DNA of 64,000 bases from Somniosus microcephalus (Eukaryota). The notes under the pieces are model-generated. The model was given only the letters and a program-made list of their open reading frames with translations, was not told where the DNA came from and did not search any database. Positions 1-64,000 of the stretch are shown here, piece by piece (position 1 is the stretch's first letter; each line of letters starts with the position of its first letter). The DNA is taken from assembly GCA_052327205.1 (NCBI GenBank), contig CM126220.1, positions 39,804,001 through 39,868,000 of the forward strand, written 5' to 3'. The position numbers were made by a program, and so were the translations under genes.

Positions 1-389
1 GGTAACAAAGCACTTAAAAAATATGATTAGGCAGAGTCAACATGGTTTTATGAAAGGGAAATCGTGTTTAACAAATTTATTCAAGTTTTTTGAGAATGTA
101 ACTGGAAGGGTAGATAAAGGGGAACCAGTGGATGAAGTATATTTGGATTTCCAAAAGGCTTTCGATAAGGTGCCACATCAAAGGTTGCGAAGTAAGATTA
201 GGGCTCAAGGGGTTGGGGGTAATATATTAGCATGGATAGAGGATTGGTTAACAGACAGAACACAGAAAGTAGGGATAAACAGGTCATTTTCCGGTTGGTA
301 GGCTATAACTAGTGGGGTGCCGCAAGGATCAGTGCCTGGGCCTCAGCTATTTACAATCTATGTTAATGACTTAGATGAAGGGACCAAGT

Positions 390-1886
390 GCCCTGGACAT
401 CAAGGCAGCATTTGACCGAGTGTGGCATCAAGGAGCCCTAGTAAAACCTGAGTCAATGGGAATCGGGGGGAAAATGCTCCACTGGCTGGAGTCATACCTA
501 GCACAAAGGAAGATGGCTGTGGTGGTTGAAGGTCAATCATCACAGCCCCAGGTCATCACTGCAGGAGATCTTCAGGGCAGTATCCTAGGCCCAACCATTT
601 TCAGCTGCTTCATCAATGACCTTCTCTCCAACATAAGGTCAGAAATGAGGATGTTCGCCAATGACTGCACAGTGTTCAGCACCATTCACAATTCCTCAGG
701 TAATGAAGCAGTCCACGCCCGCATGCAACAAGATATGGACGACGTTCAGGCTTGGGCTGATAAGTGGCAGGTAACATTCGCGCCACAGAAGTGCCAGGCA
801 ATGACTATCTCCAACAAGCGTGGATCTAACCACCGCCCCTTGACATTCAACGGTATTACCATCGCCGAATCCCCCACTATCAACATCCTGGGGGGTCACC
901 ATTGATCAGAAACTTAACTGGACCAGCCACATAAATACAGTGGCAACAAGAACAGGTCAGAGGCGGGGTATCCTGCGGCGAGTGTCTCACCTCCTGACTC
1001 CCCAAAGTCTTTCCACCATCTACGAGGCACAAGTAAGGAGTGCGATGGCATGCTCTCCACTTGCCTGGATAAGTGCAGCTCCAGCAACACTCAGGAAGCT
1101 CGACACCATCCATGACAAAGCAGCCCGCTTGATTGGCACCCCATCCACCACCTTAAATATTCACTCCCTCCACCGCTGGCGTACCGTGGCTGCAGTGTGT
1201 ACCATCTACAAGATGCACTGCAGAAACTCACCAAGGCTTCTTCGGCAGCACCTCCCAAACCCGCGACCTCTTCCACTTAGAAGGACGAGGGCAGCAGGCA
1301 CATGGGAACATCACCACCTCCAAGTTACACACCATCCTGACTTGGAAGTAAATCGCCATTCCTTTGTCGTTGCTGGATCAAAATCCTGGAACTCCCTACC
1401 TAATACAGGAAACTTTGGTTTATCCGGAGGTTGTATGCCCGGAAACCTTGATCTAACGGCAGAAATCAGCAGCCGTTTTGGTTAGTTTTTTTTTCTTCTC
1501 CTAGCATTTTTTTTTAAAAACAGTCAGGCTCTGGAAAGCATCTCTAGCTTAGCAACAGCTTCAGAGATGCTTCCAAGGTACGGGCCGAGTGTTTACAAGC
1601 TGTTGCTAAGCAACAGTGTTTGTTGTCAGATACGGAGATGAAAACCTCTGTATCCTTCAACATTAGCGCTGATCTATCCCGAAGTTTTGATAGATCGGCA
1701 GCAGCTCGGTCCCGTCGGTGCCGGATATCAGAACTTTTCCTGTAGCACTGTGGGAGTACCTTCACCACATGGACTGCAGCGGTTCAAGGCGGCAGCTCAC
1801 CACCACCTTCTCAAGGGCAACTAGGGATGGGCAATAAATGCTGGCCTTGCCAACGACGCCCAGATCCCATAAAACAAATTTAAAAA
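390..1886 (+). mobile_element. 5'-truncated LINE of a second RT family (CR1/Jockey-group like), nested in the CR1
   Basis: [26 protein letters not shown] (degenerate FADD) motifs; 3' end gggcaataaatgctggccttgcc followed by an A-rich tail. Confidence 0.85.
1406..1742. mobile_element. Tc1/mariner (Tigger/pogo-like) MITE
   Basis: TA on both sides; imperfect TIRs caggaaactttggtttatccgg / ccggatatcagaacttttcctg; interrupts the host LINE 3' region. Confidence 0.75.
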
Positions 1887-2844
1887 ATGTATCCAAGTTT
1901 GCCGACGATACAAATCTAGGCGGGAAAGTAAGCTGTGAGGACACAAAGAGCCTGCAAAGGGATATAGACAGGTTAAGTGAGTGGGCAATAAAGTGGCAGA
2001 TGGAGTATAATGTGGGGAAATGTGAGGTTATTCACTTTGGTCAGAAGACTAGAAACACAGAATATTTTTTAAATGGTGAGAAACTGAAATTTTGGTGTTG
2101 AGAGAGATTTAGTTGTCCTCTTATAGGAAATACAGAAGTTAGCGTGCAGGTACAGCAAGCAATTAGGAAGGCGAATGGCATGTTGGTCTTTACTGCAAGG
2201 GGGTTGGAGTACAAGAGTAAGGAAGTCTTACCACAGGGCTTTGGTGAGACCGCACCTGGAGTACTGCGCACAGTTTTGGTCTCCTTATCTGAGGAAGGAC
2301 ATACTTGCCTTGGAGGCGGTACAACGAAGGTTTACTAGATTGATCCCTGGGATGAGAGGGAGGGTTGTCCTATGAGGAGAGATTGAGCAAATTGGGCCTA
2401 TACTCTCTGGAGTTTAGAAGAATGAGGTAATCTCATTGAAACATAGATTCTGAGGGGGATTGACGGGGTAGATGCCGAGAGGTTGTTTCCTCTGGCTGGA
2501 GAGTCTAGGACTAGGGGGCATAGTCTCAGGACAAGGGGCCGACCATTTAAGACTGAGATGAGGAGGAATTTCTTCACTCAGAGGGTTGTGAATCTTTGGA
2601 ATTCTCTACCCTAAAGGGCTGTGGATATTCAAGACTGAGATAGATAGATTTTTGGATTCTAGGGGAATCAAGGGATATGGAGATAGGGCGGGAAAGTGGA
2701 GTTGCGGTCGAAGATCAGCCATGATCTTATTGAATGGCGGAGCAGGCTCGAGGGGTGTATGGCCTACTCCTGCTCCTAATTCTTATGTTCTTATGTCAGG
2801 CTGAGAAACTCTTGCAAGCCAATTTACCCATATGATTTACCCAT

Positions 2845-3440
2845 ATGACCTCAGAGACATGGACCATGTACAGCAGGCACCTCAAAGCACTGGAGAGGTA
2901 CCACCAACGCTGCCTCCGCAAGATCCTGCAAATCCATTGGCAGAATAGGCGCACCAACGTCAGTGTTCTTGCTCAGGCCAACATCCCCAGCATCGAAGCT
3001 TTGACCACGCTCGATCAGCTCCGATGGACGGGTCACATTGTCCGCATGCCCGATAAGAGACTCCCAAAACAAGCGCTCTACTCGGAGCTCCGGCACAGCA
3101 AGGGAGCCCCAGGTGGGCAGAGGAAACGCTTCAAGAACACCCTCAAAGCCTCCTTGAAAAAGTGCAACATCCCCATCGACACCTGGGAATCCCTGGCCCA
3201 AGACCGCACAAAGTGGAGGAGAAGCATCCGGGAAGGCGCCGAACACAGAGTCTCTTCGCCGAGAGCAAGCGAAAGCCAAGCGCAGGCACCCCACCCACCC
3301 GGCCCTTCAGCCACCGTCTGCCCCACCTGTGACAGAGACTGTAGGTCCCGCATTGGATTCATCAGTCACCTGAGAACTCATTTTTAATGTGGAATCAAGT
3401 CATCCTCGGTTCTGAGGGACTGCCTGAGAGAGAGATGATG
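2845..3440 (+). mobile_element. RTE-clade LINE 3' fragment
   Basis: QLRWTGHIVRMPDKRLPKQALYSEL, GGQRKRFKNTLK and a C-terminal CxxC...H motif (CPTCDRDCRSRIGFISHLRTH) typical of RTE ORFs. Confidence 0.88.
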
Positions 3441-4091
3441 TTGCCATGAACACTTACACCTAGGTTGTCTGATTGTGACCACTGATGGTAACCTATAAAT
3501 TTCAGTGGGCTCCCATTAGTATTACAATCAGGAAACCTAGGGCCTTGGTGTTTAGGCAACAACAGTTTAAAAAAAAAAGTCCTGACATAAAAAATGTTTT
3601 CTCTCTCATTTAAAAAAAGAGGCACTTTATTCTCTAAAGGAATCCACAGTATCTAACACACAGTATCGAACAGAAATACATTTCTTAATGTTATTTAAAA
3701 TGCAGTTAATTTTTTTTAACCCACTCAAGTAAGCAGTGACTAGACAGGTGGATATACAGTAGAAGGCTGGTTAATCAGCTTTATTCATCTGTACAATATG
3801 AGAAACTCTTTACTAGGCTGAAAGCTTTTCAAATGATAAATTTGATAATTCAAAGTCTTTTCTGCTCACTGGAGTATAGAGTGTATTAAACAAAACTAAT
3901 CTTGCTTTCGCCCCCCTCCCCCAGCGAGTAATTTTTAATCCCTGAGCAATGCCACTGGAGATCAATAAGCATTATGATTAAATGCAAGACAACAGACTTA
4001 GTGAAGCTCAAATAGCTTTCACTTTATTATTATTTGTGGAATATTTGCATATTCCAAACTTTTACCATCTGCTTAAACAAATAACTCTTAC

Positions 4092-4209
4092 CTCTTTCCT
4101 GAGTTTCTCTAGTTCTTTGTCTCTATCTGTGATCAAGGCACTAGTAGTAGTGATGGATTTCTGTAAGGAGTTTTTGTCTTCATCAAACTCTTTCTTTAAT
4201 AAAGATTCT
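4092..4209 (-). CDS. CLIP1: CLIP1 exon, 118 nt, phase 2-0 ([39 protein letters not shown])
   Basis: ttctgcag|A ... GAG|gtaaga; human [39 protein letters not shown]. Confidence 0.95.
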
Positions 4210-7200
4210 CTGCAGAAAAATGAAATGTCTCAGAAAACTACCAAACCACAAATGTTTAAAAAGGCTAAATTCTAGTTTCACATTCACTGGTATACAGCAG
4301 CATACAACTGTCCAAAATTAACCAAATCAAGCCACTATCAAAATTCAGTATGCAGACATTACTCATTACAATATTTTTGTACTTTTTTTTTTAGAAATAG
4401 GAAATCTCATACTTACATTTTCACTGTTTGTTGTGTCAATATTGTGACATTTTAGAACTGCAGTAAGACATAAAAACTATTCCAAAGTAGTTCGGGCCAC
4501 ACTGACACCAAATTGCATTTAAGGTCATCTGAACATGCATAGTTTTGCATACCAATGACTGTATCCATGTTATTTATAAAGCACAGTACTGTTCAATTCA
4601 ACAAAATAGTATATTTTACAGTTAAAATACTAATTCAACACAAAAATACACACAAAATCCTAACTCAGTTAATGTCAGATCTGACATCCATTCAAGGCAC
4701 ATGATGCCAAGCAACAACGGTTACATGCGTAGCTCCACTGCAATTACCAGTGCCATGCAAATATGAATCTGTTGTGAACCCTGCTGATATCTGCATGTTC
4801 CCTCTCTGCAAGTGGTACTGACCTGAACTTTCAAACGACAGACTATAAATAATTACGTTTACACAGATTTAAGCTTGGAAGAGGAAACATTCAGATCCAG
4901 TAGGCTAAGTGCAGGTTCATTAAGACACAGAGCATGCTAAACGAAATGAAACCAATTCTTTGAGCGGAGATGGCAATATAAACTGCTAAATTGATTTCCA
5001 TGCTATCAGTCATAATCAGGAATGAGAAAATTAAGTGGAGAATCTGGGTTTTAAAGCAACAGAACACAATGCTTGTCAAGTGACCCTGGTCCCACCTGAC
5101 AGCCATTTCTATTTATTGCTCAGTGCAAAGTTGTTTAAAATATCAGATAAACAGAACAGGATTGGCAACTGATGCAGTGAATTTGGTTTCCCCCACTATG
5201 TGCAATCTTTTGTGATAAGCTTAAGTTTGTTGTTTCTGAAACACTTCAAAAGATCATTCATGCATTTTGATATATTTCTGAATGCTGGCTGTTGCTTTAT
5301 AATCTATATAGATTTTCAAATCACCTTCCTTCTGTCTTTTGGTAAATATTTAAATTTTGAAATCTTTTAGAATTCTCTCTGATCTGCTTGAAGACCCCTT
5401 TTCTGCTGAATACATTTCCATTCTTGTGCGTATATATTGTCCACACTGGTGGACCTTATGCAGTGTGGCAAGCCGTTTTGTAACTTGAGCTCCAATGGCA
5501 ACCTCCCTGCTGATCCTCGTAGAACCACACGAGTGATGCAGGCACTATTAACTAAAAGCACTCAACCCTTAAAAAACCTCTGCCAGAAAGAGGTGATTTT
5601 CTGGTGGGGAAATGAAAAACTGGATCGCGATATCTGAACCGCCTCACGGGAGAAACCACTGCCTGGTACAGGGACAGGTTATGGCAGTTTTTTTCAATTG
5701 CTGTTTTTCCAAGTGTAGTGTTACTGTGACAAAACAAAGAGAAGCAAGAAGACCCTACACATAGAAATTTGTATTATACAGATGCACAGTGAAGTCCCCT
5801 TCACCTCTATGTTGCAGAATATTTGCAAGCTAGAAGTAGCTAGTGATAGTAAAAGATGACGCATCAATAATTTAGCTTGCAGCCAGCTATTGATGAATGA
5901 GGAATGCAAATGTAAATTAAATAGCGCATAACAGAAATTACAATATAAAAATGTTAATATTGTATAGCTTGTATTTTATTTGTCTTTTTTGTTCTGCGGG
6001 TTATATTCTTGAAGATGAGGAGTATCAGTGCTAGGGAATAGAACATATTTTCCATTTTTGTCACTCATGTCAGCACCAGGCACAGCATGGCTGCTGCAGG
6101 CAAATTCAACTCTAATTTAGCAGGACCCCTGCATCAGCAGTTCCAATGAGGCACCGGGATTCAAATTTTGCACTAATTGGTGGAAAGTTTTGTGCTGTCA
6201 GTGCCCAAAGGAACTAATTTGATGCTGCCCAAATTCAGCAGTGAGAAGAGACGTTCACTCCATCAGGTTAATAATGCACTGTACCAGGATGCAAGTCACT
6301 GTCTGTATTTTCTCTCACATTCCAAAAACTTGGCCATGCCATCTGGAGCTAGGCAAAATTAAGCAGTGGCCAGATCCCCACAGGAAAATAAATCTGGGCC
6401 ATGAATTATTGTAGTCGTAGTCTCAGTCCCGTGTACCTGCTAGTGGATGGTTAGAGAGCAGCACTGGTGGAAGCCTTGGTGTAGATTGCCTATCTGATTT
6501 ATTTTGTAGGAACTGATGAATGGATGAAAGAACTAAGGAAGGAGAGGAAATGTACTGCAAAATAAAAAAAGTTAACTCAAGTCACAAATACTTTCCCCAA
6601 AAACTTGGAGAATAAAGTGGTATTCTTTGCAAAGTATGAAAACAGCTCAATGGTTTATGTAAATACACTGTGGTGGAGTAGCTTAATTCCATGTGGTGGG
6701 ATTACTCAAATGCTGTAGTATGATGTCAATTTAGCACATGATGCTGCAGTACTGCTGTATGATCGAGGACAAGGTTACTTCAATACAATTATAGCAGGCA
6801 TCGACATTTCAGTATCACGTATATCATTATAAAATGAATCCGCAAGTGGTGAGGACTTACTTTAAACTCTGCTAACTAATGAAATCCTTTGTAAAGAACA
6901 AGGCTCAATGGTTTAAAATCCTGTTTGCCAAAGTATCAGAGTATTTCTAAAATTCTGAAAACTAAATTTACTTTCAGGATGGAAAGATTAAGCTCATCAT
7001 TCTCTCAGTGCATCAAATGACACTTGGGTGGTCTGCAATCTGGTTTAAATCAGCATGAAGATCTTTACAGCAACAGATACAGGCAAAGGTTTTCTTAAGG
7101 ATGAAGTCCGAAATACAGCTGGAATGGGAGTTATAAAAAGTATTGCTTAAGTATGGTGGAATATCAGCATCGCATAGGGTAGGAACTTTGGATATGATTG

Positions 7201-7494
7201 AAGGGAAAACGTGCTCTAGCAAAACTCAATGTAAATGGAACGACACTGCTCAGTAGTCAGAGTTTTACAGCACAGAAAGAGGCTGCCAAGCAAATATTTA
7301 GAATGCACCCAGGTTACCTATTTATCCTTTCAGATCTTGAGCATTTCTTGATCTAATGCTGCCAATTCAAAGAGAAAAGATAGATGCCTATTTAAACCTC
7401 AATTTAATTAACTCAGAGTTTGAAAGGGCGAATTGGTGGATTCCAACTCACTCACTTTTTTTGTTGAAGAACCAAACTGCTGATCCCTCTCTAT

Positions 7495-8500
7495 ATAGGA
7501 TATACGGCACAGAAACAGGCCATTTGGCCCAACCAGTCCATGCCGGTGTTTATGCTCCACTCGAGCCTCCTCCCGTCTTTCCTCAGCTAAATCTATCAGC
7601 ATAACCCTCTATTCCCTTTTCCCTCATATGCTTGCCTAGCCTCCCCTTAAATGCATCTATACTAATCGCTTCAACCATTCCCTGTGGTAGCGAGTTCCAC
7701 ATTCTCACCACTCTTTGGGTGAAGAAGTTTCTTCTGAATACCCTATTGGATTTCTTGGTGACTATCTTAAATTGATGGCCTCTAGTTTTGCTCTTCCCCA
7801 CAAGTGGAAACATTCTCTCTGTATCTACTCCATCAACATTTTTCATAATTTTAAAGACCTCTATTAGGTCATCCCTCAGCCTTTTTTCCAAGAGAAAAAA
7901 AAGAGACCCAGCCTGTTCATCCTTTCCCGATATGTATACCCTCGCATTTCTGGTATCATCCTTGTAAATCTTCTCTGCACCTTCTCCAGTGCCTCTATAT
8001 CTTTTTATAATATGGCGACCAGAACTGTACGCAGTACTCGTGTGGTCTAATCAAGGTTCGATACAGATTTAGCATAACTTCCCTATTTTTCAATTCTACA
8101 CCTCTAGAAATAAACCCAAGTGCTTGGTTTGCTTTTTTATGGCCTTGCTAACCTGTGTTGCAACGTTTAGTGATTTGTGTATTTGTCCTCCTAGATTCCT
8201 TTGTTCCTCTACCCCACCTAGACTCGCACCCTCCAAGTGATAAGTGACCTCCCTACCAAAATGTAATACCTCACATTTATTCTGTGTTGAACTTCATTTG
8301 CCAATTATATGCCCATTCTGCAAGTTTATTAATGTCCTCCTGTAACTTGTTGTAGTCCTCCTCAGTATTGACTATCCTACCCAAATTGGTGTCATCCAAA
8401 AATTTAGAAACTGTATTTTTGATTCCCAAGTCTAAATCGTTACTGTAAATTGTGAACAGCAGTGGTCCCAGCACTGATCCTTGTGGAACACCACTACCCT
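7495..8500 (-). mobile_element. CR1-like LINE 3' fragment
   Basis: LGPLLFTIY, SKFLDDT, RRNFFTQRVVRMWNSLP motifs on the minus strand. Confidence 0.88.
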
Positions 8501-8700
8501 AATTTTGCTGATCTGCCCAGGTTGATTTTCATCCTGGTTTGCATCCCCATAATTAACACTTGACATTCAATTGAGTGTTAGTCTATCCTTTCTTCTCTTA
8601 CCTGTCCAACTCCTACCTAAATTGGATCATCAATTTGAAACAATGCCAAATCAGCAATTATTCCCAACGATATTTAACACAAATGGGTGTATAAAAATGT

Positions 8701-9422
8701 TGGACCTGAAATTGCGGTCAGAGGCTTCCTGCAGGCGAATGCCTCCAATCCGCACAAGTACGCACCTACCTGGTGTCTCTGTATCTTCAGACTCTTGCAG
8801 TCCTGGGCCTGCAAGCGTACGCCTGTGTAAAGGCCCACGTATCCCAGGGGCGCAGGCGGTTTGCAAGCATCCCTGGGATCACGTGCGCCGGCCCAACCAA
8901 TCACAAAAGGGGATTCCCATTATGCTTGTGGGTATTCAATCCCCATAAGCATATTAGAAATCGCATAAAAACATTTTCACACAACCTAAATAAAAATAAA
9001 TCACGTTTAAAATAAAATAATTTATTTAAACATTTAAAACAAAAATTTAATTTTGAAAAATAAATTTAAACATTTATAAAGGGGCCAAAAATGACCTAAT
9101 CTAATTTTAATGATTTTCAAATGTTTAAATGATTTAAAAAACTGTATTTTAATATTTATTTTCATCCTTAGGCTGGTAAAAGGCCCTAAGCCTGCTTTTA
9201 CCAGGCGTAAGTTTCGTGAGCATTCGCTGAGCAATAGTTGGGCAAATAGTCCAACTCTCCGCCAGCGAATGTCCATTTCCTGCGCATACGGATGATTTGT
9301 CAAGCTGAAACTTGATAGATCGCAAGTTCTGGGTTTACGCGCATGCGGAAACTCAACTTGCGGGGCACTTACGACTGCGTACTCTGCGCGTATGTGGTCA
9401 TAGGCCCTGTAAAATCCGGGCT
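8701..9422. mobile_element. Putative non-autonomous DNA element (CpG-rich arms, AT-rich core)
   Basis: Abrupt CpG-rich segment with weakly inverted ends (ggacctgaaatt / aaaatccgggc); architecture similar to 46775-48195. Confidence 0.45.
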
Positions 9423-11439
9423 GTTACATTTGTTCATTAGCTTTTTTAATGCAAGTCAATAATTTAATACTAAATTTTTATCAGACATTTCAATCCTTCA
9501 TCTTCTGAATTCTAACCGCTACTGCTGTGTAGAGTCAAATATCAGAAGGTACTCATTAAGAAGCATGATTGATCCTTGCAGAAGCATACTAGGACTACAA
9601 GTAGTGCATTCCATGTCTGTTAATTTGTTACAAATTGCTAATGTTTAAAAAAGTGTCTTGGATGTACTTGGTGGTCCAATAATTTTGGGTAAATCTTGGA
9701 CCTTCATTACAACTGTTTTATAGAAGGTTTTCCAATTAATGTCCTTGATATGTTTAATTGGCTTGTTTTATTATCAAAGGATTGTTGAAGCAGAACAAAA
9801 AAACAGTAAAGAAAAAAATACATTTGGTGCAACATCAACTATGCTTTTAACAGGGATCTGAACATCTCAGATTAAAAGTACCAAGCGAGAAAGGGAAATT
9901 GATCAAAAGACTTCACAGAAAAACTAGCGAACACCCATTAGCATACAAATATGGATTGATAAACTGGCTCAACATTTGAGAAGCAGGAATGTAAAGGTTT
10001 ACAGGATAATTTCTATTATCCTTGATTATTTTCAAACAAAAAATGTGGAGGCTGCCAATGGGATCACCAGAGGTGAGCACATGCTGTCTTTAGTGGCCAC
10101 CTCAGCAGCTGGAACGCCTATAGTTGGCATTAGGAAATAACATTGATCAGCTTTGCTGGACACAGCAGGTAGGTGGGCGAAAGAGCTTTAAGTTGGCAAA
10201 GGAGCAACAGAGCAAAAGAATAGTGTGTTGCTAAAGTCTCTCAATTATATGCTAATTCCTATTTGCCAGGGATCACCTCCATAATGAATGGGTCTGTGTG
10301 CATGTTGTGTTTTGCTTTGAAGATCTGGACCATACCCTATTGGGGAAAAATACTTAGAAATATCTAGAAATTTGGAAATGCTAAAATATGATTGCTGATT
10401 AATAGTTACAGTGCAACCCTTCTTGGTGAAATCTGATCTTCATCTCTCATATCAGGAGCCCTTTGAGTGCGACAGATCAAACGTTTCACGAAATGGACTA
10501 AATAGTCAGCTCAGGTTCAGCTACAACTTTGAAGTTACTCTATATTTTTTGCATTCAAAATGTGATTCAGAAAATCTCAAATCCATAGAAAGTGCAATGA
10601 ATCTCTGCATTTTTCAAATTATGACCGAGTTGAAAATGAGTGTGCTGGAAGAAAGGCAATAACCTGAGACGGTCTATTTCCTGGACTCAACTAAATATCG
10701 CAATTACATTCCTTTAAAAACAGATTCTGTGCCTTACGATTTAAAGTGTCAGTTTGAATCGATTTGAAAGGCAACTTGCCACTTGAACATATGAACTGAA
10801 TGATGGTAGATTAGCACTCAGATTATCATTGTTGTTTCTCTGGAATACAAGACTTTTGCACTTTCCAAACACCTTAGGGATCATTTTCCGATTTTATGTT
10901 CCCACCAGGTGTACATTTTTGAAATGTGGGCGAATACTACATGATTTTCCAACCAGTAATTTAAATGGTCAGAAAATAAAGCAGCATATGTCTGAATTTT
11001 CGATATCAGTGGGTAAGGCTCCCGCCAATAGTACAAAGTCAGAAAGTTACTCCTTTAGTGCCATCAACAACCAAACTCAGCTCACAAATAATGTGGGACA
11101 AAGAATACACTTTCCTCTCCACTACCTCTTAACCCAACATCAGAAGAGCCCCCACCCCCGCTGCTGCATTAGTAGGTAACACTTCAATTTTCCACATCCG
11201 ATGTGTGTGTGGGTCAAGTTAGAACTAAATTATGGGCAGTTTTACGTTGTGCACTCTAAGGACTGACTTCAGATGGTCCAAACACATTTCCCTTAGAACT
11301 CCTTTACAGCCACCAGAGAGAGATAATCACCCCATCAGTCAGGGCAGAATTTAAATTCAAGTTCCAGAGGTGAAAGGACAACTTTCTAAACCACTGGATC
11401 CGATTTGCCTCTCCAAGGTGAGTAATAATTTCAATATAA

Positions 11440-11880
11440 CAGGTGTGTTATTCTTAATCAGTCACATGGTGAATGAAAGCCTTTTTTTGCTCAGTAATGT
11501 GGAACAGTCTTAAGAAAAGCCCTTGATGCTGTGTCTATTAATTCCTTCAAATAATGCTTGGATACATACATGGTTCGGAATGGGATTGAAGATTATATGG
11601 ATAAATATTGAGGGGTGATCATATACTCCATAGAACACAATGGTTCCACTGATGTTTTGACCGTGGAAACGTCATGAAAACAACTGGCCAGGTTTCAAAA
11701 CTGAGTTTTAAATGTAGAGAGGTATTGTGCAGCTTTGCTCCACTATGTTGGTTAGAGAGAAATGTTACAGAACTTGTTGTCAGATGATTAAAAAAGGATG
11801 CAAACTACTTTAGGGCTGATTGTATATGGTCTGGAAGAGGCAAGCTTGATGGGCTGCATGGCCTTTTTGTGTTCGTGCTT
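11440..11880 (+). mobile_element. Old, degraded CR1 3' end
   Basis: Remnants of the 'tgtggaacagtct...ttggatacatacatg' segment and a 'gatgggctgcatggcct' tail. Confidence 0.5.
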
Positions 11881-12324
11881 ACATTTTTAGGTGAACTGGA
11901 AAATTAGTATTTCTTTACACAATTTCATTGGAGTGCACTGCAGTTGCATTCTAGTGTAGATAACAATGATCAAATATGGTGTAAATAAAGTAGACTAGAA
12001 AAAACCTCAATAAATTATTCTTAAAAGTATGTCGCTGTGATTACATTTTTCAAACAATTATTCTGAACCCAAAACTCCTAATTATCAGATTGGATGTTTG
12101 GAATGAAGGCTCGGTTCTCAAAATGCCAGCATTATCTGCAACTACACAGGAATCCCAATAACTATTGTAAGTAATAACAGTATTTAGACTAACTACTAAC
12201 ATTTCTCCAAAACAAATTTAGCAGTGCTTTTTGTTTTTGTAATTTGTATCAAAGGTTCCTTGCATCACCCAGATTCTCCTCTTACTATGAAAGTAAGAAA
12301 AAAGTCTAGTCATGAAGCAAATAC

Positions 12325-12345
12325 CTTAAAGTGTTATTGGGCAAG
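12325..12345 (-). CDS. CLIP1: CLIP1 21-nt alternative microexon (SLPNNTLR across junctions)
   Basis: ttttaaag|CTTGCCCAATAACACTTTAAG|gtattt; phase 2-2; CTAAC branch point at 12377-12381; resembles the SLPSNTLR insert I recall from mammalian CLIP1 isoforms. Confidence 0.82.
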
Positions 12346-15097
12346 CTTTAAAAATGCAAGATAACAAGAAGCACAAGTTAGAAACATGGAAGAAAAAATG
12401 CAAATTACAATCCAGGAAGTTACACAATTCCGCATTAAATGGTTTATTTCGTTAAAAAACGGCTTGAAATAATTCACACAGAAGCAAGACACAGTAAAGG
12501 AAGGTTGCAGCCATAGTATGTACAAAAAATATTATGGTTCGATTGGTTTTGGCTACTTATTGTAACGTGGATAGACTTTTTTCAGTCTTACCATCAAAGA
12601 CAGACAGATTTAGCAAGGACAGCAAAATTAGGAGAAGGAGAGAGAAAGGAGTGAGATGAGGTTTTGTAAGTAGTGCAGAGACACAATGACACTTTGCAAG
12701 CCACAGTGACTTGTTTGACAAGCTTGCGTTAGCACAGAAATACAAGTCAATGTTCATTAAAATAGATATACATTTATCTATGACAGATTAACATTCTATA
12801 GTTGTATTTCTTAGAGAGACATATTTACAACATTTACAACACAAAGGTTCATTGTTGACCGTTAGAACGTCAGAGGTCATCAGCTTTCTGCTTCATAATG
12901 TATGCAAATTTAATTGTTTTTTTTTTAATGATTTGAGGGCTGCTGTAACATTCTCACCAAATGTAAAAAATAGGATAGAATTTTCTATTTTAATCTCACA
13001 ATACCAACAACAGACATGGTCCAAGTATTTATATTTAGTCTTAATTGGGCTCTGAAATAGTCAGCATGATGTATTTTAAAATATGATTTTAGGGAAACAA
13101 TTGTGAAGGAAAATACTTTCCTGAGCTCTTAAGAAAAACAGTTCTCAAAGGGTTTACACGTGTTTTCAACAGTGACCCAAATTACTGATTAAGCATTTTA
13201 CTTAGCTGGAGTTAAAAAAATGGTAATAAATTGACCCAATTTCAAAAATGGTGGAATTTAGTATTCAGAAACAGAATCCGCAGTTAAGCGTTTTGACCTG
13301 GTCTTGCTGTATTGTAATGGAATTCAGCTCATAACATTGCATTTTCCCCACAAGAATAATGCCACTGCTTCTCCTTCAGAAAATGCATTCTGGATAGAAC
13401 TGCATCAGACCAACAAGATTGTTCTACTTTTCTAGGCTACATAACGTGTATGTAATTCAGGTCCAAACAAAGTAACTATCTAGTTTACCTATATCCACAA
13501 ATTTTGAGAACATTATACTGCACATCCACAGAACACATGCCAGTCATATTAGTTAATTCTACCCAACATGCATTAACATGAAGGAGAAGCAACAGCATTC
13601 CTCCTGTGATAAAATGTAATGTTTTGAGCTTGATTTCATCTCAACGTAGCAAGATCTGGGTCACAGCATATGGCAAAGGAATTTGTTTGTTTGTGACTAA
13701 ACTTTAAAATTTACCATTTAAAAAATTGCATTGCATTTTCTTTAAAAGAAAAAGGTCATTTCTGCATTGAAATTATGTGCAAAAGACAGTTTTGTGCATC
13801 GAAAAATGACCTATTTATCTTATTCAGCACTTTTTTGAAATAATTTCATTAAACACAAGTGACTGCAGATTAATATATAATTTACATACAACTGTACTTT
13901 CATAGCAGTAATTTTATTGCATTAATTGGAAAAAAGTTCCCAAATTCTACCGACATTATTGGTGTTTAATAGCTAACAACTTAATTTTTTAGGCCTCCTC
14001 ACCTTTTCAGCATTAAAGTATGAATACTAAATAAATTTACGAATGTCTGGTAGCAGTAAATGGTGTTTCAAAAATAATACATAAGGAACCTCATATTACA
14101 ATGTTTAAATTACTTAACTTATATTTAGTTAAATTACTTCAAACATTCCCTCTTCTTTACTTTTACAACCAGCTAATCAAGGAAATATTCCAAACATATA
14201 ACCTAAATTTCTAGTCTATTAATATTACACTTGGGGAGTTCAATAGCAATGCTCATGTTTCAAAGCTAACTAAAGAGAAAGAAAATCCAATTATTTCACA
14301 GTATCAGAGGTTCTTAACTGAGGCTGAGTATACCGATGGCCTTAAAATACTGAACAACTGTTGAATTGTACATTTTGTGGATGTGGAGGTTGCAGATTAA
14401 GTTTAAAATCGAGATCAACCTCTGCTTTCCAGCATATGCTATATAATTGGTATTTTTCCACAGTGATTACATTTTTGGGTGTCTCCATGAAAATGGTGAG
14501 AATGGGTTTACCATAAAAATAACCAGTTTTACAATAATCTTGTCCTAATTTCGGTAATGAAAACATTTCTATCAAATTGTGATTCAGGATATTTTAACCA
14601 GCTAACCTATTAATGTAGTAGCTGGTTGCGAAGGAAACAGCAATATCTACCCCCTCCCCCAAAAGCATTAATTGAACAATTCTATATGGTCCCCAATACT
14701 AATAAATGCACAAGCAAGACCTCCCATTAAGATAGGATTTTTTTTTAAATTTAAAAACAATTTTGGATTCAGTAATATTTCTATCACTGATTAATTTTTT
14801 TTAATATGGTGACTACAAAATTTAAATGGTGAAAATAGTTCATTTTGGTTAAAATTAAATTACTTGACTAACAAATTTATAAAATAATTTGGAATTTACT
14901 GGGTAAAGATGGTCTGCACCAAGTGAATATATTGTCTGTTAACTTTATGCAGTGTACTGTGCTTGGGGCAATTTAAAATGTATTTTTCCCCCCACTGACA
15001 GTCAGTCATTCATATTTGACAGTTAAAATATTTCTACATTATTTACAAGCTGATTTGGTTAACTACTATGCTTACACATCCCCCTGATGCTCTAGGA

Positions 15098-16057
15098 CAG
15101 GGGTTCTAAACCTTTTTGCTTCGCAGGCCCCCCTCTCCAGTGTTATAAAAATTTCACGGACCCCCCTATAACACAACACAAGTATTTTTTCTGTATAAAA
15201 AAAAATACAACCAGCCCAAAATGAACCCGCTGGATCAGAGCGCGCACTGGAAAACGGGCAACCTCACATACACGACCGAGTGCAAAGCATCGAATGGTTT
15301 TTTCTGGTAACGCCTTCACCACCCGAGGCATTGCTGCCTTGCCCGTGTAACAGAACATGAAGGGTTTGTGGGAGCTCCAGTGTGGCCAATGTTTAAAACA
15401 TCCCAGACATCCGCGTGACAACAGCATCTGACAGGTGCTCAATTGCTCCCAGCACGCCATGCGTCACGTTACAAAACGATGCGTGATCTATTTGACAACG
15501 TTACTGTCTATCAAAGGGACGGCCAGCCTGTTAAGCCCCTCCCATTTTCTATTTAGGCCGGGGGGGGGGGGGGGGGTGTTCCGCACCAGGCCCATTTATA
15601 TTTAAAACCACTTTAGTGTCATTTTGATTTCAAAATAAGTTCAATTTCACTCTAAGCTCGTTCTCGGCGAGTTATTTTTAATCCTTTCCACCACCAACCA
15701 CAGCAGGAGGGACGCTGTTGGTGATGTCCCCAACGGCGCCGCTTCTTCCCACAACACCAGACAGCAGCCGGGGAGGGCGTGGCCGGCCTATCGGGAGTGA
15801 ATGAGTGAGGGAGGCACAGAGTTGGCTGGCCCCCACTATGTGGCTCAGCTTCAGGAGCAAGTTGCAGATAGAAGCCCAGGCTAAAGTGGCGTCGCTGTCG
15901 CGGGGGAGGCGGCGGCAAGCTGGATCCAGCAAGTGGAGCAATTTACAAACGGCATGGCGCAGCGCTGGCTCCTTCTCGCCACCTGCCTGCCCGCCCCGCC
16001 TTGCCTTATTATGGACCCCTTGAAATTTTCTCACGAACCTCCGGTTGAGAACCCCTG
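15098..16057. mobile_element. Non-autonomous hAT (Charlie-like) transposon, 960 bp
   Basis: TIRs caggggttctaaacc / ggttgagaacccctg; perfect 8-bp TSD ctctagga at 15090-15097 and 16058-16065. Confidence 0.93.
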
Positions 16058-16119
16058 CTCTAGGACATTTCTTGAAGCACACACAAATTGCACTGTGTCA
16101 CACAATTAGGAGAGCTTAC

Positions 16120-16172
16120 CTCTTTTTCATTTCTAGTAGCTGATTATTGAGTGCAGATCGCTCTTCCTCGAG
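16120..16172 (-). CDS. CLIP1: CLIP1 exon, 53 nt, phase 0-2 (LEEERSALNNQLLEMKK)
   Basis: tttcag|CTC ... GAG|gtaagc; human LEEERSVLNNQLLEMKKR. Confidence 0.96.
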
Positions 16173-17159
16173 CTGAAATAAAAAGCAAAAGCACAGCTTG
16201 AATCTTTGTTACGAAAGAGCTTTAAGGTGGACAGCCAACATTTACTCAAGCTCCAGTGAGACATATTAAAATATAAATCCACAACCAGTAATGAAACACT
16301 GATGCCATTAATGTTATCCAATATCTACATGTTTATCATATTAATTATCACTATTAATTCATAAATATTTCAATGGTAAATTAATAAGATGAACACTGCA
16401 CATATTGTAGGAAGCAGCACAGGAGTAGGTACACAGATACTGCTATTTACTGCTGCATAATCTATTCTGGCTTGTAAGGAAAATCATGTTGCAATGCAGA
16501 TGGACAAAATAGGAGAATGAGAGAAGTAGATATATTGGCATGATGATCTCTAGCAGGGATTCAAAGATTTTAACCATAGTTTAAAAAAAAATAGCTGCAT
16601 TCAAATAGAACTTGCACTATGCCTTGTTGTGAAACTGCCGAGAGACACATATGCTAAATAGGCCACATTCACTTCCAATGGTGATACATTTCCACAACAG
16701 GCTTAATCTGCCTCGAACACAGCCAGGATTAAAACAATTTAAAAACTGTGATCACAAACAATGCAAATGGTACAGAGCACAGGATCTTAGAAAAACTATG
16801 CAATGTTAAAACTCTGCAATATTGAAAAAAAATATACAAATTTAGTTAAGATTGCTGTCTACGGGACAACAGAAATCAGGGGACACTTTTTGGAAGGAAA
16901 AGTTTATTAAACATTTAAAAAGAATAAGAGTCTCATTGAAAATATAGGCACAAACAGAGCACTTTGAGGGGATAACTCAGGTTTTATTTCTTTATTCTTG
17001 GCCTAATAGCATGATTATTTAGGTTTTCATTGGTACTCTCTGGATTCATTGCTTGATGGTTCCAGACAATGGATAGGTTTCAATAAGACCAAATAAAGCA
17101 GTGCAGATGTCGGACTGATGTATTACAAATGTAGTTCTCATATTTTCAGCCGGAGATAA

Positions 17160-17600
17160 AGAACTTGCGTTTATATAGAACCTCAGCTTGTCCCAAAGCA
17201 CTTTACAGCCAAGTGAATACTTTTGAAGTGTAGTCACTGTTGTAATGTAGGAAACGTGGCAGCCAATTTATGCACAGCAAGCTCCCACGAACAGCAATGA
17301 GATAAATGACAATGGTTTAGTGATGTTGGTTGAGGGATAAATGTTGAACAGGACACCAGGTGAACTCCCCCCTACTTTCTTTGAATAATACCTTGGATCT
17401 TTTACATCCACTTGGGACGGCAGATGGGACCTCAATTTAACGTCACATTCGAACGAAGGCACCTCCACCAGTGCAGCACTTCCTCAATACTGCACGGATA
17501 TGTCAGTCTTGGTTACTTGCTCAAGTCTCTGGAGTGGGGCTTGAATCCACAACCTTCTGACTGAGACACAAGAGTGCTACCGTTGAGCCAAGGCCGATAC
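17160..17600 (-). mobile_element. DeuSINE (SacSINE1/AmnSINE1-like), near full length
   Basis: tRNA-like head at about 17520-17600, central domain (ctcaatttaacgtc...ggcacctcc), and an L2-type tail shared with local LINE ends. The family name is from recall. Confidence 0.75.
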
Positions 17601-19379
17601 CCTGGGATAATGCTTATATTCCCGATTTGTGTAGCCAGACAATCATGTTAAATAACCACTTGCTAGTCACCGATGTAAGTGGGTTAATGGCTATTGTATG
17701 TGCAACTGCAGCCATTTTTAAAAAAAGGTCTGGCTGAAAGGGAGACTTATCTGTTCCATCATCCCAATCATAAATCCTATGGCACTGATACAGACTGTGG
17801 GGAAGCCTGCCATCTAGAGACTGGCATTTCTGGCCATAATAGGGCAATATGGAAGGCAAGAAACCAAAGAGAGGGAAAAGAGACAAACAGAATTTAAATG
17901 TTGTACCAGAACATTTTACATTTCAAACTGTCGAGTGATCATATTTGTTACTTTCTCTACTGAATTATCACCACTGGAGAGTACAGAATTGTTTAAATTT
18001 CAGATCATTTACTGTAGGCAGGGTCTTCCCGATTCTCTGAACATAGTTCAACCTCCACATGCAAATGAACAGACCCTTCTTCCAAATGGAAAGAACTGTA
18101 ACTAAGAGTTTTATGCCATATATATTAAGTGGTTTTCCCCACCACTGTCACATCATGAACCTAGTTCTGAGTGCACCTCAGTCCTTTGAAAAGTGCCCAG
18201 CAACAAGGAAGCTGCAGTTCAAGAGAACAAAGCTGCATGTAGTGATTGAGACTTGGGAAGACCGCACCTTAACCTAGATAACTAAAGATTTTTCCTTACT
18301 TGTTCAACTTCCATACACAAATGAGTTATGCCAAAACAGTACAGAAAACAAATGTTGGAAGCTTATTAAAAGTAACTAGGAGTATGCAATTCCAAACCGC
18401 TCATCAGCTTGAGTTGTCAGATCAAGGGGACAATGCTTCATAAAATCTGGCTGCAGCACAAGTATAACGGAGCCTTAATCATAACCAGTTAAAGAAAAGC
18501 AGACAAATTCTACTACCAACAGAAAGAGGATCCATCACTTGTCTATTCACCATTCGCCCGGTTTCTGTTCATTTTGTTTATCTTCCGTTTTATGTTTGCC
18601 TTGTCTTATCTTCTGACCTATTTTGTTTTTGTCTCTTTGTCCTTTACCCTTCTATTTCTCTTCATTTCTATCTTATCTCTTGGCCTACTACAAGTGAATT
18701 AGCTTGCTGCCAACACTGGAGGCCAATTCACAGCACCCAGTTGCTTTATTGCTGCAGCACAATGTCTCTCACACAAGGAAGGTCATTTTTTTTTGCCCAT
18801 TTAAACTTTTTCTTACTGTTGTATAAATAAATAACTGTTGCTGGTGTGACATGGACCCAACTGGGCGAAAAACAATGACTTTGAAGTGTGTATTTACTCA
18901 TTGCTCAAACATTTGCGTCACAATAGTGCAGTATCCTCTGTATAAATAACAGGCTTGATGAAGCCACTTACAATTGAGGACAGGAAGGTAGATTGAAGAT
19001 AAAGAATATAAATCAAGTCCTTCAATCAAAGCACCCATCCTTACTTATAAATTATTGTATGATTAATGTAGGTTTAGAATATATAGATCAATTTGAAGAG
19101 CTAGCCCCACCACCATGATGGTGCTGATTGGCCTCCTCCTGTGATGTAATTTCTATGATTTTATGACAATGAATTGATGAAAATGATTCAACACTGGTAT
19201 GATACTGTTCCATTTTATAAATGTATTTCACAGGGAATTGAAAAAAATAAATGCATGTCTACAGACTTCAATAATGTGGGAGGAAGCTGTGTATGTCACC
19301 TTTTCTAATTTTCTCAGCATTTTTAATGCAACAGGTGACAAGAAGTTAATAGCATCAACAGAGCAAGTTATACTAATAT

Positions 19380-19670
19380 TTGTATTTATATAGCAGCATC
19401 ACATCAAAACTTCTCAGAGCGTTTCACTTTTTTGAAGAGCAATAACCATCGTTATGTAGGCAGATGAAGCAGCAGAATCCTTCAAACAGCAATGGCATGA
19501 ATGACCAGTTCATGTGTTATTGGTGGTATTGATTGAGGGAGGAATGCTGGCTAGGACACAGGGAGAACTCCTGCTCTTTTCTGAATAACGCCACCGGATT
19601 TTGCATGTCTAACTGAGCTACCAGAAAAGGCAGGTAGGTGAGGCCTCAGTTTAACATCTCATCTTAAGGA
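19380..19670 (-). mobile_element. Degraded copy of the same DeuSINE
   Basis: Shares ttgaggga..aatg..ggacac..ggagaactcc and ggcctcagtttaacatctcatc with 17160-17600. Confidence 0.65.
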
Positions 19671-20567
19671 TCACAACTTATTTTACATGTTTGCTTCTGA
19701 TTCTGCAGGATTACGCAGACTGCGCTGCTTAACAGATACTCACATGGAGGCATCCTTAATTAAACATAAAAGATGCCCGCAACACCAATCAGAAGTCAGC
19801 AATGTATTTGAGTTTATTTGAAACATGGTATAAATATATGTCGAAGTTCATATTTTCTAACTTGTAGATATGATTGGCATATTTCAGTAAATTTAGATGT
19901 TATTTCACTGAAATTGTCAATCTCATTATGAGCATTTCTATTATTTACCATCTATTGACACTGAAAATATTACCCTAACTTGTTTAACATTGATACTGTC
20001 AAATCCCACTATTAAGAGTGAAATAAGAACTTCAAAAAATATATTTGTTCTTGGGATGTGGGCAACATTGGCACAGCTGTATTTATTGCCCAGCCCTAGA
20101 TTCCCTGAGGACACCGAATTAACTACATTGTGTGTGGAATTGGAGTCACATATAGGTCAGACCAGATAGGGGTGGCAGGTGCCTTTTCCTAAAGAACATT
20201 AGTGAACCAGTTCAGTTTTCACAACAGTTCGGCTGCTTTCATGGTCATTTATTCTGGTGCCAGCACGCAAATTAACAGATTAAAAAAAATAATGAACTTG
20301 CCTACTTCTAGTTTCAAAATCATTGGTTTATGTATTGCACACTGTTCATTCCAAGTACAATATTCAGCCAATGTGTGTTCAGAATGTTCATATCTGAATT
20401 CACCACTCCACATAGTTAAAATCTACTTTGCATCATACTTTTTCCTTCTAGTGCTCTGAAGCTTTGGTGTGGCCCTGCTTTATACAAATGCATTTAAATG
20501 AATCTTGTGCACAAGATGGTGTTCCTTGGCCAAGGTGTTCCGTGAATTTTAACAGACAGAAGCTGCA

Positions 20568-20680
20568 TATTTCCTACTTTACAACAGTGACTACACTTCA
20601 AAAGTACTTCATTGGCTGTAAAGTGCTTTGGGATGTCCTGAGGTCATGAAAGGCGCTATATAAATGCAACTCTTTCTTTC
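20568..20680 (+). mobile_element. DeuSINE 3' tail fragment
   Basis: Reverse complement of 17160-17255 (acaacagtgactacacttcaaaagta...gctatataaatgcaa). Confidence 0.7.
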
Positions 20681-21369
20681 ATATGATTAACCTGGTTTTA
20701 CAAGATAGTTCTTTAAAAGGCTTACAATTGCCATGGCTTCTCACCAACTGAAATGCCACTTACCTCAAAAACTGATTTTTGTTTGACAGACAGAAAAATG
20801 TAAATTAGTTTATTAAAAATTACTGTAAAAATTCTAACAAAATACTGTTTATAAAGCGAGTGGACAATTTAAGTTAAATGAAGTTTTGCTAAGGTATAAT
20901 ATATTGTTTAAAAATAAGCTAGTAATTTAAAAATGTTAATCCTACTACAACTGAGAAAGGAAAATATATTATCCTTTTGGAACATTTGTGGACATGCAAG
21001 AGAAATCTGCAGCTGTAACTGGAGAGAGTCAAACAGGTTAGGGGGCATGAGGTGTCACAATGGGTCAAAAATGCTAGCTTTTCACCTCTGGGAATCTTGG
21101 CACCTTTTCCCAAGTATGGACAAGCCTCCTTTCTTCACTGGCTGCCAGGGTTCTAAACAAATGTTTGGACAGCCTCAATCCAGTTCACCGACACCATAGC
21201 TAATAGCACAAGGCTACCCATAGTTCAAGACTAACTGGCAACCTCAATAAGACAGGCCCCAAGATGGCTGGGATGTGGAATGAAATAAAATCAAAATATT
21301 CATACTTGTGAAGTTGAGGGCGACATATAATGGCATTATCAAGTATAAATTTGAAAAATACACCCTGTC

Positions 21370-21408
<39 letters not shown>

Positions 21409-21517
21409 GCTACTTTTAAAAACTCACCACAAGCTGACCTGCCTCTGGATCAGGACCGCTAACCACAGTATTTCTGAGGCTAGATAATGAAACGTGATAT
21501 TTTGCCACTTAGCCGTG

Positions 21518-22453
21518 GTCACTACCTCGTCTCTCGCCCCCGCCACGGGGTCTAAATTGTCAGACTGCTTGTCTGACATACAATTCTGGATGAGCAAAAA
21601 TTTTCTCCAATTAAATATTGGGAAGACCGGAGCCATTGTTTTCGGTCCCCGCCACAAACTCCGTTCGCTAGCCACTGACCCCATCCCTCTCCCTAACATC
21701 TGTTTGAGGCTGAACCACACTGTTCGCAACCTTGGTGTCATATTTGACCCTGAAATGAGCTTCCGACCACATATTGGCAGAACAAAGACCGCCTACTTCC
21801 ACCTCCGTAACATCGCCCGTCTCGGCCCTTGCCTCAGCTCATCTGCTGCTGAAACCCTCATCCATGCTTTTGTTACCTCTAGACTTGACTATTCCAACAC
21901 ACTCCTGGCTGGTCTCCCACGTTCTACCCTACGTAAACTTGAGGTCATCGAAAACTCGGCTGCCAATGTCCTAACTCGCACCAAGTCCCGTTCGCCCATC
22001 TCCCGTGCTCGCTGACCTCCATTGGCTCCCAGTTAAGCAGCGCCTCGATTTCAAAATTCTCATCCTTGTTTTCAAATTCCTCCATGGCCTCACCCCTTTC
22101 TATCTCTAATCTCCTTCAGCCCTACAACTCCCTCCCCCCACCCCAAGATATCTGCGCTCCTCTAATTCTGCCCTCTTGCGCATCCCTGATCGCTCTACCT
22201 TTGGTGGCCATGCCTTCTGTTGCCTGGACCCCAAGCTCTGGAATTCCCTGCCTAAACCTGTCCGCCTCGCTATCTCTCTTTCCTCCTTTAAGACGCTCCT
22301 TAAAACCTACCTCTTTGACCAAGCTTTTGGTCATCTGCCCTAATTTATCCTTATGTGGATCGGTGTCAAATTTTGTGTCTTAAAATACTCCTGTGCAGCG
22401 CCTTGGGACGTTTTACTATGTTAAAGGAGCTATATAAATACAAGTTGTTGTTG
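21518..22453 (+). mobile_element. L2-like LINE 3' portion
   Basis: WMSKNFLQLNIGKT, RNLGVIFD, AETLIHAFVTSRLDYSN motifs; tail gctatataaatacaagttgttgttg. Confidence 0.88.
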
Positions 22454-23265
22454 TTTACTGCTGTTCACTGCTTTCAGTGGCGTAGCTAAGTCTAAACAAT
22501 GAAATACAGTTCAATGCCTAAACTCAAACATTGATTGGGATATAGGGTATATTTTTCAGACAAATTCTTACAAGGTAAAACCACTCTTAAGTCTCATCTT
22601 GGTTACTAACTGTCGGGGATAAGTTTATGCCACCTTCTTCAGCATCTGACTTATCACTTAGTTATGAATTAATTTTGTCTAAGGAAAATGTGGGATAATA
22701 AACTATTCTATAAAATATCTGGGAAAATTGTTAATACTATCATTTAATCTGATGAGCTCTGATTACTATTAAAAAATAATTGTACTTTATCGTCCTAACA
22801 TCCAATGTAATGTTAACTTATTTGAGGAGCTGTAACCCTATTATTTTTTTTGCCTAAATACCTATTTTCTATAGTGTGCAAACACAAATTACTTTATTCC
22901 ATTAGTTTAAAAATGCCAAAAATTAAGTTTCACAAATCATTGAAAAAAAGTTATTTTCACCATGTGGAACTTTTTTTTGCTGAATTCTGAAAATGGAAGT
23001 CAGTGTTGACTGCAGGTTATTGCTGCCAGGTGCCTACATACAGCCAATCATACTTCCGTAAGTAGATGCAAGCAAGATGTACCAGGTATCCAGCAGAGAA
23101 AATTCTGCCTGATAATTTAGGGAAAAAAATTAGGAAAATGACAAGCAGATTTAAGTCATTAATGGAGATACTACTAACACAGGAAGTTAGTTAGTAAACA
23201 GATTCCTAATAGACACCAAAACAAAAACTGAATTCAATTATGTAAATAGAGCCTTTTGCAGGTTT

Positions 23266-23310
23266 GTTGCTAGGGGTAACGTGCTGTGCTAGGATTGTGG
23301 TTATGGATAC
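23266..23310. promoter_or_regulatory. Two RFX X-box-like motifs
   Basis: GTTGCTAGGGGTAAC (23266-23280) and a weaker GTGGTTATGGATAC (23297-23310). Confidence 0.45.
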
Positions 23311-23617
23311 CCTAATTCCAAAGCTTTAGGTGACCAAAAGGAAAAAAAAGGCTAAGATTTTTGATTAGATCAGCCATCTACGTATCTAAACTGACGATAT
23401 ATAATTAGCAAAAATGTTGTCCTTGATTATATATTAAACGTGGTTTGTGGTAGAAAAATATACTGGATAAATAAATCAAAGTTTAAAAAAAATACATGTT
23501 AGATTATTCCAATTATGAAACAAACAAGTGCTGGTGTTACACATTTTGAAATGCTAAAAGCACCAGCACTGAATTGTTGTGGTGCGGCAAATCCAAGCAC
23601 CTTTCCGCAGCACATAC

Positions 23618-23738
23618 CTTCTGATGGCTGGTGACTTCGTCCTTGCTTCTGCCCAGCTCGCTTGCAAGTTTGCCGTTTTCCTCATGTAGTGCTGCCAGCT
23701 GCTGGGACTTCTGGGCTGCTGCCAGCTTCAGCTCCTCT
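23618..23738 (-). CDS. CLIP1: CLIP1 exon, 121 nt, phase 2-0 ([40 protein letters not shown])
   Basis: ctttgcag|A ... AAG|gtatgt; very close to the recalled human peptide. Confidence 0.96.
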
Positions 23739-23761
23739 CTGCAAAGGCAAAGTGAGTGCAC

Positions 23762-23777
23762 GGTTACTATAGTAACC
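23762..23777. promoter_or_regulatory. Perfect 16-bp palindrome containing an RFX X-box
   Basis: GGTTACTATAGTAACC; its core fits GTTRCYATRGYAAC. Confidence 0.55.
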
Positions 23778-25909
23778 ACCGATGAGAGTCAAGTGAAGAA
23801 GCAGTGGGAGAGGATCAGCATCATATCTTTAAAATGTTTCTAGGTCACGTATGCTAATCTGATGTGAAATGTGCAAAATAATCTTTTATGGCTACAGATA
23901 TAAACCTCGCACTTCAAAAATAAACCAGGGGCTTCAGGAGCTGCAAAACTTCTCTGTCCAGGGAGCTATCACGAGTTCTTCAACAATAACAGGAGCAGAA
24001 ATATTTTTAGAATTATTTTGTAAGCTTTCACACATTCATTGCTACTAACAAACAGATCCATCTATTACACAGCTGCAGCTAAAGCCGAGTATATTGCTAC
24101 AAAGCTTACTGGCATCAATTTCACTGACTGTTCACTACAGTAAAACGTGCCTATTTATTATACCCCACATCTACATTACAATAGAGAATATCTTTGAAAA
24201 GCAGAATTGCTTGAATAATTTGGCTCACAGTCGCTTTCCATTTTAATGACCTAATGTACAAAATCTCCATTTTAAAATGAGCTAGCTAGTGACCTAAACC
24301 ATTTAAAAATACAATTTTCTCCCAGTGGTACAAGTAGATTCATATACTGAATCACTAGGACACAGAATGGTAAGGGATAATGTGCTCTGACACAGTTCCT
24401 CACATGGTAAGTTCCTGACCTCAGACAGGGCTGTCTGAAGAGGTGGGAGGAGTGAAGAAATGGTTTCTTGCAGAGGATGGGTGGAGAGGAGGGGGAAATG
24501 GAAACAAGAGAGGACAAGTCAACTCAGGCCACCTAACAGGTAGCGGAGAACAGCACTGGCAGAAAACCTGGAAATATTCAGCAATGATTAATGGTACAGG
24601 CTGAAAAAAACAGTACAGAAAAAAAAAATAACAGGGGGAGTGTCAAATTTCTCATGCTGAGGGATAGTGAACAAGATACAGCATCATTAAAAGGAAAAAC
24701 ACAAATCTGAAATTAAAAACAAAAATATGCAGGTCTGTCAGTATCTAAAAATAATAAAACAGGTTCTGATGTTTCAGGTATGTGTCCTTTTATCAGAACT
24801 GAAGATAAAAATCAAACATTTCAATAAGGGTAGAAGAGAGAAAATAGGGGCAGGGGAGGGGAAGAGAATCAGCAGATACACCAATCACAGTGAGGGAGTT
24901 AATGGATTAAATGGCCTGCAATGTGCTCAATAGAAATCTTAGATGATATAAAGGATCAGTGAGATGATACAGAGATATAAAAAGGACAAAGGGACACGCA
25001 AATAGCAGGGGGGTAAAAAAGACACAAAAGAGCTCCACACAAACAAAACCTGAGAAAATAAGGAAAAACAAGAGAAAAAAAACAAGCTGCATATGCAGCA
25101 GATCTGAAATTAAAACAAAGCGCAGGCAGATTCACTAACTGCAACGAGAAAAGAAAAAAACAGGTTCACACATGGCCTCAAACCTGTGCCAGCAATGTTC
25201 TCTGACTAAGAGTCTCCAACCTAAAGGAAAAAGATATTTTGGATGCTTTAGTGAGGAAGGTAGAGTCATCAAAGCAAATAGAGAGCTGGGAGAAACTGAG
25301 AGAAAAGGATGTCATTCTTTTAGTGGGTGGGATGGGAAGAAGTATAATCAAGGTAGCTGTAGGAGTTAATAGGTGTATGTGGAAAGCTCACTGGCAGAAA
25401 TGGAGAGGGGAAAGTCCATAAAGGGCAGGGAGGGGATAGAATGGACCATGTGAAGGTGAGGGATGGGTGGAAATCAGAACAATGAATAGTAAATGAAATT
25501 CTACATCTGCTGAATTGAAATAAAATATCCAGTTAATTTTTTTTAATTGAATATTAAAAAGGTTGTAATTTTTAGCAAGAAACCCAAAAGACGTTATTAG
25601 TTTTGAAAGAACTGAAAAAATATAACAGTTTAATTATAAAACTGAAATCATGTTTGCTTTTTTGGTTTCTTCAATTTAGTATTTTTCAGTGGGAAGATGA
25701 TACTGCTTAGGATGCAATAATCTGGGGACTGGTGTTTGATTAAACCTTGTGGTGGAATGCAAGTTTATCCTCATAATTCTCCATATGGGGAGCTCGAGAT
25801 TGTGAGGGCTGTCAGGACGAGGCATCAAGTGGAGGTGACGTGCCACAGGGAGAGAGAAAAAAATATCTAGTAGGCCAGTCTGCCCAGATTGTTAGCATGC
25901 ATTCTGAGC

Positions 25910-26045
25910 ATAGAAACATAGAAAAATAGGAGTAGGAATAGGCCATTCGAGCCTGCTCCGCCATTCAATATGATCATGGCTGATCCTCTCTCTCAATACC
26001 ATATTCCCCTTCTCTCCCCATACCCCTTGATGCCTTTTGTGTCTA
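25910..26045 (-). mobile_element. CR1/HER1 3' terminal fragment
   Basis: (catagaaa)n followed by gagcctgctccgccattcaatatgatcatggctgatc, the reverse complement of the CR1 tail. Confidence 0.8.
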
Positions 26046-26403
26046 GCAAAAGTAGACTGGGAGGTTGCTGGGGAAGTGTGTGTGGCATCAGCACAGGGTA
26101 GGAAGAACCTCATAAAAAGGACAATAAATTTTTACATGGAAAAAAATGAATGCAAGGGATAAAAAGGATGCACTGGAATTGTATGAATCATTAGTTTTCA
26201 GGATTTAATAAAATGAAAAAAGTGTGTCAAATCATTACTGTGAAACTTGAATTCACGTCAAATCAACTTGCACTATCATGTCGTAAATGTAGAGAAATGT
26301 TTTAAAGCACTTCACAGAGGTGAGAGAGAAAAAAATGCTGCTAAGCCAAATGAGAAGATATTAGGGGAGGTGACCAAAAGCTTAGTCACAGAGGTGGGTT
26401 TTG

Positions 26404-26670
26404 AGAAGGAGTTTAAATGACGGGAGGGAGGTAGAAGGAGTTTAAATGACGGGAGGGAGGTAGAAGGAGTTTAAATGACGGGAGGGAGGTAGAAGGAGTT
26501 TAAATGACGGGAGGGAGGTAGAAGGAGTTTAAATGACGGGAGGGAGGTAGAAGGAGTTTAAATGACGGGAGGGAGGTAGAAGGAGTTTAAATGACGGGAG
26601 GGAGGTAGAAGGAGTTTAAATGACGGGAGGGAGGTAGAAGGAGTTTAAATGACGGGAGGGAGGTAGAAGG
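26404..26670. repeat. Minisatellite: 9 identical 29-bp units plus 6 bp (agaaggagtttaaatgacgggagggaggt)
   Basis: Units start at 26404, 26433 ... 26636, 26665; contiguous with a minus-strand L2-like tail at about 26260-26403. Confidence 0.97.
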
Positions 26671-29094
26671 GTTTCCAACTCTGGTTGGACATATTCATGA
26701 AAGCTGCCGATTCCACAGTGTTTATCTCCATTCACAACAATCCCGACAATGAAGCAGCCCATGCCAGCCTACTGCAGGACCTGGATAACATCAAGGATTG
26801 GGCTGACAAGTAGCAAGCCACGTAAGTGCTGGGTAATGACTACCTTGAACTAGAGGAACTCCAGCCCTCTCCTCTGGACATTAAATGGTACCACCATAGT
26901 AGAGTTGCCCACCATCAACATCATGATCTCCCTAACTAACGCTATTCTAAGCGTTCTATCACCACAAAGTGCAGTACGCCAAGGAGAAGGTCTACCACCT
27001 TCTCAGGTCAACTAGGAATGGGCAATAAATGCAACATATCGCCCACATCCCGAGAATAAAAAAAACTTTTTGCTTCCTTTGTAGTAGCTGGTTTCCTGTG
27101 CTATTATTCACGACGTACTTTGGCCAAAGGATCAATCGCATTTGCTAAAAAAAGTGACATCAACAATAGCACTGTACATGCTTAAAAGTAAAGAGGTAGT
27201 TTAAATGCCAAATGATCAGGGATTGATGAGTAGCAGCTACCAAATAGTCACCTGGTTATCAGGGACCAATATACAAGTTATCATAGATGAGATTTTTCAG
27301 TCACATTGTTCTCACAGACCAGTCATGCACTCAACAAATAAATGAGATTAACAATTGTTCTTTATATATCTAAATGTAAAGAGATAGTTAAAATGCCAAG
27401 TGATCTGGGATCCATGATAAATGAAAGTTTTCAGTCACAATGTTCTCGCTGACCAATCATTTCAGGGACTCACTTGTGTGTGTGATATATCGATAGAGAG
27501 GCAGCTATAGTATTGCCACACATACATTATATATATATATAACATATATAGGCAACTATAGCAGTGCCACTTATATCATCAGTAAAGCACTCAATTTTCG
27601 ATAGTCGTCACTGCCACATAACAAGAATTTACGCTGCATTATGTTCAAGTAAATAGGTTCAAAATATCTTACACAGCACATCTATTCTGGGGAAATAATG
27701 ATTTTTGCCTCAATAACTACCAGGGTGTATCTGCAGTAGTCAAACAAGAAGTAAAAATCCTACTGGTGATCAGTGTATAACTAGGTCAATAAGTAGCTCA
27801 TGTTAAGATTTGTAAATTGCGATCATAAATTAAAGGCATCGTGCAATTTTACTGCAGCTACAGATCAATCATTTTTCAAATTGCGAAACAAAAATAAAAG
27901 GCACCTTGATGTTTATACTCATTAGTTTTTACATTTGTGGCTCATTTTTAAAGGCTTGTATTTCAAAATAGGAAGAAAAAACAAAATGCCTATTAGAAAG
28001 TACATGAAGAAATCTTCCTCAAAAAAATATGCAAAAATCAAGTTACTAAATTGCAAAAGATAGTTAGCAAATAATTACCCCGTCCTAAAAGATGTGGATA
28101 TTATGCATTTCTTGGAAAAAGAAACATGTTAAAAAGGAGCTTTGTATCAGATGTAGTGCATGTTAAGAAAATGTTCCCACATAGCTTTTCTGCAGCTGGA
28201 ATGGGAAAGTACAATACGTTTCAGGTTGACACAAACTTTTCCCTGTTGGCCACCTAGATTAGAAAAGTCAATGTAGCGCCCTGTGATTACAGCAGTGGCA
28301 ATAACTTAAAAAATCAGTATCTCAAAAGAAAATTTTGCTTAAGGTCATATCCAAATATCATAATTAATGCACAAGTAGCAAAATTAGTTTTAAAGCACCT
28401 AAATATTTATTTCTAAATGGTGATACTATTATATGCAGATCAAGGTTTGACAGTTAAGAGTATTCTGGAAAACATTCAGTTCCATGCATTCCAATTTTGG
28501 GAAATTTATAAATGATAGCCTAAGTTTAACCAAATGCTGAAATCCTCATGAATGCCTTTGTCATCTCCAGACTCAACTATTCCAATGGATGGCCTCGCAC
28601 CCTCTATAAATTCAGCTCATCCAAAACTCAGCTGCCTGTATTCTATCCCACTCAACCATCTCGTTGCCGATTTACACTAGCTCCCATACCCTACAGAGCC
28701 TTTAATTTAATTAAAAATTTGCCTTCTTGTGTTTAAATCCCTGATTACGTTTCGGTGAAGCACTTTTCTACATTAAAGTATTTTAAGTTTTTGTTGATAT
28801 TTAAGTTTGGGTGAATGTAAGGTGACAAAATAGAGTACTAGTGGCAATAGATAAATTAAACACGAGACCCCTGTGCTTATTGCAGTCATTTAGAGACAAT
28901 ATACATGTACTAATACAACTTTGTTTCTCAAATCCATTTAATATATTTGTTCACAGCTTTAAAGTAACAAATTTGGTTAAATATCAGCAATACACCAACA
29001 TCTTATTTCATTCAACAGAAAGTTACTTTATTGTAAACATGGGAAGAAACCTATATTATAGTTTTAGAAAAAAATTGCTGCTATTTAATGTAGG

Positions 29095-31140
29095 CAACCG
29101 GGTCCGTGAGAATAACCGACCTCTACCGTGCGGAGGCTGAACGCCAACTCTCCGACACCGCCTCCTACCTCCCCCTGGACCATGACCCCACCACCAAACA
29201 TCAAGCAATCATTTCCAAGACTGTCACTGACCTCATCTCCTCTGGAGATCTTCCCTCCATGGTCGTCAACCTCATAGTCCCCAAACCCCACAGACCCCCT
29301 TCCCAAGATCCACAAACAGGACTGCCCTGGTAGACCCATCGTTTCAGCCTGTTCTTGCCCCACAGAACTGATTTCTTACTATCTCGATTCTATTTTTTCT
29401 CCTTGTCCAGTCTCTTCCCACCTACATTTGCGACTCTTCCAATGCCCTCCACCACTAACAGTTTACAGTTTCCTGGCCCCAACCATCTCCTTTTCACTAT
29501 GGACGTCCAATCCCTCTACACCTCCATCCCCCACCAAGACGTCCTGAAGGCGCTCCACTTCTTCCTTGAACAGAGGCCCAACCAGTCCCCATCCACCACC
29601 ACCCTCCTCTGCCTGGCTGAACTTGTTCTCACATTGAACAACTTCTCCTTTGACTCCACTCACTTCCTCCAAATTAAAGGTGTTGCTATGGGAACCCGCA
29701 TGGGCCCTAGCTATGCTTGCCTTTTCGTGGGGTATGTGGAACATTCTTTGTTCCAGTCCTACTCAGGTCCTCTCCCTCACCTCTTTTTCCAGTACATCGA
29801 TGACTGTATTGGTGCCGTTTCCTGCTCTCGCCCTGAACTAGAAAAGTTCATTCACTTTGCTTCCAATTTCCACCCTTCCTTCACCTTCACATGGTCCATC
29901 TCCGACTCTTCTCTTTCTTGACTTCTCTGTCTCCATGTCTGGAGATAGGCTAGCGACAAACATCCACTACAAGCCCACTGACTCCCACAACTACCTGGAC
30001 TACACTTCCTCCCACCCCACTTCCTCTAAGGACTATTCCATTCTCCCAGTTTCTCCGTCTCCGCCGCATCTGTTCTGACGATGCCACCTTCCATACCAGT
30101 GCTTCCGACATGTCTTCCTTTTTCCTCAACTGAGGATTCCCCTCTACTGTGGTTGGCATGGCCCTTGCCCATGTCCGTTCCATTTCCCGTACTTCTGCTC
30201 TCACCCCTTCTCCCTCCCAGAACCACGATAGGATTCCCCTTGTCCTCCCCTTTCACCCCACCAGCCTCCACATTCAATGGATCATCCTCCGCCATTTCCA
30301 ACGTGATCCTGCCATTAAACGCATCTTCCCCTCCCCTTTCAACATTCCGAAGGGACCACTCCCTCCGCAACACCCTGGTCCACTCCTCAATCATCCCCAA
30401 CAGCCCCTCCCCTCCCCACAGCACCTTCCCGCGCAAGCTCAGGAGATGCAACACCTGCCCTTTTACATCCTCCCTTCCCACTGTCCAGGGCCCCAAACAC
30501 CCCTTCCAGGTGAAACAGCAATTTACTTGTACTTCTTGCAATTTAGTATACTGTATTCGCTGTTCACGATGCAGTCTCCTCTACATTGGGGAGACCAAAT
30601 GCAGATTGGGTGACCGCTTTGCAGAACACCTCCGTTGTCCGTAAGGGTGACCCCGAGCTTCCAGTCGCTTGTCACTTTAATTCTCTGCTCCACTCCCACT
30701 CTGACACCTCTGTCCTCGGCCTCTTGCACTGTTCCAATGAAGCGCAACGTAAGCTCGAAGGACAGCACCTCATCTTTCCATTAGGCCCTTTACAGCCTTC
30801 TGGACTCAACACTGAGTTCAACAATTTCAGACTATAACCCCATTTTTTCAGGTGGCAGCTGCTGATGATTCTGCCATCCCCATTTGTAACATTTAATCTC
30901 TCCTGCCTTCAATCCTAGCACAGACCGTCCTTTTAGTTCCTTCCCCCACCCACCTTCCCCTGCCTCTGCCCCTGCTTGAAACCTGTTACATCTCTAACTT
31001 TTTCCAGTTCTGACGAAGGGTCCCAGACCTGAAATGTTAACTCTGTTTCTCACTCCACGGATGCTGCCTGGCCTGCTGAGTGTTTCCAGCATTTTCTGTT
31101 GTTATTTCAGATTTCCAGCATCCGCAGTATTTTGCTATTA
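29095..31140 (+). mobile_element. Penelope-like retroelement (RT + GIY-YIG endonuclease), decayed
   Basis: TMDVQSLYTSIPH, QIKGVAMGTRMGPSYACLFVG, QYIDD, YKPTDSHNYLDY and NLVYCIRCSRCSLLYIGETKCRLGDRFAEH; several frameshifts. Confidence 0.93.
31006..31042 (+). ncRNA. Minimal hammerhead-ribozyme-like motif in the Penelope terminal repeat (probably degenerate)
   Basis: agtt CTGACGA a gggtc-cca-gacct GAAA tgtt aact: core boxes, stem II and a 4-bp stem I. Confidence 0.55.
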
Positions 31141-34100
31141 TCTGTGAGAATAAAGCCTAACCAACAAAAAACAGCTGAAACAATGCCAGTCATCAACTGT
31201 AACTGCTGGTAGAGCCATTAAGCAACTAAATTTCACCTGAATCAGAAAACTAAATTGTAAATCTGGAATTTTTTTTTTTTAAACCGTGAAAAATGTAATT
31301 GAATGACATGAACATTTAAAACCAGACGACACTGCAGTAACATACTACACGCAGCAACATCATTAGGTTTTGTACAGAACAGGATAAACTGAAGCTTGAA
31401 ATTTAAATGATTACAAATATTTAGCATTTGAATTGATTATGACAATATTTTTCACATCTTTTATGCTACAATAGAATGTTGGGAATAACATTCAAATTAG
31501 TAATTATTGAAGAACAGTAGTTGAACATATATTCTCAAAAAATGTTTTTACACATCAAAATAATACAAATTTCATTTAATTTCAATTAATAGGCATTAAT
31601 AAACTCACTGGGGAATATATAAACTTGCCTTAAGCACACTACCCAGTTCACTAACACTGCTTGATACTTTAAACAGTACAGGAGGATTACAAAACATGAA
31701 ACCAGCAAGCACATTTGTGAAAGCAACTCAATGCCTGATAATAAGTTAACAAACTTAGTTAAAATCTAATGAAACATCTCCAATATACTGAGTCAGTAGT
31801 AGGTCACACAATTTATAGATGAATGAACACACACATGCACACACATCTCCCGGCATGCCCATTTGTGAAGAGACTTAGTGTCTGATGATTGAGGCTACTT
31901 ATGAAGCTTTGTATTGCAAAAACTGAGGTGCTACATCAGTGTTCATGGACACAAACGTGCACGCACATGCACATATAGGTGCCAGCATGCCCATTGTTGA
32001 AATAAACTCAGTGTTTGATGCGAAGTTATCACCCATGAAGTGTACTTAAAACCTGATGAAGCGTGTTTAAAATCTGGTGAAGCATTTTAAACTTATTCTG
32101 ATGAGCAGAAATTGTCCACAGACGGCGGATGGACAGTACCATACCATGAATCACCCCGCTTCTGCCGCGTGGGGGAAGAATTAAAAAGCGTCAGCTACAT
32201 TAATTGATATCCAATTCTGATGAAATCTCAGCTTATATAGTGCTAAAGTACTTAGTGAATGGTTATAAAATAATGGTATATATTCAGTACTCAATTTGAA
32301 TTTACAAAACCAGTCTGATCTAAAAACACCACAGTATCTATCATAGTTTGAAAAAAAAAAGAGTAATTCAGTCCAACAACTTGGTTTCCTAATTCATAAG
32401 TGAAGAATGAGATATGGAGGGATTGTGCAATACCACTTCCTATGTCACTGTTGATATTGACTTCATTCATGAATTATGCAGGGCATTTTCTAATTATACT
32501 TTATGCATTATTTTCCCTTTACCTCTTAGTCTTCCTGTGTGTTACACTGCATTATTTTGTCATTAAAAGAGCAGGAAAGTGATTGCACCAAAGCCCTGCT
32601 GAGGGTCACTCTATAACCAACCTTTTGGATGTGAATGTGGCCTGGGATGACGCTCCCATTTGCTTTCTTTTCCCCCTCCCACTGGAGTAGCACCTAGTCT
32701 CCCTATTATAGCACAAGTGATTAACTGAAAACTTACTGTCTGGAGCACAAAAAAAATCAGTCGTCATGAATGACCATCCCGCCCTTCTATACTATGCCAT
32801 GTGGCATCACTGTGCTATGCCATTAAGATATTTTGCTTAAAATAGCAATGTTAACATTTTATTTTCATTTATCTTTGCACATCTGGATAGACATCAATCA
32901 AAGGGCAACAGAATTATTCACTGTGGTGTCACAATGTCTACCAGGAAGACTTTGAATTAAACCCCAGTTGTAGCAGTAACTGCCTTCACCAGTGTGGCTT
33001 TAACAGAGGTAGCATACATCATAATCCTCTACTGACTAATTCAATGTCTTCAGCTGTGGCAAAATACTATTACCACACTGAAGTTAAGGCATCTGCACAG
33101 TATTTTCTGCACAGCATAACTTCTCTTTGTCAATGTATCACAAAGATCATCTGCTTTCCAATGGGTTAAAATCACTACCCAAATAAAATGTTTCTTTCAG
33201 TAAATTAAATACTACACTATGTAAAACTTACTTGTGGCAATGATAGATTACATAATAGGGACCAAGCAAAGTACACGGCATACACCAACATGCTAGACCA
33301 TCATTATCCAGCAGTGTTGTTCAGCAAGATAATGGGCAATGAGGATTTTTCTTGCATTCAGGATAAATTAGTTGCATCCTCTAATTATTTCTAAACAAGC
33401 ATTTATAAAGCAAAGTGGGGTGATACTGGATACAAATTACTGCAACATTGAAATAAAGAGTTGGATTGTCATATTTTACTTAAATGTTCTACTGCCTCAC
33501 CTCTAGATGAATCCCATGCAATTTTTCTATTCTTTAAGATTTATTTCCTTGAATTTTTGAAGGTTCTTTCGTAAAGCCCAGAAAGAAATCTCTGCTTGCG
33601 AGAAAGACAAGAGTATGCTGCAGTTGTATAAATAAGGGGATCCCCCTGGAGTTTGCCCATTTTCTAGCCTTGGTGCTTGATTTCAGACCAATAGTGAGCT
33701 GTCCTTTTCAAATAAACTCAAGTCTCCCCCCGTCCCTCCACTTCCCTTTCTCACCAGTGCACAAGTTATGAACAGGGCTCCACGGAGAGCCTGCCACGGA
33801 GAACTGGATTTTGCCTTAAAAGAATATTGAGGAGGCAAACAGGAATACATGGGAGCAAATACTTAACATTCAAAGTATTTACCCCTGGAGTTACATTTCT
33901 TTAAATATTTCTAAAATATGAATATACTAACATATAAGCGCTATTTGCCAAAAACATCTTTGACGGTACTAGCATAACTGTCGAAAGCAAAAACAGATTA
34001 AATTTTTCCAAAAGTAATGTATTTACTCCTAAACAAGAAGCATTCTTTTTCACCAATAAGTTCCATCAATACTATCATTTTTTTTTGGTTATTGCAGAGA

Positions 34101-34304
34101 CTTGACAATACTGTAAAACTATGCTGCAAATGCAGTTTAATTTTGTGTGTTTGGTTAATTGAAAGATGTTTGTGGTTGGGAATGGAACACTTTCCATTTC
34201 TGGCACTTAATGTCAACATCAAGCAATCCCAGGTGAGATATAACACAGGCAGCTGCAAGAACAAAGCTCCTTCCACTCCGCCCTAACATTGTGCTTCAAC
34301 AACA

Positions 34305-34896
34305 ACAGCTCTACGACAACAAAATGTTTTTATATAGCGCCTTTAGCGTCCCAAGGCACGTTATCAAACAAAATTTGACACCGAGCTACATAAGGAGATA
34401 TTAGGACAGATAGGAGAAAGGGAGGTAGAGGGGGGGTTTTCGGGAGGGAATTCCTAGGCAGCTGAAGGCACAGCTGCCAATGGTGGAGCGATTAAAATGG
34501 GGGGTGTTCAAGAGGCCAGAATTGGAAGAGCGCAGATATCTCGGAGGGTTGTAGGGCGGGAGGAGATTACAGAGATAGGAAGGAGCAAGGCCATGAAGAG
34601 ATTTGAAAACAAGGATGCAAATTTTAATATCTAGGCGTTGCTTAACCGCGAGCAAATGTAGGTCAACGGGCACTGGGCTGATGGGTGAACTGGACTTGGT
34701 GCGAGTTAGGACACAGGCAGCAGAGTTTTGAATGACCTCAAGTTTACGGAGGGTAGAACGAGGCAGGCCGGCCAGGAGTGCGTTGGAATAGTCAAGTCCA
34801 GGAGGTAAAGGCATGGATGAGGGTTTCAGCAGCAGATAAGCTGAGGCAGGGGTGGAGTCGGGCGATGTTACGGAGGTGGAAATAGGCGGTCTTAGT
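34305..34896 (-). mobile_element. L2-like LINE 3' portion
   Basis: LDYSNALLAGLPRSTLRKLEVIQNSAA motif; same family as 21518-22453. Confidence 0.88.
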
Positions 34897-34956
34897 CTCG
34901 AATACACAAGTTTGCATTTTTTACACTTCTTACATGAACTATTAGGCATGTCTATG

Positions 34957-34974
34957 TGACGTTGCCATAGCAAC
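34957..34974. promoter_or_regulatory. Consensus RFX X-box overlapping a CRE-like TGACGT
   Basis: tgacGTTGCCATAGCAAC; X-box at 34961-34974. Confidence 0.55.
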
Positions 34975-35204
34975 AAATTATTAACAATTTTAGGCCCAAC
35001 CCACTAGGAACAGGACTGTGAATGCCCAAACTTATTTCACATAGGACCTTGTAGGCAGAGGGAACTTCCATCTCATCATTCTTGGCTACATTTCAACACT
35101 GATCCGAGAGGTGAAAGACCACCCACCTCACGACTCCTTTCCCACAATGTACTTTTCTATTTAGTCTTTAAAGAATGCAATAAAAGCAGAATTTTTTTTA
35201 AAAT

Positions 35205-35556
35205 CTCTGTAACCTCCTCCAGCCCTACAAGCCTTTGAGATATCTGCACTCCTCCAATTCTGGCACCATGCACATCCCCGATTTTAATTGCTCCACCATT
35301 GGCGGCCGTGATTTCCGCTGCCTTGACACTTAAGCTTTGGAATTCCCTCCCAAAATTTCTCCGCCTCGCTACCTCTCTCTCCTCTAAGTTACTCCTTACA
35401 ACCTAACTCTTTGACCAAGCTTTTGGTCATCTGTCCCGATATCTCCTTCTGTGGCTCAATGTCAACATTTTTTTTTTTTATTGATGACGCTCTTGTTAAG
35501 CGCCTTGGGACATTTTTGCATTGTTGAAGGTGCTATATAAATGCAAGTTGTTGCTG
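35205..35556 (+). mobile_element. L2-like LINE 3' end
   Basis: ctgtaacctcctccagccctacaa...ctctttgaccaagcttttggtcatctg...gctatataaatgcaagttgttg. Confidence 0.85.
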
Positions 35557-36364
35557 TTTCTGAAATTAGTGAAATTCCCCGGTTAAATAAGTAAGGATTA
35601 TATATACACACACGAGAAGGATTAGGAGTCAATCTTGTAAAATATGATGGAATTAATCACACTTTGTGGTCACTCACTTTTTTTGCTATTCAAAATGAAA
35701 TGCTGAAGATTTAGGTAGTGTATAAATTCAATGAAAACATTCCTTCCAGAGATCTGAACTTCGGATAATGAAGATTATATTTGGTGAGGTGAATATCGTA
35801 ACTTGAACTATACAATATGTGTACATAGCATTAAAAAAATCTTCCAGTTGAATGGCCAGGCGAGGTACTGTGCCCCAGCAAGAAATTTATGCCTTCAGGA
35901 GAGGAGGAGCAAAGAAAATTGGTGGAGGAGGGAGGGTAAAATAAGTTAACCCTTGAGCTACAGACTGACTGGCATTGCAATTTTGACAATGCTGCTTTTA
36001 AGATTATGATGTCTTGTAGGAGTTCCCAATTTTAACCATCCTGCAAAGGGAGGTGCCGTTCGGATGCCAAGCATCTCCCCGCAGAGGGAAAAATGCGAAC
36101 AGAGTGTATCCCTCCTGGTGGTGATCAAAAAAAATGTATTTTATCATTAAGGTTACAAGAAGCCTTCCAGGGACTGGTGTTTAGCGCAAAATAAATTCTT
36201 CAGTTCTCCACTATTGTGATGTGTGAAAATAGAGAAGTTAATGAAGATTGGTGAAATTAAGTCATTTGTGCTCTAGAGTTAAAAGATGACAACACTGTTA
36301 TATAAAGAACTATATCTATACAACAATATCACAATTATTTTGAACATTAAGTGCAGTTACTCAC

Positions 36365-36471
36365 ATTTCTTTGCAAAGGCTTCCTATTCTCTTATTCTCA
36401 GAGCTGAGCTGCTGTTTCGAATGGCTCAAATCTTCTTGGCATTTAGTGTTTTGTTCCTTAAGAGCTTCCAG
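36365..36471 (-). CDS. CLIP1: CLIP1 exon, 107 nt, phase 0-2 (LEALKEQNTKCQEDL...LCKEI)
   Basis: tttgtcag|CTG ... AAAT|gtgagt; similar to human LDTLKENNLKNVEEL...RKEI. Confidence 0.92.
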
Positions 36472-38196
36472 CTGACAAAGGGAAAAAAAAATTTGTTTCT
36501 GCAGTCAAATAAAATATTTTTAGAATCTTCCAGAACGGTATAGAAAATAAAAACTGACATCTCTGACTGTATTCTAGTATCAAAGGCAGCTTTTGCTCCA
36601 ACACATTAGCAGAAAGAAAATGGCTATTATGAAAAGAGAATCCATCCTGCTGTGCCTCAAGCACTGCAAAAGCTTGTCTATCAGTAAAGAAAAACAGAAC
36701 TGTCCTTACCACCAGCCCTTATATAAAAAAATATAAGCCTCCCTTTAAATGCAAGTTCCATTAGTGCTTTGTGATTTAGTACCAAACCCAAACATTGCAG
36801 CTTTCCAGATGTTTCCCCATCTTTGAATAAAATTATAACTGCTGCCTACCTGAGTAAAGATAGTGAATCCTTCAAATGTAAGAAACCCAATAAAAAGCTT
36901 CTGAGAAACACAGAAGTCTACACAATTTATCTTCATTGCTGTAAAATCATTCATTGTACAACACACATTACTGATTACCAGAATATACCATTACTGCTCA
37001 CTCGGCTATTTATAAAGAAAACTGAACATCACCTGTTCCTTAAAAATCATACCTTAAGCTGCACAGAGAAGTAATAAGGGGAATAATTATCCTGTAAAGC
37101 TCGGATATCCATTACTGTTAATATTAAGATATTTTCTTCCTTGAAAAATGATTCTGAAGGTATGATCCAATTATACGCGTGAGATAATGCACCTGAATGC
37201 TCAGTGCCATCATCTGTCATATGCACCAGAGCTCAGTTGCATAACACAACGATTCTGATGTACAGCCTCCAACCAGCTGTCCTACTACTACAGGCTGCTG
37301 AATCTTTAGCTATCGCACTCCCAACAAATCAGCTTTTATGCATAAGTGACATCATCTAAAGCTCTATGGCCTCACAGATTCTCACCTTTATTTCTAAGAA
37401 CTCATTAAAATAACAGGAGTTCCTGAAAACATCGCAAAAAGATGATATTGTTTGAAAGATTTATGAAACGACCTGTCTCTTCCACCAAATCTCTTATCCA
37501 TGTACCTTACATAGACAGTTAGCCTCTCTGGCATTTGGGCAAGACAGGAAGAATAAATCCAGTCATAAATAAAATGCAAGTACTTTTAACAAAACAAATC
37601 CGCCTTTCTTGTGCTGCATTCTGCAAATTGGAATATTTATCCCCGATAACACATACTTCATCTTTAAACACCAGAAAATTGCCTGACAGTGCTGTCAGCT
37701 TTAATCAGGTCAGAAACCATGAACTACAGCAACACAACAACTGAAGTAAATTACATTACTGATCTGTATCCAGGAATGATGCACAATTTACAGGATTATC
37801 AAGCAGTGACTTTTAAATCTGAAATTTCCAGCAAACCAGATTACATAACATACAAAATTGTTTCCAGAAACATAATCACATAGTAAAAAATGTTTTGGTT
37901 AATTATCAAAAATGCAAATGTAGCTATTTTTCCTCTCATTTCACTTTTTAAAGCATCGTTTAACACCTGTTCTAAAGCGCTCAACTCATTTTAACCTTTA
38001 TTTTACTTTAACATTTTTTTTTTTTATAAAAGATAATGGTCTAGATATTCATAGACTATTCTATCGCAGATTGTTCCAGAATATATATTTGCTTTGGTAG
38101 TTTTTTTCTATGAAACAAAGGCCGAGAAAACATCTTGAGCAAACTATACAGAAAGCAGAAGTTTCCCAGCTGCGTAGGAAAGTATTTTGGCTGACG

Positions 38197-38685
38197 TGTA
38201 ATGAAATATAGTTGACCACTGTCTAAAAGGATGATCAATTTAGACAATGGAACAGGTTCTGACAAGGATGAGGCCCCTTTGGTTCTGTGTGTTCAGCAAT
38301 CTGTTCAATGGCCTATGGGTTATCGGATGCCCAACAAAATTAAACACAATGGCCTATGGGTCACATGCTAAAACTCAATGACTTAAGTAAATTGGAAGAG
38401 TCACAAATGTGACCATATATGGGCAATGAGGTTACTATAAAAAAGGGGGGGGAAAAAGCACTTGGCACCTGTCACTTCGGAAAAACAGGAGCCAGCATCC
38501 AAACCCAGCCGAGTGTTCCGAGCGTGAGTATACAGTCAACTGCTTAATTACAGCTTGTACTAGAATAGGTTTCATAGACTCTTGTTAACCGTCTATTAAT
38601 GTAGTTTCTAATTAAGTGCGCATGGACTTTTGACTAATAAAGTAATATGTTCAAGTGAAGTTAATTAGAAGCTAAACCCAATACA
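38197..38685 (+). mobile_element. Putative solo LTR
   Basis: tgtaatg...caataca ends, TATAAA at 38436, AATAAA at 38636; the flanks gacg/gatt match only partly. Confidence 0.45.
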
Positions 38686-39748
38686 GATTTTCCAGAAAAT
38701 GTTTGCATTACTTATGCCACACCAAAATTTCCTGGGACATTTATACCGTGAGAACTCCCAAGCTGAAATTTATGAAGGACAATCATGCAATACAATGCGA
38801 CTGACAGCAACTTTTGACAGTTTCATCGTCTTTTTAAAATGGCATTTTTCAGTTTGTTGCTTCATCAAATTTGCATATGGTGTTGTATTAACATGAATAG
38901 ATTTTGGAGGTCTGATTGGAGAAGTGTGGACTTCAATTTGGTCAGTTTTACATAAAAACCAGAAAGAAGATTAGATGGTTGCTAGGACCCAGAAATTAAT
39001 CTTTTAAAAAACAAATCAAGTTGTAAGATTTAGTATCGTCACTGAAAGAACTATGGCAAACATGGCTTCTGATTTACCACCATGCTCACTGATGTATTCG
39101 GATTAGAAATACAGGAAAATATGGAAGATGTTATCAATGGTGAAATCAGCATGCTAGATGGCAACGGCATATGTCGCCGATCTCACCAATGCATGAAAAT
39201 CTGGGCCAATGTTTACCTGCCTTTGGATACTTCCACATGCTATTCATGCTCAATTCTTTGTCCCAGCAGAACAGTATTTGCTCCCTAGTTACCTGATAAC
39301 TAACAAACTGACTCAATGGGCTGGATTTTTAGCCAATAAAGGAAAGTGAACCTAAAAATGTGTCTTGGTCAAGAATATGGGGAGGTTGGACATTTTCAGA
39401 CTGGTATTCACAAGCCTGAAGCAGCCCAAAGTGAGCGATGAAATAACTTGTTAATTGCTCAGGAAGTACCTTACCAACAAAACAAATTCTCTTACCAGAG
39501 TTAAACACAATATGTTTATTTTAAAGTTGACTTATCCAATAAGATTTGCTCTTAACTGAAAACACTCATCATGAATGCACCATTCCACTTTTGCTAACAG
39601 ATCCTAAACGGAGTATAATATCCAGGTTTGTGGTGGAGGGTATACATGGATACATAACATATATCCACTTTAAACTTTTGTTGATGAGCGTATGGTTACT
39701 TCCAGGCAGGTAGAAGCAGCACCATATCCTCGTCAACTGGCTGCCCAC

Positions 39749-39874
39749 AAACGTTCCCTCTAATTTTGTTTGGCCCTGCGCGGTCCCTTTAAGGGGCCAG
39801 TCAGAATACCGCATATGCGCTGTTTTTGTATTGAAAAGCTAGCAAGCTGGCTGTGCAGCTTACAGGGAACATTG
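39749..39874. mobile_element. Small hAT MITE, 126 bp
   Basis: TIRs aaacgttccctctaa / ttacagggaacattg; 8-bp TSD ctgcccac / ctgcctac (7 of 8 match). Confidence 0.8.
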
Positions 39875-40125
39875 CTGCCTACCCTACCAGGGTTTCCGGC
39901 ATCATTCCTGCCCGACACCCAAGCCCCGTTGCAGCCGCTAACAAGCCCTGTTGCTGCCATGGTAAAAGCTGAAATGACCAAACAAGATTACATATAGTGG
40001 GACAGATTCAGGTGAAGAATGGGAAGAGACAAGAAAACCTGGGAGCAGCAATTGTTGGGGAGGAGGGTGGGAGAAAGAGGGAGAACACAGTGCCAAAGTG
40101 GACAGCGGAGGTTGTGGTGCCTCTC

Positions 40126-41076
40126 GGTGACATCATCTAAAAATACATCAGGTTCTACATGTACGCTGATGACACCCAGCTCTACCTCACCACCACCTCT
40201 TTTGACCCCTCCACTGCCTCTGTGCTGACAGAATTTCCTCCAACATTGGGAAGACAAAAGCCACTGTCCTCGGTCCCCACCACAAACCGCCCCTGTTCCC
40301 TAGCCACCAATTCCATCCCCTCCCTGGCCACTGCATCAGGCTGAACCAGACTGATCGCAACTTCGGCGTCCTATTTGACCTTGAGCGGAGCTTCCAACCC
40401 TCATATCCTCTCCATCACCAAAGACTGCCTACTTCCACCTCCCTAATATCACTCGTCTCCGTCCCTGCCTTAGCCCATCTGCTGCTAAAACCCTCATCCA
40501 TGCTTTTGTTACCTCCAGACTTGACTCTTGCAATGTTCTCCTGGCTTGCCTCCCATCTTCCAACCGCCATAAACTTGAACTCATCCAAAACTCTGTTGCC
40601 CGTATTTGACCTCATACCAAATCCCAGTTACCCACCACACCGGTGCTCGCCGACCTACATAGGTTTCCAGTCCATCAACTCCTCAAAAATAAAATTCTCA
40701 TCCTCATGTTCAAATCCCTCCACGGCCTCGCTCCTCCCTATCTCTAACTTCCTCCAGCTCTACAACACTGAGACCGCTACGTTCCTCCAACTCTGGCCTC
40801 TTGTGCCTCCCCCATTTCCTTTGCCCGACCATTTGTGACCATGTCGTCCTCTGTCTGGGCCCTAAGCTCTGGAATTCCCTCCCTAAACCTCTTCGCCCCT
40901 CTCTCCTCCTTTAAAATGCTCCTTAAAACCTGCCTCTTTGACCAAGCTTTTGGTCGCCTGTCCTAATGTCTCCCTCTTTGGCTCAGTGTCAATCTTTCTC
41001 TTATTTCGCTCCTGTGAAGCACCTTGGGATATTTTATTACGTTAAAGGTGCTATATAAATGCAAGTCGTTATTGTT
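40126..41076 (+). mobile_element. L2-like LINE 3' portion
   Basis: YADDTQLY motif at 40159, followed by the same 3' region and tail as the other copies. Confidence 0.88.
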
Positions 41077-41391
41077 GATCAGCATTAAATTGTCTAGTAA
41101 GTATCTTAAAGAAAATGTGATGCCGAAGTTCAATGTGACAGACAGGAGGAAATGCACACCATTTTTATTACATTAATTAAAGACATGAAATGAGAATATT
41201 AAGAACAGACATTTAATTTAACGAAAAGAAACAATAATTAGAGAAGACAGGTCCACTCTTATTTTTAAGCCACCCTTGGTTGCAATTTAACATCAGCTGT
41301 TTGCAATCCTTGGATGATGTCTCATTCGAGCAATGCTTTATATACTCTGTTCTGGAGCCCACATAGAACAAAGCAATGGGTCAGTTCTTAC

Positions 41392-41529
41392 CTCATTTTG
41401 AAGCTTCTGGTTGTTCAGCCTGGACTCTTTCAATTCTACCAAAGTTTCAGTCTTCTGTTGGTCCAGTATATTTTTTTCCTTCATAACCTGCTCTAATGTC
41501 TTTCCAGCCTCTTCAGCTTTTTTGGAAGC
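41392..41529 (-). CDS. CLIP1: CLIP1 exon, 138 nt, phase 0-0 (ASKKAEEAGKTLEQVMKEK...QKLQNE)
   Basis: tttttag|GCT ... GAG|gtaaga; similar to human AAQTAEDAMQIMEQMTKEK...KLQNE, with 7 extra aa. Confidence 0.92.
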
Positions 41530-43364
41530 CTAAAAATACAAAAAAGTGTCCTAGTGTGAAATAAATGTTTAAAGTTTCACTGAAACAGGGAAATTCTGAA
41601 AGTTACTTAAAACACTTCTTGCATGTGGACAGATTACATTAATTGATGTCTTGCACATAATGTAATCCTGACACTTGAAAAATAGATGGTGGAAATTTGT
41701 CATGCTAGTTTTATTTTTAGAAATTTTAACCATATTGTTTTTGTGCTGAACCTGTATTTTCACATTCCATAGAGTCATGTCGAATGCTAGTCACCATTAC
41801 CGTTAAATACTCTTTAAAATTCTGCAGAAAGTATATGCAGCAAAATCATACATTTCCAATGTGTCAGATCCAGTTTCATGCCAAACACGCCATTGATTTT
41901 TTAAAAATTTAAATAATCAACGTAGGGAAAACCAAAGCTAAAATTCACAGACATTAGAAACTGCCAACAAGCCAACTCACCTTGTGAATTACAAAGAGAA
42001 AATTATTTTGAAGAATTAGACATTAAATTATGTTTTGAGGATAATTAAAACATTGTCTGCCACATATTACTTTGTTGCCAATTTGCGGTATTCATTTAGC
42101 TTGTTTTAAATACAAAGCACAATTTGGAATTTTTATTAGTAGATTTCGCTATTAAATTTCAAAGGACTAGCTTAAATGTACAACCTCACATTCTTTGCCC
42201 ACCAGTTTTCTTCAGAACATAGTATGCTTCCATGGACACTGGCACCCCTCTGGTGTTTTATCAAGTGTTCATTCTTCATGTGTGAGCTGAGATGGTGAGT
42301 GTCCACATCTATTCAACCACAGGCGCGGGGAAGAAATCACGGCTGATAGTGATCCTGACCTCGCATCTTTCTCATGCGCATCCACTGTCCACCAGGTGTC
42401 ACTGAATAGTGAACAGGAGTGGAAACCCTGGCGAATATCCCCCCCTTCTATAACTACTCCTATTACAACAACTTGCAATTATAAAACATCTTAAATATAG
42501 AATAACGTTTCAAGGTGTTTCACAGAGAAGAAATAACAATTCACTACTTCGAAGTACAGTAGTTCGTGAGTGAAACATATGGAGACATTTCTTTGGCACT
42601 CCATAAGTGCAAGCCTTTCTTTTCTCCCCTATTCCAGAGCCACTTAAACAGTTGTAGTCGCAAACCAACTACAATCAGTGAACTCAGCCCAGATCATGAT
42701 CAAACCTAGGAGCTTCCTGGTCTGTATGGTTGAGTACAATGCATTCACTCACTCAATAGTTTACACTTGTATATTTCTGCCTAATGGCTTCAAATTGGTT
42801 TTGCCTTTGTTAAAATTAGCTGTTGGCAGTTTCATTGTGGATGTGTGAAGTTTTAAGATTTTAGAAATAATTGCATTTTGTTTAAAACACAAAATTTTAA
42901 AAGAAAATCAGGATGAATTTTTTTTAAATAACCAACATTTGTTGAGGATAAACAATCTGTTAAATTTGAGAACATGTAAAATAGTCCTTTTGGTAAACTT
43001 GAACAGGACTAAAATGAACAGAAAAATCTAAACCTTTTCTGTTTTAAAGCATACTTAAACCTTCATTTTATCCACACCCTAGAAACAAGAATTCTAACTG
43101 CATATAATGCAAATTAATTCAGGAAAAATGAGAAACAGGACTTTTATAATGAATATAATTACCCGTGCAAAATGCCCACACCATTTATTGGAGTGACAAG
43201 CCACAAAAATCATTTCCCAGAATTAATGTAATTGAAAGCATAGTTGACAAACTGTGTTAATAGAGCTGATCAAAAAAGTTCAAAACCAAACCGGTTAGTG
43301 CACTCATTAGTAAACAAAAGTGCCCATGACTTTCTGGATTTATCTGAATGCTTATATTTGGTAC

Positions 43365-45650
43365 CTCAATCTTCTCTGATAAAGTAATATTCTGATGAAC
43401 CTGAAGATCTTTTAATTTGGAAGCAAGATCCTCTTCATGTTTCAGCGAAAGCTCCTTCTCACATACCAGTTGCTGGAGCTTTGCTACAGTTTCTCCCTGG
43501 TCTTGAGCAGAAAGAGCAGCCTCTTCACGTAACCTGCAGAGGGATTCAGCTAGCCCGTCCTTCCCTCTAACGAGCTCTTCTTTTTCTGTATGTAGTTTCT
43601 GTACTGTTGCCAGTAAATTATCTTTCTCTTCCCATAGCTTTACCCGATCCAAGTCGGACACATCCTGGCGACTGCGAAGTTCATCCAAGAGTCTCAAACT
43701 TTTTGATTGTGAAGCCTGGAGCTCTACTTTTTCTTTGGTTACGATATCAAACTCCTTCTTCAGCTCTTCAACACTGGACATCAGCCAATTTTTCTCAGCT
43801 ACTAAGTCTTCTTTCTCACTAGCAGACTTCTTTTGTTCAGTATCAATGACCTCTTTCTCTTTTACTAGCAAGTTTTTTTCTGAAAGTAGTTCATCATTTT
43901 TAGCTTTAAGAACACCCATTTCTTTCTGCAACAGCTGGAAATGACTTTCAAGTTTTGAATGAGCCATAATGAGAGTCTCTTTTTCCATTTTTGCTGCATC
44001 CCTTTCTTGTATTAGTTGGTTTTCAAATACTCTCACCTGTTCATTCAATTTATTATATTTTTCCTCTAATTCCACCCTCTGTGTAATAAGATTTTCTTTT
44101 TCAGAGCACTGTTCCTGAAGTTCAGCTGCCAGTCTCTGCTTCTCCTGCAACAAGCAAAGTCTCTCTGAATCCACAATCTTTTTGCTGTTCTGAATCTCAT
44201 CCAAAAGTGTAGACAAACTTGATTTTGAGACCTGGAGCTCTCCATTTTCTTTGGCCAATTTATCAAGTTGTTCCTTTAAGAACTCAACGTTGCCAAGGAG
44301 CTGATCCCGTTCTGCAGCTATGGCTGTATTTTCAGAGACTACCTGCTGTTGCTTTGATTTAAATTTGACTAACTCGTCTGAGAGAGATTCATTTTCTGAC
44401 AACTGCACATTGCTTTTTGATTCCAAGGTCTCCTTCTCCTTTTGTAAAGATTCACACTGGGTTTCGAGCTGTGACTGCCTCAGCAAAAGTGAGCCTTTCT
44501 CTGTTTTTAGAGCATCTTTTTCTTCACTCAGCTTCTTCTCAATGATGGCCGCCTCCTCAATTGATTTCTGCAGCTTTGCAGTCAACTCCATTTTTTCCTT
44601 AGCAAGTTCGTCCCTTTCTACAGTTAGTTTTCTCTGAGACGTAGTTAGCTCTTCCTTCTCTTGGAGCAGCTGGGCACGTTCAGAGTCTGTTACCTCCCTA
44701 CTATTCGTGATCTCATCCAAGAGTTTTGACTGGCTGGATTTTGAGGCCTGAAGTTCTGCATTTTCCTTCATACATGTTTCTAGTTCTTTCTTCAAAAGAT
44801 CATGATTATTCTGTAGTTGATCCCTTTCAATAATGATAGTTTGCTTTTCAAAGATGGTCTTCTGCAAACATGAACCAAGATCGCCCTTCTCTTTCTCAAG
44901 AGTTTCATTTTCAGATGCAAGCTCATCACTTGCCGATTTCAACAGAATTTTCTCCTTTGCTAAATGTTCACCTTGAGCTTCGAGCTTTGAGTATTTTAGT
45001 AAAAGAGAGTCTTTTTCCACCATCAGACCATCTCTTTCTTTCACCAGCTTCTCAAGAGCAATTGCTGTCTCTTCACGTGACTTGTGGAAATTTTCGGTAA
45101 TCTTGTCTTTTTCTTTTGTAAGTTCCTCTCTTTCTGTAATCACTTTCCTGTGGGCCGATAACAACTCTTCCTTTTCTTGAAGCAGCTGTGCTCGTTCACA
45201 TTCTGTTACTTTGCTGTTCATCTCTACTTCTCCCAGTAGTTTACTTAGATTGGATTGCGAGACTTGGAGGGCGTCATTTTCTTTGGTCAACATATCAAGT
45301 AGCTGCTGCAACTGTTTGATTTCCATGAGAAACTGGTCTTTTTCAGTGGCTAAAGCATCCTTTTCCAGGCCAAGTTGTTGCTGATTACACTCAAAATCTT
45401 GCCTTTCTTTGAAAAATGCTGTCTTTTCCAACTGGAGTGCCTCATTCTTTGATTCTAACACTTGCTGCTCTTTCTGCAGGGAAATATACTGTAACTTCAG
45501 CTCTGCAAGTTCAGAGAATATGGACTCTTTCTCGGATTTTAGTGCATCTCCTTGCTGGATCATCTGTTCTTTATCCCCCTTTAGAGCTCTTATATCCTCT
45601 GCTATTTGCTCATACTGAGATTTGGCTGATGCTAGCTCATTGGTTAAAGA
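43365..45650 (-). CDS. CLIP1: CLIP1 giant (probably alternative) exon, 2286 nt / 762 aa coiled coil with a 172-aa internal repeat
   Basis: Polypyrimidine tract plus tctgaag|TCT acceptor; GAG|gtacca donor; uninterrupted E/K/L-rich ORF (track ORF 43257..45563); phase 0-0, so it can be skipped in frame. The donor position is inferred. Confidence 0.85.
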
Positions 45651-46399
45651 CTTCAGAATTTAAGTGGGGAGAAAAGGAAAACAAAAACATAGTCAAGCAG
45701 GCAAATGAAAACAGCATGGATTAAAGACAATACAAAAGGTAAAGTGTGCTGCTCAAGCACAAAATAAAAACACAACTGTCCTTGGATTTCTCAGCAGATT
45801 TATGGAGGAATGACAGTGCGCTGACCTAGATCACAGTGTTCGAGTAAAACTAAAAAAATCTACCATAAAGTTTGGTGTAACAATCATTCTTTATAAACTG
45901 TAAAATCTAAGGGAACAGCATTTATATAACATCTTGTCACTTCTCTCTGAAACACCTCAAAGCACTTCACGCCACAAATTATTTTGCAATGTCAGCAATG
46001 TTTTTGTACTTGGCATAAAAAAATTGAGATGTGGTACACCAAATGATCAATATCAGATTTTACAGTAATTCTGCTGCCCTTTGAGATGCTCAGAGTACAG
46101 TCTATTAGGAAAGGTTGTGTAATACCGTACAATTTCGAACACATCACAGCTCCGTTTGTAAATGTTGGCCTGTGTAGAATGTGTTCTCATTTAAAAAAAT
46201 GGAAGGGAAGATGGGAAGTGTGTTAAGCATGACACTGCACTGACTACACCATAGATAAGGAGTTTTGCTTGAATCAAAGATTGATTGCTCTTTAAAAGGA
46301 GTTTTTAATCAGGAGAGAGTAGAAATCAAAAGGAGCATTGCCTCACAACAGACTGACAAGCCAGGTCAGAAGCACTTTTTCTCATCTTTATATTCAAAT

Positions 46400-46745
46400 C
46401 TCTCGGTCTCACCCCTCCAGCCCTACAACACCTTAAGAACTTGGTGTTCCTCCAACTCTGGCCTCTAGTGCTTCCCGTACTCCCTCCAACCCACTGTTGG
46501 CAGCCATGTCTTCAGCTGTCTAGATCCCAAGCTCTGGAATTCCTTCCTAAACCTCTCCGCTTCACCACCTTCCCTCTCCTCCTCCTTTAAGATCCTCTTG
46601 AAGCCCAACTCTTTGACCAAGCTTTTTGTCATCTCGACTAGTATCTCCTTCTTTGGCTCAATGTCAATTTTTATCTGATTATGCTTCTGTGAAGCACCTT
46701 GAAGTTTTTCCAGCTTAAAGATGTTATATAAATGCAAGTTGTTGG
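46400..46745 (+). mobile_element. L2-like LINE 3' end
   Basis: ctccagccctacaac...ctctttgaccaagctttt...tatataaatgcaagttgttg. Confidence 0.8.
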
Positions 46746-46774
46746 TGATATAGAAAAGGAAAATAAAGCCCAGT

Positions 46775-48195
46775 GGACCGGATTTTGCTGTGAAAATAAC
46801 GGTGAGATTAACAGCGCTCACCGGCATTTACATGCAGATTGGACAGCAACTTCCAGCGAGCGCACATGCTCAGTTAATCTGGAAGTTGCTGTCAAAATGC
46901 GCTGCCCCTCTAAGCTGCGCGAAAACGCATCTCGCCATCTGGCTCCCCATTCAAATGTATTGAACAGCGTGAAGTTTCTGTACATTGTAGATACAGACTA
47001 AACTCGCCACAAAAAGTTGTCAACTCATTCCAGTCTAAGTAGCCTTTTTAACAGCGTGATAAGTTTAATTACTGCCAAATAACCTCTCTGGTACTAAAAA
47101 TTAAATTTAACAAGTGTGGGGTCTCATTCCTTCAGATTTTAATTATTGTTGGAGTTTTTTTTAAATTGAAATTAAAAAAAAAAAAGTTTGTCTTTTATTT
47201 CTCCTCTTAATCCAATCTTTCTTTCCCTCTCTATTTCGCTTTCTGTATCTGATTTGACAATAAATTCACTAATCTAATTGACACTTCTTGGTTCAGACAC
47301 TGCTCATTGGTTAAGGAGATACATAGGGGGGGGGAGAAATTTATTATAGCACTGTTTGGGGTGCTAACTTTTAAAAGTTGAAAAAATTAGCGCCAGGTGC
47401 TAATGTTTCTCAACGTTTAAAAATTTGATTTCGCGCTCCAGTAAGGAAGTGGAGCGCTAAATCAAGCTCTCCACTTCCTTCCTGGAGTGCAACAAGCGGT
47501 AGGTGTGCAGCGCTGCCACGTTGGAAGGCTCCTTCCCTCCCTTAAAAGGGAAGGGCCATCGCTGCAGGCTCTGCAAGGGAAAAGCGACTTACCTGGTCCC
47601 CACCGGCAGCCGCAATCCGGCCTGATCAGCCCGATGCACTGCTGCAGAGTGCCGGGCTGATTGAACGCTGGGGGAAAAAAGGAAAAAAAAAAAAACCCAG
47701 AAAACGAGCATTTGATTATTTTTTCCCTACCTCAGCCACCTTGCCTTTATCACCCCCGAAGAGCCCAGCCTCCCGATGAACGTCTCCTGCAGCTGCCGGT
47801 CTTGTCACCCGGCGATGCTGCAGGGGGCGAAACCGAAGTTAGTGTCCGGGTGGATGACGTCATGATCTCCAGGCAAAGGAAATCGGGGCGCAACGCCATA
47901 CCGCTGCTGCAAACCTCCCGCCGAATTTAGCAGGAGCCGATATTCTCGCTGAGCCTGGGTGGCAAGTGGTTAGTGCCCTGTTATCACCCTTCAGAGGCGA
48001 TAACGGGAGGCGCAAAGATACCCAATTTCTCCCCCATTGTTGCTTGCCCTGTTCTCAGGTCCCAGATGCTCTGTAGAGGGCGGCGTGCCGTTTGGATGTT
48101 TAGCTGACAGCAACTTGCTGTGCAAAACCCCATAAAAAAACCTATGGGCAAGTGCAAGTCATCGTTCGTTCGACGCTCACAGCAAAATACGACCA
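46775..48195. mobile_element. Nested non-autonomous TIR elements (outer 46775-48195; inner about 47326-48035), possibly PIF/Harbinger-like
   Basis: Outer ends gaccggattttgctg / cagcaaaatacgacc; inner ends gggggagaaatt / aatttctccccc; both CpG-rich. Confidence 0.6.
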
Positions 48196-49221
48196 AATGA
48201 CTATGAGTCTATATGGTATGATGACAGAGCATCAGTCTATAATTTGAATTTACTTTTTGACCAGTGTTCCAAAGCAAGCATTTATAATGTTAATGTTAAA
48301 GGCCCATCTAAATTTGTGCCTGTTCAAATTGTTAATGCCAAAAGCCATGATGGAGAGTGGCAACTCTGCAAAAAAAGGAACGTGAATTTGTTCCTGATAA
48401 ATCAGCTGAGGAACCCGAAGACTTTCTTGTACCAAATGACAAGTGTTTCTAATTTTCTGCAAGAGCATTGCAAACACAAAGGATTATTATAAAACATGAT
48501 GAATGGAAAACGAAAGCAAGAAATAAATCCACAGGGTGCAGATGAACAGCCAACTAATAAGAATTGTCTTACTATTGCTGCTACAAATGCAAGTTTCTCT
48601 AAAATAAAAGTGCATAAATTAGCATATTAAACAAAGTAACAGCAAAAATAGCTATTCTTATGTGGCATCTACTATTCTTGTCATGAAAGATAAATAAATA
48701 AAACATGTACTATATTTCCTAACAAATGAAATTCATGTTAGATAATATGCGTATTTGGGAGAGGCAAGACTGAGCAGATCACAGATATTTGCCACCAGCC
48801 TTTATTAGCTGTGCTTTGGTACATTTATTCTAACCCTAAGAATTCATCTTGTCCACGAGTCTCAAATGGTGCGAGCATTTATTCACTGAATATAGCATTT
48901 AAGTACTGAGAATGTAGTTAAAATCAGTTCTTTTAAGAGAATTATTGAACTCCAGACACTGCTATAGTAGTAAATGAGCAAGTAGTTCTATTATCAACTA
49001 TTAACTCGTGTAGGATACAAGGCTGCCTGCTGCATATTAGTAATTTGCTGCTGATTCACGAGCCATTTAATCATAAAAGTGTAGATGTGCAATAGAAGTT
49101 GCCTCAAAAAGCCAAAAGGTGCAATACAGGATTAATTCCGTGTATATTTACCATTTACTACCCAAACAGAACCATTTTTGTCTAAGAGACAGCAAGTAAA
49201 TATATATCATGAAAACAAAGG

Positions 49222-49908
49222 GTTATAGACAGGCTAAGTGAGTGGGCAAACATTTGGCAGATGGAGTATAATGTGGGAAAGTGAGGGGCTATCCACTTTG
49301 GTAAGAAAAATAAAAAAGCAAATTATTTTTTAAATGGAGGAGATTACAAAATGCTGCAGTGCAGAGGGACCTGGGGGTCCTCATGCATGAAACACAAAAA
49401 GTTAGCATGCAGGTACAGTAAGTAATGAGGAAGGCAAATGGAATGTTGGCCTTTATTGCAAGGGGGTTGGAGTATAAAAGCAGGGAAGTCTTGCTACAAC
49501 CGTACAGGGTATTGGTGAGACCACACCTGCAGTACTGCATACAGTTTTGGTCTCCTTATTTAAGGAGGGATATACTTGCATTGGAGGCAGTTCAGAGAAG
49601 GTTCACGAGGTTGATTCCTGAGATGAAGGGGTTGACTTATGAAGAAAGGTTGAGCAGGTTGGGCCTATACTCATTGGAGTTTAGAAGAATGAGGTGATCT
49701 TATTGAAACATATAAAATACTGAGGGGGATTGACAAGGTAGATGCAGAGAAGATGTTTCCCCTCATGGGAGAATCTAGAACTAGGGGGGCATAGTTTCAG
49801 AATAAGGGGTCGCCCATTTAAAACAGAGACGAGAAGGAATTTCTTCTCAGAGGGTCGTTAATCTGTGGAATTCTCTGCCCCAGACAGCTGTGGAGGCTGG
49901 GTCATTGA
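49222..49908 (+). mobile_element. CR1-like LINE 3' fragment lacking its tail
   Basis: [17 protein letters not shown]...[18 protein letters not shown] motif. Confidence 0.88.
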
Positions 49909-49909
49909 A

Positions 49910-52900
49910 GCAGCTGATTGGGTGAGTACGGCTAGGTGAGTATTTATACTACTCTATAGTTTGACAGTTAAGATTAATAGTTTATAAAATTTAGAAGGTC
50001 TTAATTTTTGTGGTTATAGTTTCTAAGGTCCCTGTTGTGTATCAGGGAGTGCGAGTAACCAAGGGCCCTTGGGTATATCATTTAATTGTTGTGTAATTAG
50101 TGGTATTGATTTGATTTAATTTAAATTAATTAAAGGGTAAGTCATGGCAGGACAGCTCGGCCCTGTAGCTTGCGCCTGACATCGTGGATAACACGTTTAG
50201 GGAGTTGGTCACACCGCAGGTAAAGGCTGCACAGGCAGGAAGGGAATGTAGTAGGCGCAGGCAAGTACTGCAAGGGTCCCCTGTGGCCATCCTCCTCTCA
50301 AACAGATATACCAATTTGGATATTGTTGAGGGAGATGGCTTATCCGGGGAAGGCAGCAGCAGCCAACTTCCTGGCACTGTGGGTGGTTCTGCTGCATAGG
50401 ATGGGAGGAAAAAGAGCAGGATAGCTATAGTGATAGGGGATTCTATTGCAAGGGGAATAGATAGGCGTTTCTGCGGCCGCAAACGAGACTCCAGGATGGT
50501 ATGTTGCCTCCCTGGTGCAAGGGTCAAGGACGTCTCGGAGCGGCTGCAGGGCATTCTGGAGGGGGAGGGTGAACAGCCAGTTGTCGTGGTGCATATAGGT
50601 ACCAACGATATAGGTAAAAACAGGGATGAGGTCCTAAAAGCTGAATATAGGGAGATAGGAGGTAAATTAAAAAATAGGACCCCAAAAAGGTAGTACTCTC
50701 AGGATTGCTACCAGTGCCAAGTGCTAGTCAGAGTAGAAATAGAAGGTTATTTCAGATGAATACGTGGCTATAGGAATGGTGCAAGGGGGAGGGATTCAAA
50801 TTCCTGGGACATTGGAACCGGTTCTGGGGGGAGGTGGGACCAGTACAAACTGGATGGTTTGCACCTGGGCAGGACCGGGACCAATGTCCTAGGGGGAGTG
50901 TTTGCTAGTGCTGTTGGGGAGGGTTTAAACTAAAATGGCAGGGGGTTGGGAACTTATGCAGGGAGACAGAGGAAATGGAAGCAAGGATAGAAGCAAAAGA
51001 CAGGAAGGAGAAAAGCAAAAGTGGCAGTCAGAGAAATCAAGGGTTTAAAATCAAACATGGCCACAGTAAATAATAATACTAAAAGGTCTAAGAATGTTAA
51101 AAAAACAAGCCTGAAGGGCTTTGTGTCTTAATGCGAGGAGCATTCGTAATAAGGTGGATGAATTAGCTGCGCAAATAAATGTAAACGGGATTACGGAGAC
51201 ATAGCTCCAGGGTGACCAAGGCTGGGAATTCAACATCCAGGAAAGACTGGCAAAAAGGAAAAAGGAGGTGGGGTAGCATTGCTAGTTAAAGAGGAGATTA
51301 ACACAACAGTAAGGAAGGATATTCGCTCTGATGATGTGGAATCTGTATGGGTAGAGCTGAGAAATACCAAGGGGCAGAAAACGTTAGTGGGAGTTGTATA
51401 CAGACCCCCAAACAGTAATGCCGAGGTTGGGGATGGCATTAAATGGGAAATTAGAGATGCGTGCAATAAGGACACAGCAGTTATCATGGGTGACTTTAAT
51501 CTACATATAGGTTGGGCTAACCAAATTAGTAACAATACTGTGGAGGAGGAATTCCTGGAGTGTATACGGGATGGTTTCCTGGACCAATATGTTGAGGAAC
51601 CAACTAGAGATCAGGCGATCTTAGACTGGGTATTATGTAATGAGGATTAATTAGCAATCTTGTTGTGCAAGGCCCCTTGGGGCGGAGCGATCATAATATG
51701 ATCGAATTCTTTATTAAGATGGAGAGTGAAGTATATGACTCAGAGACTAGGGTCCTGAATTTAAATAAAGGAAACTACGATGGTATGAGGCGCGAGTTGG
51801 GTAGGATGGATTGGGGAATGTTACTTGAAGGGTTGACGGTGGATAGGCAATGGCAAACATTTAAAAAGCGCATGGATGAACTACAGAATTTGTTCATCCC
51901 AGTTTGGCACAAAAATAAAACAAAGAAGGTGACTCAACCGTGGCTAACAAGGAAAATTAGGGATAGCATAAGATCCAAGGAGAGGACATATAAATTGGCC
52001 AGAAAAAGCAGCAAACCTGAGGATTGGGAGCGGTTTAGAATTCAGCAAAGGGATTAATTAAGAGGGGGAAAGAGAGTATGAGAGTAAGCTTGCAGGGAAC
52101 ATAAAAACTGACTGTAAAAGCTTCTATAGATATGTGAAGAGAAAAAGATTGGTGAAGTCAAGCGTAGATCCCTTGCAGTCAGAATCAGGGGAATTTATAA
52201 TGGGGAACAAAGAAATGGCAGACCAATTAAATACATACTTTGGTTCCGTCTTCACAAAGGAGGACACAAATAACCTCCCAGAGATGTCGGGGAACATAGG
52301 GTCTAATGAGAGGGAGAAACGGAATGAAATCAGTATTTGTAGGGAAATGCTGTTAGGGAAATTGACGGGATTGAAGGCCGATAAATCCACAGGGCCTGAT
52401 AATCTACATCCTAGGGTACTTAAGGAAGTGGCCCCAGAAATAGTAGATGCATTGCTGGTCATTTTCCAAAATTCTATACACTCTGGAACAGTTGCCATGG
52501 ATTGAAGGGTAGCTAATGTAACCCCACTATTCGGAAAAGGTGGTAGAGATAAAACGGGGAATTATAGACCGGTAAGCCTGACATTGGTAGAGGGGAAAAT
52601 GCTAGAGTCCATTATAAAAGATGTAATAGCAGAGCACTTGGAAAACAGTGACAGGATCGGACAAAGTCAACATGGATTTACAAAAGGTAAATCGTGCTCG
52701 ACTAATCTATTGGAATTTTTTTGAGGATGTAACTGGTAGAATAGATAAGGGAGAACCAGTGGATGTGGTGTATTTGGACTTTCAGAAGGCTTTCGATAAG
52801 ATCCAGCATAAGAGATTAGTGTGTAAAGTTAAAGAACATGGGATTGGGGGTAAGGTACTGACTTGGATAGAGAACTGGTTGGCAGACAGGAAGCAAAGAG

Positions 52901-53940
52901 TTGGAATAAATGGGTCTTTTTCCAAGTGGCAGGCAGTGACTAGTGGGGTACCGCAGGGATCGGTGCTAGGACCCCAGCTATTCACAATATATATTAATGA
53001 TCTAGACGAGGGAACTAGATGTAATATCTCCAAGTTTGCAGATGACACAAAGCTGGGTGGGCATGTGTGCTGTGAGGAGGAGGTCGAGAAACTCCAGTAT
53101 GATTTGGACAGGATGGGCGATTGGGCAGATGCAGTATAATGTGGATAAATGCGAGGTTATCCACTTTGGTGGCAAAAACAGGAAGGCAGATTATTATCTT
53201 ACCAGCAATAGATTGGGAGAAGGGGAAGTGCAACGAGACCTGGGTGTCCTTGTGCACCAGTCGCTGAAGGTAAACATGCAGGTGCAGCAGGTGGTTAAGG
53301 CGGCAAATGGTATGTTGGCCTTCATAGCGAGAGGATTCGAGTACAGGAGCAAGGATGTCTTGCTGCAGTTGTACAGGGCCTTGGTGAGACCACACCTCGA
53401 GTATTGTGTGCAGTTTTGCTCGCCTTATCTGAGGAAGGATGTTCTTGCCCTGGAGGGAGTGCAGCGAAGGTTCACCAGACTGATACCTGGGATGGCAGGA
53501 ATGACATGAGGAGAGATTGGGTCGATTGGGCTTATATTCACTGGAGTTTAGAAGAATGAGAGGGGATCTCATTGAAACTTATAAAATTCTAACAGGACTA
53601 GACAGACTAGATGCAGGAAGGATGTTCCCGTTGGCAGGGGAGTCCAGAACCAGGGATCACAGTCTAAAGATAAAGGGTAAGTCATTTAGGACAGAGATGA
53701 GGAGGAATTTCTTCACCCAGAGAGTGGTGAACCTGTGGAATTCTCTACCACAAAAGGCAGTGGAGGCCAATTCATTAAATATATTCAAGAAGGAGTTGGA
53801 TATATTTCTTAAGGCTAAAGGGATCAAGTGATATGGGGAGAAAGCAGGGACAGGGTACTGAATTTGGATGATCAGCCATGATCCCATTAAATGGCGGAGC
53901 AGGCTCGAGTGGCCAAATGGCCTACTCCTATTTCTTATGT
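49910..53940 (+). mobile_element. Near full-length CR1 LINE: ORF1 with SGNH esterase domain, ORF2 APE endonuclease + RT; inactivated
   Basis: IGDSI..CLPGA..HIGTND (esterase); VYRPP, MGDFN, SDHN (APE); [33 protein letters not shown] (RT); stops and frameshifts; intact 3' tail. Confidence 0.95.
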
Positions 53941-54089
53941 ATTATTCTATAGGCATGGTCTCAAATCAGAAAATAAACCACAAAATTTAAACTAAAACTG
54001 ATTTTTTTTTTTTTATAAATAAAGAGCCCAGGAACATCTTGAATACAGACAAGTAGACAATAAATTACATCATGTAGTTGCAAGAATAC

Positions 54090-54305
54090 CTGGACCTGTT
54101 CCACTTGCTTCTTCAGTTCTTCTACCAGTTTTTCCCTTTCTTTATTGTCCTCCTGAGAGCTCTTTAGTGTTTGCTTGGTTTCCTGTAGGTCCTGCTGGAG
54201 CTCTTTAACTCGAGTACCATTGTTAGCATTTATTTCTGAAAGGACTTTCTCATGACTGCTTTGCAGCTCCTTATTGTGTACGCTGTGCATCTCCACCTGC
54301 CTTTG
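54090..54305 (-). CDS. CLIP1: CLIP1 exon, 216 nt, phase 0-0 (QRQVEMHSVHNKEL...KKQVEQVQ)
   Basis: cccacag|CAA ... CAG|gtattc; 72 aa, the same length as the recalled human EKKMETS...QADKAK segment. Confidence 0.9.
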
Positions 54306-54952
54306 CTGTGGGAATCAACAAACAATTAGAACAGCCCTTGCAATTTCCATCCTCACAAAAATATAGCAAAACACCGCAGCATAAGCTTCTCAGACACCTA
54401 AAACTGTGTATATAACTTTTCTAAATATGAGAGAGGATGGATCTTAAAAAAATGTGAACTTGCAGAGCAAGTAAAAGTGCAGTACAGAAGGAAATGAAGA
54501 TGCCATTTCTGCAAATGTTAAGAAAGTGTAAGACTTTAAAATCAGGTAGCCATTTGCCAGTATGTTCTGTTTCGTTCATACATTTGCCTGATTATTTATG
54601 ATATTGATAATATGCTGTATATTTGAGGTGGAATATTAACCAGCACAAAAGATCCCACATTCAAATGAATCACTAATTCACAAAGTATTGAGATGCTCTT
54701 TATTTACACTTGATAAATCTGAACTGTATAAATTTAAAACAATTATACAATAACTGCATGAAATAGTAGTTGATAAGGTTCTGTGAACAACATTTTTAAT
54801 GTAATAAAGTTGGTTAAATTGTATTTTTAAGAGTAGACATTTAAAATGCTGCACAGACAGTACTTTCCTGTTCAGAAGGTTATAACTTTTTGGGAAACAT
54901 TCAAGCTTATTCAAAGCCGGTACTAAAAGAACATCTGAATAATTGTTCGTAC

Positions 54953-55118
54953 CAGGTCTGTCATTTTCTTCAGTATTGCTTTAAGCTCAATCTGGTGTTT
55001 CTGTAGCTCCTCCTGCTGGGTCTGTTCTGTTTTACGTGTGATTTGCTCCAAATTTTCCTGCAAACAGGCAATCTTTTCATTGGATTGACGATACAGAGCT
55101 TGTAGTTCATCCTGCTTC
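54953..55118 (-). CDS. CLIP1: CLIP1 exon, 166 nt, phase 2-0 (KQDELQALYRQSNE...KKMTDL)
   Basis: ctttag|G ... CTG|gtacga; open frame, consistent phases. Confidence 0.9.
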
Positions 55119-55585
55119 CTAAAGACAAAAAAGCAATGCTTTTATTTGATTAATCGGCAAACAGCTATATAGAGTAGCAAAAGAAATGTCTAACAAAAGA
55201 CAAAAAAAACCATAAAAATAATGAAACAATAAAAAAAATGCAACCCTAACATCAGCAAAATTGTTCTCAAGTCCCAAGTTTGTCCCTGACATTGTCAGTC
55301 TTGTTACAGTATGTACAAGTCTGGTGATGAAATGTTTGTCCATTGCAACCTACATGTAACATGATTCCATTGTACTGTTTTCTCTTCTGGACACTAAAAT
55401 ATAAATTAATAAAGTTTCACTGATATGAACTAGCTTCTAAACATTTTTACAAACAACTTTTATTAAGGGACATTAGAAATCAGTTTTACAGGCTTGGCAA
55501 GTCAAGAATAAATCATTTGCTCAACATCAATAGCTCAACATCAATAAACATTCATAGTAATCACAATCAAATTTCAGCAAGGTAC

Positions 55586-55742
55586 CTTTCTTTGTCTTTC
55601 AGCTCTTCATTCATTTTTGTGAGCTGAGCAGAGTTATCCCCCGAAGACTTCATCATCTCGGAGATGGTATTCTCAAGTTTGGATTTATCCTCAGCTAGTT
55701 GTTCAGCCTTTTCCTCCTCAACTTTCATTTTTCTCTCCACAG
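55586..55742 (-). CDS. CLIP1: CLIP1 exon, 157 nt, phase 1-2 (AVERKMKVEEE...SGDNSAQLTKMNEELKDKER)
   Basis: catcag|CT ... AAG|gtacct; contains the conserved SGDNSxQLTKMNxEL motif. Confidence 0.94.
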
Positions 55743-56585
55743 CTGATGAAAGCAGAATCCAACACACAGAAAAATGTAAACAGTAACGTGTAAAATATGT
55801 CGTACAAAAAGTGATAAAAATCTTTCAAGAATCCAAATATCTCGAGAAGAAAGGATCACAAGTGTACAAATATTTCTGGAAATTAAAAGGGCAGATTTTC
55901 ACAAATGTTACACTTATTCGTACTGGGACCAAAGACACAGGTTAGCCATGTGTAAATGCCTATTTTACACCACTATTAAACATTTGAGCAGTTTTGGTAT
56001 AGTGCAAATTCTTTGTGTAGGAGGTTAAATGAATATTTATGCACTGTGGTTTAATTTTATTAATTTATTCAATTTGAAAGTCTGTTCCTTTAATTTAATT
56101 CAACTCAGGATTTTGTAACAGCAATCATGACTTAGAAGGAGATCCTGCCTAAAAAACTCCTGTACTTTGAGGACGTTACAGATCAAATAGATAATAGAAC
56201 TCGATACAGTACTGTTTATTTTGACTTTCAGAAAGCTTTTGACAAAGTCTCACAGGAAAGGCTCAACTTCTGCTTCTCCTTGGCAGCCTCACTGCCTCCA
56301 CAAGCTACAGCTCACTCAGAATGCCACAACTTGCACTAAGTCCCATATTACTATCACACCAGTCCTTGCTAAGCTCCTCTGGCTCCCTATGCCCTTGTGA
56401 ATTGATAAATTCTCCTGCTTGCTTTAAAATCCTTCAATGCTTTATCCCGCCCTATCTCTGATCTCTTCCAGCTATACAACCCACGTACACTATCTGGCTC
56501 TTCCGACACTGTCTTATTCCCTGGTGGCCACTGTAAGTCACTATGCTCCTACCCTCTGGACCTCCCTCCACCTTACCATCTCCTA

Positions 56586-56690
56586 AATAACAGAAAATGC
56601 TGGAAAAACTCAGCAGGCCAGGCAACATCCGTGGAGAGAAATTAGAATCGACGTTTCGGGTCAAACCCTTTTTCAAAACTGGAAAGGAAA
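56586..56690 (-). mobile_element. Penelope terminal-repeat fragment
   Basis: Reverse complement of about 31000-31105, including a decayed hammerhead-like segment (gggtttgacccgaaacgtc). Confidence 0.7.
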
Positions 56691-57069
56691 TGAAATAGAT
56701 CGAAAGGCAGGGCTGGGAGAGAACTCTCCTACTGTTTTCAAAAATATCCTAAACATGCCTCCTTTCTGAATCTTTCCATTTCCCCTCTCGCTCCTCTTCA
56801 GAATTTATTTTTGCCTTCTGCCCTGTAAAGCGCTCAGAGGCTTGCCAGTCCTATTTGTCAAAGGAAACAAAGATGAAGGGAGACAAATAACATTAAGATG
56901 GGACCAATGTCAGGTCACCAAACAGTACCACCCATAGCATGGTGGACTGTTCAGAGGTTTCAATTTGAAATCTCAGCTTCAACTGACAGTCAGATTGGGT
57001 GATTAATCGGACACTAAATTAGGGTGTGCAATCATTTAGACACAAGTAAGTACTTCACAAATTACTCAC

Positions 57070-57153
57070 CAGAAAGCTGAGATTTTAGCTCCTCTAACTC
57101 AGACGAAAGTGAAATGTTTCCCTCCTCTTTCACATTGAGTTCTGAAAGTGTTT
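57070..57153 (-). CDS. CLIP1: CLIP1 exon, 84 nt, phase 1-1 (ETLSELNVKEEGNISLSSELEELKSQLS)
   Basis: aattag|AA ... CTG|gtgagt; similar to human [28 protein letters not shown]. Confidence 0.9.
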
Positions 57154-57589
57154 CTAATTATAAAAATGGAACATTAAAATATTTTAATATGCATAAGAAC
57201 ATGGGATAACATTTTCAAACATTTTTCAACATTAGTTTTGCCCAAAAGGTTGAGGAATAGCTATTACCCTTTCAAAAACATCCAACGATATATCTGCACA
57301 AATTACCTACACCAGATTTCCACCGGCCACGATCGGTACTCACGCTGGAGGACGGTTCCATGGGCGCTGGTAACTCACTCAACTGACCACCTTCAGGTGT
57401 GAGCCTACACAAGAGGGTCAGCAGGCTAGTCAATTATAAGGGTCACATCCCAGATTCTCAGGCAACCCTGATCCAAATGCCCACACATTCCAGCATGCAG
57501 TCACTGGATAGTGATCAGCAATTGGTATCCTGTCTATTTTCTGCTCCATAGCATCGCAGAAACAGGCAATATGACCCATCACGTTTGTG

Positions 57590-58625
57590 TCATTGTTTTT
57601 CTCCACAAAAGCTACGCAGTCTAATCCCATTTTCCTGCTCGCTCGCCATACCTTTTAAATATTCCTCCTTTTCAAGCCACTAGCTAAATTCCTTTTAAAA
57701 GAATTTATAGACTTGACTTCAACAATGATTTGTGGCGCAGAATTCCACATTCTCACCGTCCTCGTGTAAATAAGTTTTTTCTAATCGGCCCTTTAATTCT
57801 GTGTGTGTGCGCCCTCCTGTTACTGTCTCACTGATCACAGAAACATCACAGCCCTTCATAATTGTGAAAACCTTTATTAAGTGACCTTCTCAGCTCTTGT
57901 GAAAAAGCCCTAATTTCCTAAGTCTCTCAATATCTGTAACTGCTCATCCCGAGTAACATCCGAGTGAATCTACGCTGCGCCTTTTCTATTGCCTTTATAG
58001 CTTTCCTATAGCAGGGTGTCCAAAACTGCAAACAATATTCCAACACCAGCCGAACTAAGATCTTGGAAAGTTCAACATTACCTCCTTGTTTTTGTACTCT
58101 ATAGCTCTACATACAACTCAATGATTCCATTTTCATTTGTGGCCTTACCTTCTCATGCTGCCATCCCTTATTTGCCTACGTAACTGCATACCAAGGTCCC
58201 TCTACTCACCCATTAAAATCTTACCATTTGTGGTACATTTCCTTACCCTATTCTTACTTCCAAAATGAATTACACATTTTCTACCTTGAACTGCATTTAC
58301 CACCTACCTGCCCATCCTGCTACCATACGTCGACCTGCAGTCTTTCACGATCTTCATCTCAACATGCCATACCCCCAATCTGGTGTCATCAGCAAATTTT
58401 GACAGTGTTCCCTTAACTTCCAAGTCCAAATATTATATATATAGTAGAGCAGCCTCAACACAGACCCCAGTGGAATCACTGCATCTTTCCAGTCTGAGAA
58501 ACTTCCAGTTAACCTGACTGTTCACTTTCTGCCCTCCAACCATCTCTTTATCCATGTGGCCACATTCCCTTCAATTCCACGCACCATTATCTTTGCTATA
58601 AATCTCTTATGCGGTACCTTAACAA
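57590..58625 (-). mobile_element. Old CR1-like LINE 3' portion
   Basis: aattccacattctcacc, ggtgtcatcagcaaattt (FADDT on the minus strand), gaccccagtggaa; heavily mutated. Confidence 0.7.
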
Positions 58626-58678
58626 ATTCAATCAGGGGAGCCCTTCACAATTTCCTCCTTTAAACAAGTTTAATTTAC

Positions 58679-58736
58679 CTAGTATGGTCTGCTGCAGTTT
58701 CTGCTGTGTCTCTGATGTGTTGTCAAGCTTTTCTTT
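58679..58736 (-). CDS. CLIP1: CLIP1 exon, 58 nt, phase 0-1 (KEKLDNTSETQQKLQQTIL)
   Basis: cttcag|AAA ... CTAG|gtaaat; the phase fits both neighbours; human counterpart KEKFAEASEE... Confidence 0.88.
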
Positions 58737-59474
58737 CTGAAGTGAGCAAACCACATTAAAAAAAAGTTTCAAAAGTCATGTTATCCCAGGCCAATAAATT
58801 AATGGTACTCCATCATTGCTCAAGAGAAGATAGATTTTAAAAAAACAGAAATTTACTAGTGTAAAAGTGATTTCATACAGTAATACTTAAAATATGCATG
58901 TTGTTATAATCACAAAATAAGTTTTGATAACCTTTATTTCTATTTATTCCTATCTAGGCAACACAAAATACCGTAAGTTACAGATCCAGGAAGTCTTATT
59001 TTCATCCATCTTGACAACATACTTTCTCTAATAAGTTACTGCTCAAACTGAAATATTGTTACTGCTTTTCATTTACAACATGGGACAGAACCAGACCAAA
59101 TTCTTGAAGTAGACGTAGGATTTAAAAAAAAAAAAAAAAATCGGGGTCAAATTTTACTCTCAAGAAATTTACCCTATTCTCAAATACTGGTAAACAAGGA
59201 TGCAAAACAATAATTATTAAACTACAGGCATTATCTTGTAGATGATGGCGACTCTCTGCGCGTCCTCAATAAGCGCGACCATAACTAGCAACTAACAAGG
59301 ATTGATTGTTCTCTTAATTATTTGACAAGAAACTAACAGTTGTAATTGTTCCCCTGACAAATATCCACATTTGAGAAGGTTGACAGAAAAACTGACACCT
59401 ACCTTATGTAGCGTCTCATTCTTGCTTCAAACTGATTTTTTGATACAGACAATGAAGTGCAATGAGCCACTTAC

Positions 59475-59591
59475 CATGGAATGCAGTTGCTGCTCCAAAG
59501 TTTGCTTATCCTGGCTCACTACAGCCAAGCTTTGCTCCAGATTAGCAACTGACTGATCTCGTTCCTCAAGCTGTTTGGCCAATTCAGTAAC
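59475..59591 (-). CDS. CLIP1: CLIP1 exon, 117 nt, phase 0-0 (VTELAKQLEERDQ...QQLHSM)
   Basis: ttattag|GTT ... ATG|gtaagt; 39 aa open frame, similar to human ASSITRELQGRE...ELQIL. Confidence 0.9.
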
Positions 59592-60702
59592 CTAATAACA
59601 AGCATGCAAATTCATGGCAAAAATAAAAAAAGTAAAAGGGATGAATGTGCTGAAAAAACAAGAAATCAGGAATAAACTGAAAAAAGTGATAAAATACAAA
59701 TTTAAAGCTGCAATATCCAAAATAATTCACTGAAGTTTTAGTATTAAGTCCAATTTGAGTTGTTCGAACAAGACAGAAAGACAGACCAAATGTATAAGAC
59801 CAGAATAAAAACATACATGTTTATATATGGTTTACCTATGAATATATTAAACTGTTCCAAATGATTTATCATTTATTGTAAATTTCAGTTTCTCAGGCTC
59901 TGCAACATCAGTAACAACTCAGGTAGGTTGGTTAGATTCTACACCACAATTCGAGAATGATGTAAGCTGGTCAACATAAAGAAAGTAAGAAATGCTAAAT
60001 AAATGTTCAAGACCATTTTCTCTGTATTTAAACATTCTTCCCATAAAATAACTGGTTTCTTACTAAAAAGGTCAAACACAATGTTCATCTTGAATAATGC
60101 AGCTTTGATTTAGCAGCAAAAACTAATATAGATGTAACAAGCAGAAATTTGTATTTTAATTTTAATCAAAAACAAAATGGAAATGTGGATAAATCAATAC
60201 ATTACAGGCAAACATTTGCCATGCAACAATTTGGCAATGAAGAGAGAGAGTCAGAGTCTAACACATAGCACAAGTAGATCCATTATATTTTACCCCATTA
60301 TCGAATACAACTGAAATCAGCAGCTTACTCCTCCCAATTTAGAGCTCCTCTTAGCAAAATTAAGACTAACTGAAATATTTCTATATCTATATTCTAATGA
60401 AAGAAGAATTGGATGGTGTTACTCCATGGAAAATAAATTAGACAAGTAACTAGCAGTTCTGCTATTGGACCAATATGGACATGATGCAGTAGTTTAGTTC
60501 TTTTTCAGTAAGTATTACAAAATAGACACTGAAATGTACAATATTTTAGTATAGTTTGTATGAATATTGTATATTCATTTAGTATCTTTCACAATGATGT
60601 GCTGATATGTAACTGGATGCATATTTAACAGGGAAGTCGTTTACGGGAACTCTCTCATTTAGATTATGTTTTTGAATCACAGTTCAAATTCAAACTTAGA
60701 TA

Positions 60703-61015
60703 CAGGTAGACTACCCTTTATCTGAACTTCCGAAAACCGAAACCCTCTAAAAACCGAAGGTTTTTTCGTTCAGCGTTAAGTCCAGCGTAAGTCGCGCGCA
60801 CGACCCCCCGCGGACCCCCGCCGGCCCCGACCCCTGCCGACTTACGCTGAGCGTCAGCGTAAGTCGTGCGCACGACCCCCCCGCCGACCCCGACCGTAAG
60901 TCGGCGGGGGGTTGGGCGCACGACCCCCCGCCGACCCACCTTCCGAAATCCGAAATTCTCCGAAAACCGAAACACGGCTGGTCCAGAGGTTTTCGGATAA
61001 AGGATAGTCTACCTG
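60703..61015. mobile_element. Tc1/mariner (Tigger-like) MITE, 313 bp
   Basis: TA TSD (60701-60702, 61016-61017); 24-bp TIRs caggtagacta(c/t)cctttatc(t/c)gaa with 2 mismatches; GC-rich internal repeats. Confidence 0.92.
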
Positions 61016-62210
61016 TATTCAAAAATTGCTACAACTAAAGGAAGTAAATCTTCAAAAATGTGTAATAGTGGCTATGCATTTGTAAGTGTCCATATTGCAG
61101 TAATGTAATGGTTCAGAATTTTGGAATTGTTTACATTTACCATATCGATACATGCAAAACTCTCAGCTAGCTAAATATAAGCAGTCATTTATGTAGGAAA
61201 GAGATAATGCAGTTTCTAAACTTATTGAGATGACAAGTAAGTTGTTACAGGCACATGAACATAGGCGGGTTTCAATGTTTTGTTTAAATTTTAACTCTAG
61301 TAACACACCTAGAACTGTCTGCAAGTACACAGACACTTGCTTAGCAGAGACACACATTCCCCATATTGGAATATTGCATGACAATTTCAATATTTCTTAA
61401 TTAAAAAAGGTAGCAGGCACAGCCTACATAAGAGTATTTTTTGTGACTACGGAAACACTTTGTGGAATAACAATTGTGTCATACTATTCCTACACTATCC
61501 TTATTCTGGACAAATACGCCTCTGCTATGCACACGACATACAATAATGCACTAGAAATGATCCTGACTCCCAATTTCAATGCCAACTCTACATGTTACAC
61601 ATGATAACCAGGGACTGTAGAAACCTGTGGATATTATTTTGTTCTTGAAAAGATTTGAGAATTCACTTTTATTTCTCTCCCCCACCCCCCCAAAGAAATT
61701 CCTCAATTTAACAGCCTTATAATAAAAATGGAACAAATATGACCTCTTGCAATTTTATGCCCAACTGAAGTCAGAGACTAATTTGTCAAAAACGTCTGTT
61801 CCAACAGACTAAATGAGCATCATATTCACTCACAGAAAAGAAAAAATATCTGGATTCTTAAAATCACAGATTTGTGTTGCAAAAACTGCAAGGCTTTTTA
61901 ACGTGATTTTGAATTAAAAGCTCATGAATCAAACGAAACAAAAAGGTCAGCATTTGTATTATGCCTTTATTTTTATTTTTTAAAAAAGGTAATGGACATT
62001 TATAGTTTTTTTTTGTAAGGAAACGTCTTTCAAATTTCACAAAACGAATTCTAAAAATTTAACCAAAAAACTTACCACAGATTTCTATTACCCAGAGTTA
62101 TTTTTATGGATGCTTTTTGATTTAAAAAAATCAATTAATAAACCAAATCAAAACTTGAAAAGGGGATAAAAATGGTAGTAAAATAAAATGATGGAAAGAT
62201 AGATACAAAC

Positions 62211-63155
62211 CTTGCTACCTTCAGAAAGTTTTAAAGCTTCACTGATTTTCATTTGTGACTCAATGGCCACAAGTGTCTCTTCAAGTCTTTTGATTTCCTC
62301 TTTACCTTGTGCCTCAACTTCTTGCAGCAATTCATATTCCATTACCTTCTGTTCAGCTGCTGTCACTTTAGCTGTTAGGGCCTCTACAATTTGTGCCTGT
62401 TCATTGCTCTTAGCCTGCAACACTTGCAGTTCCTTTACCTTCAGTTTAGTGTCCTGTAGCTTTGTCAAGGTCTCTTCCATCTCTACCAGGTGTTGATTTG
62501 TAGCAGATTCCAGTTGAGACTTCAGAATTTCTATATCTTTCTCCTTCTCCGCAGTGACTGCTAATAGCCGAGATTTTAGATCTTCAGTCTCTTTTACGTA
62601 GGCAGACTTTTCGAAATCTTGCTTAATTTTGATATTCTCAAGTTCCATTTGATGCTCTGTTTTAAGCTTTTCAAAGGTACTCTTCAGCTCTAGAAGCTCT
62701 GTAGTTTGGGGACCTGCTCCTTTACTGAAAGATAACTTGAGTTCTTCCATGGCTTGCTGATGAGATTCAATTGCAGACTCCAGCTTACATTGCCATAGAC
62801 TAATAACCTCCGCGTTTTCAATATTGGCTTGATCCAATTTGGACTTAAGAGTCTCATTCTCCTTGGATATTTTTTCACTGGCAGCTTGCAGTTGTTGAAG
62901 TACCTTTTGGTGAGCTTTTTCTGAAGTTTCAAGTTTTTCTTTCAATGTATTAAGTTCATTTTGATGTTCTTTGCTCATTGTTGCAAGTTTATCTCGCATA
63001 CAGTTGATTTCTTCCAGTAGAGGTGAGGCACTGTCCATACCACCTGAACCTTCAGTGCTCATGAGTCTATGTCGAAGCTCCGAGACCTCCTTCGTGCGTG
63101 ACACAAGATCCCTTTCTAGATCCATAATCCGAGACTTCTCAGATACTGTGGCCAC
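62211..63155 (-). CDS. CLIP1: CLIP1 exon, 945 nt, phase 0-0 (VATVSEKSRIMDLE...LSEGSK)
   Basis: Acceptor tatag|GTG, donor AAG|gtttgt. The ORF 62148..63155 translation matches the large CLIP1 coiled-coil exon (SHQQAMEELKLSFSKG, QHLVEMEETL). Confidence 0.96.
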
Positions 63156-63439
63156 CTATAGTGCATTTCCCACCCCCAAGGAAACACAAATATAACTAAG
63201 TGAAATATACTGACATACATTTTCATATTTCTTTACAATTAATACATTTAATTTTATAATAGTTGAGACCATTTTATTCCCATAACTAATATCACTAAGC
63301 AAATTATTGCAATACTATCATTCAATGGCCTTGCTAACAAGTTAAAAGTTCAAATAGACCAACTGCACATTTAATTAGCTATAACCAGTATAGCTCTTTC
63401 AGTTTTGATGTGGAATATACGTCAATAATTTTGTAGTTC

Positions 63440-63825
63440 CTCCAGCAGCTGTGTGGGAAAGAAATCATGTAGTGTGATGCTCAGCTATACGGACCAGCAA
63501 AGTCCTAGACTCAATTCCTTGTCCGTGATACTAGATAGTATCAGCTGGGGTAGTGGTGAAGGCTCACCAATTCGACATGGTATGCCTTGATTACAGAGTG
63601 AAAGGTCAGCCTGGGCCCCCACTCTTGATCACTGTGCAGTGAAACCTGCCAGAAAGTGTGGCGTGCTAACAGGACTGGGTTTGACTGACACCCTTTACCC
63701 TTGAATAGGCTGCGGACACTCACTATCTAGACACACACATGAATAATGGCCACCCAGGCAGGGGTACCAAAGGGCTGCCACTGCCCATGGAATTGTACCC
63801 TGGCATGCATCACTATCCCCAGGAA
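63440..63825 (+). mobile_element. Unclassified degraded SINE-like repeat; related minus-strand copies at about 57310-57540 and 42290-42445
   Basis: A tgatcacta/gt.cagtga core is shared by all three loci. Confidence 0.45.
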
Positions 63826-64000
63826 AAGGGGGGTGAGGAGGGGGGTTAGAGAAGAAAAAGAGAGTATTTAATTCCTTCACATTTGTATACAGAGCAAGTT
63901 ACATGAAAAACCATGCCTCAAATAGTAAACAAAAGCCATGTACAAAAGATAAAGAGAGTCCAAAGAAATGTTTGCTGCAGCACATGACAAGAACTTTTCT

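Follow-up and report, generated by a model that had tools for sequence, protein, structure and literature searches.

Within a 64,000-nucleotide stretch of the Somniosus microcephalus genome (contig CM126220.1; hereafter the window, with positions counted from its first letter), a preliminary description of the sequence noted a very large candidate exon of CLIP1, composed of coiled-coil repeats 172 residues in length, and proposed that it might encode a splice-switchable molecular ruler. This raises the question of whether such an exon is indeed used in CLIP1 transcripts, how widely it is shared among vertebrates, and whether its periodicity measures out a fixed distance or reflects some other property of the CLIP-170 rod.

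A giant cassette exon in CLIP1

Searches with tblastn using three CLIP1 proteins recovered CLIP1 exons in order along the minus strand from 63155 down to 4080; the gene at this locus is CLIP1 (CLIP-170). A Pfam scan of the homologues displayed a pair of CAP-Gly domains and, at the C terminus, zinc knuckles, parts that here would fall outside the window. In this map the giant exon (43365..45650, minus strand) lies between the CLIP1 exons at 54305-54090 and 41529-41392. The upstream flanking exon (54090..54305, minus strand) was delineated by tblastn, RNA reads and a reading of splice sites and phase, and the downstream one (41392..41529, minus strand) by tblastn, RNA contigs and reads, and the same reading. 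A large constitutive rod exon of 315 residues (62211..63155, minus strand, ends approximate) provided a control and material for trees.

The giant exon is 2286 nt long and in phase 0-0, and its stop-free translation (45650-43365), which sits within an 800-codon open reading frame, comprises 762 residues with no proline, a computed mass of 87.6 kDa and about 4.4 units of 172 residues. It is preceded by a pyrimidine tract with a non-consensus AAG at its end (45651..45675, minus strand, read from sequence), and followed by the donor GTACCA (GAG/GTACCA; 43359..43364, minus strand), which is non-consensus at +4 to +6; the splice-site reading thus bears out both the phase and the AAG acceptor that had been assigned to it. 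The frame stays open past the donor until a stop at 43257, and reads beyond the donor are close to zero. In the intron that precedes the giant exon lie broken endonuclease and reverse-transcriptase frames antisense to CLIP1 (window 50700-53930, plus strand), which by their motifs we take to be a LINE; it draws thousands of RNA reads from its other copies. With 37.8% adenosine the giant exon lies above the >33% mark used for such exons in Ilik 2024, but this is non-discriminating because the neighboring exons have 33-43%.

RNA evidence was drawn from six of 24 listed sequencing runs, which were picked for holding the exon and bear no tissue label; none of the listed runs that hold the stretch is recorded as RNA, and that X1, X3 and X10 are RNA is a guess made by software. 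In X23 and X24, raw RNA runs under the same species label, exon reads are one-stranded and the introns near-empty. X24 contains a skipping joint (41528-54089; 6 reads, 4 starts), and X23 an inclusion joint (41528-43364; 2 reads with 1 start, possibly a single molecule). The same inclusion joint is seen in X10, from a relative, where a 2344-nt contig carries the whole exon flanked on one side by the downstream exon and on the other by the last part of the upstream exon, with 180 differences and 0 gaps relative to the exon described here; the AAG acceptor is used in this contig, whose loose end corresponds to the end of the 54090 exon. Likewise, X1 yielded one skipping contig and one whole-exon contig, X3 a whole-exon contig, and X20 a skipping contig along with exon fragments. 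The giant exon is a true cassette, both included and skipped, with own-species junction reads few in number (2 and 6). The proposal that it is splice-switchable, which would have fallen with an exon never spliced in or constitutive, therefore holds: skipping is seen in the X24 joint and an X1 contig, and inclusion in the X23 joint and the X10 contig. Contig depth over the exon relative to its flanks, a rough measure, is 84.7/511.8, 31.6/83.9 and 42.5/89.1 in three relatives, and in the two own-species RNA samples the exon is covered about 3-6x with the flanking exons of similar order. As inclusion appears substantial in all of these, the exon may not be spermatid-restricted in these fishes, though contig depth gauges inclusion poorly and the choice of runs favored those with the exon.

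Orthology and genomic distribution

Two protein searches recovered long proteins with an orthologous insert (32 and 64 matches), all with the CLIP1 Pfam set or name. The holders are predicted CLIP1 isoforms of about 2050-2370 residues from reptiles, birds, mammals, frogs and ray-finned fishes, these RefSeq-type entries being automatic models without analysis. The giant-exon product aligns gap-free with the mouse and dingo inserts at 33-36% identity. In the aligned models the mammalian insert occupies the same junction and starts with SLTYLLTSAKK, as the preliminary description had expected. The mammalian insert is 756 residues, or 2268 nt, matching the human exon length in Supplementary Table 1 of Ilik et al. 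(PMC10901741); the human exon was compared by length, and mouse and dingo were used for sequence.

Unrooted trees of 16 rows, built from the constitutive 315-residue exon and, by a quick method, from the giant exon, agree in their main groups and both place this species outside the tetrapods and outside the teleosts; the constitutive-exon tree also sets it apart from the entire ray-finned group, a placement that suggests a cartilaginous fish. By these sequence comparisons the giant exon is orthologous across jawed vertebrates, including the insert of the mammalian long isoforms.

To understand the distribution of the unit we searched the whole 6.4-Gb genome: a single 172-residue unit gave 4 matches, all at the CLIP1 giant exon, and elsewhere the whole exon recovered only weak coiled-coil matches of 14-29% identity. 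At C12:231740155-231753173, several long open frames (467-841 residues) lie close together and match the 150-350 portion of the giant-exon translation weakly but repeatedly; the single-unit search gave no match to this cluster, which is probably another repetitive coiled-coil gene. A Pfam scan of the giant-exon product retrieved 0 families; PF27241 appears in a precomputed listing for most long CLIP1 proteins and is absent from the local Pfam scan. A search of the ESM Atlas with the insert recovered generic coiled-coil clusters only. A search for jawless and invertebrate relatives with residues 275-375 yielded 4 matches among 760 candidates, all of them ray-finned CLIP1, which is weak evidence on the age of the exon beyond jawed vertebrates.

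Repeat architecture

Self-comparison of the 762 residues revealed that the top similarity lag is 172 (35.6% identity), followed by 344 (32.1%) and then 21 (20%), and self-comparison of the DNA gave top lags of 516, 1032 and 1548 nt. Because a heptad pattern by itself lifts identity at lags of this kind, we shuffled residues within heptad classes: the 210 identical pairs out of 590 observed at lag 172 compare with 99.6±7.4, and a maximum of 125, in 2000 such heptad-preserving shuffles. Neither 82 nor 86 residues ranks as a sub-period within the 25 strongest self-similarity lags, and Tandem Repeats Finder, run with a period limit of 500, did not detect the repeat.

Four copies of a conserved motif mark the period. 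Copy 1 (45141..45320, residues 111-170), copy 2 (44625..44804, residues 283-342), copy 3 (44109..44288, residues 455-514) and copy 4 (43593..43772, residues 627-686), all on the minus strand, have mean identities to ten amniotes of 28%, 52%, 40% and 37% respectively, making copy 2 the best kept. Positions 45181, 44665, 44149 and 43633, earlier noted as equivalent, fall on the second base of codons 157, 329, 501 and 673, in steps of 172, so that the codon check, the lag analysis and the shuffles together uphold four copies spaced 516 nt apart despite their divergence. The repeat had been called exact; this holds for its period and not for its sequence, because the copies are 26-45% identical to one another. 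A fifth copy in the downstream constitutive exon, entertained by eye and from weak profile matches, is not supported: it scores -18, against 64-83 for the real copies, and a null of 3880 windows has its 99th percentile at -25.5 and its maximum at -6.2.

The reading of 172 as 24x7+4, namely heptads with one stutter per unit, is likewise supported: the leucine register shifts by +4 once per unit (steps 1-5-2-6), and hydrophobicity has its strongest period at 3.510, equal to 172/49. Hydrophobic columns in stacked units of six species place the stutter at unit columns 58-76. Together with the register steps they locate it in unit 1 at 45045..45101 (minus strand), with equivalents in later units at 44529-44585 and 44013-44069 and, less clearly, at 43497-43553 (minus strand). 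The exon would have arisen by internal tandem duplication of one 172-residue segment before these lineages split.

Conservation across vertebrates and the ruler hypothesis

A ruler hypothesis can be phrased as follows: 172-residue units, computed at 25.1-25.8 nm each, or about three tubulin dimers, space out binding sites, and both the period and the copy number are selected. We examined the spacing of the motifs in 48 of 81 long CLIP1 proteins, keeping one per species or source with isoform duplicates dropped, by means of a profile built from this species, a snake, rabbit and squirrel. In favor of a ruler, the spacing is 172/172/172 in 12 of the 48 (this species plus 11 of 30 amniotes), and in all of them but rabbit 110 residues separate the beginning of the exon from copy 1. 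Copies 2 and 3 are separated by 172 in 27 of 30 amniotes and in 12 of 13 named ray-finned fishes, where scores run from 12 bits up and some are weak. Frogs retain a distance of 344 from copy 2 to copy 4, and in the frog proteins P0017, P0020 and P0081 a segment resembling the stutter region of copy 1 is present twice, 158 residues apart (15-20 bits), with the insert 152-158 residues longer; they thus probably carry an extra 158-residue part-unit before copy 2, a gain of a nearly whole unit that, weak as the scores are, is in keeping with a selected copy number.

Against it, indels that are not multiples of the heptad are fixed in chicken (171/170/172), pheasant (172/170/170), tamarin (172/172/171) and rabbit. 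Spacing also deviates in Sturnira (165/172/165) and shrew (172/165/172), the Peromyscus model being truncated, and in the passerines it is 162/172, with copy 4 scoring under the threshold in all 13 of them. Four motifs are recognizable in most mammals, the snake, eagles and fowl, whereas in frogs and teleosts copies 1, 3 and 4 have decayed and copy 2 is the sole strong one. The exon encodes 762 residues in the snake and one eagle, and the second eagle shares a length of 756 with five mammals; over 34 proteins, leaving out three rows with poor anchors, anchor-to-anchor estimates of insert length range from 729 (tit) to 920 (Hyla), with 879 in the bichir and 743-868 in teleosts.

The control exon counsels caution about the ruler: the constitutive rod exon aligns gap-free to this species in 8 of 18 species, with two further mammals out of register, and the giant exon in 3 of 18, its alignments containing several indels of 7, 14 or 56 residues. 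A length free of gaps thus belongs to the CLIP-170 rod as such, and indels are tolerated in the giant exon at least as well as in the constitutive one. Furthermore, CLIP-170 is located at microtubule plus ends and the regular densities of the manchette have an 8-nm spacing, as stated in the sections consulted of PMC12326331 and PMC13373224. The case for a molecular ruler is thus weak, and we consider a selected period and copy number unlikely. Still less probable is a narrower version, in which a four-unit ruler in the spermatids of jawed vertebrates fixes the geometry of plus end, perinuclear ring and dynein and in which changes in the units (+158 residues in frogs, -20 to -35 in passerines) track sperm-head shape.

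Beyond spacing, the survey upholds the other half of the proposal, an ancient insert with a conserved period and open frame: in addition to the full 172 spacing in 11 of the 30 amniotes, every lineage sampled has an open frame of about 730-920 residues. Some features of individual gene models may be recorded here. The mammalian exon ends 6 codons earlier than in this species and the snake (18 nt; window 43365-43382), and as eagle models (P0034/P0036) show both exon ends, it appears that amniotes have come to use an internal donor. Isoforms predicted for fur seal and deer mouse (P0046, P0078-P0080) stop within or just past the giant exon and lack zinc knuckles; these are possibly tail-less forms or annotation artefacts. 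The frog models P0017 and P0081 reach about 3100 residues, with a Sec1-family domain (PF00995) after CLIP1, presumably through fusion with the neighboring VPS33A gene model.

A probable splice-switched extension of the rod

Within the insert, identity to amniotes is concentrated at the core heptad positions d (0.54), g (0.47) and a (0.42), with b, c, e and f at 0.21-0.27. Copy 2 has six exposed positions (b, c or f) that 18-19 of 20 sequences, chosen by hand to range from fish to mammals, retain. Such a pattern would suit a spacer with a single docking site better than a ruler with four equivalent marks; copy 2 is thus a candidate docking site, and its conservation could also be structural. 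The last 139 codons have about 27 non-synonymous differences to X10 over 327 sites and 9 synonymous over 90, a ratio of about 0.8 that rests on small numbers (36 of the 180 differences), which suggests that copy 4 is under weak constraint.

As to length, the 762 residues compute to 111-114 nm, in line with the roughly 110 nm originally estimated. Electron microscopy gave about 135 nm for the placental form of CLIP-170 and 95 nm for the brain form (Lansbergen 2004; PMC2172020, relevant sections), so that the long form, when extended, would be about 1.8-fold the 135-nm figure. Here the long form is known from gene and RNA, and its coiled-coil fold is predicted.

We consider it probable that the exon provides a splice-switched rod extension of loosely fixed length, likely for spermatid use, which is the best-supported mechanism. 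In one splice outcome a CLIP1 cassette exon with weak splice sites is left out; in the other it is retained and would lengthen the rod by about 110 nm of probably uninterrupted coiled coil, placed between the head that binds microtubules and the tail that binds dynactin and LIS1. Within this added stretch, repeat copy 2 would offer one likely docking site for a partner. By analogy with mammals, the long form likely serves elongating spermatids. In the parts consulted of the respective sources, the human and mouse giant cassette exon of 2268 nt is reported as SAFB-repressed in cells and included during spermiogenesis (PMC10901741), CLIP-170 as concentrated in the perinuclear ring of the manchette (PMC13373224), and CLIP-170 knockouts as having irregular manchettes (review, PMC12123824). 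The 172-residue period would survive mainly because indels break the heptad register, and the long form would act as a tether whose length is set loosely and not precisely. On the best reading of the sequences, this would be an ancient extension, splice-switched and of roughly 110-135 nm across vertebrates.

A different role for the same rod would be in control of activity: CLIP-170 folds head-to-tail with the tail inhibiting the head (PMC2172020, as far as consulted), and an insert placed in the rod between these ends could alter the autoinhibitory folding and so retune microtubule and dynactin binding, with no distance to be spanned. As a much shorter insert could suffice for this, and as the retention of copy 2 is left unexplained, we are doubtful of such a switch. 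That the repeat is a tolerated relic, a trace of old duplications whose frame is open because it is sometimes translated while its length and motifs matter little, would accord with divergence faster than that of the constitutive exon (35% versus 50% identity to snake), the ratio of about 0.8 in copy 4 and the drift in length, but is very unlikely given an open frame that is retained at 730-920 residues in every sampled lineage and is proline-free in all 12 of 12 inserts counted, the core-biased conservation and copy-2 motif, and regulated inclusion in two mammals (PMC10901741, in the sections seen).

The present exon is the orthologue of a published one, and a new kind of system is not established by it. 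The human and mouse giant exon is now extended to a lineage outside the tetrapods and ray-finned fishes, where the cassette splicing is shared. To this is added the anatomy of the insert, with four 172-residue units, one stutter in each and one strongly kept motif; the openly readable literature yielded no description of the 172-residue repeat, the fish orthologues or the long protein. As Clip1 knockouts remove all isoforms together, the unit and copy-2 anatomy would make a possible sperm-head-shaping role of the long isoform dissectable.

Relationship to known systems

Long-period coiled-coil rulers and rods such as the myosin-II rod, tropomyosin and CCDC39/40 combine a long repeat over heptads with regular discontinuities. 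Compared with these, the CLIP1 insert varies by lineage in length and copy number, and any partner lattice for it would be hypothetical. The predicted long CLIP1 isoforms share with this exon the orthologous insert itself.

The closest known system is the CLIP1 giant exon of Ilik et al. 2024, who defined giant protein-coding cassette exons and listed CLIP1 beside ANK2 and ANK3 (PMC10901741, in the portion consulted). Gene, junction and cassette behavior are the same and the sequences orthologous, with 756 residues there and 762 here, the exon described here being 18 nt longer, as in the snake and one eagle model. As the published 2268 nt equal 756 codons, the mammalian insert length found here, the giant CLIP-170 exon falls, together with the analogy to the giant ankyrin exons, in a published category, and its presentation as little-characterised is not supported. 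SAFB control and spermatid inclusion are known from human and mouse alone, and the consulted parts of that paper contain no mention of a repeat or of non-mammalian orthologues.

The SAFB-repressed giant exons of ANK2, ANK3, MAP2, MAP4, MAPT, NIN, MPRIP and NASP are likewise single in-frame exons of several kilobases and, as in CLIP1, mostly enlarge cytoskeletal proteins in one tissue (PMC10901741, same portion). The CLIP1 unit is confined to one locus in the genome, and the likeness drawn here to giant exons of the ANK2/ANK3/MAP2 type is one of architecture.
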